Source: a virus
Taxonomy: Duplodnaviria > Caudoviricetes
Virus record (IMG/VR): IMGVR_UViG_3300032038_000005
Span: 32,001-96,000 of that record
Strand: one strand, 5' to 3'
DNA: 64,000 nt
In this document: positions 1 to 64,000 of the stretch, in pieces
How positions within the stretch are numbered: the first letter of the stretch is position 1
Layout of the letters: each line of letters opens with the position of its first letter
Notes under the pieces: generated by a model
Databases searched by the model: none
What the model saw: only the letters and a program-made list of their open reading frames with translations
What the model was told of the DNA's origin: nothing
Made by a program: the position numbers and the translations under genes

Positions 1-78
1 CCACAGACAGCATCGAACAACATGAACAATCCGAGCGGTAACTACTGGGGATTCTTCAATCCCGCATATGGAAAGTGA
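1..78 (+). CDS. 3' end of an upstream gene (partial, ...NNPSGNYWGFFNPAYGK*)
   Basis: Frame 1 is open from the window start to TGA at 76-78, just before the next gene. Confidence 0.5.
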   Translation, partial: PQTASNNMNNPSGNYWGFFNPAYGK

Positions 79-87
79 TGGTGTAAT

Positions 88-450
88 ATGACACTTCAGG
101 AATTATGCGATAGAATCGCGAATCCTGAGACCATCTATGTCAATCACAGCGAAGAGGTTCCTGATTATCTCGTGGAGCCTCTCAATGTGCTGGTAAAGCA
201 GATGCGTCTCAAAGTGAAAAAAGCAGAAACAATCGAAGTCATCTATCTCCAGAATCAGTTCGACGACATGTCACGTGTCTATCATATCCTGGATGAACAT
301 TACGATGGCGATGTAAACGACGCCCTCGCCACAGTACTCAGCAAGAGACTGTATGGTGTCGACTTCAACAACCTGAATCAGAAGGAAATGAACATTATTA
401 AAGTATTGACCATTTACCTTATGATACTCCCTTATGTCAATGAGGAATAA
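88..450 (+). CDS. hypothetical protein
   Basis: 120-aa ORF in a co-oriented run. Confidence 0.75.
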   Translation: MTLQELCDRIANPETIYVNHSEEVPDYLVEPLNVLVKQMRLKVKKAETIEVIYLQNQFDDMSRVYHILDEHYDGDVNDALATVLSKRLYGVDFNNLNQKEMNIIKVLTIYLMILPYVNEE

Positions 451-472
451 ACACAATTAGGAGGAAATCGTT

Positions 473-1141
473 ATGAGCAACAATACTACCCGTGAGAACA
501 ACAAAGCAGGCTGGCAGCCGCTTCCGAACAAGTTCTATGAAATCTCAGTCGGTGACATCCAGAAGTATCTGGAAGACTCTGTCCTCGGCTTCAAGATTGC
601 CTGCGACTGGGAAAGATGGACTGGCGTAACTGCATTTGCCGGTTATCTCCGCATGAGAGTTGTTATCAACCCGAAGGATATCGAAGTGGAAGACAAGTCC
701 AACGAATATGTTGACAAGATTGTCCGTCAGTATTCTGCTGAGAGAAACCTGGATAAGAACGTGATGGAGAACCTGACTCCCTTTATGTATCCGGGCAACA
801 TGAGACAGCTCTACATGGAGCAGAACAGACAGATGCTCCAGCACCTGAATGAGCTTGGTGTTGTTGGTGAGAAGCTGGATGAACTGGTACGTTATTCCAG
901 AATTAGCTTGGCAGTTGACCCGAGTTCCGGTAGACCGTATTATCGCCTGTACCTCAGACCGGAAAGAATCATCATCGACGGCTTGACAGACGCCGCAACA
1001 GACAAGGTTCAGGGTACACTCTTCATTCGCAGAATCTATGGTACCAAGCAGGAACAGTTCCGTGTGCTGGTGGAACGTGTCATGACAAACAATACCGTGA
1101 CAAATGACCTGAGTGTAGACCAGATTTTCAGACTCAGATAA
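473..1141 (+). CDS. hypothetical protein
   Basis: 222-aa ORF, AGGAGG SD, followed by a terminator hairpin. Confidence 0.85.
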   Translation: MSNNTTRENNKAGWQPLPNKFYEISVGDIQKYLEDSVLGFKIACDWERWTGVTAFAGYLRMRVVINPKDIEVEDKSNEYVDKIVRQYSAERNLDKNVMENLTPFMYPGNMRQLYMEQNRQMLQHLNELGVVGEKLDELVRYSRISLAVDPSSGRPYYRLYLRPERIIIDGLTDAATDKVQGTLFIRRIYGTKQEQFRVLVERVMTNNTVTNDLSVDQIFRLR

Positions 1142-1162
1142 TCGACACCATATCAAGAAGCA

Positions 1163-1198
1163 TGGTGGGGCTTGTCCCCACCATCTCGCTTCTGTTTC
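1163..1198 (+). terminator. intrinsic terminator-like hairpin
   Basis: tggtgggg-cttgt-ccccacca inverted repeat after the stop codon. Confidence 0.55.
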
Positions 1199-1205
1199 AA
1201 AAGAG

Positions 1206-2303
1206 GTGATAACTACGAACGTGATCGAACTAAATGAAATGCTGGATTTGATCAATCGTTTTTTTCGTAATACATCGACAAAAACATTGACGATTGGTGG
1301 AATTGTTGGTTCTCATCCATTATCCCATGTGATGGATATTGCAACGGGAATTGTTCCCTTTGAACAGATCTTGATATTGGAAGGATGCTCCGACTTTTGT
1401 TATCTACCGAAGCGATTCATTTCCAATTACATTCCATTCTCATATGTTTTTTCTGATGTGATTGTGGAACATGTACAACCAGAGACATTATTTCCCATCA
1501 ACTTTTATCAACAGAATCTCCCATATGTCAAAACCGTGAATGAGAAGTTGATCAATCATTATGAGATGATCATTATCAACAATGCACATTTGATTGATGG
1601 GGAATTGTTGCAACAGTTGATCAATACCTTTCCCCGGAAATGTGTTGCGATTGTTGACCCATATGATATTGGTGGAGAACAATTTATGGATGTTCCCGGA
1701 ATTGTGGATTGTTTGGAGAAGCAATCACCAATCATTGGTATGGCTCGAAATCTATGGGGTATCAACACTCGTGCAATCGACAAACATGCCCGTGGTTCTG
1801 TCTCTACTGGAAAAGTCACACGAAAAGGAATTGGTAAACTGGATGGGAGAATGTATGTATGTGATGATCATGAGTTCATCACAACTGCACAATCACAACA
1901 ACAGCGACAGCATCTCAGAAAAGGACAACGATTTTTCATTACGGATGACCGATCCTTTACTGCACTCGATGACGCAAATCAATTGCATGTGTTGACAAAG
2001 AATATGATGCTGATAATGTATCGAGCAAATACAACATCTCCATTGCCACAACAATTCCGATTATATCACGCAAGACATATCATTCGATTGGAAATTGCAT
2101 ATGACAATATGAGACATTATCCCAATGAACATGATTACCATATTAAAGTAAAACCGGCAAATGTATTGTCCATTGCAGAATCCCGATATCATCGCTATGT
2201 CAATACAGCATTGGTATGTACAAAAGAAATCTCAACACGAGAGTTGTATTCTGTCATGAAGAACTCGATTAACTTAACAATCTGCAAAGTAAAGGGGATG
2301 TGA
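1206..2303 (+). CDS. Dda/RecD-like (SF1B) helicase homologue with degenerate catalytic motifs
   Basis: TLTIGGIVGSHP at the Walker A position, IIINNAHLI at Walker B, AIVDPYDI, PANVLSIAESRYHRY at motif V and RELYSVMKNS at motif VI; exact start uncertain. Confidence 0.55.
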   Translation: MITTNVIELNEMLDLINRFFRNTSTKTLTIGGIVGSHPLSHVMDIATGIVPFEQILILEGCSDFCYLPKRFISNYIPFSYVFSDVIVEHVQPETLFPINFYQQNLPYVKTVNEKLINHYEMIIINNAHLIDGELLQQLINTFPRKCVAIVDPYDIGGEQFMDVPGIVDCLEKQSPIIGMARNLWGINTRAIDKHARGSVSTGKVTRKGIGKLDGRMYVCDDHEFITTAQSQQQRQHLRKGQRFFITDDRSFTALDDANQLHVLTKNMMLIMYRANTTSPLPQQFRLYHARHIIRLEIAYDNMRHYPNEHDYHIKVKPANVLSIAESRYHRYVNTALVCTKEISTRELYSVMKNSINLTICKVKGM

Positions 2304-2956
2304 ATGTGAGACTATTTGGATTGGACATTGTAAGATGCTCTAAACGTGATATCAATGAAGAACAAGTTTACAAGAAAACGGTTGTGGAATTATACAATCA
2401 CATCGTAGACTTTTTGGAAATGTTGGAAGATCTGATGGATCCGGAATATCAGCAATTTGATGAAGAACAGCTTGTTCAACTCATGTTTCAAAAAACGGAG
2501 ACAATCTGCAAACTCATCATCATGTATGAACACAATAAGTTTTCCACACCAATCACCGCTGTTTCTATTTTGATGAAAATGAATCAGCTTCGTGAACATG
2601 CATCTGATTTGCAGAATTTCATGTTGCATCATGTTGCTGCACAAAATCATGTGGAAGATTTTGAACAGAACTATGAAGACGAATATCAAGAAGAGGTGAA
2701 AGATATTCGACAACAATATCAAGATGTGAATCAGAAGTATTGGCGAACCAAACGGCACATGCTTAAGATTCTGATTGCGGATATAAATCGAATGGCTTCC
2801 ATTGTTCAATATGACTTATTCAAAGTCATATTTGGTGTCGATATCATTCGCACACATAAACAACGCCACAAACTCCCTCATGGAGTTCCAGAATTCAAAG
2901 TTCAGATTTATCAAGATCTGAATCAGAATCAATCACCAAAGGAGGATATTATATGA
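2300..2956 (+). CDS. hypothetical protein
   Basis: 218-aa ORF; GTGA overlap with the upstream stop; AAGGGG SD. Confidence 0.75.
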   Translation: MNVRLFGLDIVRCSKRDINEEQVYKKTVVELYNHIVDFLEMLEDLMDPEYQQFDEEQLVQLMFQKTETICKLIIMYEHNKFSTPITAVSILMKMNQLREHASDLQNFMLHHVAAQNHVEDFEQNYEDEYQEEVKDIRQQYQDVNQKYWRTKRHMLKILIADINRMASIVQYDLFKVIFGVDIIRTHKQRHKLPHGVPEFKVQIYQDLNQNQSPKEDII

Positions 2957-4728
2957 GTATTACAATTAATGAAGCAGAAATGATGGGTCAAGGCAAAATG
3001 GTGTATGACTATACACAGTATGGACATGACAATCACGTGAATGTGATTACAGAAGAGGCGTTCAAGCATCTCGTTACAGACACATTCAAAGTCATTACGG
3101 ATGTTCTCAGAGAGACATATGGTCCGTATGGTTCCACCATCATGATTTCAGAGAACAATGAAACGACAGCAACAAAGGATGGTTATAACATCTACAATGC
3201 TTTGTATTTCGGCCATCAGTATAAAAAGATGGTATACCTTGCCATCAAGAAGATTATCGAACGCGTCAACAATAACGTCGGCGATGGCACCACATCTTGC
3301 ATTCTATTAGCGGAGAAAATTTTCAATCGCATCAATGAGATTGTTAAAACATCCGAAGACAAGCGCAATGTTCAGAATGTACTCAACTTCATTGAGAACA
3401 ACCTGCAGTCATCGACAGAATTGGCCATTGATAGAAATGATGGTAATATGATTAAACCATTAACGGAAGAATCATTGAGTGCATTATTGATGGTGGCGGC
3501 AAACTATGATACGGAGTTAGTTGACCATTTGATGGATGCATTGCAACCCGTATGCAAAGAACCGAATGATCCTCGTACGCCAATTGTCTCCATGAACAAT
3601 GTCATCGTCGATTCTGCTGGTAAGTATGAGGCAAGTTCCACCACATACAAAACCCAAATTCTTCCCGGTGATTATCGTGTCAGAATTAACATGGATCCCC
3701 GTTTTGCATTGGCATTGGACAGACCTTCTACCATGAGAGTGATTCTGTATGACCACACTTTTGCAGAATCAGAGTGGGATGCCATTGAGACAGCATTTGG
3801 TAAGAATAATGATGAACCAATTATGATTATTGCCCGCACATTTTCTGCAGTGTTCATGAATAACACATTCGTTCGTCATTGTAAGAGACGTGAATTAGCT
3901 GGACTTCCAACCCCATATCGACTTGTGGAAATTGTATCCGGATATTTCCAAGATGAGATTCATGACTTAGCTGCTGTTCTCGGTACAAAAGCACACACGG
4001 TTCATGACCTGGCAATCGACAAAGATGAAGTTCCATTTGCGAAACTCTCCGTGTTCAATTATGACTGCCTGGCATTCTATGATTTAACATCCCCGGATGA
4101 ATATACTGAACTTCTCCGCATTGCATATTCTCATGAGAAAAGTTATGCAAAACGAACCCTTCTCAATGACAGAATTAATGCGTTAGAAATGAAGACGAAA
4201 GATTCTATCATCTCTGTCACTGCAGAATCGACATTGGAACAGAAACTGTTATCAGACAAACTGGATGACTGTGTGGCAATTGCCAAATCTGCATTGGAAT
4301 ATGGTGTCGTGCCGAATATGCTGCGATACGGATTCAAACGCACATTCCGTGTCTTTTTCAACAATGAAGATGAAGACTCGCTAGAATGGAAAATTACACA
4401 AGCTATTTGTGATTCCATTGAAGACCTTGCGGATGATATCTGGAAGTCCAAATACAAATCCCCGACAGAAGAGAGCAAGGAGAAATGGATTCGCCAGCAG
4501 CGAGCATATTTCTATCATACTGAAAAATTGGAACAGTCCTATGACATCATTACAGATGCTTTACTTCCTACGGAAGAACTTCCGACATCTGCACAGTATG
4601 ACATGGAGATTCTAATTGCTTCCATCTCCATTGTCAAGTACATCCTCTCAGCGCGTGCACTCATCTTTGATGCACATCTTGTACAACCGCAGGGTGACGA
4701 TGGACATTTCCAGTTCATGGGTGATTAA
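2953..4728 (+). CDS. groEL: GroEL-like phage chaperonin
   Basis: TYGPYG, TKDG, VGDGTTS, AANYD and GVVP chaperonin motifs; 591 aa. Confidence 0.9.
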   Translation: MSITINEAEMMGQGKMVYDYTQYGHDNHVNVITEEAFKHLVTDTFKVITDVLRETYGPYGSTIMISENNETTATKDGYNIYNALYFGHQYKKMVYLAIKKIIERVNNNVGDGTTSCILLAEKIFNRINEIVKTSEDKRNVQNVLNFIENNLQSSTELAIDRNDGNMIKPLTEESLSALLMVAANYDTELVDHLMDALQPVCKEPNDPRTPIVSMNNVIVDSAGKYEASSTTYKTQILPGDYRVRINMDPRFALALDRPSTMRVILYDHTFAESEWDAIETAFGKNNDEPIMIIARTFSAVFMNNTFVRHCKRRELAGLPTPYRLVEIVSGYFQDEIHDLAAVLGTKAHTVHDLAIDKDEVPFAKLSVFNYDCLAFYDLTSPDEYTELLRIAYSHEKSYAKRTLLNDRINALEMKTKDSIISVTAESTLEQKLLSDKLDDCVAIAKSALEYGVVPNMLRYGFKRTFRVFFNNEDEDSLEWKITQAICDSIEDLADDIWKSKYKSPTEESKEKWIRQQRAYFYHTEKLEQSYDIITDALLPTEELPTSAQYDMEILIASISIVKYILSARALIFDAHLVQPQGDDGHFQFMGD

Positions 4729-4737
4729 TGAAATGAA

Positions 4738-4766
4738 CCGGGGCTTCGGCCCCGGAACATTTATTC
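4738..4766 (+). terminator. intrinsic terminator
   Basis: ccggggc-ttcg-gccccgg hairpin with a UUCG loop. Confidence 0.7.
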
Positions 4767-4778
4767 AACTAACTTTTT

Positions 4779-4790
4779 GACATCAGGTTA
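4779..4790 (+). promoter_or_regulatory. putative late/middle promoter RACR-N6-TA
   Basis: GACA-TCAGGT-TA upstream of dnaB; the same spacing recurs before several genes. Confidence 0.45.
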
Positions 4791-4815
4791 GAAATACAAA
4801 ATTGGAGTGAAAATT

Positions 4816-6309
4816 ATGAAACAATTGAAATCTGTCATGTATAAGCATATCTGTTCTATCTTGGCATCTGACAGAACAGATTTAAAGAGTTCGCAGACAC
4901 AGGTGCTTTTTTCAAGAGTCTTATCTGAATACCCGTCCAAATCGGTATACTGTTTGGCAGCGCATCGACTCTTGTCGTACTTTGAACGCAGTGTCAATAG
5001 TGTCAATCTCATTTTGGAGATTATGAAAGATGAGGGAGAAGACGAAGAAATCATGGAGAACATTAAGTTCTTGCGTGAAAATCCATCCATCAAAAACCAG
5101 TCTGAAGTCATGAGTCTCTGTATGGTATTATCAGACTATGTCAAGTATGCAAAATTGTTAAAGGCGAAGAATTCGTTTATCAAGTCTTTGGATATGTTGG
5201 ATGACGATGAAGCCCCCATCAAAGAGACAGTCGACACCTTGTACAAGTTGTCCAATGCCATTGTGAATGCATATAATGTCACAAATGTATCAGCGACGCA
5301 ACATACCTTTGACACAAATGACAGAGATGCGATGAAATCGGTGATTGCATCAACATTGGATTCCCGTTCCGCAGATAAATGTATCATCACTTCGATCCGT
5401 GGATTGAATCAATTGTTATCTCCTGGATATCTGTCTGGTTGTTTATATGTGTATGCAGGATTACCCGGTAACTACAAATCTGGTATTCTGTTACAGTCAC
5501 ATGTGGACACGTGTCGTTATAATGAACATTTGAAGAACATCACAAATGGGAAGACACCTATCTCGATTTATATCTCGATGGAGAACACGATGGAACAGAC
5601 CGTTCGTAGATTGTGGAGCTTATTATTCCCAACGGCGGATATGTCCTTGTTTTCAGTTGATGAAGCATGTGATATGATTGCGAACGCTTTAACAGAAAAG
5701 GGAATTCGAAGTGTTTTGTTGTATTATGGATATCGCGAAAAGTCCACGGCAGATATTGCGAACATCATCCGTTCCTTTAATACAGATACAACAGAAGTCA
5801 TTGCACTATACTTTGATTATATCAAACGAGTTCGGCCTGCTCGTACAGATGCTGCAGCATCGGCATCAGAAAAGAGTGAGCTTCATGCGATTATGAATGA
5901 ATTCAAATTGATTGCGGTTCAGTTCAATATTCCCATCGTGACCGGACATCAGCTCAACCGTGTTGCCGCACAAGCTATTGACGATGCGGTTTCTCATGGT
6001 CACTTTGATAAATCATCTGAATTGCTGGGTCGTTCACAAGTTGGAACTGCGTGGGAAGTCATGGAAGTAGCCGACTTCCTCGGGATTATCAATATTGAGA
6101 ATGCGGGTGATAATAAGTATCTGATGATGAAAGCAGTAAAGCAACGTGATAAACAAAACGTACCAGAAAATGAGATTACGGCAATTCGTCATCCGTTCAT
6201 CTCCACGGATTCCTTTGCATTGAAACCCGATATCATGGAAAATTGTTCATTGTCCATACCCATCTTCTTCGGGAAACAGATGCAGAATTTCATGACAAAC
6301 AATATTTGA
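4816..6309 (+). CDS. dnaB: DnaB-like replicative helicase
   Basis: Walker A variant GLPGNYKS, YISMEN, YFDYI, IPIVTGHQLNR (SF4 motifs). Confidence 0.85.
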   Translation: MKQLKSVMYKHICSILASDRTDLKSSQTQVLFSRVLSEYPSKSVYCLAAHRLLSYFERSVNSVNLILEIMKDEGEDEEIMENIKFLRENPSIKNQSEVMSLCMVLSDYVKYAKLLKAKNSFIKSLDMLDDDEAPIKETVDTLYKLSNAIVNAYNVTNVSATQHTFDTNDRDAMKSVIASTLDSRSADKCIITSIRGLNQLLSPGYLSGCLYVYAGLPGNYKSGILLQSHVDTCRYNEHLKNITNGKTPISIYISMENTMEQTVRRLWSLLFPTADMSLFSVDEACDMIANALTEKGIRSVLLYYGYREKSTADIANIIRSFNTDTTEVIALYFDYIKRVRPARTDAAASASEKSELHAIMNEFKLIAVQFNIPIVTGHQLNRVAAQAIDDAVSHGHFDKSSELLGRSQVGTAWEVMEVADFLGIINIENAGDNKYLMMKAVKQRDKQNVPENEITAIRHPFISTDSFALKPDIMENCSLSIPIFFGKQMQNFMTNNI

Positions 6310-6330
6310 AATAATTTTATTATTTCAGGT

Positions 6331-6349
6331 ATATGTATAATTTAAGTGA
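6331..6349 (+). promoter_or_regulatory. putative early promoter
   Basis: ATATGTATAATTTAAGTGA matches the recurrent ATAYRTAWWATT-N4-TGA motif. Confidence 0.6.
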
Positions 6350-6409
6350 GAAGGAGACCTACTACGGTATACTTCGTCAAAAATCTTTATCATTAGGAGG
6401 AATGCTTTT

Positions 6410-7063
6410 ATGAGCATCTTACAGCTTCAGCAGCGCGTTTTGTCGCCGGATGCTGCAATCGACTACTCGACAGTCATCATGCAGTCTTATCCCTCATACG
6501 CAATTCAGCGCGAACCGTTCGTTGGTTTCAAGATTCTGTGCAGGGACACACAGGTCAACGGAAACTACAACATGCAGTACGGCAACTGCGAACAGAGAAT
6601 GAACCAGATTGACTCGTTTCTCCAGCAGTCACGTATTCTGATGGGAACAGGTGTTATCCTGAGAGCCACACACTTTCAGATGCCGGACGGTATTTGGGTC
6701 ATCACAATGCCGGTGCCCCGTAGCCAGGTGACGACATCTCTGAACAACCTGTTCAATGTGCTCCGTGTTCTGGAACAGCAGCTTGGTATTATTCTTACCG
6801 GTGACCAGTATGAGGTTTGTGTATCCGGTAGATGCCCGCTGAATGAAACGGAGACTATCCTTGGTTCTCTCTGTCTGCCTGAGAACTATCGCAGAATCTT
6901 ACAGCCGCCGTCAAACACACCGTACAAGGACGGCCATCTCATCCGTATCAATGACGTATATGCCTGCTTCCGCACCAGATACAGTCCTGGTATTGTTCCG
7001 GTACAGACATTGTACGAAATGTTGATGACAGTGAGCAGCTTGATTGCTGCCATCTATCGCTAA
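6410..7063 (+). CDS. hypothetical protein
   Basis: 217-aa ORF, AGGAGG SD. Confidence 0.8.
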   Translation: MSILQLQQRVLSPDAAIDYSTVIMQSYPSYAIQREPFVGFKILCRDTQVNGNYNMQYGNCEQRMNQIDSFLQQSRILMGTGVILRATHFQMPDGIWVITMPVPRSQVTTSLNNLFNVLRVLEQQLGIILTGDQYEVCVSGRCPLNETETILGSLCLPENYRRILQPPSNTPYKDGHLIRINDVYACFRTRYSPGIVPVQTLYEMLMTVSSLIAAIYR

Positions 7064-7084
7064 TTTATTAAGGAGGAAATCATT

Positions 7085-7843
7085 ATGAGCAACTACAGTA
7101 ACAATCCGGATTATCCGACAAACGTGGGTTCCTTCGGAACCAACATCTTCCAGCAGAATCAGTCTGCAGGTTACGGCAACCAGTTCTACTACGGTGGAGC
7201 TGGTTATGGTACACAGATGGTGCCTGACACAGCAGCACGCAGAGCAGATGGTTTTGCAGTACAGCAGCCGGTACAGCAGTATCCTGGTAGCTTCAGTCAA
7301 CCTCAGCAGCAGGTACCACCGCAGTCTCAGATTCCCACAGGTGTTGGCCAGATGCTGAGCACACCGGAACAGGGTGTACAACCGTATTCAAGTTATCCGC
7401 CGAATAATAACACCCCGTCATTTAATAGCTTCATGACAGATGCAAGAAGAGCGGACGCACACATGGCACAGGCAGTCGGTAATAATCCGTGGGCACAGAA
7501 CCAGGTACCACCGCCTCCTGTTACCCAGAATCCCGGTTATGTTCCTCCTCAGCAGATGGGATATGCACCAATGCAGGGTGATGCAATGACGCAGTATGGC
7601 CCACAGTTCATGGGCAACAATCCCTTCGACAAATCCAAACAGACAGGTGGATGGACAAATCAGTATATGGCACAACAACCGTATGTACAGCAGAATCCGA
7701 CAATGTGGCAGAATCCCAATCAGGTACAGCAGCCTGCTCCTGTGGTATATAGCTTCCCGAATAACAATCCGATGGGAATGTTTCCTCAGCAGGGACCGAC
7801 ACTCGGCTGGGAAGCCATGTCTAACCAGAGCTGGAATAAGTAA
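7085..7843 (+). CDS. Q/N/P/G/Y-rich low-complexity (prion-like) protein
   Basis: AAGGAGG SD; 252 aa dominated by Q, N, P, G, Y, M with very few charged residues. Confidence 0.8.
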   Translation: MSNYSNNPDYPTNVGSFGTNIFQQNQSAGYGNQFYYGGAGYGTQMVPDTAARRADGFAVQQPVQQYPGSFSQPQQQVPPQSQIPTGVGQMLSTPEQGVQPYSSYPPNNNTPSFNSFMTDARRADAHMAQAVGNNPWAQNQVPPPPVTQNPGYVPPQQMGYAPMQGDAMTQYGPQFMGNNPFDKSKQTGGWTNQYMAQQPYVQQNPTMWQNPNQVQQPAPVVYSFPNNNPMGMFPQQGPTLGWEAMSNQSWNK

Positions 7844-7910
7844 TCTCCGTAATGCGAATGGGGTGCAACGCACCCCATCTCGCTTTGTTTTGATGAAAGA
7901 AGGGAAAAGA

Positions 7911-8753
7911 ATGGAACAAGAAATGCGGACGTTCCGTTCCCGTCTGAATAGTTTGCCACTTGAACTGAAAGTACAGCTTGGAGAAATCTCGTTCCAAAAG
8001 GGGATGTTACCGACATCCCGACGTGATAAGATTTCGGAATTGTTCTCGCAGTACAATATCGAGTTTAAGAATATTGGGACGGGTACAAACAGACACATCA
8101 TCAAATATGATGGTTATGTCATTAAGATTGCATTGGACAAAGAGGGAATTGCTGATAACAAACAGGAATGGGTCATGGCAGATAAGTTAGCACCTCATGT
8201 TGCAATGGCATATGAAATCTCAAAAGGTGGACATCTGTTAGTGTCGGAATACTGTCCGGCATTCTCCAACTTTTATGAATTAACATTATATCGTGAATCC
8301 ATTCGTGAGATTCTCAATGGGTGGGCATCACAATTCCTGATTGGTGATGTTGGGATTGTGGATAAGAACTATGCCAACTGGGGATTGAATAAAGGGAAAC
8401 CGGTATGTATCGACTATGCCTATTTGTTCCCGGTATCAATGAATATCTTCACATGTATTTGTGGTAACCGAGCTATGACTATGGACGATTCATTCTCCAC
8501 ATACAAGTGCATCAAATGTCATCGTTCTTACTCAGATGCAGAATTGAGAATGGCTATCACACAAGCAGACCGACTGAAAATGTTTGAGGACATTCCCGGA
8601 TTGGAGATGCATGATGTCGAAGAACAGCATCCTGTCGATATCAAATATAAGAAGCGGAACATGAATCCAGATTATCCAGATGACTATGAAGTCACAGTAG
8701 ATGCAATGCATTATCTGATGGCAACAGGTCAGTTCAATCCATTTAATGATTGA
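7911..8753 (+). CDS. protein kinase-like protein with C-terminal Zn ribbon
   Basis: Gly loop IGTGTNR, VIKIA (Lys), NKQEW (helix C Glu), D-x7-NWG catalytic loop, CIDYA (DFG equivalent); CICG...CIKC. Confidence 0.75.
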   Translation: MEQEMRTFRSRLNSLPLELKVQLGEISFQKGMLPTSRRDKISELFSQYNIEFKNIGTGTNRHIIKYDGYVIKIALDKEGIADNKQEWVMADKLAPHVAMAYEISKGGHLLVSEYCPAFSNFYELTLYRESIREILNGWASQFLIGDVGIVDKNYANWGLNKGKPVCIDYAYLFPVSMNIFTCICGNRAMTMDDSFSTYKCIKCHRSYSDAELRMAITQADRLKMFEDIPGLEMHDVEEQHPVDIKYKKRNMNPDYPDDYEVTVDAMHYLMATGQFNPFND

Positions 8754-8766
8754 GAAAGGAGTTATT

Positions 8767-9450
8767 ATGCATTATTCAAATTATATCAAATGCAACAAAC
8801 CGGCGGTCGTAGTACCGCCGACTCCTGTTGTGGAAACGGCACCCCAACAGGTAGAAACACGTACAACGCCGGAGAATGTCGTTCCTCTGGAAAACATTCC
8901 CTCCGTGAATCCCGACCAAGTACAGCTTGACATTCCAGTGATGGCACCACCGAATCCCAAAGTGACAAATCTCGTGCAGAACAATCCGATTGTAAATAAG
9001 ATGGAACAGATTCTGACGAATGGAAATCCCATCACAACCATGAAGCTGAATAAGATTCTGGGATATATGATTGATGAAGCAGAGGGAAGATTGTCCGAAC
9101 CGGAAACGATGTTGGATGAAGACGAGGCAAACACCGTGATGGAATATCTCATTCATCTGCAGGACACATACTTCGAAAATATCCCATTAACAGAACAGCC
9201 GTCCAGATTGTTTGTCTGGAATATCCCCAAACAGTTGTACAATGCAATGTGCAAAGCCATTGAAGAAGAACAGCCCGACATCTTCAATCCGATGTTCTAT
9301 TTTTACTTGTCTATGACGGACTATCCGGGACTTGCAGTGGCACATTATCTGCATATCATGATTGATAACGGCTATGACAATATTCAGACAGTGAAACAAC
9401 TGGAACAGCAGTATCTCTCCATGGTCGAAGAAGTGGATGACGATGAGTGA
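8767..9450 (+). CDS. hypothetical protein, Pro-rich N-terminus
   Basis: GAAAGGA SD; followed by a terminator. Confidence 0.75.
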   Translation: MHYSNYIKCNKPAVVVPPTPVVETAPQQVETRTTPENVVPLENIPSVNPDQVQLDIPVMAPPNPKVTNLVQNNPIVNKMEQILTNGNPITTMKLNKILGYMIDEAEGRLSEPETMLDEDEANTVMEYLIHLQDTYFENIPLTEQPSRLFVWNIPKQLYNAMCKAIEEEQPDIFNPMFYFYLSMTDYPGLAVAHYLHIMIDNGYDNIQTVKQLEQQYLSMVEEVDDDE

Positions 9451-9456
9451 ACCCAA

Positions 9457-9489
9457 TATGGGCGGGAAATTCCCGCCCATTATTTTTAT
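9457..9489 (+). terminator. intrinsic terminator
   Basis: atgggcggga-aat-tcccgcccat followed by a T-run. Confidence 0.7.
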
Positions 9490-9510
9490 TGATTAGAAAG
9501 GATGATTCTT

Positions 9511-10125
9511 ATGTCAACAATTCCGAATGAACTCAAAAGCAAACTTAACAAGTTAAACTTCACCGAAGTAGATGGCAAACCCGTGAAAGAAGAAGGTTCC
9601 ATTGAAGCTGACCACGATATCAAGATGGATGGCGAATTTCATCAGTTTGAGGGTGGTGGTATTCGTTACACTAAAACAGGTAAAGGCAGATTTGATTTAA
9701 TCCCATGGGATGTGATCATGAATATTGTATATCTGACTGCGGACTCTATGGATGATATGGATACTGTGTACACCTTCCCCAATCTGTTAATGTCACTTGC
9801 AGAACAAGATGTCGTTGATGTGATCCGTTACATCACGGCAATCAAATATGGCGAGAACCATTATACGTCTGGAGCAGTCGCCATGATGCTTCGTGATTTG
9901 GCCAAACATTACGAAAAAGGTGCTGATAAATACGGGGTCGACAATTGGAAGAAAGGAATTCCCAGTGACAGCTTCTGGGATTCTGGATGCCGTCACACCA
10001 TGCAGTATATTTGTGGAGAAACAGATGAACCACACTACATCTCCGCCATCTGGAATATGATTGGATATTTGTGGGTAGAAGATAATTATGGTGTGTCCGC
10101 TGTAGAAGAAAATAGTAATGAATAA
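9511..10125 (+). CDS. dATP/dGTP diphosphohydrolase-like (DUF5664-type) protein
   Basis: GKGRFDLIP, GADKYGVDNWKKGIP, DS..RH and H..SAIWN signature. Confidence 0.75.
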   Translation: MSTIPNELKSKLNKLNFTEVDGKPVKEEGSIEADHDIKMDGEFHQFEGGGIRYTKTGKGRFDLIPWDVIMNIVYLTADSMDDMDTVYTFPNLLMSLAEQDVVDVIRYITAIKYGENHYTSGAVAMMLRDLAKHYEKGADKYGVDNWKKGIPSDSFWDSGCRHTMQYICGETDEPHYISAIWNMIGYLWVEDNYGVSAVEENSNE

Positions 10126-10159
10126 ATATATCATTCATGTGAAAGCGAGGTTTTAAAAT

Positions 10160-11068
10160 ATGTTTGTCACATCCAAAAGATGCTTCATTAATTGTGTTGC
10201 CCAGTTCATGGACTTACGACAGATTGCCGAAGCCAACTATTATATCTGTGATGTCTCCAGCGGTAATCGTAGTGTCACATTCAATAAAGAAGTGGTGTAT
10301 AATGAAGATGGTACCAGTTATATCAAGGAGACACCCGTTGTACAGTCGCCCAGCATCTCCAGATTCCATGTGGTATATTCCAATGGTTCCTTAGACCCAC
10401 GTCAGCATGTGTTGAATGGTGCAATCGGTATTGATGCCAGTCAGATTCAGGAAACTGATGCACTGAAAATCTATCAGAAGTATCTGATGCAGCCGGAGAC
10501 AATCGGTGATGTCTACAACTGGTTCTATGATGAAATGAACAAGCCGGTTGGAAATGGATTGATGTTCTTGGTCATTAACGACGACCAGAATGTCCGCGTA
10601 TTTGGTCACACGATTTGTGAGTTCTTGGCAAATTTCATGGGTGAGGATATTGAATTCATTGATGTACAGATGAGACCACAACTGATTCCGGGTTATCCCA
10701 AGTATGCGGGAAACAAAGCACAGGCGGAACGAATCTTAAGAGACCAGCGGGATTATGCATTGTATACACATGTCACGCAGATGATATCTTCCATCGGCTA
10801 TCGGGAATCCAATGAGAATCTGATGACATTCTTAAGTACGTTAAATCCGAATGGATTGATGCATGTGTATGAATTGCTGTTTCCAACACAACCGTTACCT
10901 CCGGGTAACTATACAACAGACCAGGTGAAACGAATCATTATCGGTAAGATTATGGAACGTATCGAACCAATGGAAGCAGCAATGCCAAATATTCACACAA
11001 GCAATCATTATCTTGATTCCTTGATTGATGAAATCGACCGTCTCGACAGAGGCGGTAAACCGTGGTAA
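10160..11068 (+). CDS. hypothetical protein
   Basis: 302-aa ORF, GAGG SD. Confidence 0.8.
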   Translation: MFVTSKRCFINCVAQFMDLRQIAEANYYICDVSSGNRSVTFNKEVVYNEDGTSYIKETPVVQSPSISRFHVVYSNGSLDPRQHVLNGAIGIDASQIQETDALKIYQKYLMQPETIGDVYNWFYDEMNKPVGNGLMFLVINDDQNVRVFGHTICEFLANFMGEDIEFIDVQMRPQLIPGYPKYAGNKAQAERILRDQRDYALYTHVTQMISSIGYRESNENLMTFLSTLNPNGLMHVYELLFPTQPLPPGNYTTDQVKRIIIGKIMERIEPMEAAMPNIHTSNHYLDSLIDEIDRLDRGGKPW

Positions 11069-11077
11069 GTTGTGAAT

Positions 11078-11108
11078 AGTGGGGCATATGCCCCACTATA
11101 TTTTTTTG
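11078..11108 (+). terminator. intrinsic terminator
   Basis: agtggggc-atat-gccccact followed by a T-run. Confidence 0.75.
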
Positions 11109-11123
11109 TTTGGAGATGATGTT

Positions 11124-14054
11124 ATGGCAATGATAGAAGAAAAGACAAACAATCCCATGTCGGAATATCTGTTGAAATTACAATTGATTGTATCCAATAC
11201 CGAATTTATGAACAAAGAAGAATCCGACAAATATGAGACAATGGAAACTCGTATGAATGGTGAAGCATATGTAAATGCGATATTGAAAAAAGATGAATTC
11301 GATTCATATGATTGGTCAGATGTTGCATTAAAGCGCGCATTTAATGAATTACATTATCCAGATGACTTAATTCGGAAATACATTTTTCATCCAGAATATA
11401 TCCCAACAAACGTGAAAAATGCATTGACGGAGAAAGCACGAGCTGTTCGTATTGAAACATACAAAGAGCAAAACAAATACCACATAAACTTGACGGGGAA
11501 ACCATTAGAGGGAGTAGATCCCGATATTCCAATTCCCGATGATTTTTTTGCAATCTATGCAAAAGAAGGTAGTATCCATAAAGATCAATTGGTTCATACT
11601 TTGCCCGCAAAATACATGGAACTCTTTATGAATTCAAAATACTATAAAGAGATGCTACAGCAATATCCACATGTGGAATATTTGAGACATATGGGAACAT
11701 ACTCCATTCCCATTGAAATCTCTCGTCGTGCACGTGATGGGGATATTCTATTAATTAATGAATCTAAGCTACATACGCATCATGAGACATTTGGAAATGT
11801 ATCTGTTTCTCCGGAAATTGTTCATGAATTCACATCGGTTTATAAGAAGACACAACGTTATATCTACGGGACATTGCGAGGTGATTTCTCTTACATCTAT
11901 CCGAATTATAATTCCTTGATTCGATACTTGTCAATCTATATGACAATTGGACAATGTATGAATCAATTCATGCACAAATCTACCAAGTTGATTTACATGA
12001 ATAACCAAATTGCGAATGATTATTTTTCATTATATGGATTACCATCTGTCTTGATGGAGATGAATTCATTAACAAAATTCTTGAAAAAATTTCGGTTACT
12101 GTTAATGGACAAAGGAACAAATACTGTGTATCGAGTGAAAGACTTGATTGGTTATGAATATACGGATATCTACACATTGGTCATGGTAAAACAACAGGTG
12201 TTTGAGAATGGATATCCCATTTATTACAAAGATCCAGAGACTGGAAAATCGGTACCAAAACAGAATATCGTGTTTCGAAGAATGGGGACAGCTGATGACA
12301 ACGCTTCTTATTTCCAATTTAAGAATGAGACAAAGTCTTATACCGTAGAAGAAATTACATCAGGAGATCCTCGATGGTGGAATACACCAGAAGTAGAACG
12401 AATGATCAATGATATGAATTATACCTTATCCAATTCAAAGTATATTCAATTATCCACCATGATGAGTATGGATGATATTTGGTGGCAGACTTGCATTCTG
12501 TTACGTGGTTTATTAGACCATAAGAATGAAACGAAGTATACAGAAATTGAGATTTCACAGTCCGTCAATGGAACATCCACCATCAGCGTCTTTGATGCTG
12601 TTCTATTGCTAATCATTATGATGACTTGGAGCCATACGGATTTCAAGAACAATCATTTTGATGGAAACTTACATATTCCGAATGGAATGTTTAACAATGT
12701 CGCAACTTGTGTTGACATGTTATTCAATGGATTGGAAGCAGATGGTACTCCGAAGGAATTAAAACCCGGATTACCGTACAAAGTCGCCTCATTCAATTTC
12801 AATATCAAGAATGAATCGATCAAGAAATACAATGCCTTATCGACATATGCATATCTTGTTCCTGACATATTCATGCCAATGTTGGATACAATCTTAGAGC
12901 GTGAGTCTGCAAATATTGGAGAAGTCCTCATGCATGACGTTAAATTGTTATATGACTATTTGGGAACGAAATTAAGAACAGCATCAACCATTCATGAATT
13001 CCGTCAAGTTACAGATGCTTACAATTGGCTATTCTTGGTTGATCCCTTACGTGACTGGTCGGATGACACACAACAGAATGTGGAAACATTACTCATGCAA
13101 TCTTATGAGTTGAAATCCTATGAGTGGTATGCATTCAAGCATCTATTCCTTGGAAATGAATCATCCAATGCATCTATTCCATTCTTCTATAATGATGCGA
13201 CATCACCAACACAAATTCCCGTATATCGACTTTTAAATGAGAATGTATTGCAAGTGGATCCCGCATTCTCCAATCCAGACTACATGAATCAATTCATTAC
13301 TACTGTTGGAAAATGGAAATCCGAATTGATTGAACGATCTGATCTGTCAAATATGATCAAGATGCATTATCAATCCATCATCCAAGATAAAGTCTTATTG
13401 GATGTCTCCAATTCACAATATGGACCAAAATCATTTGAAGCATTGCTATTCCGAAACAATCCTACATTATATCGTGGATTACAACAGATGAAAGCTGACG
13501 GAGATCAACTGTTGATTCTGATGCGGTCGATCATCCGTGCTTTGGAATCGTATGCCAATCATCCACTCCCCGCATTGGAGTTTGAAGCAACGGGAAAAGA
13601 TCAGTATATCAATATCTTGAAAGAAGTCATCACTTACTTTAAATCATACATGGTAGAATTTACTAAGAGTGAGTTTCGATATCTCATGGGTGGGTTATTT
13701 GATCACGGTGGAAATTCGAATATGCTATTATTGTTTGATGAGATCAATCATATCACATTACGCATTTTACCTCGAGATGCATTACATTTGTATGATGTGT
13801 CATGTGCAAAAGCGCGAGTCATTGTCAAAGAGGATCTCTCGAAAATGTTATATGATGAAGCACTATTCCAAATCAAAACGACATACAAAAAATTGAAATC
13901 CTCACCATATGAATTGTGGTTTGATAATGGAGAGTGGATTGATCAACAACCGTTTGATGACTTAACGGATGATTCGGTAATCATTGCAAAATTAACCAAT
14001 GACAATTCGGGGACATACAAAATCATCATCAACAAAGAAAATGTGTTAAATTAA
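11124..14054 (+). CDS. large protein, probable virion structural (baseplate-type) protein
   Basis: ~976 aa, AT-rich codon use like the late genes; function inferred from jumbo-phage context only. Confidence 0.55.
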   Translation: MAMIEEKTNNPMSEYLLKLQLIVSNTEFMNKEESDKYETMETRMNGEAYVNAILKKDEFDSYDWSDVALKRAFNELHYPDDLIRKYIFHPEYIPTNVKNALTEKARAVRIETYKEQNKYHINLTGKPLEGVDPDIPIPDDFFAIYAKEGSIHKDQLVHTLPAKYMELFMNSKYYKEMLQQYPHVEYLRHMGTYSIPIEISRRARDGDILLINESKLHTHHETFGNVSVSPEIVHEFTSVYKKTQRYIYGTLRGDFSYIYPNYNSLIRYLSIYMTIGQCMNQFMHKSTKLIYMNNQIANDYFSLYGLPSVLMEMNSLTKFLKKFRLLLMDKGTNTVYRVKDLIGYEYTDIYTLVMVKQQVFENGYPIYYKDPETGKSVPKQNIVFRRMGTADDNASYFQFKNETKSYTVEEITSGDPRWWNTPEVERMINDMNYTLSNSKYIQLSTMMSMDDIWWQTCILLRGLLDHKNETKYTEIEISQSVNGTSTISVFDAVLLLIIMMTWSHTDFKNNHFDGNLHIPNGMFNNVATCVDMLFNGLEADGTPKELKPGLPYKVASFNFNIKNESIKKYNALSTYAYLVPDIFMPMLDTILERESANIGEVLMHDVKLLYDYLGTKLRTASTIHEFRQVTDAYNWLFLVDPLRDWSDDTQQNVETLLMQSYELKSYEWYAFKHLFLGNESSNASIPFFYNDATSPTQIPVYRLLNENVLQVDPAFSNPDYMNQFITTVGKWKSELIERSDLSNMIKMHYQSIIQDKVLLDVSNSQYGPKSFEALLFRNNPTLYRGLQQMKADGDQLLILMRSIIRALESYANHPLPALEFEATGKDQYINILKEVITYFKSYMVEFTKSEFRYLMGGLFDHGGNSNMLLLFDEINHITLRILPRDALHLYDVSCAKARVIVKEDLSKMLYDEALFQIKTTYKKLKSSPYELWFDNGEWIDQQPFDDLTDDSVIIAKLTNDNSGTYKIIINKENVLN

Positions 14055-14064
14055 GAATATGATG

Positions 14065-14090
14065 ATCCGGGGGCATATGCCCCCGGAATC
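14065..14090. terminator. bidirectional terminator hairpin
   Basis: ccgggggc-atat-gcccccgg between convergent genes. Confidence 0.7.
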
Positions 14091-14094
14091 AAAT

Positions 14095-14268
14095 TCATTT
14101 TGTAATATCAATTGTGTGGACAATATGAGAATACTGTCCTGGTTGGATACTATGAGAGATTAAGAACATCTGTTCCATTTTCAGTGTCGCCATAATTTCT
14201 TGTAACATCAATACGAACACATCTCTCATTCCTGCATCAATATACGCGTCCAGCTCATCGACCAAACA
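14095..14268 (-). pseudogene. orphaned C-terminal copy of sbcC (Walker B to end)
   Basis: Translates CLVDELDAYIDAGMRDVFVLMLQEIMATLKMEQMFLISHSIQPGQYSHIVHTIDITK*, colinear with the SbcC end FLVDECDGYLD...CFVVSHHIEGDQY...; no SD or start codon covering the Walker B. Confidence 0.8.
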
Positions 14269-14269
14269 T

Positions 14270-15544
14270 TCAGAAATATAAAGATGTAATATCTTTCCAA
14301 ACAGCTTTATTTCTTATTTTATTTACGTCATAATATTTTATTTGATCATATCCCTCATCTTTTAATATATTTAATACAATCGATGTTTTCATATTATTTT
14401 CAATTAAAAGTTTACATATATGATGTACATCTTCTTCCGATATCTTTCTATTTAAATTTTTGAATTCAAATGGCTCAAATTTATCAGTAATATCTTTATA
14501 TGTATGCTTATTCTTTATATTTTTAATGTCCCCATATGAAACGTCATGAATGTCATATATGTTTTTTAATGTATTTAACACCGTCTTTGGGTTACCCTCT
14601 GTTTCTGGAGAACAAAGCAGTTTCCATATTAATTCAACCAATTCAGACGAAAATCTCTGATGTAATTTAGGGAATTTTGCATCAGTAAGTTGTTCTGTTA
14701 TACTCGCATATGCATCTTTTCTCTTTATCGCATTAACATGTCCAATGTTTATATAATGATATCCCATTGAGTGTAAGATCTTAAGGGTCTTCATCATACT
14801 ACCAGATGTCTTTTCAGATTGTAATAAATTCCATATGAGTTTTACATCATCTTTACTCAAAATCGTTTTATTAAGTTCTGTCATTCTGGCATGCTTCAAA
14901 TTATCACTACAGGAACACCATTCCAAATTTTTCCAATAATTATTTATTTTACAACCATCAATATGATTCACTTGTAGACTTTCGTAATCGTCAATGGGAT
15001 TTAAGAATTCAAAAGCGACTAATCTGTGAACGCTAACGGTATAATGTGATCCATTAATACAAATACAACGTTTTGAATATCCATTTGCATCAATATAATT
15101 CGACATTAATTGATTACTGTGTGTGCTATATACATTTCCAAAATTTGATATTCGATAATCCTCAGTCTTATATTTCGGATACGATATTAATTTCCATTCC
15201 TCGACGTCTTCTTCCCATCTGAGATTATCAACATGATTGTTTCTGTTATCTCCGTCTATGTGAACAACTTTAACACGTTTTCCGACTAATTCTTCTGGAA
15301 CCGGAATAAATGTCATAGCGAGTAAGTCATCAATTGGGAATAATTTCATTTTAGGAATAGGTGGACCATTAGATGTGTCCACCTTTAACAGAAACATTGC
15401 AAAATCATACCCATTTGTAGAATGATAAGATGCCTCGTACGGAGTGAGCGTTTCATCTGTCAATGCTCTGATTCTTCCCAGTGTTGATAATTCAAAACCA
15501 TGCTGAATTTCTTCATGGATTAAAGCTTTCCAAATTTCTCTCAT
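14270..15544 (-). CDS. free-standing HNH homing endonuclease (tandem NUMOD4-HNH modules plus repeated C-terminal DNA-binding units)
   Basis: EIWK..STLGRI, HIDGDNRNNHVDNLRW; EEWK..ISNFGNV, VHRLVA, VNHIDGCKINNYWKNLEW; much more AT-rich than the flanks. Confidence 0.9.
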   Translation of the reverse strand: MREIWKALIHEEIQHGFELSTLGRIRALTDETLTPYEASYHSTNGYDFAMFLLKVDTSNGPPIPKMKLFPIDDLLAMTFIPVPEELVGKRVKVVHIDGDNRNNHVDNLRWEEDVEEWKLISYPKYKTEDYRISNFGNVYSTHSNQLMSNYIDANGYSKRCICINGSHYTVSVHRLVAFEFLNPIDDYESLQVNHIDGCKINNYWKNLEWCSCSDNLKHARMTELNKTILSKDDVKLIWNLLQSEKTSGSMMKTLKILHSMGYHYINIGHVNAIKRKDAYASITEQLTDAKFPKLHQRFSSELVELIWKLLCSPETEGNPKTVLNTLKNIYDIHDVSYGDIKNIKNKHTYKDITDKFEPFEFKNLNRKISEEDVHHICKLLIENNMKTSIVLNILKDEGYDQIKYYDVNKIRNKAVWKDITSLYF

Positions 15545-15735
15545 AAATGAACCTCAACTTTCAATCTTTAATTGGTAAACACAATTATCATATTGATCTC
15601 CTTCAATATGATGTGATACCACGAAACACTGTTCAATTTTCATAGTATTCATTACATTTTGTAACATCATGACGTATAAATTAGACTGTTCCATATCGAG
15701 ATATCCATCGCACTCATCTACTAAAAATACATTGT
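14270..15735 (-). mobile_element. HNH homing cassette carrying a replacement 3' end of sbcC
   Basis: AT-rich block made of the new sbcC tail plus the HNH gene, sitting between the sbcC body and its displaced tail; left boundary approximate. Confidence 0.65.
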
Positions 15736-18082
15736 AGTGTGTTAATGACGAAGCCAACGACAATGACAGTGCCAATGATAATAACGTACTCTCAGACTGA
15801 GAACCTGTACGAATGTCTTCAGATTTGTTGGTTCCACAACGGAATGGAAGTGTAAACGTGGTTTCATCAATGGTGGGTTTCAACAATTCAATTTCACCAT
15901 CGTACATCACATCCAACAATCTATTTGCCATGCTTAATGCTTCGGAGATTTTGTCACGAATGGCAATGACGGGTTTTCCCTTGGTGGATGAGGTTGCTTC
16001 GGAGATAATCTTATAACGTTCATCCATGGTCAGATGTTTCTCAATCTCGTCAACGGTTCTGACATATTGTTTATCCGCATTCTCCAGTGTTTCCAACTGT
16101 TTTGCAACAATCTGTACATGAGACTGGATTTGGACATACTGCTCATGGAGTTGACCATATTCCAATTCTGCATTTGACAATTGGGTTTGTTGACGATTGA
16201 GTTTATCATATCGAACTTGCACATCTCCAATGTCAATGTTCTTGATGGATGATAATAGTACCTTCTTTCTGTCAATTTCAGATAATGCTTGTTTGTATTC
16301 GTTTACCAATCTTTCACAATCGGAAATCTGTTGCTGTAATTCCGCAATCTGTTTCTCCAATACTTCAATGGGAACATCACCATTTGTTGTGTCATTCTGC
16401 ATCAGATATTCAATATCTTTAATACGTGCTTCCACATCACTCAGTTGTTTGATGAGTTGGTTATAGTGTTCTTTGTTAACGGCAATCTCCATCCATTTCT
16501 TGATGAAGTCTTCATCGATACCTGAATGACCGTTTTTCAATCGGATTAACACACTCTTTTCACACATATCATTTTGCAGTTCTACCGGAATCTCGATCCG
16601 AAGTAAACGACAAATGGTCTGATAATTCTTCCATGCATGTTCGATGTTCTCCAAATCATACATGGTGAACTTTCCTCTGGATACAGATTCATATGAATCA
16701 AAGTATTGATGCAGGCGTTCAAACGTATTCCGATATAAGCAATTGGGATAACGACAATCCTGTTCTGATACCAAATCTCCACCAACAGAACTCAACATAT
16801 GACGAAGTCGAGAGATAGCACTCTTCTCTTTTTCAGAGTCTAATAACACACTACTTTCTTGCATCAGAAATGCATTGACATCAATTCCCTTTAATAGCAT
16901 ATCACAGAACAATTCCAGATGTTCTTTACTCAAACACAATGTGATTTCTTTACATGTGTCATTGACAGATTTGGCAATAGACAACATACTGGAGAAGACA
17001 GCAGATGAAGCTTGTACATCCAAATCTCCAATCTGTAATTGAGCAATCTCATGTTCCAATCGCTCTTTCATCTGTACCATGTTCTGATAATCCCCAATGA
17101 TTCTTTGACGAGACATCATGTTTGTTTGGAGATGATTCTTTTTCTCATATACGGCATCTAAGTCTTTCATGAGTAACATTCGCTGGCTACTTACTTTTCC
17201 CATCTCATCTGTCAATCGCAACTGTTCTTCCATCAAACTCTCATACAGATTCATGTCATACTGTCCCAATTCCGCAACGACATTTTTGTATGTTACCAGC
17301 TTATTTTGCAACTCCATCAGTTCATTTCCTAAATTCAGTTGCCGTAATGACGTAATCATTCCTGTTAATTGGTCAAGCCGTGTTTTCATCTGTTGCATGG
17401 ATTCTGTCAATGACACATGTTGTACACGAGTTTGTTCCAGTGTCGTTCTCAATGTTTCATATGAGCCATAGCTCTGCAGCAAGAATTCCTTTGTTCTGGT
17501 TAATGACGTAATCAGCTTGCTGGTGTAACGATAATCTTCCGTGGCCAATTTGTGAATCTTGTCGTAGATATCGATCCCCATTGCTTTGTTCATTAATGTC
17601 TTACGCTGTGTTGCGTTCATATTGGCAAACGATGTCAACTGTGTTCCATTGATAATAAATTGGAATACATATCGATTTAAACCAAACACCTTTTCCACAA
17701 CAGCATTGAATGTATTCACACCACCGTTTGCATTTAACTCCACACCGTCTTTCATGATACTGGATACGACGGTATGGCCATTCTTGTTCGGGTTATAGGT
17801 GTGGGTGATATTGTATACTTCTCCATTTACTTCGTAAACAATATTCTTAATCCCGATTTCACCTTTGAGAATCTGAGGCATGTCATTCCGTTCATCCCCA
17901 TTCAGATTCACCGAAGAGAACGGATGTAACTTCTGTAACAGTACAGTTTTCCCACAACGATTTCTGCCATAAATCTGAATGATGGGTTTGTCGATTCCGT
18001 CGAAATGGAATTCCACTTCATGCTTCCCCATTGCCGCATACACGTCAGCAAAGTTCACCAATTTAATATATACGATTTTCAT
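15554..18082 (-). CDS. sbcC: SbcC/Rad50-like ABC ATPase (recombination nuclease subunit)
   Basis: Walker A GRNRCGKT, long coiled coil, signature variant GSQSE, Walker B FLVDE, H-switch VSH. Confidence 0.9.
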   Translation of the reverse strand: MKIVYIKLVNFADVYAAMGKHEVEFHFDGIDKPIIQIYGRNRCGKTVLLQKLHPFSSVNLNGDERNDMPQILKGEIGIKNIVYEVNGEVYNITHTYNPNKNGHTVVSSIMKDGVELNANGGVNTFNAVVEKVFGLNRYVFQFIINGTQLTSFANMNATQRKTLMNKAMGIDIYDKIHKLATEDYRYTSKLITSLTRTKEFLLQSYGSYETLRTTLEQTRVQHVSLTESMQQMKTRLDQLTGMITSLRQLNLGNELMELQNKLVTYKNVVAELGQYDMNLYESLMEEQLRLTDEMGKVSSQRMLLMKDLDAVYEKKNHLQTNMMSRQRIIGDYQNMVQMKERLEHEIAQLQIGDLDVQASSAVFSSMLSIAKSVNDTCKEITLCLSKEHLELFCDMLLKGIDVNAFLMQESSVLLDSEKEKSAISRLRHMLSSVGGDLVSEQDCRYPNCLYRNTFERLHQYFDSYESVSRGKFTMYDLENIEHAWKNYQTICRLLRIEIPVELQNDMCEKSVLIRLKNGHSGIDEDFIKKWMEIAVNKEHYNQLIKQLSDVEARIKDIEYLMQNDTTNGDVPIEVLEKQIAELQQQISDCERLVNEYKQALSEIDRKKVLLSSIKNIDIGDVQVRYDKLNRQQTQLSNAELEYGQLHEQYVQIQSHVQIVAKQLETLENADKQYVRTVDEIEKHLTMDERYKIISEATSSTKGKPVIAIRDKISEALSMANRLLDVMYDGEIELLKPTIDETTFTLPFRCGTNKSEDIRTGSQSESTLLSLALSLSLASSLTHYNVFLVDECDGYLDMEQSNLYVMMLQNVMNTMKIEQCFVVSHHIEGDQYDNCVYQLKIES

Positions 18083-18113
18083 ATGCAAAACCTCCATTTT
18101 TTTATTTTAAGAC

Positions 18114-18198
18114 ATATATACTATTTTCCTGATAACACCCTAATGATGTATATTTAAAGATAAAAAATATATTTTAGATATACATAATATTCACATGA
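18114..18198 (+). promoter_or_regulatory. tandem putative early promoters (plus a divergent copy at 18135-18153 toward sbcC)
   Basis: ATATATACTATTTTCCTGA (18114-18132) and ATACATAATATTCACATGA (18180-18198). Confidence 0.55.
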
Positions 18199-18267
18199 GA
18201 CAAGCAGGTATCACCCTGTTGTCATATATCAAATCTATATCTCTATATAAGAAAGGAAAGATGCTCA

Positions 18268-18978
18268 ATGAGCGAAGAAATCAGAAACATGACACCCGAA
18301 CAGCTGCACGATTACTACTGCAAACTCCGTGAAAACCAGCTCCGCCAGTGGCAGATTCTCAACAACCCGATGTTGATGAAGACAATCCCGGAGATTACTG
18401 CGACACTCCTGTGGAAAGAATTCAAGTTCGGCTTCTCGGAACTCTCTGACATTCCGATTGTGTTCGTTGTTGGATGGAAGCATGTCATGGAATATGTGAG
18501 AGCACAGAACGTTCCGGAGTTCTCTGTCGACATCTGTGGTATCTCCGTAGAGTACACGACTGAATACTCTGAGACAGAAAAGAACTCGAATATTGTGCCA
18601 CAGCTGGTGCACAAGCGCATTCCTCTGTTCCGTGAACGTCAGCACACAGATGTCATCGGCTCCAGCTTCAAGAACACGTTGCTCCAGAAATATGATTCAT
18701 GGAGAACGGAGAATCTGACAGAGACCATCTCCAAACTGGAGAACGAGGTATTCGCAGAACTGCAGAAAGACTATGCGATCGACGTCGTAGTCGCACCGAC
18801 TATCTTCTGCACCATGGCTGCAATGTATGCCGCCGGTGTACAGATTGCAATGGAGACCCACGAGGAAGTCAATATGTACAACATCTTCACCATTGAAGTA
18901 TTCAACGGTGACCAGATTGTACTCTCGCCCGCTGCTATTATGAAGCAGATTATGAAAGGAGATGCAAAGAAATTATGA
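18268..18978 (+). CDS. hypothetical protein
   Basis: 236-aa ORF, GAAAGGA SD. Confidence 0.8.
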   Translation: MSEEIRNMTPEQLHDYYCKLRENQLRQWQILNNPMLMKTIPEITATLLWKEFKFGFSELSDIPIVFVVGWKHVMEYVRAQNVPEFSVDICGISVEYTTEYSETEKNSNIVPQLVHKRIPLFRERQHTDVIGSSFKNTLLQKYDSWRTENLTETISKLENEVFAELQKDYAIDVVVAPTIFCTMAAMYAAGVQIAMETHEEVNMYNIFTIEVFNGDQIVLSPAAIMKQIMKGDAKKL

Positions 18979-19052
18979 TGCAGAATTGAGCATGCGGGGC
19001 TTTGCCCCCGCATCTGCTCATGTCTCTCACCGTTAAGGAGGTGACGATAAAT

Positions 19053-19076
19053 ATGATTGTAATCCACATCTGCTGA
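19053..19076 (+). other. 7-codon upstream minigene (MIVIHIC)
   Basis: Perfect AAGGAGGTGA SD at 19035-19044, 8-nt spacer, ATG...TGA. Confidence 0.35.
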
Positions 19077-19148
19077 CAATACAACCGTATTTAATCCGAA
19101 TGAAAAGCCAACTGAAAATTGATAATTAAGAAAAGGAGAAATCTTATT

Positions 19149-20297
19149 ATGGCTAATGAAATCATGAACAATGTAAACGCAACTGAGGTTGCAACCGAAA
19201 TGACATCCGTCGACATGGCACCCACAAACTTCCTCTGCATCGGTCTTGGTAATACAGGCAAGAACATCATCGAGGAAATCGCAGCCAGAAACACCCTCAG
19301 AGATGTCAAGCTCTTCGCAGTAGACTCCGTTGCTCCGACCGCTTCTCTGGCAACCGTGAACAGAATCAACTATATTCCGATTATCTCGGATGACAAGACA
19401 GGTTCTGGCCGTAACCGTGAACGTGGTGCAGCGATGTTTGAATACCACAAATCCATCGGTACCTTCAGTAACATGTTCGACGCTTGCATCGAAGCGAAAA
19501 CCCCTGTACTTGTTATCACATCTACAGCAGGTGGTACAGGTTCTGGTGCTACACCGATGCTTTGCAAGGCACTTGCAGAACTGGAGATTCCGGTCATTCC
19601 GATTATCGTGTGCCCGAGTATGGATGACCCGGTCGCTTACCATCTCAACAACAATGACCTGTTTGTAGAGCTGGAAGAAGCAGAAGTTGCCACATATGCA
19701 GTGTTCCGTAATATTGCCGGGGACTCCAACTATGCACCAATCAACAAGGAAATCGTCGATATGATCGAAATCATCTTCGGTAAGAAGTATGGCACAACGA
19801 CACTCGACAGTATCGATGATTCCGACCTCGATACAATTCTGACTACTCCCGGTAGATTCGTCGCCGTCTCTGCAAAGGCAAATGACATCACAAATCTCAC
19901 ACGTCAGATTACCCGCAAAATGTTCACTGGCTTCCAGCCGTCCTGGACAGAAGAAGAGGCAAAGCAGTACACATTCATGTCCGCATTCTCCCTCAAGTCC
20001 ATGTTCGCCAGTGAAGACTTCAAACAGGTGTTCGACGAAGTCCGCTCCAGAATCTATCAGGTGTTTGATGAATATCGTCACATCGAACAGGTAGACAATG
20101 GCGGCGAAGTCGAAGCCACTGTTATCATTGCCGGATTACCCAGACCGGAAATCAAAATCATCAACGACGATTTCACCAGCGCCGGTGGTATCAGTTCTGG
20201 CATGAAGAAATCCATCCGCCCCAGCTTTGTGAACCGTAAGAAAGCGGGTATCTCTCAGGGAAAAGATGGAAGACCCAAGTTCAACTGGGGTAAGTAA
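19149..20297 (+). CDS. phuZ: tubulin/FtsZ-family protein (PhuZ/TubZ-like)
   Basis: IGLGNTG, GSGRN, tubulin signature AGGTGSGA, T7-like IDDSD. Confidence 0.9.
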   Translation: MANEIMNNVNATEVATEMTSVDMAPTNFLCIGLGNTGKNIIEEIAARNTLRDVKLFAVDSVAPTASLATVNRINYIPIISDDKTGSGRNRERGAAMFEYHKSIGTFSNMFDACIEAKTPVLVITSTAGGTGSGATPMLCKALAELEIPVIPIIVCPSMDDPVAYHLNNNDLFVELEEAEVATYAVFRNIAGDSNYAPINKEIVDMIEIIFGKKYGTTTLDSIDDSDLDTILTTPGRFVAVSAKANDITNLTRQITRKMFTGFQPSWTEEEAKQYTFMSAFSLKSMFASEDFKQVFDEVRSRIYQVFDEYRHIEQVDNGGEVEATVIIAGLPRPEIKIINDDFTSAGGISSGMKKSIRPSFVNRKKAGISQGKDGRPKFNWGK

Positions 20298-20385
20298 TTC
20301 GTAAGAATCTAATGTGGTGTGGCATGGGTATATTTCCTATGCCACCATCACTTATAGATACAATTTAGAAAAGGAGGACATTCAT

Positions 20386-21450
20386 ATGTACAGTAATAGT
20401 TATATGAATCCACAGTATGCGATGCCGCAGCCCGTACCGGTATATCAGCAGGCGTACAACAAGACAATGCCAACGGAATTCTATCAGGTCAGAGATGACG
20501 ATAGAATTGTGCTTCTGAGCCTTGACGAATATCTGGCACAGCGCGGCTATACTCCTCAGAATGTCAGACCTGAGGAATGGGTAAGAATCATCGATGTTGC
20601 GGGAGATGCATTCTACTCTGATATCGTACAGAGACTGACCAGACTCTTCCCGTTTATCAACTACGCAGATGAGAACGATGACCGTGCAAGGGGTCTCAAG
20701 AATAGTCTGTATCATCACATGAGAAATCCCAGATTCATCAATTTGATGATGAAGCAGCTGTACCAGGAAAACAATGCAAAGGCAAATGGTTATGCTGGTG
20801 CATTCCTTTGTAAAGCTGCTGAGAGATATCTGAGAGATATGAAAGAGCTGGATGATGCAGAAGTGACAGCTGTACCGAAGACCACAAAGAAAGATGAGAA
20901 AGGGAAAGAGACAAAAGTCCCGACACCTCCTGCAGCACCCAAGAAGACACATCTTGATGAGAATGTTGCAGCTTCTATGTATAATGCCGCAATGCAGTTA
21001 CTCAATGGCAAATATCAGTATGTCAAGAATCGTTGTGTTGGTATCGAAGATGGTGATGCGTTGGCGATTGCCGGTTATCTTTCCATGAACAATGAACTGA
21101 CATTGAAGGGTCTCATTCAGTGTGACCTGCCGTTGACTGCTGAACTGTTACAGAACGATAGCACCATTGGTCCTGACCCTGGTAATATTATCGCGGCAGC
21201 ACTGCATCTGCAGAAAGCTGACTATACGAAACTCTCTGTCAACCAGACGAAGTTTATTGACAGTTTGACAAAATGGGTATATTCCAGACTCGATAGCCTT
21301 GCACCGACGGCTTGCTTGGAATATCTCGTTAGTGTCTATCGTACCAGCGCACCTGGTGATGTTGTGAAGACCAATCTGATTCAGCTGAAGGATTGTGGAA
21401 CTCAGTATCCCCAGCTCATTCAGGTCGTGAGAGCACTTAAGATGAACTAA
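20386..21450 (+). CDS. hypothetical protein
   Basis: AAGGAGG SD before MYSNS; 354 aa. Confidence 0.8.
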   Translation: MYSNSYMNPQYAMPQPVPVYQQAYNKTMPTEFYQVRDDDRIVLLSLDEYLAQRGYTPQNVRPEEWVRIIDVAGDAFYSDIVQRLTRLFPFINYADENDDRARGLKNSLYHHMRNPRFINLMMKQLYQENNAKANGYAGAFLCKAAERYLRDMKELDDAEVTAVPKTTKKDEKGKETKVPTPPAAPKKTHLDENVAASMYNAAMQLLNGKYQYVKNRCVGIEDGDALAIAGYLSMNNELTLKGLIQCDLPLTAELLQNDSTIGPDPGNIIAAALHLQKADYTKLSVNQTKFIDSLTKWVYSRLDSLAPTACLEYLVSVYRTSAPGDVVKTNLIQLKDCGTQYPQLIQVVRALKMN

Positions 21451-21466
21451 TTAAGGAGGAAGAATT

Positions 21467-22000
21467 ATGTGGAATAAGCAACCCGTGAGCCCTGATGTGG
21501 ATAGAGTCATCAAGCCTATCATCATCGACATGACAAACATCTCCATCGCAGAACAGATGGACCCGACCATCAAGAACAATGAACCGGAAAACAGAAAGCG
21601 TCTGAAGAGAAAGTGTGTGCACATCACCTACAATCAGAACCAGACCGACTTCGTCATTCGTGCCCGCAAACAGGAAGACGGCAAATTCGTATGTGCGGTA
21701 TGCGGGCAGGAAATCGGTACAGAATTTAATGACGATGCAATCGACGACTACTTCCGCTGCCTGAAGAGAGTGAACCAGCTCTGTCTGTTTGGTCTGTTGC
21801 ATGGTATGCCTGCGAACTACCTGTATGGTATTATCGCACTGAAAGAGATGCTCCCCGACGTAGCAAGAATTCATAAGGAACTGAACGTGGTGGTATCCAA
21901 GGAGAACAAGGATAACAATGCACTGGATAATCTCGGTGCAGAATATGCAAGTTCCTCTTGGAACAACATCACAGGCTTCTACGGAAACGGTAGTTATTAA
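21467..22000 (+). CDS. hypothetical protein with possible Zn-binding motif
   Basis: CVH ... CAVCG. Confidence 0.75.
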   Translation: MWNKQPVSPDVDRVIKPIIIDMTNISIAEQMDPTIKNNEPENRKRLKRKCVHITYNQNQTDFVIRARKQEDGKFVCAVCGQEIGTEFNDDAIDDYFRCLKRVNQLCLFGLLHGMPANYLYGIIALKEMLPDVARIHKELNVVVSKENKDNNALDNLGAEYASSSWNNITGFYGNGSY

Positions 22001-22007
22001 TCATGAT

Positions 22008-22058
22008 GAAGAATGACGGGGGCGTATGCCCCCGTTCTTCTTATTTCTATTTTTTTTT
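22008..22058. terminator. bidirectional terminator
   Basis: cggggg-cgtatg-ccccg core in an extended aagaa/ttctt stem plus a T-run, between convergent genes. Confidence 0.7.
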
Positions 22059-23289
22059 AATTTTTGCATAATTGCATCGTCGTTTGTACGACAAAGAGCT
22101 GATCATTCTGATTGGAGATGACATGATTAACAAATGATGGACGATACAGTCCTCGCATATTGGATCCACGTATTGCAGAATCAAATAATAGATTGTATCT
22201 CGTATTCACATGCATTCTTCCAATATCAAATCCAATGGCGCTGAGATCGACTCGTGTTATTTTTTCTTTGATACGAGCTGCATTGGAAGATGCAACAAAT
22301 GGGTTCACATACTTGTGAAGAATATTTGGAATATTGTCAGAACCATAAATCTCATTTGTTTTGTATCGGTATAATTCTGACAATAATGATGTTTGAATTT
22401 CGTTTGTATTCACATTTACAGCTCCAATATGTTCTGCTTGGATAATTCGTTCAATATCTGATTCTGTCAAGACGGCAACATTATCAAACAACAGATACAT
22501 CTCATATGTGTTATGATCATATTTTTTCAATCCCACCGTGTCCGCATTTGTCTGTGAGGAAGCAATTCTGATGGGGATGATGTTTCCATATACATCTGAT
22601 GATGCATTGGTAATATACAATTGATCCAAATCCCCATAGACATGTGCACCTTTTTCATATAATCCATAATAGGTATCAAAATACGTAAATGCTTGTAACA
22701 TATTAAGATTGGGAATTAAGATTTGATCAAATCGACTGGTTTGATTTAATGGATCCATATGGTATTGATGAATATTGGATCTCGATAACATACTCTCCAT
22801 GACAGATGTCAACGGCATATTCTGATAAATAGATTCTGTTTGTCGTTTCATATAGTAAATCAACTTCTGATGATAGCCGTATAATTCAATGGTGTATTTC
22901 GGTGTCTCATTCAGATTTGATTGTGTCTTTACACCATCTCGATATTGATCCATCTTAGATGTGGGGATGTTTTTGTTTTCAATATAAGCTTTCATGCTGA
23001 ATGAAAAGCTTGTGGCACCATCCACTAATGTTGGTTTCTCTTGGTCTTTGATTAAGTAGACACCCGCATCAAAATTTCCAATCATGGTAATTTCATCTGG
23101 ATATTCTGTGATGTTTTGGATCAATGCCAAATCACAATACAAACGAACACGAATGATGGGATATGTCATAGTGTCGTAATTATGAATCATGGCAACGGAT
23201 ACAATATTAGATGGACTGACGTTATATGTCTCACCATTCACTCCCAATGCCATTGTCACACGATACATGGTTTGATATCGATTTTCCAC
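22057..23289 (-). CDS. probable virion structural protein (baseplate hub-like)
   Basis: 410 aa, AAGGAGG SD with GTG start; function inferred from context. Confidence 0.5.
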   Translation of the reverse strand: MENRYQTMYRVTMALGVNGETYNVSPSNIVSVAMIHNYDTMTYPIIRVRLYCDLALIQNITEYPDEITMIGNFDAGVYLIKDQEKPTLVDGATSFSFSMKAYIENKNIPTSKMDQYRDGVKTQSNLNETPKYTIELYGYHQKLIYYMKRQTESIYQNMPLTSVMESMLSRSNIHQYHMDPLNQTSRFDQILIPNLNMLQAFTYFDTYYGLYEKGAHVYGDLDQLYITNASSDVYGNIIPIRIASSQTNADTVGLKKYDHNTYEMYLLFDNVAVLTESDIERIIQAEHIGAVNVNTNEIQTSLLSELYRYKTNEIYGSDNIPNILHKYVNPFVASSNAARIKEKITRVDLSAIGFDIGRMHVNTRYNLLFDSAIRGSNMRGLYRPSFVNHVISNQNDQLFVVQTTMQLCKN

Positions 23290-23314
23290 GATAATACCTC
23301 CTTAATCACCCCTC

Positions 23315-23326
23315 GACATTTTGATA
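23315..23326 (+). promoter_or_regulatory. putative late promoter
   Basis: GACA-TTTTGA-TA upstream of the portal operon. Confidence 0.45.
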
Positions 23327-23380
23327 ATCTTACCGGTCTATTGTATTAGGTCGGAATATTTCGCACAAGGAGTTGTTATT

Positions 23381-24322
23381 ATGATTCGTTTTATACAAGA
23401 ATCTGCATTACCTAAATTGTCACAAAGCTCATTGTATACCAAATATGACCAGTCTTCTGGATTGACACAATCCTTACGAGAAGAACTTGCGGGATGTGCT
23501 GATTTTATTCAGAAACCAGATGACTTGAAAGAGATTGTCGCATTGATGCAATTGAATGGAGATGCTGTCATAAAGAAAGCAATCGACGCTTGGACGAAAG
23601 GTGAAATCGTTGTGATCTTCAACAATGAACAATCCAAGATTCCATCTGTACTTCCGTATATTGTGATTGGTAAAGAGGGAAATGTGAAATGTTATGTGTT
23701 TGCCGACAAGATCATGACAAGACTGAATTCGACGAATGAGTATATCAATCTTATGGCTGGATTAGAGGCAGGATATCTCGCATTGCGATTACAACAAAAT
23801 CCCGACCGGTTTATTTCCAATCGAAATGTCATGCTTGTATTAGCAGACATTTACCAGTTCATGGTACTTTGTCCACTGGAAGTTCGTTTATACATGAAAG
23901 GTGAGAACTTGACAAAAGCTATGATGTATGCAATCGCATTCTTTTATAAACTGATTGATGGAGAACAGATGTCGTTTGAGTCTATTAACTTTAAACGCTT
24001 ATTGAAGGAGAACGTCAATAATGATTTGGCAAAACAAATTGTTGCAGAAGTAAAGGCGTTGCAATCTCCCAGTTTCATGGATCTATTAGAATTAATCAAG
24101 AAGATCAATCCTGTTCGTTATGGAAATTTGGATGCCGTTTATGTACAAAACTTTGTGTCATGTTGCGGTGTTTATATCACCTTTGCATTGGAGAATCCGG
24201 GGTACTTGTTCTTGTTATTGACATCCTCATCTTACAAAACAAAGCTAACCTCATTCAATCTGAATAAATTGGTTGGTGCACAATCTAAGAAATGTATCAC
24301 ACAATTTGTCACAATGGTATGA
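23381..24322 (+). CDS. hypothetical (probably virion) protein
   Basis: 313-aa ORF, AAGGAG SD. Confidence 0.75.
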   Translation: MIRFIQESALPKLSQSSLYTKYDQSSGLTQSLREELAGCADFIQKPDDLKEIVALMQLNGDAVIKKAIDAWTKGEIVVIFNNEQSKIPSVLPYIVIGKEGNVKCYVFADKIMTRLNSTNEYINLMAGLEAGYLALRLQQNPDRFISNRNVMLVLADIYQFMVLCPLEVRLYMKGENLTKAMMYAIAFFYKLIDGEQMSFESINFKRLLKENVNNDLAKQIVAEVKALQSPSFMDLLELIKKINPVRYGNLDAVYVQNFVSCCGVYITFALENPGYLFLLLTSSSYKTKLTSFNLNKLVGAQSKKCITQFVTMV

Positions 24323-24359
24323 TGATATTAAGATATCATAAAGAAAGGAGTTGATTTGT

Positions 24360-27020
24360 ATGGATGAAAAACTAGTACATTTGACGGATGATCATCATGG
24401 ATCACATACGATAAATAATGCATCTACAAATGAGGCCTCATCTGTATCTCAGAGACCACACATAGATTATTTAAATCATCTCGCAAGTGACCGGAACGGG
24501 AATCGTCAAGCATACTGGTTTGCACCAGTGCAAACCAGATTAAAAGTGTTACAATTGACACAACAATTGGACTCTTACAGACGGGATTCTTCTTTGAGAA
24601 ATATAGAACTTGGAAGTGTATTAAACTTCATCAATTCTTCTGAATATCATGAACGATATCTCCCAAGAACAGAAAATCAAAGTCGGATGTTCAGTCAATT
24701 ATCAGAGACAAGATTGGATGCCAATATTCATTTGAATCAATCTTATTTGACGGCAGAGCGACCGAATTTATCGGAAAATTATTTGATTAATCAGCATCGG
24801 TTGAATGGACAATCCATGGAACCGCTAGTACAACTGTCTCAACCAACACCACAAGATACCAATACAGATGAAACAGAACGATCTTCTACTGTATCAGAAC
24901 CATTGGTTCATTTAACGAATTCTCAAGTGCCTTATACAATACCAGATCCATCAGGAGATACCATTTCAACAGAACCACTTGTACATCTTACAACGGAAAA
25001 TGGTACACCGATTTCACGCCCAACAGCAGAACAATTAATAGAACAATCTGTTCAAAAGGGAATCAATTTTGCAAAAGAAATTGAACAACAACGACAGACA
25101 ATCACCGAACAATCACAACAGCAACAAACACCGTTATATACCCATCGAAATTCCGATGATGACGATGATGGTGGTGCATCGTTGCCAGTAAAGCCATATG
25201 ATGTACAAAAAGAACAAGGGCGCTCTGCACTGAATCATGAAATAAAAGACAAGATCAAAGAGATCGCGGATGAATTAATCAACCGATCTATTATTGAAAG
25301 ACTTATTGAACCGAATCTCGGCCAAACTTTGCCATCCTCAGAGGCATATCCCATAGATCCTGGCATTAAGCCAGTGGATCATTGGCGCGGTAGAGTTTAT
25401 AATAAAGATTTACACTTGTATCGCGATAGCACATTAGTTACAGATGGGAATGGTGATACGACACGTGAATACACTTATACCAACGATGATTATCTGTATC
25501 TCAATACCGCAAAGTCTGCCGAACGATCAAGCATCGCATTGGAAGAAGAACGGTTTGCAACAAAAGAAGATCACTTCGATTCACAAAGTGCTGCATTTAT
25601 GGAGAATCGAGCAGAAGGGTATTTACAATCGAATGGGGAACAAAAGTTTCAAGGTGGTCATACGCCAATCGTGATGTCAGGTGATGAGCGCAAAAGAAAG
25701 ATTCAGGAATACCAAGATGGACTGGCACAAGATGAGGTAAAACATCATGGATATCGACCATTATCTGTACTTGATCCATTTACCAGATTAGCAGACCTTA
25801 GTACGGGGAATCACATTTATACGGCACAATATGCAAATGCATTCTCCTATAATCGAACCAGATTACCCATTTCGGATTTGGCATGGCGAAAAGGATTTCG
25901 TCATATCTTTATTACGCGTCCAGAATGTTATATTCTAACAACTGATCAAGAGCTGTCAAAACAATGCTATTATGACGATACATTCTATTCTTCTTATGCA
26001 AGAATGCCCCATATCAGTTATTTGTTATCACCATCCTATGTGACATGTCGAGATACAAAAAGTATGGATTATGGAGATAATTTTAATTATTTATTATCGA
26101 ATACAGTATATGGAATTTCTCCATCTGGTACACAATTATCACAATTAGAAAGTGTACAAAAATCTACTGTCAATGCAACGGTGATGCCTGGTACATGGAT
26201 CAATAGTCGTTATGGAAATCAATTGAATTTGACATTCCATGACACAAAATATCTGGAGGTGTATGAATGTTTACGATTGTGGATGGAATATATTGAACAC
26301 ATTTACTCTGGGAAATTCGCATCTTCCTATAATGAATATTCATCTGATAACACCTATAACATCGATACGGGAATTACAGCTGAAGAGGGTTATCAAAGAT
26401 TGCAACCAACACATCATCACTTACATCCCTATGATAGAGCATTGGATTATTGTGCAACAATCTTTGATATTGTGACAAATGAGGCAGGAACAAAAATTTT
26501 GTATTGGTGTAAATACATCGGCGTCTATCCCGTGTTAGCACAACAGAATGGATTGTCAGATAACAATAACCAAGCATTGACAGAACAACAAACAGTGTCG
26601 GCGAGCTTCTACTATCAAGGAAAAGAAGAATATAAAATGAAGACATTAGTGGAGTTTAATTATAATGCTGGGATTGTGGATGAGCTTGGTCACCCAAACA
26701 ATGAGAATTATGCATTCTCATTACCATACTTATTGCGGACGAATTATAACCAATATCAGACCCATGAGGATCCTGATGCACGTCGAAATGGATATATGGG
26801 TGCAGCTGGTATGTTCACTGGTCGACCATATATTGTATTGAATACGGAGATGGATCGACTGATGAACCAAAATAAGTTGATACCCCAATTACGATTTATG
26901 CAATTATTAGATGAAACAGCTGGATGGATGAATGGTGGTATCGAACGTAATGTCAAAGAGAAGAAAGGCAGTATCGAACCTCGTGCGGCGATTACTGATG
27001 ATGAAGAAATTGAAGCATAA
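24360..27020 (+). CDS. virion structural protein; disordered repeat-containing N-half and tail-tube-like C-domain
   Basis: EPLVHLT repeats; C-terminal RHIFITRPE, LNLTFHDT..W and YWCKYIGVYP resemble tube/baseplate-fold proteins (inference). Confidence 0.55.
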   Translation: MDEKLVHLTDDHHGSHTINNASTNEASSVSQRPHIDYLNHLASDRNGNRQAYWFAPVQTRLKVLQLTQQLDSYRRDSSLRNIELGSVLNFINSSEYHERYLPRTENQSRMFSQLSETRLDANIHLNQSYLTAERPNLSENYLINQHRLNGQSMEPLVQLSQPTPQDTNTDETERSSTVSEPLVHLTNSQVPYTIPDPSGDTISTEPLVHLTTENGTPISRPTAEQLIEQSVQKGINFAKEIEQQRQTITEQSQQQQTPLYTHRNSDDDDDGGASLPVKPYDVQKEQGRSALNHEIKDKIKEIADELINRSIIERLIEPNLGQTLPSSEAYPIDPGIKPVDHWRGRVYNKDLHLYRDSTLVTDGNGDTTREYTYTNDDYLYLNTAKSAERSSIALEEERFATKEDHFDSQSAAFMENRAEGYLQSNGEQKFQGGHTPIVMSGDERKRKIQEYQDGLAQDEVKHHGYRPLSVLDPFTRLADLSTGNHIYTAQYANAFSYNRTRLPISDLAWRKGFRHIFITRPECYILTTDQELSKQCYYDDTFYSSYARMPHISYLLSPSYVTCRDTKSMDYGDNFNYLLSNTVYGISPSGTQLSQLESVQKSTVNATVMPGTWINSRYGNQLNLTFHDTKYLEVYECLRLWMEYIEHIYSGKFASSYNEYSSDNTYNIDTGITAEEGYQRLQPTHHHLHPYDRALDYCATIFDIVTNEAGTKILYWCKYIGVYPVLAQQNGLSDNNNQALTEQQTVSASFYYQGKEEYKMKTLVEFNYNAGIVDELGHPNNENYAFSLPYLLRTNYNQYQTHEDPDARRNGYMGAAGMFTGRPYIVLNTEMDRLMNQNKLIPQLRFMQLLDETAGWMNGGIERNVKEKKGSIEPRAAITDDEEIEA

Positions 27021-27041
27021 ACAAGAAGGGAGTTGATGTAC

Positions 27042-29420
27042 ATGGCAGATATCAATGAAGATCTGTTGCATGGATTGATTAATGATGTTTTAGGTCAAGA
27101 TGAAATTCAAGTAACTAAAGATGAGATTGGAGACACTGTCACGAATATCTTGAAACAATACAATCTCTCCACGGATTTGTCATTTGTGGAAAAGATTGCA
27201 AAGATGAAGTTTCATAACAACAAAGGAGAAGAAGTTTCCATTGAAGGAATGCCGACAGAATTACAAGACGCTGCATTCTTACCTGTGAATACAATCGCAG
27301 ATATTGCATTACGTCAAGATTTGGATATGATCATTTCACAGATTCCAGAATGGTATAACGCGATTCAAGTCACACGTGATGCCGTTTGTGAAGCAGATAC
27401 GGTAGATGGCAAATTATCAAGAGTCATCAAATTCAATCGTATCTCATTGGACGAGCACCAAAAATTGTCCAATATTGCAAAGATTGAAGATGTGGAAGAT
27501 CGTTTGGAATTAAATCATATTATCAAGAATCATATTGTATTTAACACACTGCTATATGGTGAATCCTATGTATATACCATTCCCTATGCAAAGGTGTTCT
27601 CAGATTTATACCAGTTCCGTTTAAATGCGGATGACAAACGAAAATCCGCAAGTGTGGCAAATATGTTTGAAGTCTCTTCCACTATGAAAGGATATGGCTA
27701 TGGGGAATCCGCAGTCGAAATCAGTTTAAATGATACAATTGTGCAAGAAAATGCAAAGACCAAACATCGCCGGGATCATACAATTTTTACGGAACAAGAG
27801 ATTATGGATATCAACCCAATGTATCATGGTCGAATCATCGGCGAAGATGGGTTGGAAAATAAGAAAATGCAAAGTGAATATGATAAAGAGTTTGAAGAAT
27901 ATTTAAAAGATATCGGTGACAATATTTCTTATATTGAACAAGATATTGCATTACCCGTCTTAGAACAATCGGCTCATGATTTAAAAGCTGTCTATGAAGA
28001 AAAGTATCGTGCTACAAAAAATGAGACAGACGTAAAAGCATTCTTTGAAGAAGTAGTGGATGGAAATCCAGATCCAGAACCATCTACATTTGACAAACAT
28101 TTCTCACGTATTAAGGGATGTTATATTCGTATCTTACCAGCGACGAAGTTAATTCCCATTCGTATTGACAGAACGGTGATTGGATATTACTACGTGTCTG
28201 ATCAAACTCGTACGGAAAAGAGTGGTGAACGACGCAACTCTGGATTGGGTGGATATACACTTAGAACACCATCCATTGGTTATGACACCTTTTCTCCTGA
28301 TCAAATGTTCTGTGAGAAATTAGCCACAAAGATCATCAATAATTTTGATTTAAAATTCATGCGTGATAATATCGCATTGCATGAACAAATTGTTGCCATC
28401 TTGCAATCTCACAAATTTAATGAAGCAATGCTTCGTTTCATTTATATTCCCGCAGAACATGTATGTCAGTTCTCCGTCAATAAGGATGGTATGGGATGTG
28501 GGCATTCGATGATGGAGCCCGGTTTAATCGCTGCCAGAATGTATATGTTCCTCAAGTTGTATTCTGTACTGTACCAGATTAACAATTCTCAAGTGCGTGT
28601 TTATAATCTGAGAATGTCGGGGATTGATAAGAACTATCGGCAGTTTGTACAAGATACGATCCGGAAGTTTTCACAACGTCGTGTCACTGCAAATGACATT
28701 TTCAATTATCGTTCTTCCATGACAAAGGTATCTGGCGGGTCGGAATTGGTCATGCCGTTAGGTGCAGGTGGTGAGGCACCAATTCAAATTGATTCGATTC
28801 CCGCGGCAGAAGCACCCATTTCCAATGAACTAATGGAACAGATGAAAACAGAAGCCATTAACTCCACACCTGTACCTGCTTTGTTATTGACAAATGGCGC
28901 TGTATCAGAAATCGAATTTGCCAAAGAAACCGAATTAGCAAATACCAAATTCAATTCTTTCGTGGCGGGTGTCAAGATCGAATTAAACTATGATACGACA
29001 AAGTTTTATCGACGTTTGATGAGATGGGAAACAGATATTGACCCAGAGCTATTACAAGATATGAATTTCTCATTTCATATGTCCACATCAAAAACATTGA
29101 ATGTGACATCGGAAAAAATCTCAACATTTGATGCGGTATGGCAATTGGTCATGAATACCTTTTTAACAAAAGAGGAACGACAAGAAGGAGATGGAGAACC
29201 AGGAGACACTCCCGTTGCTCGTGCATTGAAAAAGAAGCTGATTGCAAAGTATTTCCCAGAAATTGATGTGGAAGATTTTGAGATGTTGGTTGGAGAGGCA
29301 CGTGATGAGGCAAATCAACATAAATTGAATGAGATTGATAAGAACAAGAATCTATTAGATAACAACGTTCCAGATGCTGGACCGGGTGAAGGAATTGATG
29401 ATGGGGGTATGATGTTCTAA
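27042..29420 (+). CDS. portal protein (jumbo-phage type)
   Basis: 792 aa; TLLYGESYVY, KLIPIRID..IGYYY and AINSTPVP patterns typical of phiKZ-like portals; context. Confidence 0.7.
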   Translation: MADINEDLLHGLINDVLGQDEIQVTKDEIGDTVTNILKQYNLSTDLSFVEKIAKMKFHNNKGEEVSIEGMPTELQDAAFLPVNTIADIALRQDLDMIISQIPEWYNAIQVTRDAVCEADTVDGKLSRVIKFNRISLDEHQKLSNIAKIEDVEDRLELNHIIKNHIVFNTLLYGESYVYTIPYAKVFSDLYQFRLNADDKRKSASVANMFEVSSTMKGYGYGESAVEISLNDTIVQENAKTKHRRDHTIFTEQEIMDINPMYHGRIIGEDGLENKKMQSEYDKEFEEYLKDIGDNISYIEQDIALPVLEQSAHDLKAVYEEKYRATKNETDVKAFFEEVVDGNPDPEPSTFDKHFSRIKGCYIRILPATKLIPIRIDRTVIGYYYVSDQTRTEKSGERRNSGLGGYTLRTPSIGYDTFSPDQMFCEKLATKIINNFDLKFMRDNIALHEQIVAILQSHKFNEAMLRFIYIPAEHVCQFSVNKDGMGCGHSMMEPGLIAARMYMFLKLYSVLYQINNSQVRVYNLRMSGIDKNYRQFVQDTIRKFSQRRVTANDIFNYRSSMTKVSGGSELVMPLGAGGEAPIQIDSIPAAEAPISNELMEQMKTEAINSTPVPALLLTNGAVSEIEFAKETELANTKFNSFVAGVKIELNYDTTKFYRRLMRWETDIDPELLQDMNFSFHMSTSKTLNVTSEKISTFDAVWQLVMNTFLTKEERQEGDGEPGDTPVARALKKKLIAKYFPEIDVEDFEMLVGEARDEANQHKLNEIDKNKNLLDNNVPDAGPGEGIDDGGMMF

Positions 29421-31187
29421 TGGCAAAAGATAACATGACGGTTGAAAAAACTTCAACAGGTGCAATCATTCATGAACCAACATTGGAAGTGAAACGTAAA
29501 GCATTACAATATTTCTCATTACCAGATCCACAACGTGAATACTTTATTTATTCCGGATCGGATATTAATAAGAAACCAATCTTTGGACATGAACATGATG
29601 TACTATATATTTCATCTGGATTCTTAAAGATTAAAGATCCAGTCATTGATAATCTACGACTGCGTGCGACAAGAGTCACATCACGTGATGGTGCTCCAAT
29701 TGAGATTGAAATGAATCGTAAACCAAGATCACAATTACAAGTAGATTGTATCCAAATGATGGTAGAAACAGGTTATTCCAAAATGACATGTGAAGTAAAG
29801 CCTGGTGTTGACTTCCGGCACCCGTATCGAGTAATCGGTATGTAAAATTACCCTTTGAATTGCTGGGACACTTTAATGCTCATTGTACTACAACATGATG
29901 CCGAATCAGGCATGAGTGTGAATGTGACGAAAGTAAAAAGAAACAATGAGATGGTACATGGTTAAATCCTAAATACTAATAAGGAAAAATAAGTAATCAG
30001 CAGCGAAGCTCTGAACAGGAGAACGTTCAACGACTATCCATGATGGAGTAGGAATGATATTCCGAAGCGGAGGGCATCCCATTGGGATGATGATATAGTC
30101 TAAACTAAAATAAAGCGGAAAGACATTTATGGCATTATCTGTCATCGCACAACTTGGAAAGAAACCATTGATAATTGCACCAACTGCATTATTGAAGAAT
30201 CAATGGATTGAAAACTTTACGGATCTGGGTGTACCGGAATCCGATATTGCAACACGTATTTATGATGGACCAAATAAGAAAGTATGTGTTGTCACGATCT
30301 CCGCAATCGAGAATGAACTCAGAAAAGATTGGGAGGGATTGCTACATGTGTTGGCTCAAGCAAACTATGGAATCCGTATTACAGATGAAGCACATTTACA
30401 TTTGAAGGGCGTACTGAAGTTTGATGCCATTGCCAATATCAAACGTAATTACTATTTGTCAGCAACCTTAGGCAGATCCGATGAATCAGAAGATGATGTT
30501 CTTAATAGAGCTTTATTAGATGCTGACAGATTTGTTGGAGATAAGCGTTATGAAGAATATCAAGACGAATACATCAATGTGTATTTACAAGATATCTACT
30601 ACAATGCTTCACGAGAAATCTGTGACGAGCATTTCAAATATGGCAAGAAAGGTTTGATTTCAGCAACCTATTATAGAATGCTGATGGACTATCAACATGG
30701 AAAACCTTTTTACAATAATGCAATGCGTATGGTAAAGATTGCACAAAAGATCAAAGTGCAAGGAAAAGTATTATTGCTTTTACCATTACTTGATGCAATT
30801 CAACAAGTCAAAGAAGAGATGAAAAAAGATCCATACTTTGATAAATTAACCATCTCTTGTGTCGATGGACATATGAAACAATCAGAGAAGATGGAAGCAT
30901 TAGAGAAGGACATTATTTTATCAACTACCATGTCAATGGGAACAGGAGTCGACGTTTCTAACTTAGGAGCAGTTGTAAACTTTGATCAGAAGTCCTCTCT
31001 CATTATACTCGAACAGATTGTGGGTAGACTTAGAAATCGTGGATTTCAAACATACTACATTGATGTGTGTGACCATGTGAAATATGCCAGAGCATTTGAA
31101 AACTGGGGAATGAAGCGTCGTCAGTATATGCCTTACTTTCCGGGAGTTTCCAGTAAGCTTAAACTGTTACCAAAAATCATGTGTTAA
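29420..31187 (+). CDS. SF2 (UvsW-like) DEAH helicase, spliced: exon 1 29420-29808, exon 2 30116-31187 (486 aa)
   Basis: Splicing restores Walker A KPGVGKT; also DEAH, LSAT, GTGVD and QIVGRLR motifs. Confidence 0.9.
29809..30115 (+). ncRNA. group I self-splicing intron (IA2-like), no internal ORF
   Basis: Exon end ggtgU pairs with IGS Gcacc (29818-29822) via a U.G wobble; P10 ttccg/cggaa; P aattgctggga, Q aatcagcagc, R gttcaacgacta, S tgatatagtc; P3, P7, P7.1, P7.2, P8; terminal G at 30115. Confidence 0.92.
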
Positions 31188-31217
31188 TTTTTATATATCA
31201 AGATAATACATGTATGT

Positions 31218-31390
31218 AATCTGATTGAATTTACTTTTCACTTTCTTTGGCCATAAGTAAAGTAAGTCCTCCTATGATAATAATATATGAGCGTTAAACG
31301 GGCATTGGATTAGCGCTCACCCGTGAATTTGATCAGAGATCAGTGTATAGATTGTATTGGGGGCGAAAGCCCCCAAACAGTCTTTATTTT
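31218..31390 (+). ncRNA. candidate structured small RNA
   Basis: TACA-N6-TA promoter-like site, 12-bp closing stem, internal hairpins, pseudoknot and its own GAAA-loop terminator. Confidence 0.45.
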
Positions 31391-31400
31391 TATTTTTCAT

Positions 31401-31419
31401 ATACATATTATTTATTTGA
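31401..31419 (+). promoter_or_regulatory. putative early promoter
   Basis: ATACATATTATTTATTTGA followed by a ttgatata-gaaa-tatatcaa hairpin. Confidence 0.6.
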
Positions 31420-31519
31420 TATAGAAATATATCAATGTCCGCGGTGTGAGAAATCAAAATCAATCTGCTCTCACACTAATTCTGTTCATTAACTTTTACG
31501 CAGAAAGGAGAAATGTAAA

Positions 31520-32311
31520 ATGCGTATTGAGAAAATGAAAAACCCGGGTGAGAAATTGTTCACCACACCCGCGCCGTCGGATTTCGAAGAAGACCATGTT
31601 CACTGCATCAAAAATGTGGTAAACACAATGGATTACTTCGAAGCTTTTCCTGACAGCTTCGATGTCTACATGTTCGCAGCAGTCAGTGAGCCCGATATCG
31701 ATTTTAACAATGAAGACAGACTCCACTATCTCCCTGTTAATGTCAGACCTGTTAATGTCAGAAAATCCGCAATGATTTTGAAAACAAATCCGGCGGGTAA
31801 ACGCTTGGCATGGGTTCCGAGCGTCAAGTTCGTCAACCCGAACTTCATGGGATGGAATTCCATCCAATTGATGGGAATTAATATCAATTGGATGAGCACA
31901 GTGTTCGAACTGTTCTACCACCTTGTCAACGGGATGAACATCGGCCATGTGTTTGACAAGGTTATCAATGTTGTCACATACGACTTCATGTACGATGAGG
32001 CATTGGCGGAATTTGGTCATTACGATGACGCCGCAATTGAGGTATTCATTGACGGCATTATCAAGTCTGGAAATTCCAGATTGATTAAAATGTTGGTCGG
32101 TGGTGAGCATGATTTCTACATGCCTCGCATTACCAATTATCTCCTCGACAACCGGTTAGTCTCCATCGTGTGGAAGATGAAGGAGACAGTGTATCTCGAC
32201 ATGGTTCAGTATTACAATGAACATGGTCAGTATGAAAAACAGCTCCAGTTAACGGACTACTGGAGTCAGAATCCCGACAAACCAGATCCGATGGACAAAT
32301 TCAATCTCTGA
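31520..32311 (+). CDS. hypothetical early protein
   Basis: 263 aa, AAGGAG SD, own promoter and terminator (32345-32380). Confidence 0.8.
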   Translation: MRIEKMKNPGEKLFTTPAPSDFEEDHVHCIKNVVNTMDYFEAFPDSFDVYMFAAVSEPDIDFNNEDRLHYLPVNVRPVNVRKSAMILKTNPAGKRLAWVPSVKFVNPNFMGWNSIQLMGININWMSTVFELFYHLVNGMNIGHVFDKVINVVTYDFMYDEALAEFGHYDDAAIEVFIDGIIKSGNSRLIKMLVGGEHDFYMPRITNYLLDNRLVSIVWKMKETVYLDMVQYYNEHGQYEKQLQLTDYWSQNPDKPDPMDKFNL

Positions 32312-32419
32312 TCATATATCAGAGATATCAGATTGGGTCTAACAAACAAACTCCTTTCATTCGGGAGTTTGTTTTTCTTGTGTTCTTTTTGTATGTTACC
32401 GATTATTTTAAATCTTCAT

Positions 32420-32438
32420 ATAAATATAATTAATATGA
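32420..32438 (+). promoter_or_regulatory. putative early promoter
   Basis: ATAAATATAATTAATATGA. Confidence 0.65.
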
Positions 32439-32563
32439 TATGAATAAGTATCACTTATTACATCGACAAGATGTTCCATAACAGTATGGCATATCACATC
32501 CACGTAGACTTCCATAAGGGTATCTAGTCAATATCCGTTTGCGGGATGCACACCAGGGGGTGT
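32436..32563 (+). ncRNA. conserved structured 5' leader RNA, copy 1
   Basis: Four-way junction, second domain and SD hairpin; stems covary with the copy at 49910-50044. Confidence 0.7.
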
Positions 32564-32567
32564 TATT

Positions 32568-33032
32568 ATGGAAACAAAGACATTCACATATGGTAGCTAT
32601 AAAGTTACCGTGGATCTCGAACCATTTAAGCGGTTCGATGGAGAAGAAGCCAGCGTCTTCTATGCCCATGTTAAATGGGTCGAAACAGCTGGATGGTGGT
32701 CTTACAAGGGCACATTCGAGATGCATTTCTGGATCGATGGGAATACCGGAGATCTCTGGGGTTCCCGTGAATACACAGTGCAGCACCAGATCTCGAATTC
32801 TCTGTCCATAAAATGGGGCTTTATCGAGCTCTGGATGCTCGACAGAGTTCCGGCACACATCATTGCTGGATTCATCCGGGGTGACGTTAAACAGTTCGAC
32901 GAAGTTGTGACAACTCAGTCACAGCTCAATGAACTGATTGCGATCCTTGCCAATGCCGGGGAACATGATGCTGAGGTTATCCTCATGAATCATTTCGCAG
33001 GCAGGTTTGGACCGCCGGACCTCACACTCTGA
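32568..33032 (+). CDS. hypothetical early protein (cassette 1 cargo)
   Basis: 154-aa ORF, GGGGGTG SD. Confidence 0.8.
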   Translation: METKTFTYGSYKVTVDLEPFKRFDGEEASVFYAHVKWVETAGWWSYKGTFEMHFWIDGNTGDLWGSREYTVQHQISNSLSIKWGFIELWMLDRVPAHIIAGFIRGDVKQFDEVVTTQSQLNELIAILANAGEHDAEVILMNHFAGRFGPPDLTL

Positions 33033-33039
33033 TGAAATG

Positions 33040-33113
33040 AATAACCGGGGGAGATCTCTGGGAGCTTGCTGTTTGTCGGCCCGACGCTCCATTCTCCCTC
33101 GGTTATTTTTTTC
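33040..33113 (+). terminator. terminator stem enclosing a conserved structured 3' element, copy 1
   Basis: 15-bp outer stem plus T-run; inner ggagc-ttgctgttt-gtcg(gcc)cgac-gctcc shared with 50510-50585. Confidence 0.7.
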
Positions 33114-33118
33114 TTTTT

Positions 33119-35272
33119 TTACATGTATTGATTGACACTTTGGAAGAATGCAATATCCGAATTGCTGAGTGTGTCCAATTGTGGTTCTTTTTCATATAGA
33201 TGTTTGTTATATTGATCAGCTCGATATCCATATGCATCTACACCACCTGGTTGATCAAATCCCATTCGTTGATCACGTTGATTTGAATTGATAATATCAT
33301 TCAACAACTGATTTTCATAAGCATTTGGATTCTCATAGTAGACAACATTATTGACAACTTCTTCTTGAATTGAATCCTCATACTGTTGGGTGATTTGATA
33401 TGCCTTCTCAAATGTTTGTTGTTCTTTGATAATACCGAATCGAGACAGGTCATAGCCATATGTTAATACATATAATACATGACAATATGCCATTACCACG
33501 TCATCATGTTCTCCACGGTCTGCTTGAATCTTACCGCCCATAATGGTTAAATTGGTAATATCTTTTACCAATAACTTTGAATAGATCATGTGACGATAAT
33601 CATGTACGAAGCGTTTCAATAGTGCCATCATGTCATTACGCACTTTTGCTGTGACATTTGTACCGATATATTTTTTGATCTGTCCACGATGCTTCATTTT
33701 CAATGCCGTATCCACAGTTCTTACCAAAGCATTCTTTGTGATATCCAACTGTGGATCGTGATAGAATCGATACTCTAATTGAGATTCTTGTACCCATTCT
33801 ACCAATGCCTTACCAACAGAATTGGTTTCTGGACAGAAAATAGCACGTGGTAACATCTTTGCTAATTGAGTAATGACACGTATCAAATCTAATGAACAAC
33901 CCAGATATGGAGAACAGATCTCTCCAACAATTTCCAATGTATAGGGATGAACGATAATCAATACTGTGTTGTCGCCACCCGTACCAGCAGCGATATCAAT
34001 GCCAATTAAGTATGGTACCGAGATGTCGAAATATGGATGTTCTGAATTTAAATCCTTTTCATGGATTTGATGATCATATACATACATCACATATTTTTTT
34101 AATAGCATGATTTCATGATCCGGATTTCGTACATGTGCAATCAAGTAATCAATGTCATCTTGTAAGAAGATACTGGTATCGGAACCACGATATCGTTCCA
34201 ATAGTACACCTCGACGATACTCTGAAATATTACCTGCAATTTCTGCAGCTCGATATTGTTCTGCAACCCATGCTTCTGTTTTGCGCAATTGCTTCCAATC
34301 GAATTCTATATGCAATTTTGTAACAGGTATCTTCATACCATCTTCTCCATCTTGTTCCATACCAGAAAACATCTTTTTGATATCTTCTTCTGGCAAGTCA
34401 TACATCTGTTCGGAGAACTTGGGAGTTGCTTCGATAATCTTCAATGCCTCTCTACCAATGGATGTTTCCAAGTCGCCAGGAGTTGATGCATACATCATAC
34501 AACAACGTTTTCCTAATTTACGTGCATTTTCACGAGCGGAGATCATAGCTGGTGCACCACCTGCGATAACAGAACCAACATATGGTAAGTATTCAAATTC
34601 GTCAATAAATCCACCAAACAAAGTATATCCTCTCAATTTGTCCTTTGCTTTGGATTCTGAATCTGCAACCGATACAATTGCAATGCTTGTACCATGTTCA
34701 TCATATTTCAAAGACTTTGTTCCCGGGGGATGTTTTCTCCCATACCAGGGATTCAAATAAGGTGGGAGTGATTCGATATAATCTCTCAGAATTCCTGCGT
34801 TATCTGTACAACGCGTCTCCGTCAAATGCAGATAGGGAATGTCACAATTTTGATATTCAAATAAAAACATATATGCAATGATTGCAGTCACCCATGTTGT
34901 TTTCATACATTGTCTTGGAGTACAGATAGAAAAATCAACAGAATGATCAAAACACCATAACATTGCAGCGGACATTCTCGATAGTTCGGTCTTCATTAAA
35001 CCCACACCACGTACAGGAATACGTAAGACTTCACGAAAAAAGAAATACGGATTTGCTTTACATTCTAACACAATCTTTGCAATCTCTTCTTGTGTGATAT
35101 CTTTTTTATAAGGATCGAGATCCTGTACTCCTAATTGTGGATACATGATACGAAGAGGAAAATACCAGTTCTTAATCCCAATGGTTTTCAATTCTTGGCA
35201 AGTTTGTAAAAAAGAAGTATTCGATGTGCCGAGATCATAATAGTTGTTGCCGATTTTACATACATTACTCAT
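33119..35272 (-). CDS. terL: terminase large subunit
   Basis: NPYFFFRE, Walker A variant PRQCMKT, LRG, Walker B FIDE, STPG, nuclease IGIDIAAG.GGD and HDDVVMA; start taken from the AGGAG SD. Confidence 0.9.
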   Translation of the reverse strand: MSNVCKIGNNYYDLGTSNTSFLQTCQELKTIGIKNWYFPLRIMYPQLGVQDLDPYKKDITQEEIAKIVLECKANPYFFFREVLRIPVRGVGLMKTELSRMSAAMLWCFDHSVDFSICTPRQCMKTTWVTAIIAYMFLFEYQNCDIPYLHLTETRCTDNAGILRDYIESLPPYLNPWYGRKHPPGTKSLKYDEHGTSIAIVSVADSESKAKDKLRGYTLFGGFIDEFEYLPYVGSVIAGGAPAMISARENARKLGKRCCMMYASTPGDLETSIGREALKIIEATPKFSEQMYDLPEEDIKKMFSGMEQDGEDGMKIPVTKLHIEFDWKQLRKTEAWVAEQYRAAEIAGNISEYRRGVLLERYRGSDTSIFLQDDIDYLIAHVRNPDHEIMLLKKYVMYVYDHQIHEKDLNSEHPYFDISVPYLIGIDIAAGTGGDNTVLIIVHPYTLEIVGEICSPYLGCSLDLIRVITQLAKMLPRAIFCPETNSVGKALVEWVQESQLEYRFYHDPQLDITKNALVRTVDTALKMKHRGQIKKYIGTNVTAKVRNDMMALLKRFVHDYRHMIYSKLLVKDITNLTIMGGKIQADRGEHDDVVMAYCHVLYVLTYGYDLSRFGIIKEQQTFEKAYQITQQYEDSIQEEVVNNVVYYENPNAYENQLLNDIINSNQRDQRMGFDQPGGVDAYGYRADQYNKHLYEKEPQLDTLSNSDIAFFQSVNQYM

Positions 35273-37481
35273 TTGATACAGCTCCTGTTTCATTTTGAAC
35301 CGGCGCTGGTTTAGCAGCAAGATCATTAAATTGATTCAGCAATTCATCCATTTTAGCCGCAACCCCCTCAATACCTTGGAGATATAAATCAATTGATGCG
35401 AAGAGATCTATCGTTGATTTAATGAAATTTCCATCCCATTGTAGATACTGTTGAATATTCGTCAATTGATTGCGTGCAGCATTAGATAAAATTCCATCTT
35501 TTACATTAGCATCCGCGGTAGATACAGCATTAAGACAGGCAATTAATCCATTATTTTTATTTGGATCCCCAATTATGTTACTAATCATTGCTAATTTTCT
35601 TGATAGACTTTCACGAATACCGATATACTGAGCTAATGGTAAATTAAACTCAGCAATTGTTTCACCTTTATAGGCGTTCGTAAATTGATCATAGAAATTA
35701 ACGATATATTTTCTATATTCGAATGCGAATTGACTCATATCGAGATTTAACGAAAATGCTTCAATAGTTTTTTTCCCTTTCTCAGCAACCTTAGAAACTC
35801 CCTTCATTAGCTGATTACCCATTGAAGACATTGTGCCTTTAAGAGTTGAGAGCTCTCCTTGTTTGGTATCACCGGTGTACCGCTGTATTTGGCTTCCCCC
35901 ACTTTTTTGAGCTTCAAATTGTTTAAAATATTCATCGAGTTCTGATTGGCTCTTTGGAATGGGATGTCCATTTTTTACGCTGTTGATTATAAACACATTG
36001 AATTCCTTGGCAATATTCTTAATCTGTTCTTTAGACATATTCGGATTTGATTTCGCTATTTTATTTGCGGCAAATGTCATAAACTTCCTTTGCTGTTCTT
36101 CCGATATTGATATTTTTGTTGCGGTTAACTTTTGCTTATCATTTTCAGGATTTTGATTTTCCTGTTTCTGTTGTTGTGGCTTTGGAGCAGCTGCTGGTGG
36201 TTCTTGATTCTCTTTAGCTGGTGTTTCAGCTGGTGTTACAGGTGTCTCCTCTTCCTGATAAAATGAGTCCCAACTGATGATAGGGATATCATATTCCGAA
36301 AATTGACCAGATTGTTGCTGTTTTAATAACTGATTACATTTGATAATATAATATTTAATATAATTTTCCAATGCTAAACCACTATAGTCTCCAGATTTGA
36401 TTTTCTGTTCAACTTGTTCAAGCGACATTTCTTGTTTTGATAAAAAGGTTGAGGCATGTGAGTCGATCAATCTAAAATCGATGGGAACATGCAAAACACC
36501 TTGCTCATCATATCTTACAAGATCCACAATTTCGTCAATATTAATATTTGGAGGAATAACACCTGCCACGCCAGAATTTTGGATAATCAATGAAATGAAT
36601 TTTTTTGCATTTTGAGAAACCTGACTTGCAAGTTTGTTAATATTCTCTTTCATAGCAGACATTTCTTGTGTGAAATTTTCAGCAGCCTGATTTATTGCAT
36701 CAGAAGCATAAGTTTTTACGTCATTCATCATATCTTGTGCTTTAGCAGTTGCATTATTCATCATATCTTGTGCTTTAGCAGTTGCATTTCTAAGGGTATC
36801 TTGTGCTGCACTTTGAACGTAATCCTTTCCTTTCTGAACTAACTCATCAGCTTTACCTTTTGCATATTCTTTTGCTTTTTCGTCTAAACCTGCTTGGTGA
36901 GCTAAATATGCACCACCAGCTAATGCTGCAACTGTTCCGGCCTTTCGAGCAAAATCTCTTCGACTTTCTTCACGATCGCTTCTTTTTTCAAACTCAACAA
37001 ACATCTTGTAGCATTCTTCCCGGAAGTTTTGATCATTCTTCATGGCGTCGAGCATTTGTGAAGTTAACGGTACCATTTCTGGTTCTTTACTTTTCATTTG
37101 CTCCAAATTATCAACGGTTTTCTTTGCTTCATTGATTGCCTGGTCACTACTCATTTTTTGTGTTTGATCATTTACGACTCCGAATAATTTACGTAAAAAA
37201 TCCCACATTTTTTGCAGAATACCTTTTTTAGCAGTATCCTTATTATTCTGATCAGTTTGATCAACCCCGGTTTGGTTGGTAGCATCGTTACTTTGATTAG
37301 ATCCCCCTTGTTGTCCAGCTTCTTGAATGAGTATAGCCCTTAATAAATCATCATTATAACAGGTCTCTAACATCCATATTGCTTTTCCATATGAATTCAT
37401 TAATTCGTTTGCAACTAAGAAATCATAGTTTTGTTTAGAAGAACGGAACTCATCTAAATTAAAAAAGAATGAATTTTCCAT
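35265..37481 (-). CDS. hypothetical Q/K/A-rich helical protein, possibly internal virion protein
   Basis: 738 aa; AT-rich, distinct codon use; internal repeat. Confidence 0.7.
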   Translation of the reverse strand: MENSFFFNLDEFRSSKQNYDFLVANELMNSYGKAIWMLETCYNDDLLRAILIQEAGQQGGSNQSNDATNQTGVDQTDQNNKDTAKKGILQKMWDFLRKLFGVVNDQTQKMSSDQAINEAKKTVDNLEQMKSKEPEMVPLTSQMLDAMKNDQNFREECYKMFVEFEKRSDREESRRDFARKAGTVAALAGGAYLAHQAGLDEKAKEYAKGKADELVQKGKDYVQSAAQDTLRNATAKAQDMMNNATAKAQDMMNDVKTYASDAINQAAENFTQEMSAMKENINKLASQVSQNAKKFISLIIQNSGVAGVIPPNINIDEIVDLVRYDEQGVLHVPIDFRLIDSHASTFLSKQEMSLEQVEQKIKSGDYSGLALENYIKYYIIKCNQLLKQQQSGQFSEYDIPIISWDSFYQEEETPVTPAETPAKENQEPPAAAPKPQQQKQENQNPENDKQKLTATKISISEEQQRKFMTFAANKIAKSNPNMSKEQIKNIAKEFNVFIINSVKNGHPIPKSQSELDEYFKQFEAQKSGGSQIQRYTGDTKQGELSTLKGTMSSMGNQLMKGVSKVAEKGKKTIEAFSLNLDMSQFAFEYRKYIVNFYDQFTNAYKGETIAEFNLPLAQYIGIRESLSRKLAMISNIIGDPNKNNGLIACLNAVSTADANVKDGILSNAARNQLTNIQQYLQWDGNFIKSTIDLFASIDLYLQGIEGVAAKMDELLNQFNDLAAKPAPVQNETGAVSNE
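36723..36788. repeat. 33-bp perfect tandem duplication (NATAKAQDMMN x2)
   Basis: attcatcatatcttgtgctttagcagttgcatt occurs twice. Confidence 0.9.
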
Positions 37482-37510
37482 AATTGATAACCCCTTTTCA
37501 TTATTATCTT

Positions 37511-37545
37511 TAATCGTATGTCGGGGCATGTGCCCCGACATACAA
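37511..37545 (-). promoter_or_regulatory. terminator hairpin overlapping a putative late promoter
   Basis: tgtcggggc-atgt-gccccgaca; the minus strand reads GACA-TACGAT-TA at 37522-37511. Confidence 0.5.
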
Positions 37546-37560
37546 CACTATTTCTTTGGT

Positions 37561-39834
37561 TTACTGATATTCTTTTACCTGTTGTAATACCGGAATTAAT
37601 TCTACGAATTTGTGGTATACGTGCTCGACATATTCTCTGGGATAACCATCAAATGTGTTTGTCTCGTCAATTGTTTTGAAGAAGTTTGTTAAGTCGACAG
37701 CACCATGAGCCTGTTCCTGATACTGCATATAGAAGGAATTCAGAATCAGGATATTGCGTAAGTCAGGAATTGAGATTGTTACCTGCACATTACCAATCAT
37801 CACGTCATAAGTGACATCGAATCTACCAGCGTTGTGATAGCTAAACATTTCGGGAGCCATTTTAATACCCATGAACTTAAGCACGTTCTTAAGATTATCA
37901 ATCTGTGGGAACTGATTGTACTTGGTGGTGTCAATTGCCATGTCGTTCAGCTGGCTCATAAGAATGGAGTTCTCTTCGTACTGAGAACCGCGGAAGTATG
38001 TGGTGATTTTGGAGAATGCCTGAATACCAACACCTGCAAGGAAATTGTAAGTGTCGTATTCTCCAAACTTAATCGGATTGTCGGAGTAATGCCGCATAGA
38101 CTTCTTACCAAACAGATGGCTCTTTACCGGCTGGTCATACCATGTTGTCTTAGAGGTAGCAACTGCACTCATGGCTTTGGACGGCTCCTGTTTCAGTACC
38201 CAGGTGTACTGATATCCAATGGCGTATTCACCTGGAAGTTCAATCCAGCGATGACGGAGCTTTGTATACAGTTTGTGTTTCTTCATAATGTCAGGCCATT
38301 TGGTATAGCATGTCACAAGTGCATCACGAACACATACCTCATTCAACGGCATAATCTGGATATAGATGCCGTTCTTAATAATGTCCTGATAGACACGCCC
38401 CGGCTGTTCATAATACAAGCGAATCAACTCATCACCATTTGCAGGTTCAAAGGTGCCGACGAATTCCGCAACCAGCATCACAATGTCTGTATGATTAACA
38501 CCTTGCTCATGAAGTTTCAAGATGTGTTCCCACATTCTCTCCTGCATGAATGTCATCGTCGCTTCATATGTGGCGAATGCAATGATTCTGTTAGGAACTG
38601 CCAATCCATTTGCTAACATCTCTACATGATTACCATCTTCCGTACGAGGCATGCAGCGGTCAGGAACAATCTTAGTGATAACAGACTTATTACCAACACG
38701 GCCAACCACTTTCTGGCCGATGTGGATTGGTACATGTTTCAGCACTTTAAAACGAATGACGGTGTCAACGATATACTCCTTCGTGACCCATGTGGAATTC
38801 GCGAGATACTTTTCAGCACGTTCCCGCATATCAATCAACGAGATATCATCTTGGTATGGGTCGGTGACGATGGTCGCGATAAAGTCATAAATCTCCGAAT
38901 AGAACTCCTGGCACTGCTTGAGATAATAGTTCAACTGCTCATTCTCAGAATCTACATTGGCGAAGATGTCGATATCCACAACCTGTCCACGACTATAATA
39001 GTTCTTGTCATTGATATGGGGAATCAATGCTTCAGAAGCAGAGGACAGATAGGAGCTTTCACGGATGGAACAGATGATATCGTTCTGTACAAATTCTCCG
39101 ATATTCGGAAACGGCTTATACAGATTTCTGTCACCATACTGATTCAACAGATACGAGTCTTTCTTCAGGTTGACAGTAACGATATCGACCATGTCATATT
39201 CCAGTTTCTTTGCAGCAGATTCTGATACAATCAGTGCATCTTCTGTCAGTTCCGGCAACACCGTGTATGCGATTCTCAGATTTCTTCCGGAGCAATAATG
39301 GCCGTTTACATAGGAAGAACTCTGGCTAATGGGTGTACCAGCAGGAAGCGTATCACCGACGTCATACTTTCCGTTGATTCTGTCATAGGTACGGAACCCG
39401 TATTTCTCAATCAGATTTTCTGCCAGATTCACCTGTTCGCATTTGTACTTGCCGGTGGCTTTATCACGAAAGATATACACGACCGGAGAGATGGGTTCAT
39501 TCTTGAACTTGACGAACTTACGCACAAGCTCATAGTCGTGTTTTGCAGTCACATTCCAAGAAGAACGCATGCCGAACGGGTCTTCTGCACCGGTGTAGAC
39601 GCGGGGGAATTCGGGATGTGTCGGTACCACATACTGGGAAGTGTGACGGGCGGCCATATTGGAACGGACGGTTGATATTTTGTCGGGGAATGTCATGGCG
39701 GAGATACCGACTGTCGACAATTTGTTCAGACCCTCTGTACGGGCTTTGATATCGGACATGGTATTCATGACGATTCTCTTCTTCTTTTTCGGCTGTTCGT
39801 TTGCATTGGTAAGTTCGGGCTTTTTCTTACTCAT
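37561..39834 (-). CDS. rpoB: RNA polymerase beta subunit, C-terminal half (probably non-virion RNAP)
   Basis: RSNMAARHTSQ, GRNL, EDALIVS, GQKVVGRVGNKSVI, MPRTEDG, IKFGEYD. Confidence 0.9.
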   Translation of the reverse strand: MSKKKPELTNANEQPKKKKRIVMNTMSDIKARTEGLNKLSTVGISAMTFPDKISTVRSNMAARHTSQYVVPTHPEFPRVYTGAEDPFGMRSSWNVTAKHDYELVRKFVKFKNEPISPVVYIFRDKATGKYKCEQVNLAENLIEKYGFRTYDRINGKYDVGDTLPAGTPISQSSSYVNGHYCSGRNLRIAYTVLPELTEDALIVSESAAKKLEYDMVDIVTVNLKKDSYLLNQYGDRNLYKPFPNIGEFVQNDIICSIRESSYLSSASEALIPHINDKNYYSRGQVVDIDIFANVDSENEQLNYYLKQCQEFYSEIYDFIATIVTDPYQDDISLIDMRERAEKYLANSTWVTKEYIVDTVIRFKVLKHVPIHIGQKVVGRVGNKSVITKIVPDRCMPRTEDGNHVEMLANGLAVPNRIIAFATYEATMTFMQERMWEHILKLHEQGVNHTDIVMLVAEFVGTFEPANGDELIRLYYEQPGRVYQDIIKNGIYIQIMPLNEVCVRDALVTCYTKWPDIMKKHKLYTKLRHRWIELPGEYAIGYQYTWVLKQEPSKAMSAVATSKTTWYDQPVKSHLFGKKSMRHYSDNPIKFGEYDTYNFLAGVGIQAFSKITTYFRGSQYEENSILMSQLNDMAIDTTKYNQFPQIDNLKNVLKFMGIKMAPEMFSYHNAGRFDVTYDVMIGNVQVTISIPDLRNILILNSFYMQYQEQAHGAVDLTNFFKTIDETNTFDGYPREYVEHVYHKFVELIPVLQQVKEYQ

Positions 39835-39862
39835 AGCATTTTCCTCCTATAATGAAAAGATT

Positions 39863-40714
39863 TTAAAGTTGTGATAACACATCTCTGACGTATTTTGCAC
39901 AAGGTGAATGATCAAAGTTCCCTTCTTTAATATCAACCTTGGAAAACGTCAGGATGAGGTATACCGAAATAATGATATAGATGTCTGAATTGAAAATAAT
40001 GTTAGAACACATTCTTTCCAACAGATTCTGGACATCGATGGCAATCCCTTGGTTGTCGACACTTTCTGTCTGATAGAAAGCGATGGTATGTTCCATGTCA
40101 GGACCAAAGTAATTGTCAGCCATCCATTTTTCCACTTTCTTAGAATTGATTCTGCGTGTCGTAGACAGAAACTCTTTCCAGTCTTTTACAGAGATGGATT
40201 CAACAGTGTATTCGATAATGTCTTTCATCGTGGAAATATCCTTTAAGCGAATTGCTTCAATCATCTCCAAGAACTTATACACTGCCCAATACAATACGAT
40301 GTCATCGATCACAGTATCCAGCTTACCGGGATTGGCTTTCAGCTCTATATGAACGGGATGTGTTTCCGGAATCGTAGCATACAAATCTTCCAACGTAATT
40401 CGCTTCTTGATTCGTTCATATTCCGGTGATGTTCTGGAAACAACCACAATCTGTGGTGTATGTCCATCTTCGTTTTCTAACTCTTCATCCATATTGTCAT
40501 TCGGCACAAACAGTTCAATTGGATGTGACACTAATTCTACATCATTTGTGATGTTCTTATAATATTCCACGAATGCATCTCTGTCTAAGATCTTATGATG
40601 GTTATTGGCCAATCGAATGGTATTAAAATAGATATTCTCTGAATTCACCAAGTATTGATGATTTTTGTAAACGGGTTCCCATTTTCTGTCACGACCCATA
40701 GGAATTAAAATCAT
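39863..40714 (-). CDS. hypothetical protein
   Basis: 283 aa, AAGGAGG SD. Confidence 0.8.
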   Translation of the reverse strand: MILIPMGRDRKWEPVYKNHQYLVNSENIYFNTIRLANNHHKILDRDAFVEYYKNITNDVELVSHPIELFVPNDNMDEELENEDGHTPQIVVVSRTSPEYERIKKRITLEDLYATIPETHPVHIELKANPGKLDTVIDDIVLYWAVYKFLEMIEAIRLKDISTMKDIIEYTVESISVKDWKEFLSTTRRINSKKVEKWMADNYFGPDMEHTIAFYQTESVDNQGIAIDVQNLLERMCSNIIFNSDIYIIISVYLILTFSKVDIKEGNFDHSPCAKYVRDVLSQL

Positions 40715-40896
40715 GATAGTTCCTCCTTTAAATTACATTGTCAAGGATCGTTGGATTCCTTTTGTTCATAATAAGTTTCACGAATTTGAAAATAATTCTC
40801 TATTACGAAAGTGATTCCGTTTTGTTGTATATAATATACAACAACCTGATCCAACGTTTCCTGTGGAACAGTTTCCATCTGGAATTCACCACCTCA

Positions 40897-41130
40897 TTAA
40901 GTATTCTCTTCAATAAACTCTTCCATTGCAGACATATCAAAATTCTGAATTGGAGTTGTCGAATTGACGGAGTTTGGAACAGCGGCACTACGACCGCTGT
41001 TCATTCTCCTTGCCATTTCTTCTTTTTGCTTCACACGAATATCTCGAAGGACATGAACGAATCGAAGCGGGAAGCGTCCAAGTATCTCTAATGGAATGAC
41101 ATTCTTGAATAATTCACCATATTCAATCAA
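40897..41130 (-). CDS. small ORF, possibly the -1 frameshift extension of the upstream gene
   Basis: Weak TTG start; frame open back to 41211, overlapping the upstream gene. Confidence 0.55.
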   Translation of the reverse strand: MIEYGELFKNVIPLEILGRFPLRFVHVLRDIRVKQKEEMARRMNSGRSAAVPNSVNSTTPIQNFDMSAMEEFIEENT

Positions 41131-41132
41131 AC

Positions 41133-42899
41133 TTAATCCAATGGAATTAAGTTTATCTCCATATTTTCCAGCCTCCGAGATACGCGGAAAAGTAATGTCT
41201 GAGAAATATCGCTAATGGGAATGTGGCGATCTACATGACCACAATAGGGACATGTAATCTCATCCAAATAGAATTCCGCCGGTGCAGACATACTGTGTGC
41301 ATCCATTGCAAGTTTTACAATCAACATAGAATCTCTCATCAATTTGATATTGTTGATCTGCTTTTCGATCTCTTCCCATTTTGTGAAACGGTATTCTTTA
41401 TTCGGGTTATTCGGATCTGGAACGTTGATTGCAGAGATTCTAAGCAGGCATGCCATCTTGTATGCAAAATTCATCAATGTAGGATCACCAATCAATGTCT
41501 CTTCATCGAAGTTGTCCATGTTTGGATCTTCCGGTCTCTTCTCGGCATATTTCTCAATAATGAGTGGGAGCTTTTCATGGACATATTCATATGCAGACGG
41601 CTCATTGATTTCCACAATAATACCCGTTTCAGGAAGCTTGTAACGTGTACGCTTCTTATTAATCTCATTGAATAACTGTATCGCGCTTGGTCCTGGTGCG
41701 GCATTATGTACACTCCAATATTTCTTAGGAAGTCTGTCTTCCTTCAGATGGATAATGGTTCTTGGAACATATGTGATTTCATGACGTTTTGCACAGTTAG
41801 GATTTCCACAAACGATGGTAAGTTTTTCTGTTTCATCAGCAGTTGCTGTTAACACAGCCCATTCCAGAATCGGAATATCTGCATATTTTGTCTTTTTCAA
41901 GAAATCTTCAAAGTTTTCAAATGCACCGATGGAAACATTCTTGATGTGATCGTAGATAACACTCATCTTCTGTACTTGGAAATCTGTCTTAGAATTGGAA
42001 GATGGTGCAGCCAAATCAATGGATTCAAACCAGTTGACAGGACGAATCACACATTTGTATCCGGATAATGGTAATGTAACAGGAACATCATTCAGATTAG
42101 ATTCATATGGATGGATAATACCAGGTGTAACGGGATTCTCAATGACAGTAACCGCTTTCATTTCTTCTTCTGTTACTTCACGAACATGAACATTCACAAC
42201 ATTGGTTCTGGTTGTTGCGATTTCTGCAACTTCCTCCGGAATATTAACAACCACATCTCTTGTTCCAGCTTCTACATCAATATTGATTGTCATCGGCTCT
42301 GCACTTGGAGCTGCGGCATTTCCTGTCGACTGTACATTCGTTGTCGATGCATCTGCCACGGGATAAGCGTTTCCTGTTTGGGGATCTACATGTTCCCAAT
42401 TGTTCAGAATGACTTGTTCAAATTCTGGTGTAATTTCGTCTCCATTCTGATAATATAAAGACAATAAGTCACCTTGTACAAAACGTTGCTTCTCTTTTGG
42501 AATACCACCGGTAAGATGGTATTTTGCTTTGACCTTTTCAATCATACCGGTAACAACAGCAAGATGGTCTGCTTGTAAACCAACTGCTTCTGCCTGGAAC
42601 TCAGGATCCAGTGAACGTGGAGGCATCTCTTTTACCGGCTTCTCATTTGCTCTGCGCTCTGCAAAAATTGCCTCTTTCCGAGCACGTTCTTCCTCTTCAA
42701 GACGCTGTTCTTCTTCTGCAAGTTCTTTCTCAAAATCATTTACACCATAAATATCATCATCCATATACTCTTCAGGTGGAGTGATTTTATTCACAACCGG
42801 TGTCGGTGGTTCGTCATCTTCTGTTGGAATACCAAACGCCTCTTGCGTTTGCTTAATGATATTTTCCAGCGGATCGACAAATCCATTATTCTCTGCCAT
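41133..42899 (-). CDS. baseplate-hub/tail assembly chaperone-like protein with Zn motifs
   Basis: VTLPLSG, CGNPNC and CPYCG; acidic disordered N-terminus; family call is inference. Confidence 0.5.
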   Translation of the reverse strand: MAENNGFVDPLENIIKQTQEAFGIPTEDDEPPTPVVNKITPPEEYMDDDIYGVNDFEKELAEEEQRLEEEERARKEAIFAERRANEKPVKEMPPRSLDPEFQAEAVGLQADHLAVVTGMIEKVKAKYHLTGGIPKEKQRFVQGDLLSLYYQNGDEITPEFEQVILNNWEHVDPQTGNAYPVADASTTNVQSTGNAAAPSAEPMTINIDVEAGTRDVVVNIPEEVAEIATTRTNVVNVHVREVTEEEMKAVTVIENPVTPGIIHPYESNLNDVPVTLPLSGYKCVIRPVNWFESIDLAAPSSNSKTDFQVQKMSVIYDHIKNVSIGAFENFEDFLKKTKYADIPILEWAVLTATADETEKLTIVCGNPNCAKRHEITYVPRTIIHLKEDRLPKKYWSVHNAAPGPSAIQLFNEINKKRTRYKLPETGIIVEINEPSAYEYVHEKLPLIIEKYAEKRPEDPNMDNFDEETLIGDPTLMNFAYKMACLLRISAINVPDPNNPNKEYRFTKWEEIEKQINNIKLMRDSMLIVKLAMDAHSMSAPAEFYLDEITCPYCGHVDRHIPISDISQTLLFRVSRRLENMEINLIPLD

Positions 42900-42930
42900 A
42901 ATGAAACATCTCCTTATAAGTATTTCTGGT

Positions 42931-42949
42931 ATACATATCATTGATAAGA
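42931..42949 (+). promoter_or_regulatory. putative early promoter
   Basis: ATACATATCATTGATAAGA. Confidence 0.45.
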
Positions 42950-42974
42950 ATACCAGATGAAAGGGGTCATGTAC

Positions 42975-43673
42975 ATGCATGAAAAATTATTATGGACCAA
43001 TGACAATATCCAATTTTTGTTTCACACAAACATCATGGAATATGACATGGTCGCAGCATCGTTATCCGTATCAAAGAGATTCCAGCTGTTGGATAACGAA
43101 ACAATTGCACAGCTGAATCTATTGCCTAAGAAAGAAAGAACAAGAAGAGTGGGACTCATCCAAAAGGATGATAAAATATATTCAGAGAAGCTATTGAATG
43201 GTATTATAAATATTAGAAAAACATTTCTGGAAAATAATGGTTTAGACGAAACCAATGTTTTATCATTGCATTCTGACGCAGTGCTGTTCCAGTCTAAGAA
43301 GAAGATTCAAACAATCGCTGATGGAGTGGAATTCAAGAAGAAAGGACAATGGACAAGTTATCTTCGTTACCATAACATTGAGATGTTTTATGGGGATGGA
43401 TATATCACATACAAGAACATCAACAAAGAGATGCTGAAGGAACATACAATGGGCATTAATATGTATCTGATCAAAGTCTTTCAGATGATTGAAGACTATG
43501 ACGAAGAAGTATTATCGTTCTTATCAAAGTTCCAGACACAATATCTACAAGACAAATTGCCGGAATATGATTACCTGTCATTCGGTAAAGTCGCACAGTA
43601 TAAAACGTATAATATGCAACTGTTTGCATTCATTGCAAATGTTGTATTACAAGAAATGAGAGGGTGGAGATAA
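42975..43673 (+). CDS. small protein with DNA polymerase palm-like motifs
   Basis: IMEYDMVAASLS (motif A-like) and VLSLHSDAVL (motif C-like). Confidence 0.5.
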   Translation: MHEKLLWTNDNIQFLFHTNIMEYDMVAASLSVSKRFQLLDNETIAQLNLLPKKERTRRVGLIQKDDKIYSEKLLNGIINIRKTFLENNGLDETNVLSLHSDAVLFQSKKKIQTIADGVEFKKKGQWTSYLRYHNIEMFYGDGYITYKNINKEMLKEHTMGINMYLIKVFQMIEDYDEEVLSFLSKFQTQYLQDKLPEYDYLSFGKVAQYKTYNMQLFAFIANVVLQEMRGWR

Positions 43674-44335
43674 TGTATCGTATTCGATTTAGACCGTATC
43701 GCATTAACTACAAAATTGGTGATGATAATACGTTAGCTTGTTATCGCGTTTATTCACAGGACATGACAATGATGCAGATGTTCATCAAACAACATAACTT
43801 TGACCCGCAACAAACGTATATTGAAAACATCCCAGATGAATTAGCAGGTGAAGATGATTTGGATGCACATGAATTGAAGTTCATCAGATTACAAAGTAAT
43901 GAAGACAATACTGTCCATCAGATTGTCACATCGACACATCTGTTCGACTTAGCAGTTGATTATGTGACGAACGAGTTATCCAATTTTCTGTTATTTGGAA
44001 CGACAATTCTCCGTCGTGATATTCAGGCCATCGACGTTGTTGTGAAATGCTTGGAGTCATTACCGTATACGCAGATTCTTGACCACTTGTTGATGGATGA
44101 CCAATCCACATATAATTATGCATTGGATGACACATCATGGATGAATGTAAAGAAAACAATCGACCAGATTACAAAAACCCCGGATTGGGATGCGTATGAT
44201 TTATCATTCCTTTACGAATTGATTGAACAAGGTTGTCATGGTGATGTCATGCCTATCACGTTAGAGGCATATGTAAAATCATTCGTAGAATTGATTAAGG
44301 GTGATACAATTCCCAATTGGGATGAACCATTTTAA
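43673..44335 (+). CDS. hypothetical protein
   Basis: 220-aa ORF coupled to the upstream stop (TAATG). Confidence 0.75.
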   Translation: MYRIRFRPYRINYKIGDDNTLACYRVYSQDMTMMQMFIKQHNFDPQQTYIENIPDELAGEDDLDAHELKFIRLQSNEDNTVHQIVTSTHLFDLAVDYVTNELSNFLLFGTTILRRDIQAIDVVVKCLESLPYTQILDHLLMDDQSTYNYALDDTSWMNVKKTIDQITKTPDWDAYDLSFLYELIEQGCHGDVMPITLEAYVKSFVELIKGDTIPNWDEPF

Positions 44336-44354
44336 ACAAATAGGAGGAATGTAT

Positions 44355-44750
44355 ATGGCAAAGAAAATAGTAACCCCAAGTGAACTTGTCATCAGTCACA
44401 AGCCGAAGAACTTCAAGTATCGGTATATTATCAAAGACGATGCGTTTCTCAAAGCACTGGAACAGGAGCAGTTCAACTTTGATGAACTGGATACGATTCA
44501 TAACGACATGCTTGTTCATGAAGCATTGCAGTGTGAAATGCAATTGTATGAAAGGACCATCATCGGAAAAGCCAAAGAACCGACTGTCATGGAAAATGGT
44601 GTGATTGTATCTAAGAGGATGGTCACAAAAGCTGATAAGAAATTACAGCAGTTTGGTATCGGATATTTCGATTATGATAATATGCATTATGTCGTCATGC
44701 GAATGTATTATGAGAAATTTGATATCATTGAAATCTTCGTGTTAACGTAA
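44355..44750 (+). CDS. hypothetical protein
   Basis: AGGAGG SD; 131 aa. Confidence 0.75.
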   Translation: MAKKIVTPSELVISHKPKNFKYRYIIKDDAFLKALEQEQFNFDELDTIHNDMLVHEALQCEMQLYERTIIGKAKEPTVMENGVIVSKRMVTKADKKLQQFGIGYFDYDNMHYVVMRMYYEKFDIIEIFVLT

Positions 44751-44756
44751 ACAGAA

Positions 44757-44797
44757 ATGGTGGGGCATATGCCCCACCACCATCTGTATATTTTTTG
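44757..44797. terminator. bidirectional terminator
   Basis: ggtggggc-atat-gccccacc between convergent genes. Confidence 0.7.
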
Positions 44798-44800
44798 TCG

Positions 44801-45946
44801 TCAAGATGTTGTAGTCTGACTTGAAGGATTTGCATATGATGCATAGCTTGTTGTATCATCAACATCAGTCCAGATCTGCTGTTGATCCTGATCCAGACCA
44901 AAATACTGGCTATGAGAAGCCGGCGTAATCGTATAATCAGTAAGACCTTGACGTTCATCAAATTTGCCTTCAGGTTTGAATGCGGGATAGTTGCCTGCAT
45001 CGGTCTGTACAGCATCTTTATTCGGGCGTTTACCACTGTTAAACATTTTCGTATCAATCCTTGTAGAGTTCTTAGATGTGAAGAATGCATCACCAGCACC
45101 AGGGTTGAAGTTCATGGAATTACCAAAGATTGCAAACTGGTTGACATATCTGGAAGCCAAGTCATTGATGTATGCAGACTGTACAAACTGACAGTTGTAT
45201 GTTAGATTCAATTTTTGAATTTCAGACTGTCCTGTGTTTGTGTGGTTGAAAATCTCAGAACCAACTTGTCCTTGTGGAATACAGCCTAATGCAGCAACTG
45301 CACCTTCAACACGAGCACCGCTTCTGTCAAGAGCGATGATTAAGAATTCAGCAACTTCCCATGCGGGAGAAGGTTCCAGAGCCTCCGTTGTTCCACTTCC
45401 ATCAGTACTAAAGATCTTGCGGTTAATACCATTGGAATCGACCCATCCAGCAACATTACCAAGATATGTTGCGAAGCCAGTAATACTGTCAGCAATACCA
45501 TTAACCCACATATTATGTACATTGGCCATAGGACGACCTACCAGTTCAGGAACTGTAATGGTGAGGGTCTGACCTTGCTGTGCATTCTGTGTAGTCGGGA
45601 TAGGAATGGTTCTTCCTGCGAAACCGCCTTGAAGCTGAGTCGTTCCAAGCTGTTGGTCTTGAATATTACATGTAATACCCATGTTGTAATATTCCAACAC
45701 TTTTTTGTATGTGAAGAATGGTGAAGCAGAATCATAACTGTTCGTTGCATTAAAATATTTCATCAAGAAATAAGGTCCACGATACATCACACAAATCACT
45801 CTGTTGGTGGTTTCAGGACTTAAGCTTCGTAGTGTGTGAATATCTGGAGTCAAGCCACCGAGCATACCTGTATATTGACCCAAGTCACCATTGTATTCAC
45901 GAATACCAGATTGAAGGGTAATTCTGTTTGTTGACATTTTTGCCAT
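44801..45946 (-). CDS. tail tube protein
   Basis: Directly downstream of the sheath gene; LTITVPELVG.P....HNMWVNGIAD tube-like motif. Confidence 0.7.
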   Translation of the reverse strand: MAKMSTNRITLQSGIREYNGDLGQYTGMLGGLTPDIHTLRSLSPETTNRVICVMYRGPYFLMKYFNATNSYDSASPFFTYKKVLEYYNMGITCNIQDQQLGTTQLQGGFAGRTIPIPTTQNAQQGQTLTITVPELVGRPMANVHNMWVNGIADSITGFATYLGNVAGWVDSNGINRKIFSTDGSGTTEALEPSPAWEVAEFLIIALDRSGARVEGAVAALGCIPQGQVGSEIFNHTNTGQSEIQKLNLTYNCQFVQSAYINDLASRYVNQFAIFGNSMNFNPGAGDAFFTSKNSTRIDTKMFNSGKRPNKDAVQTDAGNYPAFKPEGKFDERQGLTDYTITPASHSQYFGLDQDQQQIWTDVDDTTSYASYANPSSQTTTS

Positions 45947-45964
45947 ATCATTTCACTCCTTTCT

Positions 45965-48900
45965 TTAAGAAGTACGTCTATTCACATTCACGATGATCGG
46001 TACACGGAGTAACAGTCCACGGAATGTAACATCGACATAGCAAACAACAATGTCTCCACCATCAGTATTCAGGTCTCTTTCAAAACGGATGTTGAGAGAT
46101 TCCACACGAGTACCAACCCAGTTGGAGAAGATGTTGTTAATGGATTCCGTCATAGATGTGAGGATACCGTCATCCACATATTCCAGTAGCCAACTGTCAA
46201 GTTGGTTCTGAAGCAGATAGATCAACTGAGACAGTGTTCTCATGTTATTTTCCTGGAGAAGATCAGATGTACCAGTTTCTTCACGATACAGTGTTCTCTG
46301 GGATTTACGTTTGAGATTACCGTTGATATCAAGAACCCAGCTATTACCACCAGAAGAATACATCAGTTCTTCCAGATCCCAGCTTGTTGCATCAATGTTC
46401 GGGAAGAACTCTGTCCATTCGTCAGCTGGAACTTGTGCATAGTTATTAACAAACGGCTTGTTGATGGTGAATCGATTACAGTGTCTGAAGAGACCATCTA
46501 CAATTCTCTTGACATATGTGTATCTGATGCCGTTTAGTGCAGATACATAACCACCGATATCCCAAGAAGCATTTGGATTTGTAAATCTTGTCTGGAAAGA
46601 AGAATTCATCTTCTTCACAACTTCAATATCTGCAAAGCCAGAGTCAAGATATAACTGCAATCCAGAACCAGGCCCAACCGGACGTTTATCTTCCGGAATA
46701 CCCTGATAGCATCTCTGGATCATCAAATCATACATTGCTTGCTTTACGTCGATATCTGCATAAATGTGTTTTCCCTTTACGATGTCCTGATTCAATGCAT
46801 AATTTTCCTTTTCTTCATCAGTAAAGATTGTAGATGCATAAACCAAATCTTCGGTTGTGGGTTTGGAATATGGTAATGCTTTGATACCAAGAACCGTGTT
46901 ATATCCTGCGTCAAACAGGAACTTTGCTGGACATCTTGTGGTGGATAGAATACGGGGATCCACATCACCCTTGAATACCTTTACCAGCAATTCAGAGTAT
47001 TTCAGTTTCCGTTCGATATCGGAAATCTTTGGGTCATCAAAGAATCCAGAATAACCACCCGCAACATTCAAACCACCATTCTCAGACAGTGTGGAAATAC
47101 CATATTGACTGGAATAGTAATTCTTTTGTGGGTACACATTTGTATTCGCAATCTTAAACACGTTCAATGCTTGTCCAGTGATGCAATATCTGTACAGATA
47201 TTCTTCAATGGAAGAATGTTCTTTCACCCATGCTGCATCGGATGTTGCATTCAGATATGCGGTATCATCTGTGAAAGAAACATCATACATTGTACCGATA
47301 ATGTCATCATCCACATCAATCGAAGTGGGAGGTGTACCAACCCTGATATTGTTCTTTGTATAAATGGGAAGTGTTAGCAAATGAATTGTTTTTTCTCCAG
47401 TTTCATTTGTTGTGACATACGTATTCTCGATGATTTGTGCAATATTGTATACATTGTTCGCAATCTCTTCTGTTTGATAAGTTGCACTTGCTTTTGTATT
47501 ATCACTGAACATATCGACATCATTGATGACAAGTGAACCAATCTTTGTGAATGCACCAGCATTGGAGGTACATGTATCAAATGCTGCTGTTTCGGTATAA
47601 AGATGATCAACATCTGTAGTATAGTCGATACCAGTCTGAGAATAGAGACCCAAGATATCATAAATACCTTCGCCAGAATAATGAGAGGTGTAATCCAGAT
47701 AACGATAGATATTGGATCCATACTTGTAAACTGCGTTGATCCTGCTGTAGTTTGTGTTTTCAACATCTTCCACATCAGATACCAATAAGAGTTTAAATGT
47801 CTTAACATTATCCGCATTTGTATATCCAACGGCAATAACATCTTTCTCTTTCAGTTTGATGTCCTTCTTTGCCAAATCAGCATTTACTTTAGTAAGCAAT
47901 TGATCATCAGTGGGATTGGTGCTATCGACATATTCAAAGTATTTTGAAATCTGAACAGTATCAGTTTCATCTTCAACTTTATAGTCTTCAGATACTCGTT
48001 TTACCTTATTAATTGCCATGGAAGTGACAGCACCGGTATAGCTATTGATATTGGAAACAATATGAATGGTCGGGCATGTCTCTGCATTAACGAGGTAAAT
48101 CGTACCAGGTACAACAGAAGTTGTCTTAAAACCACTCGTTGCAATGTTTCCATTTGTATTAGCTTCCGTTTTATTTGCATCTGTTACGCCATACAATGTC
48201 TTGAAATAACTCTCCAATTTCTTCTGATAAATGATATTGACAATCTGATCAGCTTTAGGAGCTGTTGTAGATGTAATGTTTTCCAGTACATAATAAGTGT
48301 CATTAGATGACGGATCCCAAGTTGTATCTTCATCAACTGCAACAAACTTTCCATTGCTATCCTTTGTATAGAAATTTGTCGGCCAATTTTCTGGTTCAGG
48401 ACAACCGGTTTCATTCGGAACAAGTGCATTAGATGTATTTAATGGATCTGCTATGGCATATTTACTAACATCATCGACATCATCCGTTGCATAATATGTC
48501 GTATCAGGATCATATACTGAACCTAATGCAACATCTGTGAAATCACCAACAGCTGTAGGTGTTGTCTCAGTAGTGGTGAAATATCCACTTGTATTAAATT
48601 TCCATGAAAGAACAGATTGTGTCTTCTGATACTCTTTGATGGTCGGACCAACTACAACGATGTTATCATTATCCAATTTCGGAATATCGGGATCGATGGT
48701 ATTCACTCTCAGGAAGGGAATGTCAATAATCTGATCCTGATAAATAAATTTACCAAAGATCGGATCAAACAGATTCACATTCATAAGTTTACCAATGCTC
48801 TTGTAAGTTTTCAGTCTAACACTGGTAATGTTTTTTTCATCAATTAATTGTGCATCAAAGAATGTTCTCCATTCTTTATAGATGTTTTTGATCACGCTTT

Positions 48901-49747
48901 CATTGACATATGGAATCATGATGGAAGAACCTTCCAAACGTTTCTTCATCTGAACATTCACGGTGTCCATCTGTGTGGCAACACCATATGCAGAAAGCTT
49001 TGTTGCCTCATTGATCAGAGATGCAGTAAATCTTTCAATCTCGACATTTTCCGACATGCGAGTGTCAATTGTACCGAAGTTATATACTGCATTCTTGTAT
49101 TTCTTCTGCTGATCAAAAGATGGCTTGTTAATATAGATAGAAAAGTCATTATAGGCAGAGCCTCTACCGGCGGACACATAAGTCATTAAGACTTCACGTT
49201 TCCACGGATGTTCTGGATCAAGAGGATCGTCCAATGTATCTTTTGCCAATCTGGTAAATGTCATTTTTGCCAGTCTCTCCGTATTCGCAAAAGAGGAAAT
49301 GTCAATTGCTGCAGATGTGATATTTTCTACTGGAGCCTGATTCAGTCTAATCTCAACGACTTTGTCATCTTTGGTGTTGATGATCCTCCAATCGATGAAG
49401 ATGACAACAATGCCGTATGTTGCATCAGAAGGAGTCACACGAATCAACTTAACCGGTACACCCTGAGAAATCAGACTTGCTGGATATTCACAAGCCTGAC
49501 CATATTTCTCAATATCAGAAGTTGTCAATGTATCCGCACCGAATGCTTTATTCAGAACATCAGAACGTGTAATTGTCACAATTCTGTTGTCGACACCCAT
49601 GGGCATACCAGTTGCAACGATTGTCGCAAACAATGATGGATCATAAGTGATCGTCACCGGAGTGTCACCAGTATACATGGAATTGTCAACAATGTGAACC
49701 AAGGTATGGGGGAATGAATACTTTAGTCCAAATCTTGAATCAATCAT
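45965..49747 (-). CDS. tail sheath protein with a large central insertion
   Basis: N-terminal PHTLVHIVDNS..FG..KYGQ, GRGSAYN, FDAGY, C-terminal LLQENNMR..CYVDVTFRG; 1260 aa. Confidence 0.8.
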   Translation of the reverse strand: MIDSRFGLKYSFPHTLVHIVDNSMYTGDTPVTITYDPSLFATIVATGMPMGVDNRIVTITRSDVLNKAFGADTLTTSDIEKYGQACEYPASLISQGVPVKLIRVTPSDATYGIVVIFIDWRIINTKDDKVVEIRLNQAPVENITSAAIDISSFANTERLAKMTFTRLAKDTLDDPLDPEHPWKREVLMTYVSAGRGSAYNDFSIYINKPSFDQQKKYKNAVYNFGTIDTRMSENVEIERFTASLINEATKLSAYGVATQMDTVNVQMKKRLEGSSIMIPYVNESVIKNIYKEWRTFFDAQLIDEKNITSVRLKTYKSIGKLMNVNLFDPIFGKFIYQDQIIDIPFLRVNTIDPDIPKLDNDNIVVVGPTIKEYQKTQSVLSWKFNTSGYFTTTETTPTAVGDFTDVALGSVYDPDTTYYATDDVDDVSKYAIADPLNTSNALVPNETGCPEPENWPTNFYTKDSNGKFVAVDEDTTWDPSSNDTYYVLENITSTTAPKADQIVNIIYQKKLESYFKTLYGVTDANKTEANTNGNIATSGFKTTSVVPGTIYLVNAETCPTIHIVSNINSYTGAVTSMAINKVKRVSEDYKVEDETDTVQISKYFEYVDSTNPTDDQLLTKVNADLAKKDIKLKEKDVIAVGYTNADNVKTFKLLLVSDVEDVENTNYSRINAVYKYGSNIYRYLDYTSHYSGEGIYDILGLYSQTGIDYTTDVDHLYTETAAFDTCTSNAGAFTKIGSLVINDVDMFSDNTKASATYQTEEIANNVYNIAQIIENTYVTTNETGEKTIHLLTLPIYTKNNIRVGTPPTSIDVDDDIIGTMYDVSFTDDTAYLNATSDAAWVKEHSSIEEYLYRYCITGQALNVFKIANTNVYPQKNYYSSQYGISTLSENGGLNVAGGYSGFFDDPKISDIERKLKYSELLVKVFKGDVDPRILSTTRCPAKFLFDAGYNTVLGIKALPYSKPTTEDLVYASTIFTDEEKENYALNQDIVKGKHIYADIDVKQAMYDLMIQRCYQGIPEDKRPVGPGSGLQLYLDSGFADIEVVKKMNSSFQTRFTNPNASWDIGGYVSALNGIRYTYVKRIVDGLFRHCNRFTINKPFVNNYAQVPADEWTEFFPNIDATSWDLEELMYSSGGNSWVLDINGNLKRKSQRTLYREETGTSDLLQENNMRTLSQLIYLLQNQLDSWLLEYVDDGILTSMTESINNIFSNWVGTRVESLNIRFERDLNTDGGDIVVCYVDVTFRGLLLRVPIIVNVNRRTS

Positions 49748-49893
49748 ATCCTTATTCTCCTTTACTATAAATTTGGTTTTGTATTAGAATCTATGGAATC
49801 GGATATAGAGCCTAAACAATTATAATTTTGTGTATTATAAGATACTATATTTGAACGCCCCATATGGGGCGTTCTATCATTTTGATTTTTCAT

Positions 49894-49912
49894 ATATATA
49901 TAATTAATATGA
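49894..49912 (+). promoter_or_regulatory. putative early promoter
   Basis: ATATATATAATTAATATGA, one mismatch to 32420-32438. Confidence 0.65.
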
Positions 49913-50044
49913 TATGAAGAAGTGAAATGCTTCTTACATCTCGTCCCAGAGGTGGTTCCTATACTGTTAGGCATATCACATTCACTTGGGCATTGAACTA
50001 AGGCGACTTGTCATCGTCAGTCTAAGGGATGCACCGTGGAGGTG
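49910..50044 (+). ncRNA. conserved structured 5' leader RNA, copy 2
   Basis: Same stem order as 32436-32563, with compensatory changes. Confidence 0.7.
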
Positions 50045-50049
50045 ATTTT

Positions 50050-50499
50050 ATGTTCGATTATCTCAACCCCTATCTGTTCGGGGACAAAGAACAGGATGAT
50101 GTGCCGGAGGCTGTGCCTACTCCGACGCAGCAGAACCCCAGCATCAACTTCAACGTTAATGCTGAGGCGGTAACTGCCTTAGTTAGCGGGTTGGTGGCCA
50201 TTGCCGGCGCCTTTGCGAAAGCGAAGGCACAGGTACCCGCTGCACCGGCAGCACCCGCTGCACCGGCAGCACCCGCTGCTGATGACAACCTCCGTCAGGA
50301 GGTAGCCCAGCTGCAGTCTGGAATGAAATATCTCATTCAGCGGCAGGCAACCGCTGACAGAGATGCAGCCTACGATGCCGCAGAAAAAGCCTTCCAGGCA
50401 GCTGTGACAAAAGACCCCTCCAAAGCAATGGAGGCACTGGCTGGGTACAATGCAGCACGCAAGGCCGCTGACGAAGTCTACCACAAGTTGGTAGGCTAA
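50050..50499 (+). CDS. Ala-rich hypothetical early protein (cassette 2 cargo)
   Basis: GGAGGTG SD; 149 aa; hydrophobic helix followed by a PAA linker. Confidence 0.8.
   Translation: MFDYLNPYLFGDKEQDDVPEAVPTPTQQNPSINFNVNAEAVTALVSGLVAIAGAFAKAKAQVPAAPAAPAAPAAPAADDNLRQEVAQLQSGMKYLIQRQATADRDAAYDAAEKAFQAAVTKDPSKAMEALAGYNAARKAADEVYHKLVG
50235..50279. repeat. 18-bp tandem repeat x2.5 (PAAPAA)
   Basis: acccgctgcaccggcagc repeated. Confidence 0.9.
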
Positions 50500-50509
50500 G
50501 TCAAAACAT

Positions 50510-50585
50510 AATAACCGGGAGCGTTCCGTTCGGGAGCATGCTGATGTCGGCCTGACGCTCCCATTTGCTCCCGGTTATTTTTTTT
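50510..50585 (+). terminator. terminator stem enclosing a conserved structured 3' element, copy 2
   Basis: 14-bp outer stem plus T-run; inner gggagc-atgctgat-gtcg(gcc)tgac-gctccc. Confidence 0.7.
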
Positions 50586-51520
50586 CATTTTTTCTTGAGT
50601 TCGTATGTCCGTAGCAAAGAGTCTTTTGCATAACCACCTTCACGGTTGATTTCCACAATCTCAGAAATGGGATTTGGATAATCTTCCAATAGGTCTCCAT
50701 TATCATTGAATGTCGCGAATTCTACATCATCGTCCGAATCTCCAATCATCACATAAGTTGTTGGACGTTCTGTTTCATACTTCGCATATTGATTCACATT
50801 TGGAGATGGAAGAATATCATCTAATAAACCAGCTGCTCGATTGACATCATTCTCAACAGTTTGTGGATCATATTGCGGTGATGGATGATACTCCACGGGA
50901 ACTGCAACGGCACTGTTGAACACATCATCCAACATAGAATGTCCCATCTCAATAGAACCAGGAGTGGTTGGTACGACACCAGGATCTGCATTTGTTAATT
51001 GTTTGGAAGATTGCTGTTGTTTTAAACGTAATTCGGAGATGTTCTTTTTGATGGTGATCATCTCTTTGTTGATACCCGTTACAGCAGAACGAGCTGCTGT
51101 TAATGCTTGCATGGCTAAGATGTCATTTTCATTCAATCCGAATTTGTCTTTATCCTTTAATCCTTCCATTAATTTTTTTTCGAATAATTTGGTAATACGA
51201 ACTTGATCAGCAGCAGAAGAACGAAGTGCAGCTAATTCGGATGTGTAAATCTTATTCGGATCGATACGGTTATCCACTAATGCTCCAGGTGAACGAGACG
51301 CTTCATCAAATGTTGCCATGATTCCCGTCACACCACCCCAGTTATCAGAACCAAGCGGTTCCAGATAATGTGTCATATTGGGATATAATGTGGGTTCCGA
51401 TTTATAATTATGAAACTCATTTGCGAATGTAGTTGGATCATAATATAACTGTTCTTGTTGTTTGGAATCCTGATCTGGAATCATCTGTGAAATCTCACGA
51501 AGTGAATCAAATAAACTCAT
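50585..51520 (-). CDS. hypothetical protein with coiled coil
   Basis: 311-aa ORF. Confidence 0.75.
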   Translation of the reverse strand: MSLFDSLREISQMIPDQDSKQQEQLYYDPTTFANEFHNYKSEPTLYPNMTHYLEPLGSDNWGGVTGIMATFDEASRSPGALVDNRIDPNKIYTSELAALRSSAADQVRITKLFEKKLMEGLKDKDKFGLNENDILAMQALTAARSAVTGINKEMITIKKNISELRLKQQQSSKQLTNADPGVVPTTPGSIEMGHSMLDDVFNSAVAVPVEYHPSPQYDPQTVENDVNRAAGLLDDILPSPNVNQYAKYETERPTTYVMIGDSDDDVEFATFNDNGDLLEDYPNPISEIVEINREGGYAKDSLLRTYELKKK

Positions 51521-51684
51521 GCTGAGTCATCCCTTTCTGTATTTAAAATTGTATCGAGAGGTTGTTCGGATTCGTTTGATTCATCATCTGTTTCATTCGG
51601 TGGACGTAACAATCCTTTCTTCCACTCCATGACAAGTTGATCATAACTCTTGACTTCCCCATTTTCAAGCCAAAACTTTGCCAT
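51517..51684 (-). CDS. small hypothetical protein
   Basis: GGAGTG SD before MAKFW; ATGA overlap with the next gene. Confidence 0.6.
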   Translation of the reverse strand: MAKFWLENGEVKSYDQLVMEWKKGLLRPPNETDDESNESEQPLDTILNTERDDSA

Positions 51685-51689
51685 GAGAA

Positions 51690-53213
51690 TCACTCCATCT
51701 TTGTTAAACCATATAATCCATTCAAACATTCAATTTCAATTGGAAACATGGTTCGTCCTTCCATACGAATATTGTATAATTTAGATCTCATTAGCTTTTC
51801 TGCTTGTTGGTTTGCTTCTTCTGACCAGATACCAACTGATTTAACAGTATCTCCATCATAGTCACCACCGATCGCTTTCAAACGAGAATTGGATGGTGTT
51901 AAGGTATCAGCAAATAATGTGGAGACTTTCATGTGGCCCAATGACGGATCTACAACTGGATAGTTCTTAAAGGTTTCACCTTGCCATTGCATTTCCGTTG
52001 TTTGAATGGTGGATAATAAGACGGGATAGGTGAAGAATGCTCCATAGTGATCACCCATGGGATACCGTACCGTATAGCACATCTTTCCTGCATCAATGAT
52101 TCCTCTTCGGCAACATATAAAAATTGCATCAGTTAGTGTCAACGGACGAATCTGACGCTGTTGGATTTTCACATCAAATCCATCAAAGATAATGGGTTTG
52201 GTTTGATCGGGATCTAAATACATAATATGAAAACGAGCACCGGGATTCATTTTATAGATTTTTACCAATCTTGCAATTTCCTCATCATCATAAATATTTG
52301 CCAAATCTTCCGAATTGACTTCCTCTGGGTTTGGATGAATTTGTTGAATATTGGAATAAGAGAAGAATTGTTTCATTTGAAATTTGATGAACGGGTCAAA
52401 CATTGTGACGAGTGTATGCATTGGATATCCCGTGTGATAGATACCAATCTCGGGATTGTCTGTATTATACTTTGGACCAGAGATTACGTTTCTTGCTGCA
52501 AATGATGTTGTCTTGGACATGAGATGCTGTTGAAAGAATCCCGTTTTCGCAGAAACAAGATTGTTGATATACTCATAAATTTGAATGGCAAAATTCTGGA
52601 ATTTACAATAAACTTGATACACATCATTTGTTGTCGTATGTGAGGTGATAGACTTTAATCCCAAGATTCCCATATACATCGTATTCAATTCACTTTTTAC
52701 TTGTCGGCCATTTCGTTCACCGATCTGTCTCATGTTGGGAGGGGACACCAGAATCTTATCATTGAACAATAACTTCTTTGGTGTTTTTGTCAAGATATCC
52801 ATATTGTCTTGAGAACGGGTATTCAATGCTTCTTTGAGATTAATCTTATCCCAAATATTATATAAGTCAACCAATCCACAATATTTCCCATTATCTGGAT
52901 TTGGTTTTAAAATACCATCTTCTGTCAAATCACATCTGGTTTCTGCATATGCCAATTTCTTAATAATACCACCAGATCTCATGATAATGGTTTTTGCCAC
53001 ATTGGGATTGAAAATATGAATTGGTAATTTAATATATCCACAACGATATTCTCGTTCATTATTGGTTTGACCAAAGACTTCTTCTGAGAATAAACCTTGT
53101 GGATGAAACTGATTCTCCGTTAGATAGATACGGGATGAAGTGACTTCTTTTAAATCATTGACCTTGATGGCTTGGTCAATATCATATAATCCTTGAATCT
53201 TCATTTGATTCAT
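51690..53213 (-). CDS. rpoC: RNA polymerase beta' subunit, N-terminal catalytic part (probably virion RNAP)
   Basis: GLFSEEVFG, GYIKLP, ARNVIS, VRYP and the metal-binding GGDYDGD. Confidence 0.9.
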   Translation of the reverse strand: MNQMKIQGLYDIDQAIKVNDLKEVTSSRIYLTENQFHPQGLFSEEVFGQTNNEREYRCGYIKLPIHIFNPNVAKTIIMRSGGIIKKLAYAETRCDLTEDGILKPNPDNGKYCGLVDLYNIWDKINLKEALNTRSQDNMDILTKTPKKLLFNDKILVSPPNMRQIGERNGRQVKSELNTMYMGILGLKSITSHTTTNDVYQVYCKFQNFAIQIYEYINNLVSAKTGFFQQHLMSKTTSFAARNVISGPKYNTDNPEIGIYHTGYPMHTLVTMFDPFIKFQMKQFFSYSNIQQIHPNPEEVNSEDLANIYDDEEIARLVKIYKMNPGARFHIMYLDPDQTKPIIFDGFDVKIQQRQIRPLTLTDAIFICCRRGIIDAGKMCYTVRYPMGDHYGAFFTYPVLLSTIQTTEMQWQGETFKNYPVVDPSLGHMKVSTLFADTLTPSNSRLKAIGGDYDGDTVKSVGIWSEEANQQAEKLMRSKLYNIRMEGRTMFPIEIECLNGLYGLTKME

Positions 53214-53259
53214 ACTCCTTTCTTCAAGTAAAGTATTTACGAAAACGTTTGAAACAATA

Positions 53260-53418
53260 TAAAATGGGGGGTGGGGGGCATTGCCCCCCACCCAAATCAA
53301 AAAGAAAGGAAAAATTAGTATCCCATATTGCAAGTTCGGAAACAATATGGGATGAGGATTGGAAAGTAAAAATGTCAGTGCACTCAACGGCATTTGAGTG
53401 AAGTTCATCCATGAACCT
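53260..53418 (-). ncRNA. candidate small RNA
   Basis: AACA-N6-TA promoter at 53429-53418, three hairpins, CU-rich linkers and a GC terminator hairpin; no plausible ORF. Confidence 0.45.
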
Positions 53419-53498
53419 ATTATCATGTTACATGTGGATCATTTTAAATTCTGATGATCGACAAAATGCTAAAAAATTAATTTGAGGAGATTCTTATT

Positions 53499-54194
53499 AT
53501 GAACAGACCGATTACAACATTATTCTTATTGATGTCACTTGACGGAAAGATTTCCACAGGTGATACAGACAACTGGGATGTTGACAAAGATATTCCCAAT
53601 ATAGACGGCGATCCATCCGCAGGACTTCATCAGTATTATGAAGAAGAACAGGAGACGGATTTATGGTGTCTCAACTCTGGTAGAGTATTAGCAAAGGTTG
53701 GCATGAACGACACCAAAGGAATACCCAAAAAGACACCTGTTACTTTTGCAATCATTGACAATGATCATCTTGCAGAGGGAGCTGTTCGTCACTTCTCCAA
53801 GAAAGGTCAAATGGTTGTCATTGTCACATCCAATCCAGACCATCCGGGTTTCAAATTGGAAAAGGAATTGAAGAATGTTAAGATGCTCAAGTACGGTGGA
53901 AGATTGAATCTGAAACAGATGTTAGAGAACTTCAAGAAATTGGGATGCAAAGACCTTACGATTCAGACAGGTGGTACACTCAATGAACTGTTTCTTCATC
54001 AACATCTCATTGACAAAGTTAATATTGTCATATGGCCTGGTATTGTCGGTGGTAAAAATGTATCCACATTAGTTGATGGAAATGCACCCAAATCTCTTAA
54101 AGACATTGGTATATTAAAGCTGACACAATGCAGGACTCTCAAGAATTCCTATGTTCAACTCAAGTATGATGTCGTTAACTCCGACAAAAAGTAA
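53499..54194 (+). CDS. RibD C-terminal / dihydrofolate reductase-fold protein
   Basis: MSLDGKI, IQTGGTL, LIDKVNIVIWPGIVGG. Confidence 0.85.
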   Translation: MNRPITTLFLLMSLDGKISTGDTDNWDVDKDIPNIDGDPSAGLHQYYEEEQETDLWCLNSGRVLAKVGMNDTKGIPKKTPVTFAIIDNDHLAEGAVRHFSKKGQMVVIVTSNPDHPGFKLEKELKNVKMLKYGGRLNLKQMLENFKKLGCKDLTIQTGGTLNELFLHQHLIDKVNIVIWPGIVGGKNVSTLVDGNAPKSLKDIGILKLTQCRTLKNSYVQLKYDVVNSDKK

Positions 54195-54207
54195 ATAAGA
54201 TGAGAAA

Positions 54208-54246
54208 CCCGCCCCATATGGGGCGGAACATTCTTTCTTTCTTTTC
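54208..54246 (+). terminator. intrinsic terminator
   Basis: ccgcccc-atat-ggggcgg followed by a T-rich tail. Confidence 0.7.
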
Positions 54247-54542
54247 TAGACATAAGGTTTTTCAGCGGCGAAGAACTAAACCACTATATGGAACAATCTA
54301 TTGTGTATTTAACAAATCATTCTATATAGTATATGATTTTCTAATTATTTTTTCTCTATACTATCAATGTTTATATAGTATTATATAGAAGATAATCCTC
54401 CCGGATTATCTTCCCGTCAATAGTTAGTACTTTTTAACTTTTATTATTATTTTAGCATATAGAAATAAAAGTTATACAATCACATACTATTATATTTACA
54501 TTTTCATATAACGAGAATGATACAACAATTCTTCAGTTATAC

Positions 54543-54561
54543 ATGTATATGATTATTTTGA
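54543..54561 (+). promoter_or_regulatory. putative early promoter
   Basis: ATGTATATGATTATTTTGA upstream of gyrB. Confidence 0.5.
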
Positions 54562-54612
54562 CAATGGAGAAATGACATTGAATTACCATAATAAGAAAGG
54601 AAGATTAGTAGT

Positions 54613-56970
54613 ATGGGACAGAAACAGTTTAAAGATGACAAGTATAAGATTATCGAACGAGACTTAGATAAGATAAAGTCCAGGCCTACAATGTACGTGT
54701 CATCCTTAGGTGAAGCAGGTGTACTGCATCTCTGTAAAGAGATTATCGACAACAACCGTGATGAAGTCACAAAGAGAGAATCACCTGGTAATGAAATCTA
54801 TATCGAAATCACGGACAAGTATTTGATGACTCGTGATAATGGTAGAGGTATTCCCACACCGATTCTGAGAAAGGTAATTGAGACGATTCAGGCTGGATCT
54901 AACATGACGAGAACAGGCGGAGCGACAAGTGGGGAAAACGGTTGCGGCAGTGCATGTGTATTGGCACTCTCATCAGACTATGAAATCATCTCCATCAGAC
55001 CTCAGGAGAAAAAGAAGTTGACACTTCGTTACAAAGATGCAGAGTTAATTGATGAACAACTTGAGGATTACACCGGAGATGACCATGGTTTGATTCTCAG
55101 ATTTGCGCCATCTAAGAAGATTATGGGTACGGATAAGATCCCCGTGGAAGAACTCGTAAAGTGGATTCAAGACTTTGATTACACGTTACCCCACGCAATC
55201 AATCTGACGTATAAAGTTCGTGGCAAAGTTTTCCATACCAAACACAAATGGCTTCGGGAAGTGTTTGATGTAGATATTCCAAAAGACCTCAGAATCTCTG
55301 ATATATTAACTGGAATATTCATGGGTGAATTGGATGAGACATTCTCTGGTGAAGTCTTCCATCGTCATTTTGAGATTGAGGTAGCTATTATGTATGCTTC
55401 TCCTGATTACAAGGGGGATGACATTCGACAGTCATGGATGAACATGATTTACACCCCTCAGAATGGAGAACATGTAGATGCTGTCATCAAAGCATTCATC
55501 AAATTCATGTCAGAAGAGATTGGCCGTCGGAATAAGAAGCTTGCAAACGAAGACTTGCGTCGTGACATTTTATCACATCTTCAGATTGTTGTGAAAGGAA
55601 CTTGTGATTGTGCACACATGTTCTCTGCCCAGAGTAAACATCAAGTGATGACCAAGGATAGATGTCTCGGTAAAGCCATTGAACAAGCCGCATATGAATG
55701 GTTCAATGAATCGAACAGCCAGTATGCAAGTCTGATAGAAGCTGTTCTCGGGAACCATCGTGCACGTATTGCAGGTGAACAAGCACGTGATTTATCCAAA
55801 GCAACACGTGTGAAGAAGCAGTGGCAACAGACAGAGAAGTATATCCCGTGTTCTTCTATCAAGACTGATATGCCGAAGGAACTGTATCTGGTTGAGGGTA
55901 ACTCTGCAGGTGGTGGTGTGAACGGTGCTCGTTTCCCATATCAAGCCATCCTTATGTTCCGCGGTAAGAATCTGAATCCGTACGAAGGAGATGCACTCAA
56001 GACCATCAACTCTGATTCATGGAAACACTTGATTCCAATTCTTGGTTGTGGTGTTGGGCCAACCTTTGACATCAAGAAGCTGAAGTTCGATAAGATTATC
56101 ATTGCCACAGATGCTGACGTGGATGGATATCACATTCGTGTGGAACACATGACATTCTTCTTGCGATTCTTACCGGAAATCATCAAAGCAGGAAAGCTGT
56201 ATATTGCCGAACCACCCTTGTATCAGTTGACTCGTGGTAAGTCAATTTCGTATGTTGCTACACAGACTGAGTATATCCAGACCTGTATCGAATCCATCGG
56301 TGATTTGCAAGTGACATTTATCCAGAAACCTGATAACCACACATCCATCCGTGAGTTTGTCACTGAAGCATTCGACTATACAAATACCTTACAGGACATC
56401 TCCATCAAGAGAAGTGTGAATCGATATTTGTTGGAGCATATCGCATATGGACTCACACAGTATCAGACAGCTGAGAACTTCATTAACAATGTAGACAATT
56501 GGTTGAGAAGCATTGCTCCCATATATAAGGAGATCGGTTTCAACCATTCCACTAACCAGGTGACTGCAGTTATCGACTTCGTCGACCAGTATGTGCTGAT
56601 TGATGATGACTTGGTCGCTGATTTGTCCGAGATTATTCGTATCCAGGATAAATATGGTTTACTTGTAGGCTACCAGTCTCTCAAGAAAGGTATGAACCAG
56701 CAAACGGAGCTGTCATACTTCTTTGAGCAGATTGAAGATATGTATCCGAGAATCACAGGTCGGTACAAAGGCTTAGGTTCCTCAGACCCCGATGTATTGC
56801 GTCAGGTTATCATGGATCCAAGAACCCGTCGTCTTATGAGAGTGACAATTGATGATGTATTGACATATGAGAAGATGGGTGCACTCGTTGGAAAGTCCAA
56901 AAATGATGTACTCGCTCGCAAAGAGATTCTGATGAACTTCCATTGGACACCGGCCGATATCGATTCATAA
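54613..56970 (+). CDS. gyrB: type II topoisomerase / DNA gyrase subunit B
   Basis: RPTMY, EIIDN, DNGRGIP, GENGCG, LVEGNSA, TDADVDG, YKGLG. Confidence 0.95.
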   Translation: MGQKQFKDDKYKIIERDLDKIKSRPTMYVSSLGEAGVLHLCKEIIDNNRDEVTKRESPGNEIYIEITDKYLMTRDNGRGIPTPILRKVIETIQAGSNMTRTGGATSGENGCGSACVLALSSDYEIISIRPQEKKKLTLRYKDAELIDEQLEDYTGDDHGLILRFAPSKKIMGTDKIPVEELVKWIQDFDYTLPHAINLTYKVRGKVFHTKHKWLREVFDVDIPKDLRISDILTGIFMGELDETFSGEVFHRHFEIEVAIMYASPDYKGDDIRQSWMNMIYTPQNGEHVDAVIKAFIKFMSEEIGRRNKKLANEDLRRDILSHLQIVVKGTCDCAHMFSAQSKHQVMTKDRCLGKAIEQAAYEWFNESNSQYASLIEAVLGNHRARIAGEQARDLSKATRVKKQWQQTEKYIPCSSIKTDMPKELYLVEGNSAGGGVNGARFPYQAILMFRGKNLNPYEGDALKTINSDSWKHLIPILGCGVGPTFDIKKLKFDKIIIATDADVDGYHIRVEHMTFFLRFLPEIIKAGKLYIAEPPLYQLTRGKSISYVATQTEYIQTCIESIGDLQVTFIQKPDNHTSIREFVTEAFDYTNTLQDISIKRSVNRYLLEHIAYGLTQYQTAENFINNVDNWLRSIAPIYKEIGFNHSTNQVTAVIDFVDQYVLIDDDLVADLSEIIRIQDKYGLLVGYQSLKKGMNQQTELSYFFEQIEDMYPRITGRYKGLGSSDPDVLRQVIMDPRTRRLMRVTIDDVLTYEKMGALVGKSKNDVLARKEILMNFHWTPADIDS

Positions 56971-56999
56971 TCAAAAGAAAGAAATAGGAGGATTTAACC

Positions 57000-59018
57000 A
57001 TGAACTTTAACACAGACACAGATGTGAATGAATCCCGTTTCGCCGACATTCGTCAGTATCAGGAGATTACCTCTCCCGATATTATCTACGAACTGTTGGG
57101 AGACATTATCATTCTGAACCGCTATCGTCAGAGAGAACATTATGACGAACTGTATGAACGCGTGGTAGATGTTGCTGTATGTTGCTGGAATGTCCATGTG
57201 AACCCTGATGACAAAGACAGCGATGTGCTCCAGCATACACCTATCAAGTTCAAAGTGGATATTGACGACATCCAGACGTATGCCATCCCGCTGAATCGCT
57301 TCATGATGTCCATGGCATTTATCCGTGCGATTCTTCCGTACCTCGACCGCGTGAATCTGAACGACTTCATTCTCCACAAATTCATGTCGGAGAAAGACCG
57401 TGTGGAAATCCAGAACAGAATCGTGGAAGTGCTTCGTGGTCAGGGTCTCACCATCAAAGAGATTCAGGTTATCATGGCACGTATGTCATTAGACCTGAAA
57501 GAACAGACACTGGTATTTGGCCAAGCTGACATGCAAATCTTCTCTGCGGAGAATTTGTTCCTCGACCATTATATGGCATCGGAGATTGTTCGCGACATCA
57601 ACAATACGGAATATCCACCGGATATGCAGACTGCCGATATTGTCGAGGAGAATGCAAAGAAATACAAGATTCTGGAAAAAGAAATGATGGAACGTGGTAA
57701 TCCGTTCTTCATCGACTCCAAGTATGCCAAGATTGTCAAGCCGAAGCAGATGGAAGAATTGTATATCAACTTCTCTCAGATTCCGGATGGTAAAGAGATT
57801 ATTCCCATCATCATGAACGGTAATGGCTTCAAGGCCGGTTATCATGACTTGGAAGTGTTCTATGGTGGTGCGATTGCTGCGAAAGTGCCAGACTTGATGA
57901 ATGATAAGTGGATGGGTGATGCGGGATACTTCTCAAGAAACTTGATGATTCTCACATACGGGACAATCAGTAAGACGGTATATGATTGCGGCTCTCGTAA
58001 TCTCATTCCGATTACAATTGATGAGACAGCTGCTCGTATGATGAACGGTCGTTATTATCAGAGAAGCAAGCATGATGGAATCTTGAGAGTCTTCCATAAG
58101 GATGACAAACGCCTGATGGGTAAGACATTATGGTTCCGCTCACCTTGTACCTGTAATCTGAATGAAGATTGTTGTCATGTCTGCTATGGCACAATCGCAT
58201 TGCAAGTTGGTCAACTGGAAGGTGGATTCATCTATACAACAGAATTGATGACATCAAGAGTTGGTCAGAATATCTTGTCTGCGAAACATCTGCTCAAAAC
58301 CGATGCGGAGAAAATCGACTTCTCTTCCAACTTCGAAAAATGGTTTGTGCTCAATTCATCAACCGTATATCCCAGAGATGAGAAGAAGTTTGATATCTAT
58401 ATTCGTGAAGACTATCATGAGACATCCTCTGAGAGTGTCACATTCTATTGCGGAAAAGACATGGAGGAAGTCACCATCGGACATTATTCTGACGTCGCCA
58501 TTCCGGATGATATTCTGTCCAAGGGTAAGAAAGTGGAGATTGATGACGTGGCCTATATCAAGATTTCCTCGTTCAAGATTCTGGAGAGTGGTGGAGAGCT
58601 TTGTAATATCACACCTATCAACATCTCCATCATTGCTCGTTATATGGATATCATGAAATTCTTCACATCTAATGCGGCTAAGATGGACAAAGTAGAAGAT
58701 GCTGTTGTGGCACTGATGAGATTGCTGGATGCCACATTCATTCCAATCCTGTCTACACATGGAGAAATTATCATCGGACATTTGCTGCGTTCGATTGACA
58801 GTAAGGTGAAGAGACCCAACTGGTTGAATGAAGATGAACCGTATCAGATTCTCCCGTTGAAGACAGCACTGGGTTCTTCTGAGAGTGCAACCACCTCGTT
58901 GGCATTTGAGAGAGCCGGCAATCAGTTGCTGTCAAGTATCTTCGACTTGAGAAATGACATTAATCGTGTTGGTGTACGTTCTTTCTCCGACTATATGTTC
59001 GGGGAATCTAATCTGTAA
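57000..59018 (+). CDS. rpoC: RNA polymerase beta' subunit, C-terminal part (probably non-virion RNAP)
   Basis: Bridge-helix DAGYFSRNL, DCGS, Zn site RSPCTC..CCHVCYG, trigger-loop QNILSAKH. Confidence 0.85.
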   Translation: MNFNTDTDVNESRFADIRQYQEITSPDIIYELLGDIIILNRYRQREHYDELYERVVDVAVCCWNVHVNPDDKDSDVLQHTPIKFKVDIDDIQTYAIPLNRFMMSMAFIRAILPYLDRVNLNDFILHKFMSEKDRVEIQNRIVEVLRGQGLTIKEIQVIMARMSLDLKEQTLVFGQADMQIFSAENLFLDHYMASEIVRDINNTEYPPDMQTADIVEENAKKYKILEKEMMERGNPFFIDSKYAKIVKPKQMEELYINFSQIPDGKEIIPIIMNGNGFKAGYHDLEVFYGGAIAAKVPDLMNDKWMGDAGYFSRNLMILTYGTISKTVYDCGSRNLIPITIDETAARMMNGRYYQRSKHDGILRVFHKDDKRLMGKTLWFRSPCTCNLNEDCCHVCYGTIALQVGQLEGGFIYTTELMTSRVGQNILSAKHLLKTDAEKIDFSSNFEKWFVLNSSTVYPRDEKKFDIYIREDYHETSSESVTFYCGKDMEEVTIGHYSDVAIPDDILSKGKKVEIDDVAYIKISSFKILESGGELCNITPINISIIARYMDIMKFFTSNAAKMDKVEDAVVALMRLLDATFIPILSTHGEIIIGHLLRSIDSKVKRPNWLNEDEPYQILPLKTALGSSESATTSLAFERAGNQLLSSIFDLRNDINRVGVRSFSDYMFGESNL

Positions 59019-59032
59019 GGAGGTGACACGAT

Positions 59033-60067
59033 ATGAGTTATTCTATTGCACCAATTTGCGGGGTATATGCAACACCCAAGTATCGTGTCATTTCAAGTGT
59101 GCTCGGGGAGGATTTCTCCCCTGAGCATGGCTTGGATGTGTATCTGGATTTGAACACGATTGTATCTGTGCTGTCATCTGCATCAAAGTTTATGAACTCA
59201 TTACCCTTTTCCGAAGATGCAGAAAAAGATATTGTGAAATGTATTCTGAATGCCGTCAGACATTGGAAAGGATTCGTCCGTAAGTATGAAAACTCCAGAA
59301 TCTTTCTGTTGTGGAATGAATTTGAATTACGGCCGTTACCTGAACAGGAGATTCTGAAATCGTATCTCATTCCGTATGTAAACAAATACAAACAGGACAG
59401 ATTCAAACAGTTTGTGTATTATTGGACAGAGGCCATGAAGAAAGTAGAAGTGGTATTGAAATATGTTCCTCAATCCTATCTCATCAAGACCAACTTTGTG
59501 GACTCGTATATCGTACCAGCTATCATCTCCAATGATGAAACGACAAAACTGATTGTATCGGGAAATTCCATGTTCACCTCATATAACTATATTCCCAATA
59601 CGAAAATCATCTACTCCCGTTTTCGTCGGAATGGGAATTGCCAACTGTCAGACCCGCTCATGATTTGTCAATCTATCTCTAAGATTGATGATGACATCAT
59701 GAGCACATTCTGTCAGAATAAAGTCTTCTATAATCTGTTGCAAGCGATTATCGGTGACTTCGATAGAGGTATCATGGGAATGACCCAATTTGGAATTACC
59801 AACTTTGCAACGGAATTGTTACGTGCGGTTGAACAGCACAAAGTTCCCAATGACCCAAAGTCCATTGAATCTGTCTTTCCCGTCATCAACAAGAACTATC
59901 ATGCGTATTTGAAACAGGCATATCCGTTGATTGATGTGGAGACACACAAACAGCTTATCACTCCCTCCACGGTAGAGAAAACCAAAGCACTGTTAATCGA
60001 TTTACTCGACATCGATGGCTTAAGTAAACTCAATGTAGATGGGATGAACTTATTAGAACTCTTATAA
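59033..60067 (+). CDS. hypothetical protein, possibly a degenerate 5'-3' exonuclease/FEN (PIN) fold
   Basis: VYLDLN, LIVSGN and AIIGDFDRGIMG resemble PIN and H3TH motifs. Confidence 0.45.
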   Translation: MSYSIAPICGVYATPKYRVISSVLGEDFSPEHGLDVYLDLNTIVSVLSSASKFMNSLPFSEDAEKDIVKCILNAVRHWKGFVRKYENSRIFLLWNEFELRPLPEQEILKSYLIPYVNKYKQDRFKQFVYYWTEAMKKVEVVLKYVPQSYLIKTNFVDSYIVPAIISNDETTKLIVSGNSMFTSYNYIPNTKIIYSRFRRNGNCQLSDPLMICQSISKIDDDIMSTFCQNKVFYNLLQAIIGDFDRGIMGMTQFGITNFATELLRAVEQHKVPNDPKSIESVFPVINKNYHAYLKQAYPLIDVETHKQLITPSTVEKTKALLIDLLDIDGLSKLNVDGMNLLELL

Positions 60068-60087
60068 TGAATCAGGAGATGATTATT

Positions 60088-60864
60088 ATGGAAATTATCG
60101 ATATCAAAATCGACAACAACATGCGCTCAGAACCGTATCCGACATTATTGAGTAAAGGCATTCGTTCAGAATGCCTTTACTTCAACACTGCGGTTATCGT
60201 GACAATCAAACCGAAGAAATGGATTGACTGCTTCTATCGTTTGTTCTGGGAAGATAACTATCTACATATCCCACGCACACGTCATTCCAAATTCGTACGA
60301 CATGAATCAAAAGACATATTCGACTTGTTTGAAATGCATCTCACTTTGGCAGAGGTGATGGATTTTCTGTATGATGCAACACCACCATTGCTTCGTAACC
60401 AGTTACCAAGTGGAACACAAACAATTGATGATATTGTCGAATTGATGAAGACATTCCTCATTGAAGAATCGAAACAACGTGACATGTACCAGAGTATCTT
60501 CCAGAAGATTACAAAGTATGGTGTATTTGAAAAACGGAATGTCATGGATTTACAGAAGATGCAGTTATTGCGTCAGAAGACACCAACAGGTTTACTGTGT
60601 CAGGTGATTTATTCTACTTCCGCATTGCAAACAATGTTCGATACAAATGTGACTGTTAATGGTATCTTCTTACTGCATGCAAACAATAATACAGACATGG
60701 AAGAATTCGTCAGAACCATGTTCAAGTACTACGGACAGCATTCCGTTACTGTATGTGATGTTCACAGAGACCCCAGTAGTGGGAATTACATCATGATTCA
60801 GTATATCGGTGATATGTTCAATGAACTTGTTACGAGAACTTACAAACCCTTTGTTTCTGTATAA
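60088..60864 (+). CDS. hypothetical protein
   Basis: AGGAG SD; 258 aa. Confidence 0.75.
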   Translation: MEIIDIKIDNNMRSEPYPTLLSKGIRSECLYFNTAVIVTIKPKKWIDCFYRLFWEDNYLHIPRTRHSKFVRHESKDIFDLFEMHLTLAEVMDFLYDATPPLLRNQLPSGTQTIDDIVELMKTFLIEESKQRDMYQSIFQKITKYGVFEKRNVMDLQKMQLLRQKTPTGLLCQVIYSTSALQTMFDTNVTVNGIFLLHANNNTDMEEFVRTMFKYYGQHSVTVCDVHRDPSSGNYIMIQYIGDMFNELVTRTYKPFVSV

Positions 60865-60884
60865 GAAAAAAGTTTCTTTTGGAC

Positions 60885-60917
60885 ATATGTATTGTTAAAT
60901 TGACCGGAGGTCAATTT
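60885..60917 (+). promoter_or_regulatory. putative early promoter with overlapping hairpin
   Basis: ATATGTATTGTTAAATTGA; aaattgacc-gga-ggtcaattt. Confidence 0.55.
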
Positions 60918-60958
60918 AATATAGTAATAATAAACAATTAGAAAGGAAAGTTTGTATT

Positions 60959-62209
60959 ATGAAGAACAAACACAATCACATGAGAGAAGTTTTGCTGACT
61001 GGATTTGTCGGCGCTGTCGCTTCACAAGCTCTCAAGCCTATCGTTGACGAGGGATTAACCATTCTCAAGTCCAATCTGTTCTATAGTGTCAACTTCAGTG
61101 ACAATATGTACGACATCGGTATTGGACTGAACGAAATGCTGAACACGTATCCCGACCGTGTTGAATTCCATACAGGTGAATCCCATCTGCTCAGAGACGC
61201 CGTCAAGTTCACGGGTATGACATGGGGTTTCTCTTCCAACTTCTCTGACTTCTTCATGTATGAAGGAACTCCCATTCTGGTGAAGATTAACAAATTCGCA
61301 CGTGAAGAACATCACCAGTCATCACCCGATGGCGCTTACTTCATCACCTTCAACAACAAGTGGTGCAAACAGGGATTGAAGAAGTTTATTCGTGAATTGT
61401 ATCACACATCCAGACGTGCTTGGTTGGATGATTATAAAGAAAGAGTCAACAACGTCAAGGCCGTGTGTATCGAAGATGGACGAGTAGAAACCAATTGGGT
61501 GACACACAAGCTCAGAACGTTTGATGATGTGTTCTTGCCGAAGAAACAGAAAGACTTCTTAATCGAATCCCTCGATGCATATGTTAACAATCGTGAGTTC
61601 TATATCAAAAGCAACATTCCCAATCACTTTGGCGTGCTTCTGTATTCTAAGCCTGGACACGGCAAATCAAGCATTGCACAGGCAATTGCAGAACATCTAA
61701 ATGCAGAACTCATTGTTGTGAATGGTGATGCCATCAAACATATTCACGAAGTCATCGAACAATGTATGGGAGTGAATGCCATGGATGATTCCCTGTATCG
61801 TGTACTGCTGTTCGAGGATATCGATTCTGGATTGTTCAATCTGACAAGAGAATCCGATAAGAAGGAAGATGGAAAAGAAGATAATGTTGGTATGGCAACA
61901 ATTCTCAATGCATTAGATGGAATTGGTGCACCCACAAATGTTATCTACGTCTTTACCACGAATCATGTGGAAACGCTCGACCCCGCATTCATCCGTCCCG
62001 GTAGATGTGACATTCACCTGGAGATTGGTCAGGTAACCGGAGAAACACTGGAAGAATTTCTCAAGTTCCATTTCCCGGATGAAGACATTATCGTATATGA
62101 CAATTACGACATCAAGAAAGACTTAACATTTGCAGAGTTACAGACACTCGTCATGAAGGGTAAGACTGCAAAGGAAATCGTCAAGTACGCATACAACATG
62201 CAGAAATAA
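60959..62209 (+). CDS. BCS1-like AAA+ ATPase
   Basis: GVLLYSKPGHGKSS, LLFEDID, LNALDG, TTNH.E.LDPAFIRPGRCD. Confidence 0.85.
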   Translation: MKNKHNHMREVLLTGFVGAVASQALKPIVDEGLTILKSNLFYSVNFSDNMYDIGIGLNEMLNTYPDRVEFHTGESHLLRDAVKFTGMTWGFSSNFSDFFMYEGTPILVKINKFAREEHHQSSPDGAYFITFNNKWCKQGLKKFIRELYHTSRRAWLDDYKERVNNVKAVCIEDGRVETNWVTHKLRTFDDVFLPKKQKDFLIESLDAYVNNREFYIKSNIPNHFGVLLYSKPGHGKSSIAQAIAEHLNAELIVVNGDAIKHIHEVIEQCMGVNAMDDSLYRVLLFEDIDSGLFNLTRESDKKEDGKEDNVGMATILNALDGIGAPTNVIYVFTTNHVETLDPAFIRPGRCDIHLEIGQVTGETLEEFLKFHFPDEDIIVYDNYDIKKDLTFAELQTLVMKGKTAKEIVKYAYNMQK

Positions 62210-62239
62210 AGAAACGCACAATTTTAGGAGGAAAGTGTT

Positions 62240-62872
62240 ATGCCAAGTATGAAGAAAACAAAACCCAATATGAACAAAGACCCCAGACAGTTACACATCG
62301 ACAACATGGGCTTCAAAGACTCTGTCAAGAAATCGTTAAAGAAAGCTGGTCTGAAGACGGCTTATGATGTTGCTGAGTATCACAACAGACGACTGCTGAG
62401 TGAGATTGATGGAATTAACAAACGTCACATTTGGCATATTGTCAAGGTTCTCCATCAGGAAACAAACATGATTCTTCCCGATATCAATCACATGGATGAT
62501 GTATGGGAATGGGCAGCCGTTAAGCGTATCGTAAAAATCTTCATTGCACAACCGATGTCCGGTAGAGCTGATGATGATGTGCTGTATGAAAGATGTGAAG
62601 CCATGAAAGAAATCATGGACTGGTTCACTAAGTACAAACCCAACTGTGTACCCGCCTTCCTTGACCAGTATTACGTAGATGATGCACCGAAAGATGCAAC
62701 CCCAGTATGGTATCTCGGCCACAGTATCATGATTCTGGCAAAGGCTGATTATATCTACTTCACTGGAAACTGGTGTGAAGCACGCGGTTGCAACATCGAA
62801 TATGAGATTGCCAAAACATATCAGATTCCGATTCTGAATGATAAGATGAAGATGATTTTGATGATGGGATGA
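62240..62872 (+). CDS. RNAP alpha-CTD-like domain fused to a DUF4406 (nucleoside deoxyribosyltransferase-like) domain
   Basis: IDNMGF..SVKKSLKKAGLKTAYDV...LSEIDGI; KIFIAQPMSG...ADYIYF..W..ARGCNIEYEIA. Confidence 0.65.
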   Translation: MPSMKKTKPNMNKDPRQLHIDNMGFKDSVKKSLKKAGLKTAYDVAEYHNRRLLSEIDGINKRHIWHIVKVLHQETNMILPDINHMDDVWEWAAVKRIVKIFIAQPMSGRADDDVLYERCEAMKEIMDWFTKYKPNCVPAFLDQYYVDDAPKDATPVWYLGHSIMILAKADYIYFTGNWCEARGCNIEYEIAKTYQIPILNDKMKMILMMG

Positions 62873-62891
62873 CAAACAATGATTTGCATGT

Positions 62892-62913
62892 GCCGCCCCA
62901 TTGGGGCGGCTTT
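62892..62913 (+). terminator. terminator-like hairpin
   Basis: gccgcccc-att-ggggcggc-ttt. Confidence 0.55.
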
Positions 62914-63020
62914 GCAAGTTATGAAGGAAGTCATAATCCGAAAGAGTCGTGCCCGAGTGGAATAAGGGCACGACGAATGGTAAACTTTCGAATTACATTC
63001 ATGTTCTTTTTTATGGTTGA

Positions 63021-63032
63021 AACGCGATTGTA
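63021..63032 (+). promoter_or_regulatory. putative late promoter
   Basis: AACG-CGATTG-TA. Confidence 0.45.
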
Positions 63033-63058
63033 ATCATTTTTAGAAAGGAGATGTCACA

Positions 63059-64000
63059 ATGTCAAACAAAGTAATTGGTTATGACAACCAACTGTGGAGA
63101 GTGGAACAAGAATTCTCTTATACGGGAACAGACCAACCATTCACCTTAGAACCCGGAACATATTTGTTTATATGTGAAGGAGCTCATGGTGGTATTGGTT
63201 CACGGGGTATCAAAGAATATGGTGGTGTAGCACTTGGTGAAATTACATTAGATGAAACAACCACATTTCATGCCGTCGTTGGTAGCAATGGTGGAGATGG
63301 TAATTTGGATTACACAAAATGTGTTGGGGGGTTTAATGGCGGTGCTCATGGTGGTATGGGATATACTGGCTTTGGTGCTGGACCAGGTGGTGGTGGAGCA
63401 ACAGATATTCGATTATTACCATATGATTCAAATGAATATCCGACATATGATGAAAATGGGAATTGTAATCCTCCAGTAAACACCATCACAGTATTAAAAG
63501 ATTCTGAATGGGTTGATGATGACTTAGCTCATGAATATGTCCCATTAGAATATATCTATGCTTGGGGTAGTAATAACTCAGGATACTTTAATACGGAATA
63601 TATCCCAAAAGCAGAAACAAAGATTGAGATGGAATGCGTTGTATATGAGAACACAATCCAACCATATGAAATCTTATTTGGTGCGAGAAATGGATCATAC
63701 GAAAATAACGCATATGTTTTCTTTTCCAGATTTAATAGCAATAATGTTCCCGTATATGGCAGAAGTGGTAATGAAGCAATTGGATCTGATTTCATATATA
63801 ATGAGCTGATTAAATTGATTTGTTATCAAGAGAAAGCCGAATGGTTCTTAGGTGGAGTCTCTAAAGGAAGTATCACCACGACTGGAACGATTGATCATTG
63901 CATTAACCCATTATTGATTAATACATCAAATCAATCTCGCGATAGTTCAGTTCAGACGGAAGGATCATGGGCAAAATTTAAGTTGTATTCTTTTAAAATA
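63059..64000 (+). CDS. glycine-rich-domain virion/tail-fibre-like protein (partial, runs off the window; absent from the ORF track)
   Basis: GAAAGGAG SD; MSNKVIGY..FSYTGTDQPFTLEPGTYLFICEGAHGG..GGFNGG..GGGGATDIRL, then a lectin-like segment EYVPLEYI. Confidence 0.75.
   Translation, partial: MSNKVIGYDNQLWRVEQEFSYTGTDQPFTLEPGTYLFICEGAHGGIGSRGIKEYGGVALGEITLDETTTFHAVVGSNGGDGNLDYTKCVGGFNGGAHGGMGYTGFGAGPGGGGATDIRLLPYDSNEYPTYDENGNCNPPVNTITVLKDSEWVDDDLAHEYVPLEYIYAWGSNNSGYFNTEYIPKAETKIEMECVVYENTIQPYEILFGARNGSYENNAYVFFSRFNSNNVPVYGRSGNEAIGSDFIYNELIKLICYQEKAEWFLGGVSKGSITTTGTIDHCINPLLINTSNQSRDSSVQTEGSWAKFKLYSFKI

Follow-up and report, generated by a model that had tools for sequence, protein, structure and literature searches.

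Homing endonuclease genes that replace the 3' end of a host gene and leave the old end behind as a relic have been described from fungal mitochondria and yeast. The mitochondrial cases are the mORF gene hybrids found in atp6 of Allomyces macrogynus and in atp6, atp9, cox2 and nad3 of Glomus sp. (PMC3630166); the yeast cases are the WHO elements at FBA1 (Coughlan et al. 2020, PMC7282813). A preliminary description of the locus analysed here had drawn the parallel with C-terminal replacement in fungal mitochondrial elements, and the parallel is sound, both architecture and mechanism being documented there (PMC3630166). Intronless homing of the T4 type, by Seg and Mob proteins, includes insertions that split genes (mobE in nrdA of Aeh1, mobA at T4 gene 39/60 and seg in gene 43), and the HNH Mob enzymes nick their targets (PMC2988022). 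A review of these systems mentions neither duplications nor relics (PMC2988022), and no phage precedent for tail replacement with a relic was found in the literature searched, the coverage of which was incomplete and is no proof of absence.

The window, a stretch of 64,000 nucleotides, comes from an uncultured giant phage represented by a metagenome-assembled IMG/VR record. The features of the locus lie on the minus strand and follow one another in that direction as sbcC body, foreign tail, HNH gene, relic and hairpin. The sbcC-like ORF is listed at 15554-18097, with a start that is probably at 18082 (MKIVY), as in relatives and in P0001. Its body (15725-18082), from Walker A to the signature motif, is native to the phage lineage and runs into the in-use tail (15554-15724), which is foreign and AT-rich and holds Walker B (LVDE), the D-loop, the H-loop (SH) and the stop. 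A GAGG Shine-Dalgarno-like motif, read from the sequence, overlaps this stop and is followed by a 9-nt spacer before the ATG of the HNH gene (15545-15555 together). The HNH gene itself (14270-15544), of the HNH_3/NUMOD4 homing-endonuclease kind, begins 9 nt past the sbcC stop, is free-standing and intact, and encodes 424 aa with no stops in frame. The relic (14095-14265), a second copy of the sbcC end, begins 4 nt (ATGT) past the HNH stop and comprises 56 codons (14098-14265) and a stop (14095-14097). Its frame is still open but is not that of the HNH gene, behind which it lies 4 nt out of register; it has neither a Shine-Dalgarno motif nor other translation signals. A palindromic GC hairpin (14067-14086) separates it from a convergent 991-aa gene on the plus strand (11079-14054).

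The sbcC product has the organisation of an SbcC/Rad50 ATPase: Walker A, signature, Walker B, D-loop and H-loop motifs, with a long coiled-coil insert between the ATPase halves. It belongs to PHROG 77 (SbcC-like, E 9e-38) and is 25% identical to SbcC of AR9/PBS1 over 98% of its length; GKT, GSQSE, LVDE, the D-loop aspartate and SH are all conserved in the alignment. The Pfam SMC_N match is under the cutoff (25.8 vs 40 bits). The in-use tail keeps every invariant residue of Walker B, D-loop and H-loop, that is, every catalytic column, and has, at conserved columns, three substitutions that are unusual but conservative.

That a frame directly behind the HNH stop duplicates the present SbcC end without gaps had been noticed in the preliminary description, and the frame at 14098-14265 bears this out. 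In BLASTP the in-use tail and the relic share 24 identities and 38 positives over 54 positions with 0 gaps (E 4e-18), and the pair is also recovered in a genome-wide self-tblastx. At the nucleotide level the two are 59% identical, have no long identical run in common and differ at 10 of the first 30 nt past the junction. The duplication does start at Walker B as described, but the relic does not start at C-LVDE: its homology to sbcC begins at the Leu codon of LVDE, the Cys codon is not homologous to sbcC, and the relic frame upstream has no sbcC similarity. GC and GC3 are 0.389 and 0.42 for the sbcC body and 0.375 and 0.41 for the relic; for the in-use tail they are 0.304 and 0.29, and for the HNH gene 0.307 and 0.25. 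Composition pairs the relic with the body and the in-use tail with the HNH gene, whose AT-richness it had been said to share.

Five close relatives were compared (L002, L004, L007, L024 with protein P0278 and L025 with protein P0275). Their sbcC bodies are 72-85% identical over the last 188 aa, where the body in the window is 82% identical to L002/L007, 85% to P0275 and 49% to P0133. None of the five (0/5) carries an HNH gene after sbcC; these alleles are empty, and the hairpin and then the convergent gene come straight after the sbcC stop. The C-terminus of HNH-less relatives had been predicted to be closer to the relic than to the in-use tail, and this is what is found: their native tails are 80-95% identical to the relic in amino acids and 74-85% in nucleotides, vs 39-46% and 56-58% for the in-use tail. 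In the tail tree the relic falls with L004/L002/L007 (support 87/87). A tree of the 188-aa body region was poorly resolved, and identities and path lengths were relied on instead; by these the body is nearest to L002/L007. The body, the relic and the downstream 991-aa gene belong to one lineage (65-85% to L002/L007/P0275), and the relic can be identified by these comparisons as the original sbcC tail of the phage lineage. The insertion is a recent one, since the relic differs from its relatives almost only synonymously and the HNH frame is intact. Against the relatives pN of the relic is 0.075-0.12 vs a saturated pS of 0.76-0.89; it is below the pN between two functional relatives (0.14), and the terminal branch of the relic in the tail tree is 0.043.

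The in-use tail groups elsewhere in the same tree, with the distant sbcC clade of P0133 (support 95/92), on a long terminal branch (0.74). An exhaustive HMMER search together with a body-region search gave P0296, P0328, P0335 and P0133 as its best matches, at 52-54%, and it shares with these four proteins the derived states DECDGYLD, Y.MML.N.M and EQCF..SHH. No HNH gene stands behind sbcC in those sampled phages whose tail is of the in-use type; these distant phages identify the donor clade and do not refute the reading of a replaced end. The donor itself would be unsampled, as the best donor-like tail is just 54% identical. A word-indexed donor search with the tail region gave only 4 proteins, and peptide patterns of the in-use tail had no match in metagenome and viral contigs of IMG/VR and the JGI metagenomes. 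The 5' and 3' parts of sbcC are discordant, the body being 82-85% identical to L002/L007/P0275 and the tail 39-46%, and the GC3 shift agrees. On these alignments the expressed SbcC is seen to be chimeric, its body native and its tail derived from a distant clade of sbcC. Codon alignments place the 5' junction no closer than ~12 codons before LVDE, since several clades share the stretch of ~10 codons that precedes LVDE (ASSLTHYNV); the import may reach about 15760. A purely local origin of the two tails, in which the sbcC end was tandemly duplicated in situ, the upstream copy diverged fast and the HNH gene was inserted later between the two, would fit the long terminal branch and the three unusual substitutions of the in-use tail. 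The grouping with P0133 rather than the relic and the derived states shared with the four distant proteins speak against it, as does the GC3 of the in-use tail (0.29), treated as equal to that of the HNH gene and unlike the 0.41-0.42 of body and relic. Such a duplication is already disfavoured and has next to no probability.

The hairpin behind the relic folds with -26.5 kcal/mol (z -5.7), and equivalent hairpins lie directly 3' of the native sbcC stop in L002, L004 and L025. It was missed by a terminator consensus scan (no T-run) and is clear on folding. These matches identify it as the ancestral sbcC terminator, now behind the relic, where the operon terminator had been placed from the sequence alone. 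Around the in-use stop 51 nt fold with just -2.7 kcal/mol, no more stably than shuffled sequences, and form no stable hairpin, so that sbcC and the HNH gene probably share a transcript; the HNH gene is probably translated from it through its own GAGG site.

Could the in-use tail and HNH gene be an intron or other RNA-level element, with the real SbcC ending in the relic? The relic frame is still open, a splice of ...AATGTATT to TTTGGTC... would be in frame with an 'intron' ending in G, and the phage has a group I intron elsewhere. That intron (29798-30113) scores 67.4 bits with Rfam and served as control, vs no Rfam intron match at E<=10 in 14000-15850 nor at E<=1 in 13500-18500. No group I ribozyme core (P3-P9) flanks the HNH ORF, where just 9 + 4 non-coding nt are available for one. 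The in-use tail is moreover a bona fide end, with all catalytic residues and a place among the native tails of other phages, and the open relic frame is explained by recency. Splicing onto the relic is extremely improbable by these in silico results, which accord with the earlier view of an intron-less element. An Rfam scan of the related loci L009, L018, L019, L021 and L022 likewise found no introns.

The record being a metagenome-assembled virus genome, contigs of two co-occurring phage strains might have been joined twice within sbcC. No independent contig with the junction was found, and the junction 40-mer is absent from IMG/VR and the JGI metagenomes. Evidence to the contrary is a 259,834-bp contig on which an identical chimeric protein of 842 aa is recorded, though this may be the same assembly. 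Against GenBank phages, 13500-18500 gives no megablast match and protein-level matches only, to SbcC of the AR9/PBS1 type. The two tails, at 59% nucleotide identity and with no long identical run, offer an assembler nothing to collapse on, two joints would be needed that both flank exactly one intact gene, and the body, relic and 991-aa gene share their lineage (65-85% to L002/L007/P0275). An assembly chimera is very unlikely.

The HNH protein has the beta-beta-alpha-metal HNH motif, with its His general base and Asn residues, preceded by a NUMOD4-type segment. It matches Pfam HNH_3 (1.2e-8, 34.9 bits, cutoff 24.8) and NUMOD4 (1.6e-6, 28.7 bits, cutoff 23.4), belongs to PHROG 59 (E 2.4e-45) and aligns with I-HmuI (PDB 1U3E) over residues 125-218 (E 1.3e-10). 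The catalytic motif H...NN...N is kept relative to 1U3E: the H of DH/NH, the NN pair and the distal N. A first, weak NUMOD4/HNH_3 module is followed by a second, strong one and by three C-terminal repeats of ~60 aa, which suggest an extended DNA-binding region. There is no paralog in the 202-kb record of the phage and no relative in IMG/VR; the closest homologs, 38-46% identical, are at other loci. At eight loci of the five homologs with the best context tblastx detected no flank duplication, the window serving as positive control.

The locus combines an intact downstream endonuclease ORF, a foreign 3' end, a native fragment beyond it and empty alleles in relatives. The foreign tail and the HNH gene form a unit that sits where close relatives carry the native tail alone, and the native tail, from the Walker B Leu codon and with its old terminator, has been pushed behind the HNH gene. 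We consider it likely that an intron-less homing-endonuclease cassette of the 3'-end-replacing type entered sbcC with a foreign tail. The preliminary description had proposed such a replacement, and relatives, trees and composition agree with it. In co-infected cells the HNH enzyme would nick or cut sbcC alleles of the relic type, at the Walker B codons or close to them. A double-strand break is an assumption, since enzymes of the I-HmuI type make nicks. The left break end would then invade a donor sbcC in the conserved signature-motif/Walker B region and copy the donor tail and HNH gene, and the copy would be rejoined to the right break end by microhomology if this was a first-time event. Alternatively, if the donor already had a relic, pairing with it may have served for the rejoining, the route taken by WHO elements in yeast. 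The difference of the imported tail at 10 of 30 nt would shield the new host from its own nuclease.

The cassette is known from one copy. No second copy that would be evidence of mobility was found, in searches that covered records less close to the genome of the window and whose sampling was limited, and self-tblastx of the genome gave no other convincing pair of HEG-flanking relics. This single occurrence would also fit ordinary recombination, homeologous or illegitimate, in which a distant phage contributed its sbcC end and an HNH gene that merely lay downstream, the nuclease not targeting sbcC; the junction would lie at Walker B just because the nucleotides there are most conserved. In-use-type tails are native elsewhere without an HNH gene, and relatives of the HNH gene occur at several unrelated loci. 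One of them, in L009, lies 1.2 kb upstream of an sbcC homolog, so that this HNH lineage is present in the neighbourhood in any case. However, the start of the duplication coincides with that of the relic to within <=12 codons, with no detectable loss from the recipient, as break repair at that place gives. Between the imported tail and the relic the insert has room for just the nuclease gene, with 9 nt left on the side of the tail and 4 nt on that of the relic, and the identical architecture is endonuclease-driven where tested (PMC7282813; PMC3630166). Recombination with the HNH gene as a passenger is unlikely for these reasons, and the homing cassette is preferred.

More tentatively, and with rather less than even confidence, the cassette may be an active WHO-like phage homing element whose relic serves as downstream homology arm for homing into new sbcC alleles. 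The Walker B/D-loop/H-loop modules would have been swapped repeatedly, and the Cys5/Gly7 state beside Walker B would be a nuclease-resistance haplotype; Cys5 and Gly7 are strictly linked and are seen in tails of three different backgrounds, of which the mosaic P0285 is one. If this is true, the Walker B/D-loop/H-loop module of Rad50-type ATPases has been exchanged repeatedly among gut jumbo phages and the resistance haplotype has spread by short conversion tracts. The locus indicates that phage homing endonucleases can enter the coding end of an essential gene by way of a replacement end, with no intron, intein or split gene. The layout marks a probable nuclease target in the catalytic core of a Rad50-type ATPase and may be a route for catalytic modules between distant phages. 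For an I-HmuI-like enzyme that is uncharacterised, the relic is predicted to be a sensitive target and the in-use tail a resistant one. For annotation, the short unannotated ORF after the HNH gene is a relic, and the functional sbcC is a chimera of two histories, which misleads single-gene phylogenies. The mechanism is already known from fungal mitochondria and yeast, and the value of the phage case lies in generality, not in a new principle.

Among known systems, I-HmuI, an intron-encoded HNH nickase of Bacillus phage SPO1, is comparable in the enzyme, with homology across the NUMOD4-like strands and the HNH motif. A further likeness is that the phage of the window is large and, judged by sbcC similarity, of an AR9/PBS1-like gene pool. 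I-HmuI differs in being intron-encoded and of 174 aa, whereas the phage HNH protein is not intron-encoded, has 424 aa and adds a degenerate N-terminal module and three C-terminal repeats. T4-type Seg and Mob genes are likewise free-standing phage HEGs beside or inside essential DNA-metabolism genes, and their spread by break repair in co-infection with co-conversion of flanks (PMC2988022) is a likeness that would extend to the present cassette. T4-type intragenic insertions split the gene into two polypeptides (PMC2988022), whereas sbcC stays whole through its replacement end and a relic remains.

The WHO elements share more of the layout: (i) a nuclease gene accompanies an upstream 3' end that confers resistance, a property that is predicted for the phage tail; (ii) integration replaces the 3' end and moves the old end downstream as a fragment; (iii) trees of the 5' part of the gene disagree with those of its 3' part (PMC7282813). 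The start of the fragment at the cleavage position (PMC7282813) counts as a fourth likeness, given the presumed cleavage site in the phage. WHO proteins differ as intein-like LAGLIDADG/zinc-finger nucleases with demonstrated allele-specific cleavage (PMC7282813), and they form clusters of successive elements, whereas the phage has one element, one relic and an HNH enzyme. The mORF hybrids have the same order of host-gene core, foreign C-terminus, endonuclease ORF and native C-terminus relic; their inserted C-terminus also clusters with another lineage, and splicing is not needed (PMC3630166). In both, the relic is closer to the element-free relative (91-98% in nucleotides there vs 74-85% in nucleotides and 82-95% in amino acids in the phage). 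Their nucleases are LAGLIDADG or GIY-YIG enzymes, often fused in frame, whereas the phage has an I-HmuI-like HNH enzyme in a separate cistron with its own ribosome-binding site. The host is mitochondrial there and a dsDNA jumbo phage here, and the target in the phage is a Rad50/SbcC ATPase gene.

The window, a portion of a 202-kb IMG/VR virus record, carries on its minus strand an SbcC/Rad50-like gene (15554-18097; PHROG 77 'SbcC-like', E 9e-38) whose product shares 25% identity with the SbcC ATPase of Bacillus phages AR9/PBS1. The longest sbcC open reading frame opens at 18097 (MEVLHMKIVY...); the methionine of MKIVY (18082) is the start in all relatives and in P0001, the database copy of the product (842 aa), and is therefore likely the true start. 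A 424-aa HNH reading frame (14270-15544, minus strand) with Pfam HNH_3 and NUMOD4 above threshold begins 9 nt past the sbcC stop and is preceded by a GAGG motif. Four nt (ATGT) past the HNH stop, and in a different frame, lies a 56-codon open frame (14098-14265, minus strand; stop 14095-14097) with similarity to the end of sbcC. The preliminary description regarded this frame as a relic that aligns without gaps to the present SbcC end; the layout it described is confirmed, and the alignment to the last 56 codons of the in-use gene is gap-free (24/54 identical, E 4e-18). Misjoined contigs could also produce two tails, but such a chimera demands two joints precisely flanking one intact gene, and a long identical run between the tails is absent. 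Outside the window (G000:C1:146266-150915), genome-wide self-tblastx picks out three paralogous coding segments in tandem; their aa identity is 37-58% in the coding frame and reaches 84% in other frames, and they have no relation to this cassette.

The native end was sought among IMG/VR sbcC loci of related phages (L002-L007) and ~250 homologous proteins retrieved by two large searches, with contigs also fetched for the most informative homologs. The nearest relatives are the phage loci L002, L004, L007, L024 (protein P0278) and L025 (P0275). Across the 188 residues immediately preceding Walker B they share 72-85% identity with the window, and all of them lack an HNH gene behind sbcC. A GC hairpin and a convergent gene of ~990 aa come after the sbcC stop in L002, L004, L007 and L025; the window's convergent downstream gene is 65% identical to its L002/L007 counterpart. 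The tails of these five HNH-less relatives were expected to be nearer the relic than the tail in use (15554-15724), and they are: 82-95% identical in protein and 74-85% in DNA to the relic vs 39-46% and 56-58% to the tail in use. The sbcC body, relic, hairpin and downstream gene therefore belong to one set, and the insert is the tail in use plus the HNH gene. These comparisons support the earlier interpretation that a homing endonuclease cassette would have swapped the 3' end of sbcC and left the old end behind.

The duplication had been said to begin at Walker B, and the first codon of the relic with homology to the relatives is indeed the Leu codon of the Walker B motif LVDE; the 21 nt upstream, at the HNH gene's 3' end, resemble the relatives only at chance level. 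The 5' junction falls between LVDE and the signature-motif helix, in which the DNA of the window still tracks L002 and P0275, and can be placed no finer because the intervening ~10 codons (ASSLTHYNV) are found in several clades. Within this uncertainty, the replaced segment and the relic share a starting point, which is the footprint expected of break repair at or near Walker B. Just past Walker B, Cys at tail position 5 is always paired with Gly at position 7 (11/11 among 124 SbcC tails). This state occurs in the window (15700-15724, minus strand) and in P0285, P0288, P0291, P0301, P0303, P0307 and P0356, and spans three different tail backgrounds; P0285 combines an in-use-type start (LVDECDGYLD) with a tail that is otherwise relic-type. 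The linkage could reflect structural covariation, or else mark a resistance haplotype or a short conversion tract.

The tail in use is as AT-rich as the HNH gene (GC 0.304 vs 0.307; GC3 0.29 vs 0.25), as previously described, and the relic resembles the sbcC body (GC 0.375 vs 0.389; GC3 0.41 vs 0.42). A maximum-likelihood tree built from 17 tails joins the tail in use to P0133 (95/92) and places the relic beside L004/L002/L007 (87/87), where its branch is very short (0.043). The best matches to the tail in use among the 124 tails (P0296, P0328, P0335 and P0133, 52-54%) share with it DECDGYLD, Y.MML.N.M and EQCF..SHH, and come from phages whose SbcC bodies are only 49-57% identical to the window. 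This tail type is native in the readable donor-type loci L018, L021 and L022, none of which has an HNH gene or relic at sbcC. Composition, tail tree and donor-type clade point to a donor that was only distantly related within this phage group; in-situ duplication and divergence of the sbcC end is at odds with the same data. Peptide-pattern scans of metagenome and viral contigs did not recover the donor itself. The main live rival is recombination with a distant phage merely bearing an HNH gene behind sbcC, a reading that stays alive because only one copy of the cassette is known. In the P0133 phage, sbcC (L018:1-1611) reads as two ORFs (1-465, 607-1611), the ~140 nt between them lying in another frame; P0133, the 3' ORF, recurs on a second, independent assembly (L019), and Rfam detected no intron in L018 or L019.

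Between the relic and the L004/L002 tails, synonymous sites are saturated (pS 0.76-0.89) and pN is 0.075-0.12, below that between the functional L002 and L004 tails (0.14). For nearly all the time it has been diverging, the relic was therefore under purifying selection, and this points to an apparently recent insertion of tail and HNH gene; a recent insertion would explain why the relic frame is still open. The tail in use has lost none of the invariant residues (Walker B D and E, D-loop D, Q, F, H-loop S-H) and deviates conservatively (A>G, L>M, I>V) at 3/16 strongly conserved columns, and the chimeric SbcC is plausibly a working ATPase. The terminator reported past the relic corresponds to a strong palindromic hairpin (14067-14086; -26.5 kcal/mol, z -5.7), in the position of those after the native sbcC stops of L002, L004 and L025, and no comparable hairpin follows the in-use stop. 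This suggests that one transcript, closed by the ancestral terminator, probably covers sbcC, the HNH gene and the relic. An in-frame splice removing the insert from RNA and joining body to relic is conceivable on paper but has no support: Rfam introns are absent from 13500-18500 at E<=1 and 14000-15850 at E<=10, the same search picks up the phage's own group I intron as a positive control (Intron_gpI, 29798-30113, plus strand, 67.4 bits, E 1.9e-16), and the non-coding part of the insert is only 13 nt.

The HNH protein has an intact reading frame and catalytic motif and is clearly homologous to I-HmuI, the intron endonuclease of SPO1 (1U3E, E 1.3e-10). It contains two apparent NUMOD4/HNH_3 modules, the first weak (residues 3-30, 91-110) and the second strong (115-156, 172-215), followed by three C-terminal repeats of ~60 aa (226-424). 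Carrying two nuclease modules on one polypeptide could be relevant to double-strand break formation. Its closest homolog, P0005 (38% identical, 459 aa), is encoded by a free-standing gene (L009:3687-5066, plus strand) ~1.2 kb upstream of the sbcC start on a related phage contig (sbcC L009:3-2453, minus strand), flanked by a small gene on one side and, downstream, by a gene cut by the contig end; the lineage therefore occupies a second site in the sbcC neighbourhood.

A review of T4-family phages gives intragenic homing endonuclease gene insertions only as gene splits (nrdA, 39/60, 43), with duplication or relics unmentioned (PMC2988022), and no phage precedent for tail replacement with a relic was found in the literature searched, whose coverage was incomplete. 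The window offers a well-resolved, apparently recent case that falls in the catalytic core of a Rad50-type ATPase from a phage, and its layout gives a clear prediction of what the uncharacterised HNH enzyme would target. The mORF gene hybrids of fungal mitochondria share this architecture; the endonuclease of the Allomyces atp6 hybrid has been shown biochemically to drive element mobility and, in Glomus, the inserted C-terminus is transcribed together with the gene core (PMC3630166). For the yeast WHO elements at FBA1, allele-specific cleavage and replacement of the 3' end at each integration have been worked out, and the downstream fragment acts as a homology arm (PMC7282813). We file the window cassette as a further example of the layout known from fungal mitochondria and yeast.

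Follow-up and report, generated by a model that had tools for sequence, protein, structure and literature searches.

Results

Two cassettes with homologous ends enclose unrelated ORFs

The stretch of DNA analyzed here (the window, 64,000 nucleotides) comprises bases 32001–96000 of the 202,267-bp viral record G000 (38.9% GC; 75% complete according to CheckV). It codes for a subunit of a phage multisubunit RNA polymerase (RNAP) that matches phrog_2986 and whose nearest cultured relatives, at 28–29% identity, belong to Bacillus, Listeria, and Staphylococcus jumbo phages; the sequencing runs containing G000 sequence are bovine gut metagenomes. Judging from these matches, the source is an uncultured phage of the bovine gut or rumen that has its own multisubunit RNAP and is a distant relative of the Bacillus AR9/PBS1 group. 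We compared it with G001, a complete 294,548-bp relative reached via the terminase; with the further relatives G002 and G003; with two strain-variant contigs (L070 and L071); with the related metagenome contig Ga0326512_10000162, whose cassette we refer to as L062; and with metagenome runs (X1–X3 and other bovine samples), for which the comparison covered DNA contigs only, at 85% likeness.

A previous reading of this DNA, made from the sequence alone, had noted two stand-alone genes with unrelated products that lie between similar structured RNA elements. Both cassettes (c1 and c2) do exist at these sites as stand-alone units with unrelated cargo inside homologous ends, and their features are as follows.

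32344..32374, plus strand: predicted terminator hairpin of the upstream 263-aa ORF, the left border of c1
32372-33113, plus strand: c1 cassette
32403..32436, plus strand: c1 predicted early promoter, an AT-rich upstream part followed by ATATAAATATAAT-TAATAT, assigned by fit to the AR9 consensus; predicted +1 at G 32437
to 32442, plus strand: sequence at the end of the c1 promoter, TTAATATGATATG
32436..32496, plus strand: c1 leader domain 1, predicted four-way junction (separate folding and RNAalifold)
32436-32442 with 32490-32496, plus strand: the two strands of the predicted c1 P1 stem
32443-32459, 32460-32474, and 32476-32489, plus strand: predicted arms of the c1 four-way junction
32497..32548, plus strand: c1 leader domain 2, a long hairpin with interruptions and an apical hairpin, showing compensatory changes relative to c2
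32550..32563, plus strand: c1 predicted short hairpin ACACC/GGUGU overlapping the Shine-Dalgarno (SD) sequence, its pairs invariant
32568..33032, plus strand: c1 cargo ORF P0001, 154 aa, ATG at 32568, 49% GC, an ORFan
33040..33113, plus strand: c1 3' element, 74 nt, a 15-bp outer stem around a conserved inner hairpin, then a U-run (fold and alignment)
33119..35326, minus strand: convergent large terminase gene (gene match), ending at the c1 3' element
49853-50585, plus strand: c2 cassette
49853..49874, plus strand: palindromic GC hairpin GAACGCCCC-ATAT-GGGGCGTTC upstream of the c2 promoter (hairpin scan)
49877..49910, plus strand: c2 predicted early promoter ATATATATATAAT-TAATAT, assigned by fit to the AR9 consensus; predicted +1 at G 49911
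49910..49978, plus strand: c2 leader domain 1, predicted four-way junction (separate folding)
49910-49916 with 49972-49978, plus strand: the two strands of the predicted c2 P1 stem
49917-49935, 49937-49954, and 49958-49971, plus strand: predicted arms of the c2 four-way junction
49979..50044, plus strand: c2 leader domain 2 region, with the long hairpin at 49979-50031 and the SD hairpin at 50032-50044
50050..50499, plus strand: c2 cargo ORF P0002, 149 aa, Ala/Pro-rich, 57% GC, an ORFan
50510..50585, plus strand: c2 3' element, a diverged copy of the compound terminator (alignment and fold)
50585-51520, minus strand: convergent 311-aa gene (ORF), its stop abutted by the c2 U-run

The c1 3' element lies 5 nt from the terminase stop codon, and c2 sits antisense between two minus-strand genes in the same layout as c1. 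Alignment of the 5' flanks revealed 69% identity across ~160 nt, with the first ~45 nt near-identical, in agreement with the near-identical promoter and homologous ~130-nt folded leader described earlier; the 3' flanks are ~79% identical and likewise contain the homologous folded terminator element (~75 nt) that had been recognized. Whole cassettes have a GC content of 44–52%, compared to 35–39% in the 2-kb flanks, and the cargo ORFs alone reach 45–57%. A blastn search with the whole cassette against cultured phages returned no match. The same genome, outside the window, carries a third cassette (c3; G000:6350-7312) with the same 3' element.

The promoter belongs to a genome-wide class with a predicted paired 5' end

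The 19-nt promoter core, allowing up to 2 mismatches, is present in 6 copies in G000 and 18 copies in G001; the promoter is therefore found genome-wide, which speaks against a co-dependent chassis. No sigma-70-type pair of -35 and -10 elements was found at the c1 promoter. The early promoters of Bacillus jumbo phage AR9, which are read by the injected virion RNAP, have the consensus AAATATATATTAT-(6N)-G+1 (Lavysh et al., 2017; PMC5312081). Our promoter copies agree with it at 10.4 of 13 positions on average (up to 12) when aligned such that the element stops 6 nt short of the conserved G of TGATAT, and at 2–9 positions in all other registers. The two promoter classes are also alike in their AT-rich conserved element, the G 6 nt downstream, their tens of copies per genome, and the small genes that they serve, and differ in that the cassette element departs from that of AR9 at 1–3 positions and has an extra upstream ATTATTT block and a conserved downstream ATAT. 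By analogy with AR9, we infer that the c1 and c2 promoters are virion-RNAP early promoters with +1 at 32437 and 49911, respectively, and that the cassettes are early genes.

In minimum-free-energy folds of the first 80 nt, 21 of the 24 promoter copies had at least 5 of the 6 nt of UGAUAU in the 5' strand of a stem, compared to ~23% when the downstream sequence was shuffled. The majority of copies have the hairpin GAUAUA-GAAA-UAUAUC, and c3 and L062 have this simple form. Promoter variants are compensated in the stem (GATAG...CTATC; GATAAAG...CTTTATC), and the partner strand lies 4 to ~60 nt away; the variable distance together with the compensated variants argues for pairing in the RNA and against a DNA operator of fixed spacing. 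The AR9 paper differs here in that it reports no 5'-terminal stem, and the words 'hairpin' and 'stem-loop' are absent from it (PMC5312081).

A strong GC hairpin (-9 kcal/mol or lower, most at or below -15 kcal/mol) was present within 60 nt upstream of 13 of the 24 promoters, compared to 70 of 300 random windows; in this count, the scan window truncated the c1 hairpin. It often reads GGGGCC-ATAT-GGCCCC. On the model of the promoter-early stem-loops (PeSLs) of T4-type phages, hairpin and promoter together appear to form a composite terminator-promoter, and the c2 hairpin at 49853..49874 is the stem-loop half of such a module.

The leaders of c1 and c2 share a predicted four-way junction

When folded separately from TGATATG, the c1 and c2 leaders adopted the same predicted architecture, in which a four-way junction is followed by a long interrupted hairpin and then by an SD hairpin. 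Following up a TGATATG/CATATCA pairing that had been suggested earlier, we found that P1 is a 7-bp closing stem around three hairpins, which yields the four-way junction. Since 5' pairing is predicted in most promoter copies, this junction may be regarded as an elaboration of the clade-wide 5'-terminal stem. RNAalifold placed 36 pairs on the two leaders, of which none is broken, 7 show compensatory double changes, and 6 show one-sided wobble changes, a count that concerns two sequences and a consensus structure derived from those same sequences. In controls in which the 3' partners were slid by 1–3 columns, there were 0–1 double changes and 34–51% of cells were paired. Because there are only 2–4 independent copies, covariation statistics are weak and the conserved pairing is suggestive rather than statistical proof. 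For the leaders folded in isolation, z-scores were modest (-2.6 and -1.3). The hairpin thought to cover the SD was predicted in both copies, and covariation lends it no support since its 4–5 pairs never vary.

Two unpaired stretches of the leader, GGCAUAUCACAU and GGGAUGCAC, are invariant, which suggests sequence-specific recognition. No Rfam 15 covariance model matched the leader or the 3' element, either at the gathering threshold across the whole window or at E≤5 in the three cassettes, so the predicted lack of a known family was borne out at both settings. ARAGORN detected no tRNA-like gene in either region, and exact-pattern scans of IMG/VR with the inner 3' motif, the leader, and the P1-closing arrangement gave 0 matches each.

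It is possible, though in our view rather unlikely, that the c1/c2 leader is an undescribed cis-regulatory RNA that binds a protein or ligand and so times or gates the translation of a small early regulon independently of the 3' element. In favor of this reading, two leaders that are only 69% identical retain every pair and fold into one topology, the invariant stretches are single-stranded, the SD is partly occluded in both copies, and Rfam offers no match; bovine contigs from two runs also contain a third leader variant, whose 5' part matches c2 and whose 3' part matches c1, and record 15 of run X3 has a c1-like promoter and leader followed by 261 nt that do not match the c1 ORF (both weak evidence). 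Against it, just two diverged copies are available as sequence, the z-scores are modest, the SD-hairpin pairs are invariant, and no candidate binding partner was identified. Moreover, the leaders found in the clade's other early cassettes are 42–255 nt long and unrelated, indicating that long leaders are common in the clade, which argues against this reading.

Stem-loops at the 5' terminus of the Bacillus subtilis aprE and ermC leaders stabilize the mRNA, and the cassette stem resembles them in beginning at or within a few nt of the predicted +1, ahead of the SD. A four-way junction is not known from the B. subtilis stabilizer leaders. The c1/c2 leader is long and elaborate for a mere stabilizer, which counts against a simple stabilizing role.

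The 3' element is a candidate bidirectional terminator

The 3' elements fold at ~-35 kcal/mol, well beyond shuffled sequences (z of -6.0 in c1 and -5.3 in c2). Two compensatory pairs were found in the upper outer stem, and the inner hairpin is conserved in sequence. In the strain variants L070 and L071, changes are confined to loop or internal-loop positions or convert G-U to A-U. Together with the 7 compensatory pairs of the leader, this agrees with the sequence-only reading, according to which primary sequence has drifted at both ends while base pairing has been kept. Conservation is higher in the apical ~30 nt of the element than at the top of the outer stem; this conserved apical module is more than a plain terminator requires.

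The element has the GC-rich hairpin, the U-run (U7-8, forming its tail), and the A-rich 5' shoulder of an intrinsic terminator, which is its predicted function. In addition, AAUAA/UUAUU at the base of the stem gives either strand a U-rich tail, the covariance model of the element (R1) has matches on the reverse strand as well, and in all four cassettes (c1, c2, c3, and L062) the U-run lies 0–6 nt from the stop of the convergent gene, with the 3' element as the sole intergenic hairpin there. Because it abuts the convergent stop, is the sole hairpin of the intergenic region, and has the AAUAA/UUAUU base, the 3' element is probably a bidirectional intrinsic terminator.

Scanning with R1 revealed 3 copies in G000 and none in G001–G003. 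A loose pattern of the outer stem matched 8 sequences in IMG/VR, all of which proved to be unrelated hairpins and were discarded. The clade also has a terminator family with a TTCCATTCGG loop, covarying stems, and a TTTTTCTTGT tail. In G001, a separate ~50-nt 3' element is common to two unrelated ORFs, suggesting that the sharing of modules is general in the clade; an Rfam search with this second 3' family of G001 found nothing.

Promoter, leader, and terminator behave as separable modules

The 3' element of c3 (G000:7233-7312) is 93% identical to that of c1, and the c3 leader is unrelated past its first hairpin. In L062, a 3' element 98.6% identical to that of c1 stands behind a 95-aa ORF that is unrelated to the other cargos and has a different leader again. 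The contig bearing L062 spans a part of the genome that is absent from G000, and at that site there is no cassette in G001, relative to which L062 is an insertion running from promoter to U-run. The same 3' element thus stands behind four unrelated ORFs and in combination with three non-homologous leaders (c1/c2, c3, and L062). c1 itself is a mosaic, sharing its extended promoter-upstream sequence and terminator with c3 and its leader with c2. An orthologue of the c3 cargo (37% identity; E of 5e-13) occupies the same slot in G001 with a short, different leader and a different terminator, implying that the terminator was exchanged around a resident gene.

These combinations bear on the possibility that leader and 3' element form one RNA chassis that acts through 5'-3' pairing, circularization, localization, or export, which we regard as very unlikely. 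Both elements do occur together in c1 and c2, both conserve structure, and the 3' element has an inner part of conserved sequence. However, the 3' element is also found with two other, non-homologous leaders, and R1 is limited to 3 copies in G000 and 0 in G001–G003 despite the same promoter class in those genomes. Duplex energies between leader and 3' element were no better than those obtained with shuffled leaders in any of the four cassettes, contrary to the end-to-end pairing or circularization that had been proposed. The separability of the modules, the distribution of R1, and the lack of leader-3' complementarity argue against a co-dependent chassis, end pairing, and circularization alike. 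Of the chassis as originally conceived, homologous structured ends around unrelated ORFs are supported and their co-dependence is not. Joint recurrence of the two ends elsewhere had been named as its support and a lack of it as grounds for giving it up; the 3' element does recur, in c3 and L062, with other leaders, which in part goes the second way.

c1, c2, and c3 lie in three hypervariable slots (between helicase and terminase, between the 1260-aa and 311-aa genes, and between the 364-aa and 175-aa genes) that hold different ORFs in G000, G001, and G002. In G001, the occupants of all three have the same promoter class, each with its own leader and terminator. L070 and L071 carry the c1 cassette at 97.6% identity next to a different left neighbor, and their homology to G000 starts at 32372, right after the upstream terminator. 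We also considered whether the 97.6% identity of the L070 cassette, against 84% in the left flank, marks a transfer of the cassette, and rejected this since the terminase flank of L071 is also 95% identical. In L070, the c1 cassette leads at its 3' element into the right flank of the c3 slot; this joint may reflect a true rearrangement or a chimera created during assembly at a 75-nt repeat. In bovine contigs there is weak evidence that a c1-like 3' end has been joined to another cargo, and run X2 contains a 'go-back' joint from 33120 to 32374, for which a mini-circle and tandem cassettes in another strain are equally possible sources.

Joints of this kind could also come from site-specific recombination at the 3' element, as an integron attC-like site or a homing-type target that moves the cassettes; this we consider highly unlikely. 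The resemblance to integron cassettes is that each unrelated ORF is followed by a structured imperfect inverted repeat whose structure is kept over its sequence, and both the L070 joint and the joints in metagenome contigs fall at the element or its ends. Unlike integron cassettes, c1 and its kin have their own promoters, and their 3' element carries a U-run and is placed as a terminator. Read directly, AATAACC/GGTTATT at the ends of the stem does not match the attC core sites RYYYAAC/GTTRRRY, target-site duplications are absent, and the L070 joint may be a chimera. No integrase or resolvase (PF00589, PF00239), and hence no tyrosine or serine recombinase, was found in the 202-kb record, which is 75% complete.

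The cargo ORFs are unrelated ORFans

P0001 and P0002 gave no BLASTP alignment at E≤100, and neither DNA nor six-frame similarity was detected between the c1 and c2 ORFs (blastn with word size 7; tblastx), confirming the earlier statement that they are unrelated. Compared with its strain variants in L070 and L071, P0001 shows 6 synonymous changes and 1 non-synonymous change, a sign of purifying selection, indicating that the c1 ORF is a real gene. That c1 and c2 are duplicated paralogues whose coding parts diverged past recognition is hardly credible despite their similar ORF lengths (154 and 149 aa) and common architecture, since the non-coding flanks are 69–79% identical while the ORFs have nothing in common, the two products differ in composition and predicted secondary structure, and a c1 ORF under purifying selection should diverge more slowly than its flanks.

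Homologue searches with the cargos returned only the proteins themselves or those of near-identical strains, making them ORFans. The c3 cargo is a 245-aa HExxH protein with a weak metalloprotease signal in Pfam and PHROGs, beyond which these two databases gave nothing on cargo function. An Atlas search yielded no usable match, and AlphaFold2 models had a mean pLDDT of 47 (P0001) and 43 (P0003). The cargos are candidates for early host-takeover or anti-defense functions.

Discussion

Taken together, c1, c2, c3, and L062 are probably insulated cassettes of early genes (morons), and homologous recombination would re-assort their modules in the manner of PeSLs. Each would consist, in order, of an upstream terminator hairpin, an AR9-type promoter, a leader whose 5' end is paired, an SD, an ORFan of higher GC content, and a compound hairpin with a U-run. 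The injected virion RNAP would read the promoter and start at the G of TGATAT. Promoter, leader, and terminator would be separate modules, each a small sequence family, and recombination between module copies, within a genome or between co-infecting relatives, would re-deal ORFs and modules. The regulatory modules would serve as short homology arms, such that each product still has a promoter and a terminator. We infer that unrelated ORFs have come to lie between homologous ends because of this re-assortment, and base pairing would be conserved because the modules must still function. By analogy with Bacillota, if the host is of that type, the paired 5' end plausibly shields the mRNA from 5'-end-dependent decay; the SD hairpin would tune translation, and the 3' hairpin would stop transcription in both directions, insulating an early antisense or convergent gene from late genes.

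The cassettes are not a new kind of genetic system. PeSLs are known from T4-type phages (Arbiol et al., 2010, PMC2839356; Comeau et al., 2014, PMC4122927), where they form a repeated composite of terminator hairpin, AT-rich stretch, and early promoter beside ORFans and in hypervariable regions (PMC2839356; PMC4122927). Similarly, the composite of hairpin, AT-rich stretch, and promoter is present in our clade (13 of 24 promoters with a hairpin), the cassettes occupy hyperplastic slots beside ORFans, breakpoints between relatives coincide with modules (L070/L071, L062, and the c1/c2/c3 mosaics), and the modules supply start and stop signals to whatever they flank. Given these separable modules and variable slots, PeSL-style cassette shuffling fits best among the explanations that the sequence-only reading had offered. 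There are also differences. PeSL promoters are close to the host sigma-70 consensus, whereas the cassette promoters fit the AR9 virion-RNAP consensus instead. Unlike in PeSLs, the 5' end of cassette transcripts is predicted to be paired, and a structured leader of 130 nt is common to c1 and c2; in place of a second PeSL, a compound terminator family of its own forms the homology arm downstream; and the cassettes are single, antisense or convergent to their neighbors, and without flanking direct repeats. As same-orientation repeats do not flank them, the excision of mini-circles described for PeSLs does not obviously apply, and exchange would need a crossover at each end.

A moron is reportedly, in the concept of Hendrix and Juhala, a gene between other genes that has its own promoter and terminator and a deviant base composition, and classical morons belong to temperate siphoviruses, in which they are expressed from the prophage. 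Our cassettes have a predicted promoter and terminator of their own, appear as insertions, and deviate in composition: they stand alone between or antisense to core genes, their ORFs have 45–57% GC compared to 39% for the genome, and their presence varies. They differ from classical morons in being, as far as can be deduced, early lytic genes of a jumbo phage with regulatory ends shared in the manner of a family.

Promoter- and terminator-mediated shuffling, known in T4-like phages, would by this account extend to an uncultured rumen jumbo phage with an apparent virion RNAP of its own, and the recombining modules would include long structured RNAs, beyond the ~70 bp of a promoter. The compact frame of promoter, leader, and terminator would insulate a gene lying antisense within late operons. 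For the clade as a whole, it is predicted that early transcripts begin at the G of TGATAT, always with a paired 5' end.

Originality lies above all in the clade-wide stem at +1 with its compensatory promoter variants and in the four-way-junction leader. It is conceivable, if doubtful, that the c1/c2 leader represents a new class of cis-acting phage RNA recognized by a factor of phage or host for the stability, translation timing, or handling of certain early mRNAs, with the apical module of the terminator as a second recognition element. If so, leader, apical module, and paired 5' ends would amount to an undescribed RNA-level control of early genes in AR9-related jumbo phages.

Promoter ends and their downstream complements

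Genome-wide in two phages of this clade, the jumbo phage record G000 and its complete relative G001, we found that every early promoter terminates at its 3' end in TGATAT. Inspection of the following bases revealed that each promoter is succeeded by the complement of this hexamer, mostly in the form GATATA-GAAA-TATATC, and that variation in the final bases of the promoter is accompanied by a compensating change in the complement. Quantification across both genomes revealed such a paired 5' end in 21 of the 24 promoter copies, two examples of which are:

Window 74981 (G000:106981), promoter with complement
L013 (a further sequence piece) 13900-13935, minus strand, promoter with complement

Further terminator and 3' elements

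We also observed a second terminator family, characterized by a loop of TTCCATTCGG type, covarying stems and a conserved tail, TTTTTCTTGT, which lies 3' of unrelated ORFs in both phages at the following sites:

Window 32344-32385
G001:126840-126880
G001, tail of the 211170 cassette
L013 14125-14175, minus strand

Separately, a structured element of ~50 nt, 88% identical between its copies, lies 3' of two unrelated ORFs in G001 (93 and 159 aa), downstream of the promoters at 214987 (+) and 87460 (-) that drive them. A compensatory change distinguishes the copies (CCUCA/UGAGG to CCGGA/UCCGG), and no Rfam match to the element was found.

Cassettes in equivalent slots

At the G001 site equivalent to that of the second window cassette, the cassette leader is ~230 nt long (G001:264895-265126) and harbors an inverted promoter core (265028, minus strand); both loops of the double terminator of this cassette share GCCGCCGG. 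The 245-aa cargo of the third G000 cassette (piece L003 1637-2374, equal to G000:6486-7223) contains an HEVGH motif, gave weak Peptidase_M48 and phrog_87 metalloprotease profile signals, and has a 153-aa orthologue in the same slot of G001.

Joints and a longer assembly

On the strain variant contig L070 (ENA contig k141_3550818), positions 2781-2983, the 3' element of the first cassette leads into the right flank of the third cassette's slot (86% identical to G000:7236-7440) and not into terminase, indicating either a genuine rearrangement at a shared terminator or an assembly chimera. A contig from the bovine gut metagenome X2 joins a terminator end like that of the first cassette, via 20 other nt, to a promoter-upstream region that likewise resembles that of the first cassette (window 33120 to 32374); it reflects either cassettes arranged in tandem in a different strain or a circular form. 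A longer assembly, L072 (ENA contig k141_680498; 259,834 bp), was 100% identical to G000 across the 6,450 bases compared, and may contain the genome section absent from the 202-kb record, including the type of cassette found on contig L062, the fourth to carry the 3' element.

A group I intron next to a helicase ORF

A group I intron (Rfam RF00028, 67.4 bits, E 6e-15) occupies window 29798-30113 (+). Since a 352-aa helicase ORF follows immediately 3' of it, the intron probably interrupts the helicase gene.

Follow-up and report, generated by a model that had tools for sequence, protein, structure and literature searches.

Two paralogous structured leaders of predicted early mRNAs in an uncultured bovine-rumen jumbo phage: an expanded 5'-terminal helix, a conserved-loop hairpin and a hairpin over the Shine-Dalgarno sequence

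Stem-loops at the 5' terminus stabilise Bacillus mRNAs, and the described stabilisers of this kind in Bacillota include the ermC and aprE leaders and the stabiliser of phage SP82. Phages also use translational operators, such as the T4 gene 32 pseudoknot, the T4 RegA sites and the coat-protein hairpins of MS2 and PP7; recognition sites typically show an unchanging loop on stems that covary freely. To our knowledge, post-transcriptional control is almost unexplored in jumbo phages with their own RNA polymerases, and the transcriptome maps that we know of, published for AR9 and phiKZ, describe promoters and short leaders and no conserved RNA folds. The early promoters of AR9 have been mapped experimentally, are read by the injected virion RNA polymerase (RNAP) and have the consensus AAATATATATTAT-N6-G+1 (PMC5312081), and the 5' untranslated regions (UTRs) of phiKZ are mostly 31-40 nt long (PMC8244752). 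For the hbs mRNA, a structured 5' UTR and effects of the 5' and 3' UTRs have been described (PMC5737220). The biology of the promoter-early stem-loop (PeSL) elements of T4-type phages has been described in PMC2839356 and PMC4122927.

The DNA analysed here, called the window, is a stretch of 64,000 nt corresponding to bases 32001-96000 of a 202-kb IMG/VR virus entry. The record encodes a subunit of a split multisubunit RNAP, a large terminase and a helicase with a group I intron. The best cultured matches of the RNAP subunit, at approximately 29% identity, were in Bacillus phage vB_BsuM-Goe21 (AR9/PBS1-like), Listeria LPJP1 and Staphylococcus jumbo phages. Near-identical DNA is contained in bovine gut metagenomes, and the sequencing runs found with two queries were DNA from bovine gut metagenomes only, with no RNA run among the matches listed. 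The source is an uncultured jumbo phage of the bovine rumen that belongs to a lineage with two multisubunit RNAPs, and its nearest cultured relatives are the AR9/PBS1-like phages of Bacillota. The host is probably Gram-positive, and the Shine-Dalgarno (SD) sequence of the leaders is complementary to AUCACCUCC.

Two paralogous leaders lie in the window, each between a predicted early promoter and an orphan ORF. With a probability of roughly 0.55, these leaders are modular cis-acting elements that shield the 5' end, offer a shared trans-acting factor an operator-like hairpin and occlude the SD. The features of the two loci are as follows.

31405-31519, + strand: third predicted early promoter in the window, with a probable +1 at G31418 and a 102-nt leader before ORF 31520-32311
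32344-32374, + strand: intrinsic terminator of the upstream unit, just 5' of the copy 1 promoter; 12-bp stem followed by a T run
32399-32436, + strand: predicted clade-wide AT-rich early promoter of copy 1; TATAAT at 32425-32430, then TAATAT, then +1; 10/13 match to the AR9 consensus, followed by N6 and G
32437-32495, + strand: domain 1 of copy 1, four-way junction; P1 32437-42/32490-95, P2 32443-49/32453-59, P3 32460-64/32470-74, P4 32476-80/32485-89
32497-32548, + strand: domain 2 of copy 1; P5 32497-501/32544-48, bulged A 32502, P6 32503-09/32537-43, 5' internal loop 32510-17
32518-23/32531-36, + strand: P7 of copy 1, with the CUAGUCA loop at 32524-30
32550-32563, + strand: SD hairpin of copy 1, ACACC-AGGG-GGUGU; SD 32556-62, ATG 32568
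32568-33032, + strand: orphan ORF P0001, 154 aa
33040-33113, + strand: branched terminator of cassette 1, homologous to that of cassette 2
49853-49874, + strand: GC-rich terminator-like hairpin just 5' of the copy 2 promoter
49873-49910, + strand: predicted clade-wide early promoter of copy 2; 11/13 match to the AR9 consensus, then TAATAT, then +1
49911-49977, + strand: domain 1 of copy 2, four-way junction; P1 49911-16/49972-77, P2 49917-23/49929-35, P3 49937-42/49949-54, P4 49958-61/49968-71
49979-50031, + strand: domain 2 of copy 2; P5 49979-83/50027-31, bulged A 49984, P6 49985-91/50020-26
50002-06/50014-18, + strand: P7 of copy 2, with the CUUGUCA loop at 50007-13
50032-50044, + strand: SD hairpin of copy 2, CACC-GUGGA-GGUG; ATG 50050
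50050-50499, + strand: orphan ORF P0002, 149 aa, with a hydrophobic segment, a PAA repeat and a helical C-terminal part
50510-50585, + strand: branched terminator of cassette 2

Upstream of both leaders the two copies have ATATAATTAATATGATATGAA in common, a run of 21 bases that forms the core of an AT-rich motif of approximately 45 bp. Further copies of the motif are present elsewhere in the genome of this phage, and many in related records, which were themselves gathered via the RNAP subunit and the promoter motif; it is present in some 20-30 copies per genome in the clade and in about 19-35 copies in one complete relative. A sigma-70 -35 box was absent from the promoters of both copies. The 13-mers that match the AR9 consensus end six bases before G32437 and G49911, and the TATAAT hexamer sits 6 nt upstream of the same G as the AR9-type +1. 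As the AR9-type consensus with N6 and the TATAAT spacing both point to this G, transcription probably starts at G32437 and G49911, the analogy being with an AR9-type phage that shares only some 29% identity in the RNAP subunit. The genome of the AR9-like phage Goe21 contained 34 such promoter sites, and the leaders behind them often open with GAU(A), like both copies here.

The consensus match, the spacing to the G, the repetition and the split RNAPs together suggest that the box is a clade-wide early promoter resembling the AR9 virion-RNAP promoters. As in the early promoters of AR9/PBS1-like and phiKZ-like phages, the conserved motif is long and AT-rich, occurs in tens of copies per genome and is without a -35 box. 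The AR9 promoters also have the 6-nt gap to the start G followed by AUA, and the phage studied here likewise encodes split multisubunit RNAP subunits. The differences from AR9-type promoters are the longer consensus of about 45 bp and the RNAP, which is approximately 29% identical. Unlike those of phiKZ, the leaders reach lengths of 130-255 nt and are structured.

Counted from the predicted +1, the two leaders comprise 32437-32567 (131 nt) and 49911-50049 (139 nt) of the window and are 83% identical. When each leader was folded alone, from 32436/49910 or from the predicted +1, the minimum free energy (MFE) and centroid structures revealed a common architecture, in which a four-way junction is followed by a long bulged hairpin with a CUWGUCA loop and then by a small hairpin over the SD. 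This is the architecture that a sequence-only reading had proposed at both places. The MFE from the predicted +1 was -39.2 kcal/mol for copy 1 (z -3.7) and -42.7 kcal/mol for copy 2 (z -2.3), and the antisense strands folded worse, with z values of -1.9 and -0.5 respectively. G.U pairs are numerous, many of them in P2-P7, and together with the worse antisense folding they indicate that the fold is specific to the plus strand. Only zero or one nucleotide links P1 to P5 and P5 to the SD hairpin.

RNAalifold on the two copies recovered P1, P2, P4, P5/P6, P7 and the SD hairpin. In the two-copy alignment 97.6% of the cells of the 42 modelled pairs were paired, and the unpaired cells were only in P3. 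Both partners had changed in seven pairs (one each in P2 and P6, two in P4, three in P7) and a single partner in six, the latter canonical throughout, which bears out the compensatory changes claimed earlier. The observed covariation values were reached by 1 of 500 shuffles of the two copies, and pairing fell to 30-52% when partners were slid by 1-3 columns. When the homologous leader of a relative (G006, described below) was added in a model-fitted alignment, 14 pairs were found to be changed on both sides and none of 500 shuffles reached the values.

Some helices required adjustment. P1, previously read as 7 bp, is a helix in both copies but comprises the 6 bp GAUAUG:CAUAUC, as the first U of the proposed arm precedes the predicted start. 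P3 forms in both copies, but its proposed covariation does not hold column by column, as the helix re-registers with one outer pair lost and two inner pairs gained. The P7 stem stands in copy 2 with one of its pairs being G.U. A search for tertiary or long-range pairing, by eye and with RNAduplex (P7 loop against P3/P4 loops, J6/7 and SD spacer; 5' UTR against 3' UTR), gave none that was conserved across the two copies and G006. Complementarities between the copies (ACAGU in the P4 loop of copy 1 with ACUGU in copy 2; GACAA in the P3 loop of copy 1 with UUGUC in the P7 loop of copy 2) were taken as coincidence. An upstream ORF in the leader, of 13 codons in copy 1 and 3 in copy 2, was rejected as not conserved.

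P1 is invariant between both copies because its 5' arm falls within the promoter/initial transcribed consensus, and support for this helix comes from other leaders of the clade with variant arms. Of 35 unique early leaders of the clade, 24 form an unbroken helix of 6 bp or more from +1 onwards, compared to 18% in shuffled controls and 30% in Goe21; the leaders of AR9-like phages show no enrichment of a 5'-terminal helix. The commonest 5' hairpin of the clade is GAUAUA-GAAA-UAUAUC, with which the leader of the third promoter in the window also opens (31418-31433). Variants in other leaders include GAUAU-GAAA-AUAUC, GAUAUG...CAUAUC, the covarying arms GAUAAAGA/UCUUUAUC, GACAAUAGA/UCUAUUUGUC and GAUAAGGG/CUCUUAUC, and a further helix with the arms GAUAGACAU...AUGUCUAUC. 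In the two copies P2, P3 and P4 stand in place of the loop of this hairpin, with linkers of 0-3 nt. The cloverleaf of the earlier reading does fold as a four-way junction in both copies, but it is not an autonomous domain: it is the 5'-terminal hairpin of the clade with three hairpins inserted. A whole clade of uncultured rumen phages appears to begin its early messages with a base-paired 5' end.

The complete cloverleaf arrangement was found with the full-length model R1 only in the phage's own genome, and R1 gave no match in the related records G001-G005 and G007-G013. Full-length homologues are limited to the two copies and their near-identical metagenome copies, with G006 as a weak third. 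A cloverleaf pattern scan of IMG/VR gave one match, a chance one in a giant-virus contig. The known distribution of the element is narrow.

The location of the inverted repeat raises the question of a signal in the DNA itself. The 5' arm of P1 lies within the conserved promoter/initial transcribed sequence, and the other register of the AR9 alignment would put +1 in the GAAA loop, so the repeat from TGATAT could be imagined as a cruciform, a single-stranded hairpin or a symmetric protein site in the virion-RNAP promoter, comparable to the hairpin promoters of coliphage N4. This reading is extremely improbable. In the two cloverleaf copies 47-55 nt lie between the arms, and in other leaders the distance ranges from 3 to over 20 nt, a variability not typical of a protein site or a cruciform, and the G.U pairs (in the L044 leader, for example, and many in P2-P7) would be C.A mismatches on the other strand. 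Furthermore the AR9-type and -10-type models both place +1 at the G that opens the helix.

With the Bacillota stabilisers (ermC, aprE and SP82) and the hbs leader (PMC5737220) the leaders would have in common a helix at or near the 5' end, provided that +1 is the predicted G32437/G49911, and they have in common a strong SD close behind it and a probably Gram-positive host. They differ from these stabilisers in that the helix is clade-wide, sequence-constrained and fused to the promoter, and in that it is here expanded to a four-way junction and combined with a sequence-specific hairpin. A leader that is a structural stabiliser or insulator and nothing else would, with the branched terminator, armour the mRNA against host or phage RNases and provide a constant ribosome-binding context with no trans-acting factor. 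The scarcity of single-stranded RNA, with linkers of 0-1 nt between P1, P5 and the SD hairpin, would suit such a role, as would a 5' end base-paired from the predicted +1, the elaborate terminators common to both cassettes, the unrelated ORFs set in the same frame of leader and terminator, and the Bacillus precedents given above. The commonest 5' hairpin is weak however, at -2.8 kcal/mol, making protection via stability alone doubtful, and a stabiliser needs no 7-nt loop and ARGG kept over wholly different stems in four leader lineages. Stabilisation as the sole function is therefore considered rather unlikely.

The more specific part of the preferred reading, an operator-like hairpin, concerns domain 2. 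The P7 loop is conserved between the copies (CUAGUCA and CUUGUCA), as claimed earlier. Model R1 also detected a third leader in record G006 (IMGVR_UViG_3300032038_000053; L211 1501-1635), with a weak score of 19.8 bits and an E-value of 0.002. This leader opens with a plain 5' hairpin and has no cloverleaf. It contains P5, the bulged A, a 7-bp P6 of wholly different base pairs and the 3' bulged A as in the copies, while the internal loop carries one additional hairpin. CUAAGG precedes P7, a GAACUAAGGC run is identical to that of copy 2, and the P7-like stem has one A.C mismatch and is capped by a 6-nt CAGUCA loop. The SD is covered by a CAC...GUG hairpin, and GUGAUUUUAUGUUC surrounds the start codon as in the copies. 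The leader is modular: both copies carry the cloverleaf together with the second domain, but the relative has domain 2 and the SD hairpin and no cloverleaf.

The apical motif of domain 2 consists of ARGG, a 5-bp stem and the CUAGUCA loop, often with a 3' bulged A. The complete relative G002 carries the same apical hairpin in two of its leaders and a G004 homologue carries it too, each time in front of an unrelated orphan ORF. In the first G002 leader (G002a) it is enclosed by P6/P5-like helices (model R2, E 0.026, filters off); in G002b and G004b the CUAGUCA hairpin is absent from the MFE fold and the enclosing helix is not conserved. With default filters the domain 2 model R2 matched only the two source copies among 14 records, and a metagenome pattern scan for domain 2 of the copy 2/G006 type gave the G006 phage again and nothing else. 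CTWGTCA occurs 47 times over both strands of the 202-kb genome, a density that predicts approximately 0.4 copies for about 3 kb of leaders. The CUWGUCA-type motif is carried by four independent leader lineages, in each case flanked by at least 5 complementary pairs.

As in the translational operators of phages, a hairpin with a conserved loop and a bulged A is situated near the ribosome-binding site of what would be early messages, and the stems covary while the loop sequence is fixed. It is because the loop is fixed while the stems covary freely that an operator together with a stabiliser is preferred to a stabiliser only. The hairpin differs from the known operators in being located 20-40 nt upstream of the SD and not over it, and in that its binding protein is a hypothetical one. 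That the CUWGUCA hairpin is bound by such a candidate protein is a reasonable idea. In autogenous phage operators the regulator is the gene product itself; here self-control is excluded, since three unrelated proteins share the leader, which leaves either a trans-acting factor common to all of them or no factor.

The SD hairpin was conserved in both copies, with CACC paired to the GGUG of the SD as proposed. It is a short hairpin, and it may barely impede the formation of a 9-nt SD:anti-SD duplex.

The proposed function may be summarised as a scheme of three modules, in which the start site, the 5'-end protection, the role of CUWGUCA as an operator and the throttling of initiation by CACC:GGUG are all deduced from the folds and the comparisons given here. 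The leaders would be paralogous, highly structured 5' UTRs of two monocistronic early mRNAs. In the first module a helix would bury the very 5' end, its loop being replaced by three hairpins to give a tightly stacked four-way junction. The second would be the bulged hairpin whose apical recognition part is ARGG, a 5-6-bp stem and the CUWGUCA loop, and the third the short hairpin in which the anti-SD-like CACC is paired with the Shine-Dalgarno GGUG. The 5' helix and the scarce single-stranded linkers would shield the message from 5'-end-dependent and endonucleolytic decay, and the SD hairpin would throttle initiation. A trans-acting factor common to these leaders, most probably a protein of the phage, would use the CUWGUCA hairpin as its operator and so modulate or switch off a few early orphan genes as a small regulon. 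Operator modules would define a phage regulon together with a missing RNA-binding regulator; stabilising modules would be small natural elements with which genes could be expressed stably and with insulation in Gram-positive hosts.

Each of the two transcription units carries a single gene and is bounded by terminators on both sides. P0001 and P0002 are mutually unrelated and the 74-aa ORF of G006 is unrelated to either. The only homologue found for P0001 is a 99% identical copy on two other metagenome contigs, whose leaders deviate at one base of a loop and one of the promoter; no homologue of P0002 was found, and both proteins are absent from G001-G003. No usable hint at the function of the ORFs came from Pfam, PHROGs or the ESM Atlas.

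This organisation resembles the PeSL cassettes of T4-type phages, in which a terminator hairpin, a strong early promoter and an SD are conserved over at least 100 bp, are repeated and flank unrelated ORFans that differ between relatives; the window too contains a terminator/early promoter/SD module that flanks ORFans and is repeated in the genome. The stem-loop of PeSL is a terminator upstream of a sigma-70 promoter, whereas the folds described here are transcribed, lie downstream of a phage-RNAP-type promoter and exhibit covariation at the RNA level. The element also provides a testable case of ORFan cassettes framed by promoter and UTRs beyond the T4 group.

On the PeSL precedent (PMC2839356, PMC4122927), promoter-leader and terminator might serve as homology arms for the shuffling of orphan ORF cassettes, with the RNA fold being secondary. 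Unrelated ORFans have conserved flanks at two places in this genome and at one in a relative, a terminator hairpin is positioned immediately 5' of each promoter, the promoter is repeated many times per genome, and at the syntenic site upstream of the terminase G002 holds other early-promoter cassettes and no P0001 homologue. Homology arms would not give an excess of pair-preserving substitutions however, and leaders of about 83% identity are a poor substrate for recent homologous exchange. A recombination scaffold is therefore an improbable explanation of the fold. Recombination may explain the spread of these elements but not their compensatory substitutions or the maintenance of the helices, and it is compatible with the combined reading and not exclusive of it.

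The leaders are an RNA family that does not match described ones, while their general kind, the structured cis-acting leader of a phage mRNA, is already known. At the gathering thresholds of Rfam 15 the only match in the window was the group I intron at 29798-30113, and with E-values up to 10 the two leaders gave chance-level snoRNA and miRNA matches only, of 18 bits or less. Control by a small-molecule ligand, which had been suggested as one option, was not upheld. In a metabolite or ion riboswitch the four-way junction and/or domain 2 would be the aptamer and the SD hairpin the expression platform; a covarying multi-helix fold lies directly 5' of an occluded SD, and unpaired nucleotides in J6/7 (..UAAGG) and the P7 loop are partly conserved, in few sequences only. 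The junction linkers differ between the copies, so the junction is without conserved unpaired nucleotides, and G006 dispenses with the cloverleaf. The SD hairpin is local and self-contained, with no alternative pairing to a putative aptamer that is conserved in the two copies and G006, and the three unrelated downstream ORFs, without family assignment or metabolic signature, give no association with a single pathway. Given these properties and the lack of an Rfam riboswitch match even with E-values up to 10, a riboswitch is very unlikely.

The cloverleaf-like shape, and the 5-bp stem with a 7-nt loop that has the geometry of an anticodon arm with a conserved U at position 2, could also suggest an independent non-coding RNA (a tRNA-like molecule, a ribozyme or a processed sRNA) that merely precedes the ORFs. 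Such an RNA has next to no likelihood here. ARAGORN detected no tRNA gene in the window, Rfam no ribozyme or sRNA, and the arms and loops have sizes unlike tRNA, the P2, P3 and P4 loops being 3-6 nt long. There is no terminator between the fold and the SD, and a linker of just 0-1 nt leads from the fold to the SD hairpin. Ideas of anticodon mimicry (NGU for Thr; the UGU motif of tRNA-guanine transglycosylase) were rejected, position 37 being C and the register wrong.

The clade appears to build its long leaders from reusable hairpin modules. A scan of IMG/VR with GGCAG-CUAGUCA-CUGU gave 15 matches in unrelated contigs, a chance level for a 16-base pattern, and these were rejected as relatives. 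One of the 15 is situated in a tRNA spacer and some follow -10 boxes; Rfam gives only tRNAs there. It is possible, though improbable, that the early transcripts of the clade, as products of the injected virion RNAP, carry a combinatorial RNA address code. It would consist of a 5'-terminal GNRA hairpin on nearly all of them and of optional sequence-specific hairpin modules, such as the CUAGUCA loop and a second recurrent loop, UGAAUGCAUAUAUAC. Dedicated phage factors would read the modules and thereby determine the sorting, timing, localisation or silencing of particular sets of early mRNAs, and the cloverleaf leaders would be the most elaborate words.

In some of the related phages that share the AT-rich early promoter, early leaders have lengths of 236–255 nt: L055 1536–1790 (relative G002), L100 (relative G004), L168 and L125. 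Structure prediction gives them large multi-branch domains, which the 5'-terminal GAUAAAGA... arm closes, and on these predicted folds complex early leaders are a theme of the clade, not peculiar to the two genes that carry copy 1 and copy 2. A second hairpin module, with the loop (U)UGAAUGCAUAUAUAC, recurs in leaders L130, L204, L199, L168 and L125 of the relatives, and the phage's own genome (G000:C1, outside the window) contains a version with the loop UGAAUGCAUAG at about 6410–6430. In several of the clade's early leaders the loop sits between stem arms that differ from one leader to the next but are complementary within each.

The phage has a further early leader of note outside the window, on the minus strand at about 175380–175470 of G000:C1. 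In this leader a CUAUUACAU...AUGUAAUAG hairpin and a GCUUGC...GCAAGC hairpin are mutually exclusive and are followed by a UCAUC:GGUGA hairpin covering the SD, an arrangement that makes the leader a candidate switch.

In copy 1 the P4 loop reads ACAGU (window 32481–32485), exactly complementary to ACUGU, the P4 loop in copy 2 (49963–49967). The copy 1 P3 loop, GACAA (32465–32469), is likewise the complement of UUGUC (50008–50012), a segment of the copy 2 P7 loop. Judged from these sequences the two mRNAs could in principle form loop-loop kissing contacts, but with two sequences the complementarity may be a coincidence.

The two cassettes end in homologous branched terminators:

Window 33040–33113, branched terminator of cassette 1
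Window 50510–50585, branched terminator of cassette 2

Both have an outer stem AAUAACCGGG...CCGGUUAUU with a U run, enclosing the conserved inner fold GGGAGC-wUGCUG...GUCGGCCyGAC-GCUCC. The terminator of relative G006 is long and unlike these, yet UGCUG is present there too.

Elsewhere in the window a group I intron (29798–30113; RF00028, 67 bits) interrupts an SF2 helicase gene:

Window 29420–29845, ORF, one part of the SF2 helicase gene
Window 30129–31187, ORF, the other part

The terminase homologues L225 (G002) and L226 (G004), matches at 78% identity in these two relatives, are reported to have one in-frame TGA within the 723-aa match. The TGA may stem from an annotation edge, from recoding or from a break.
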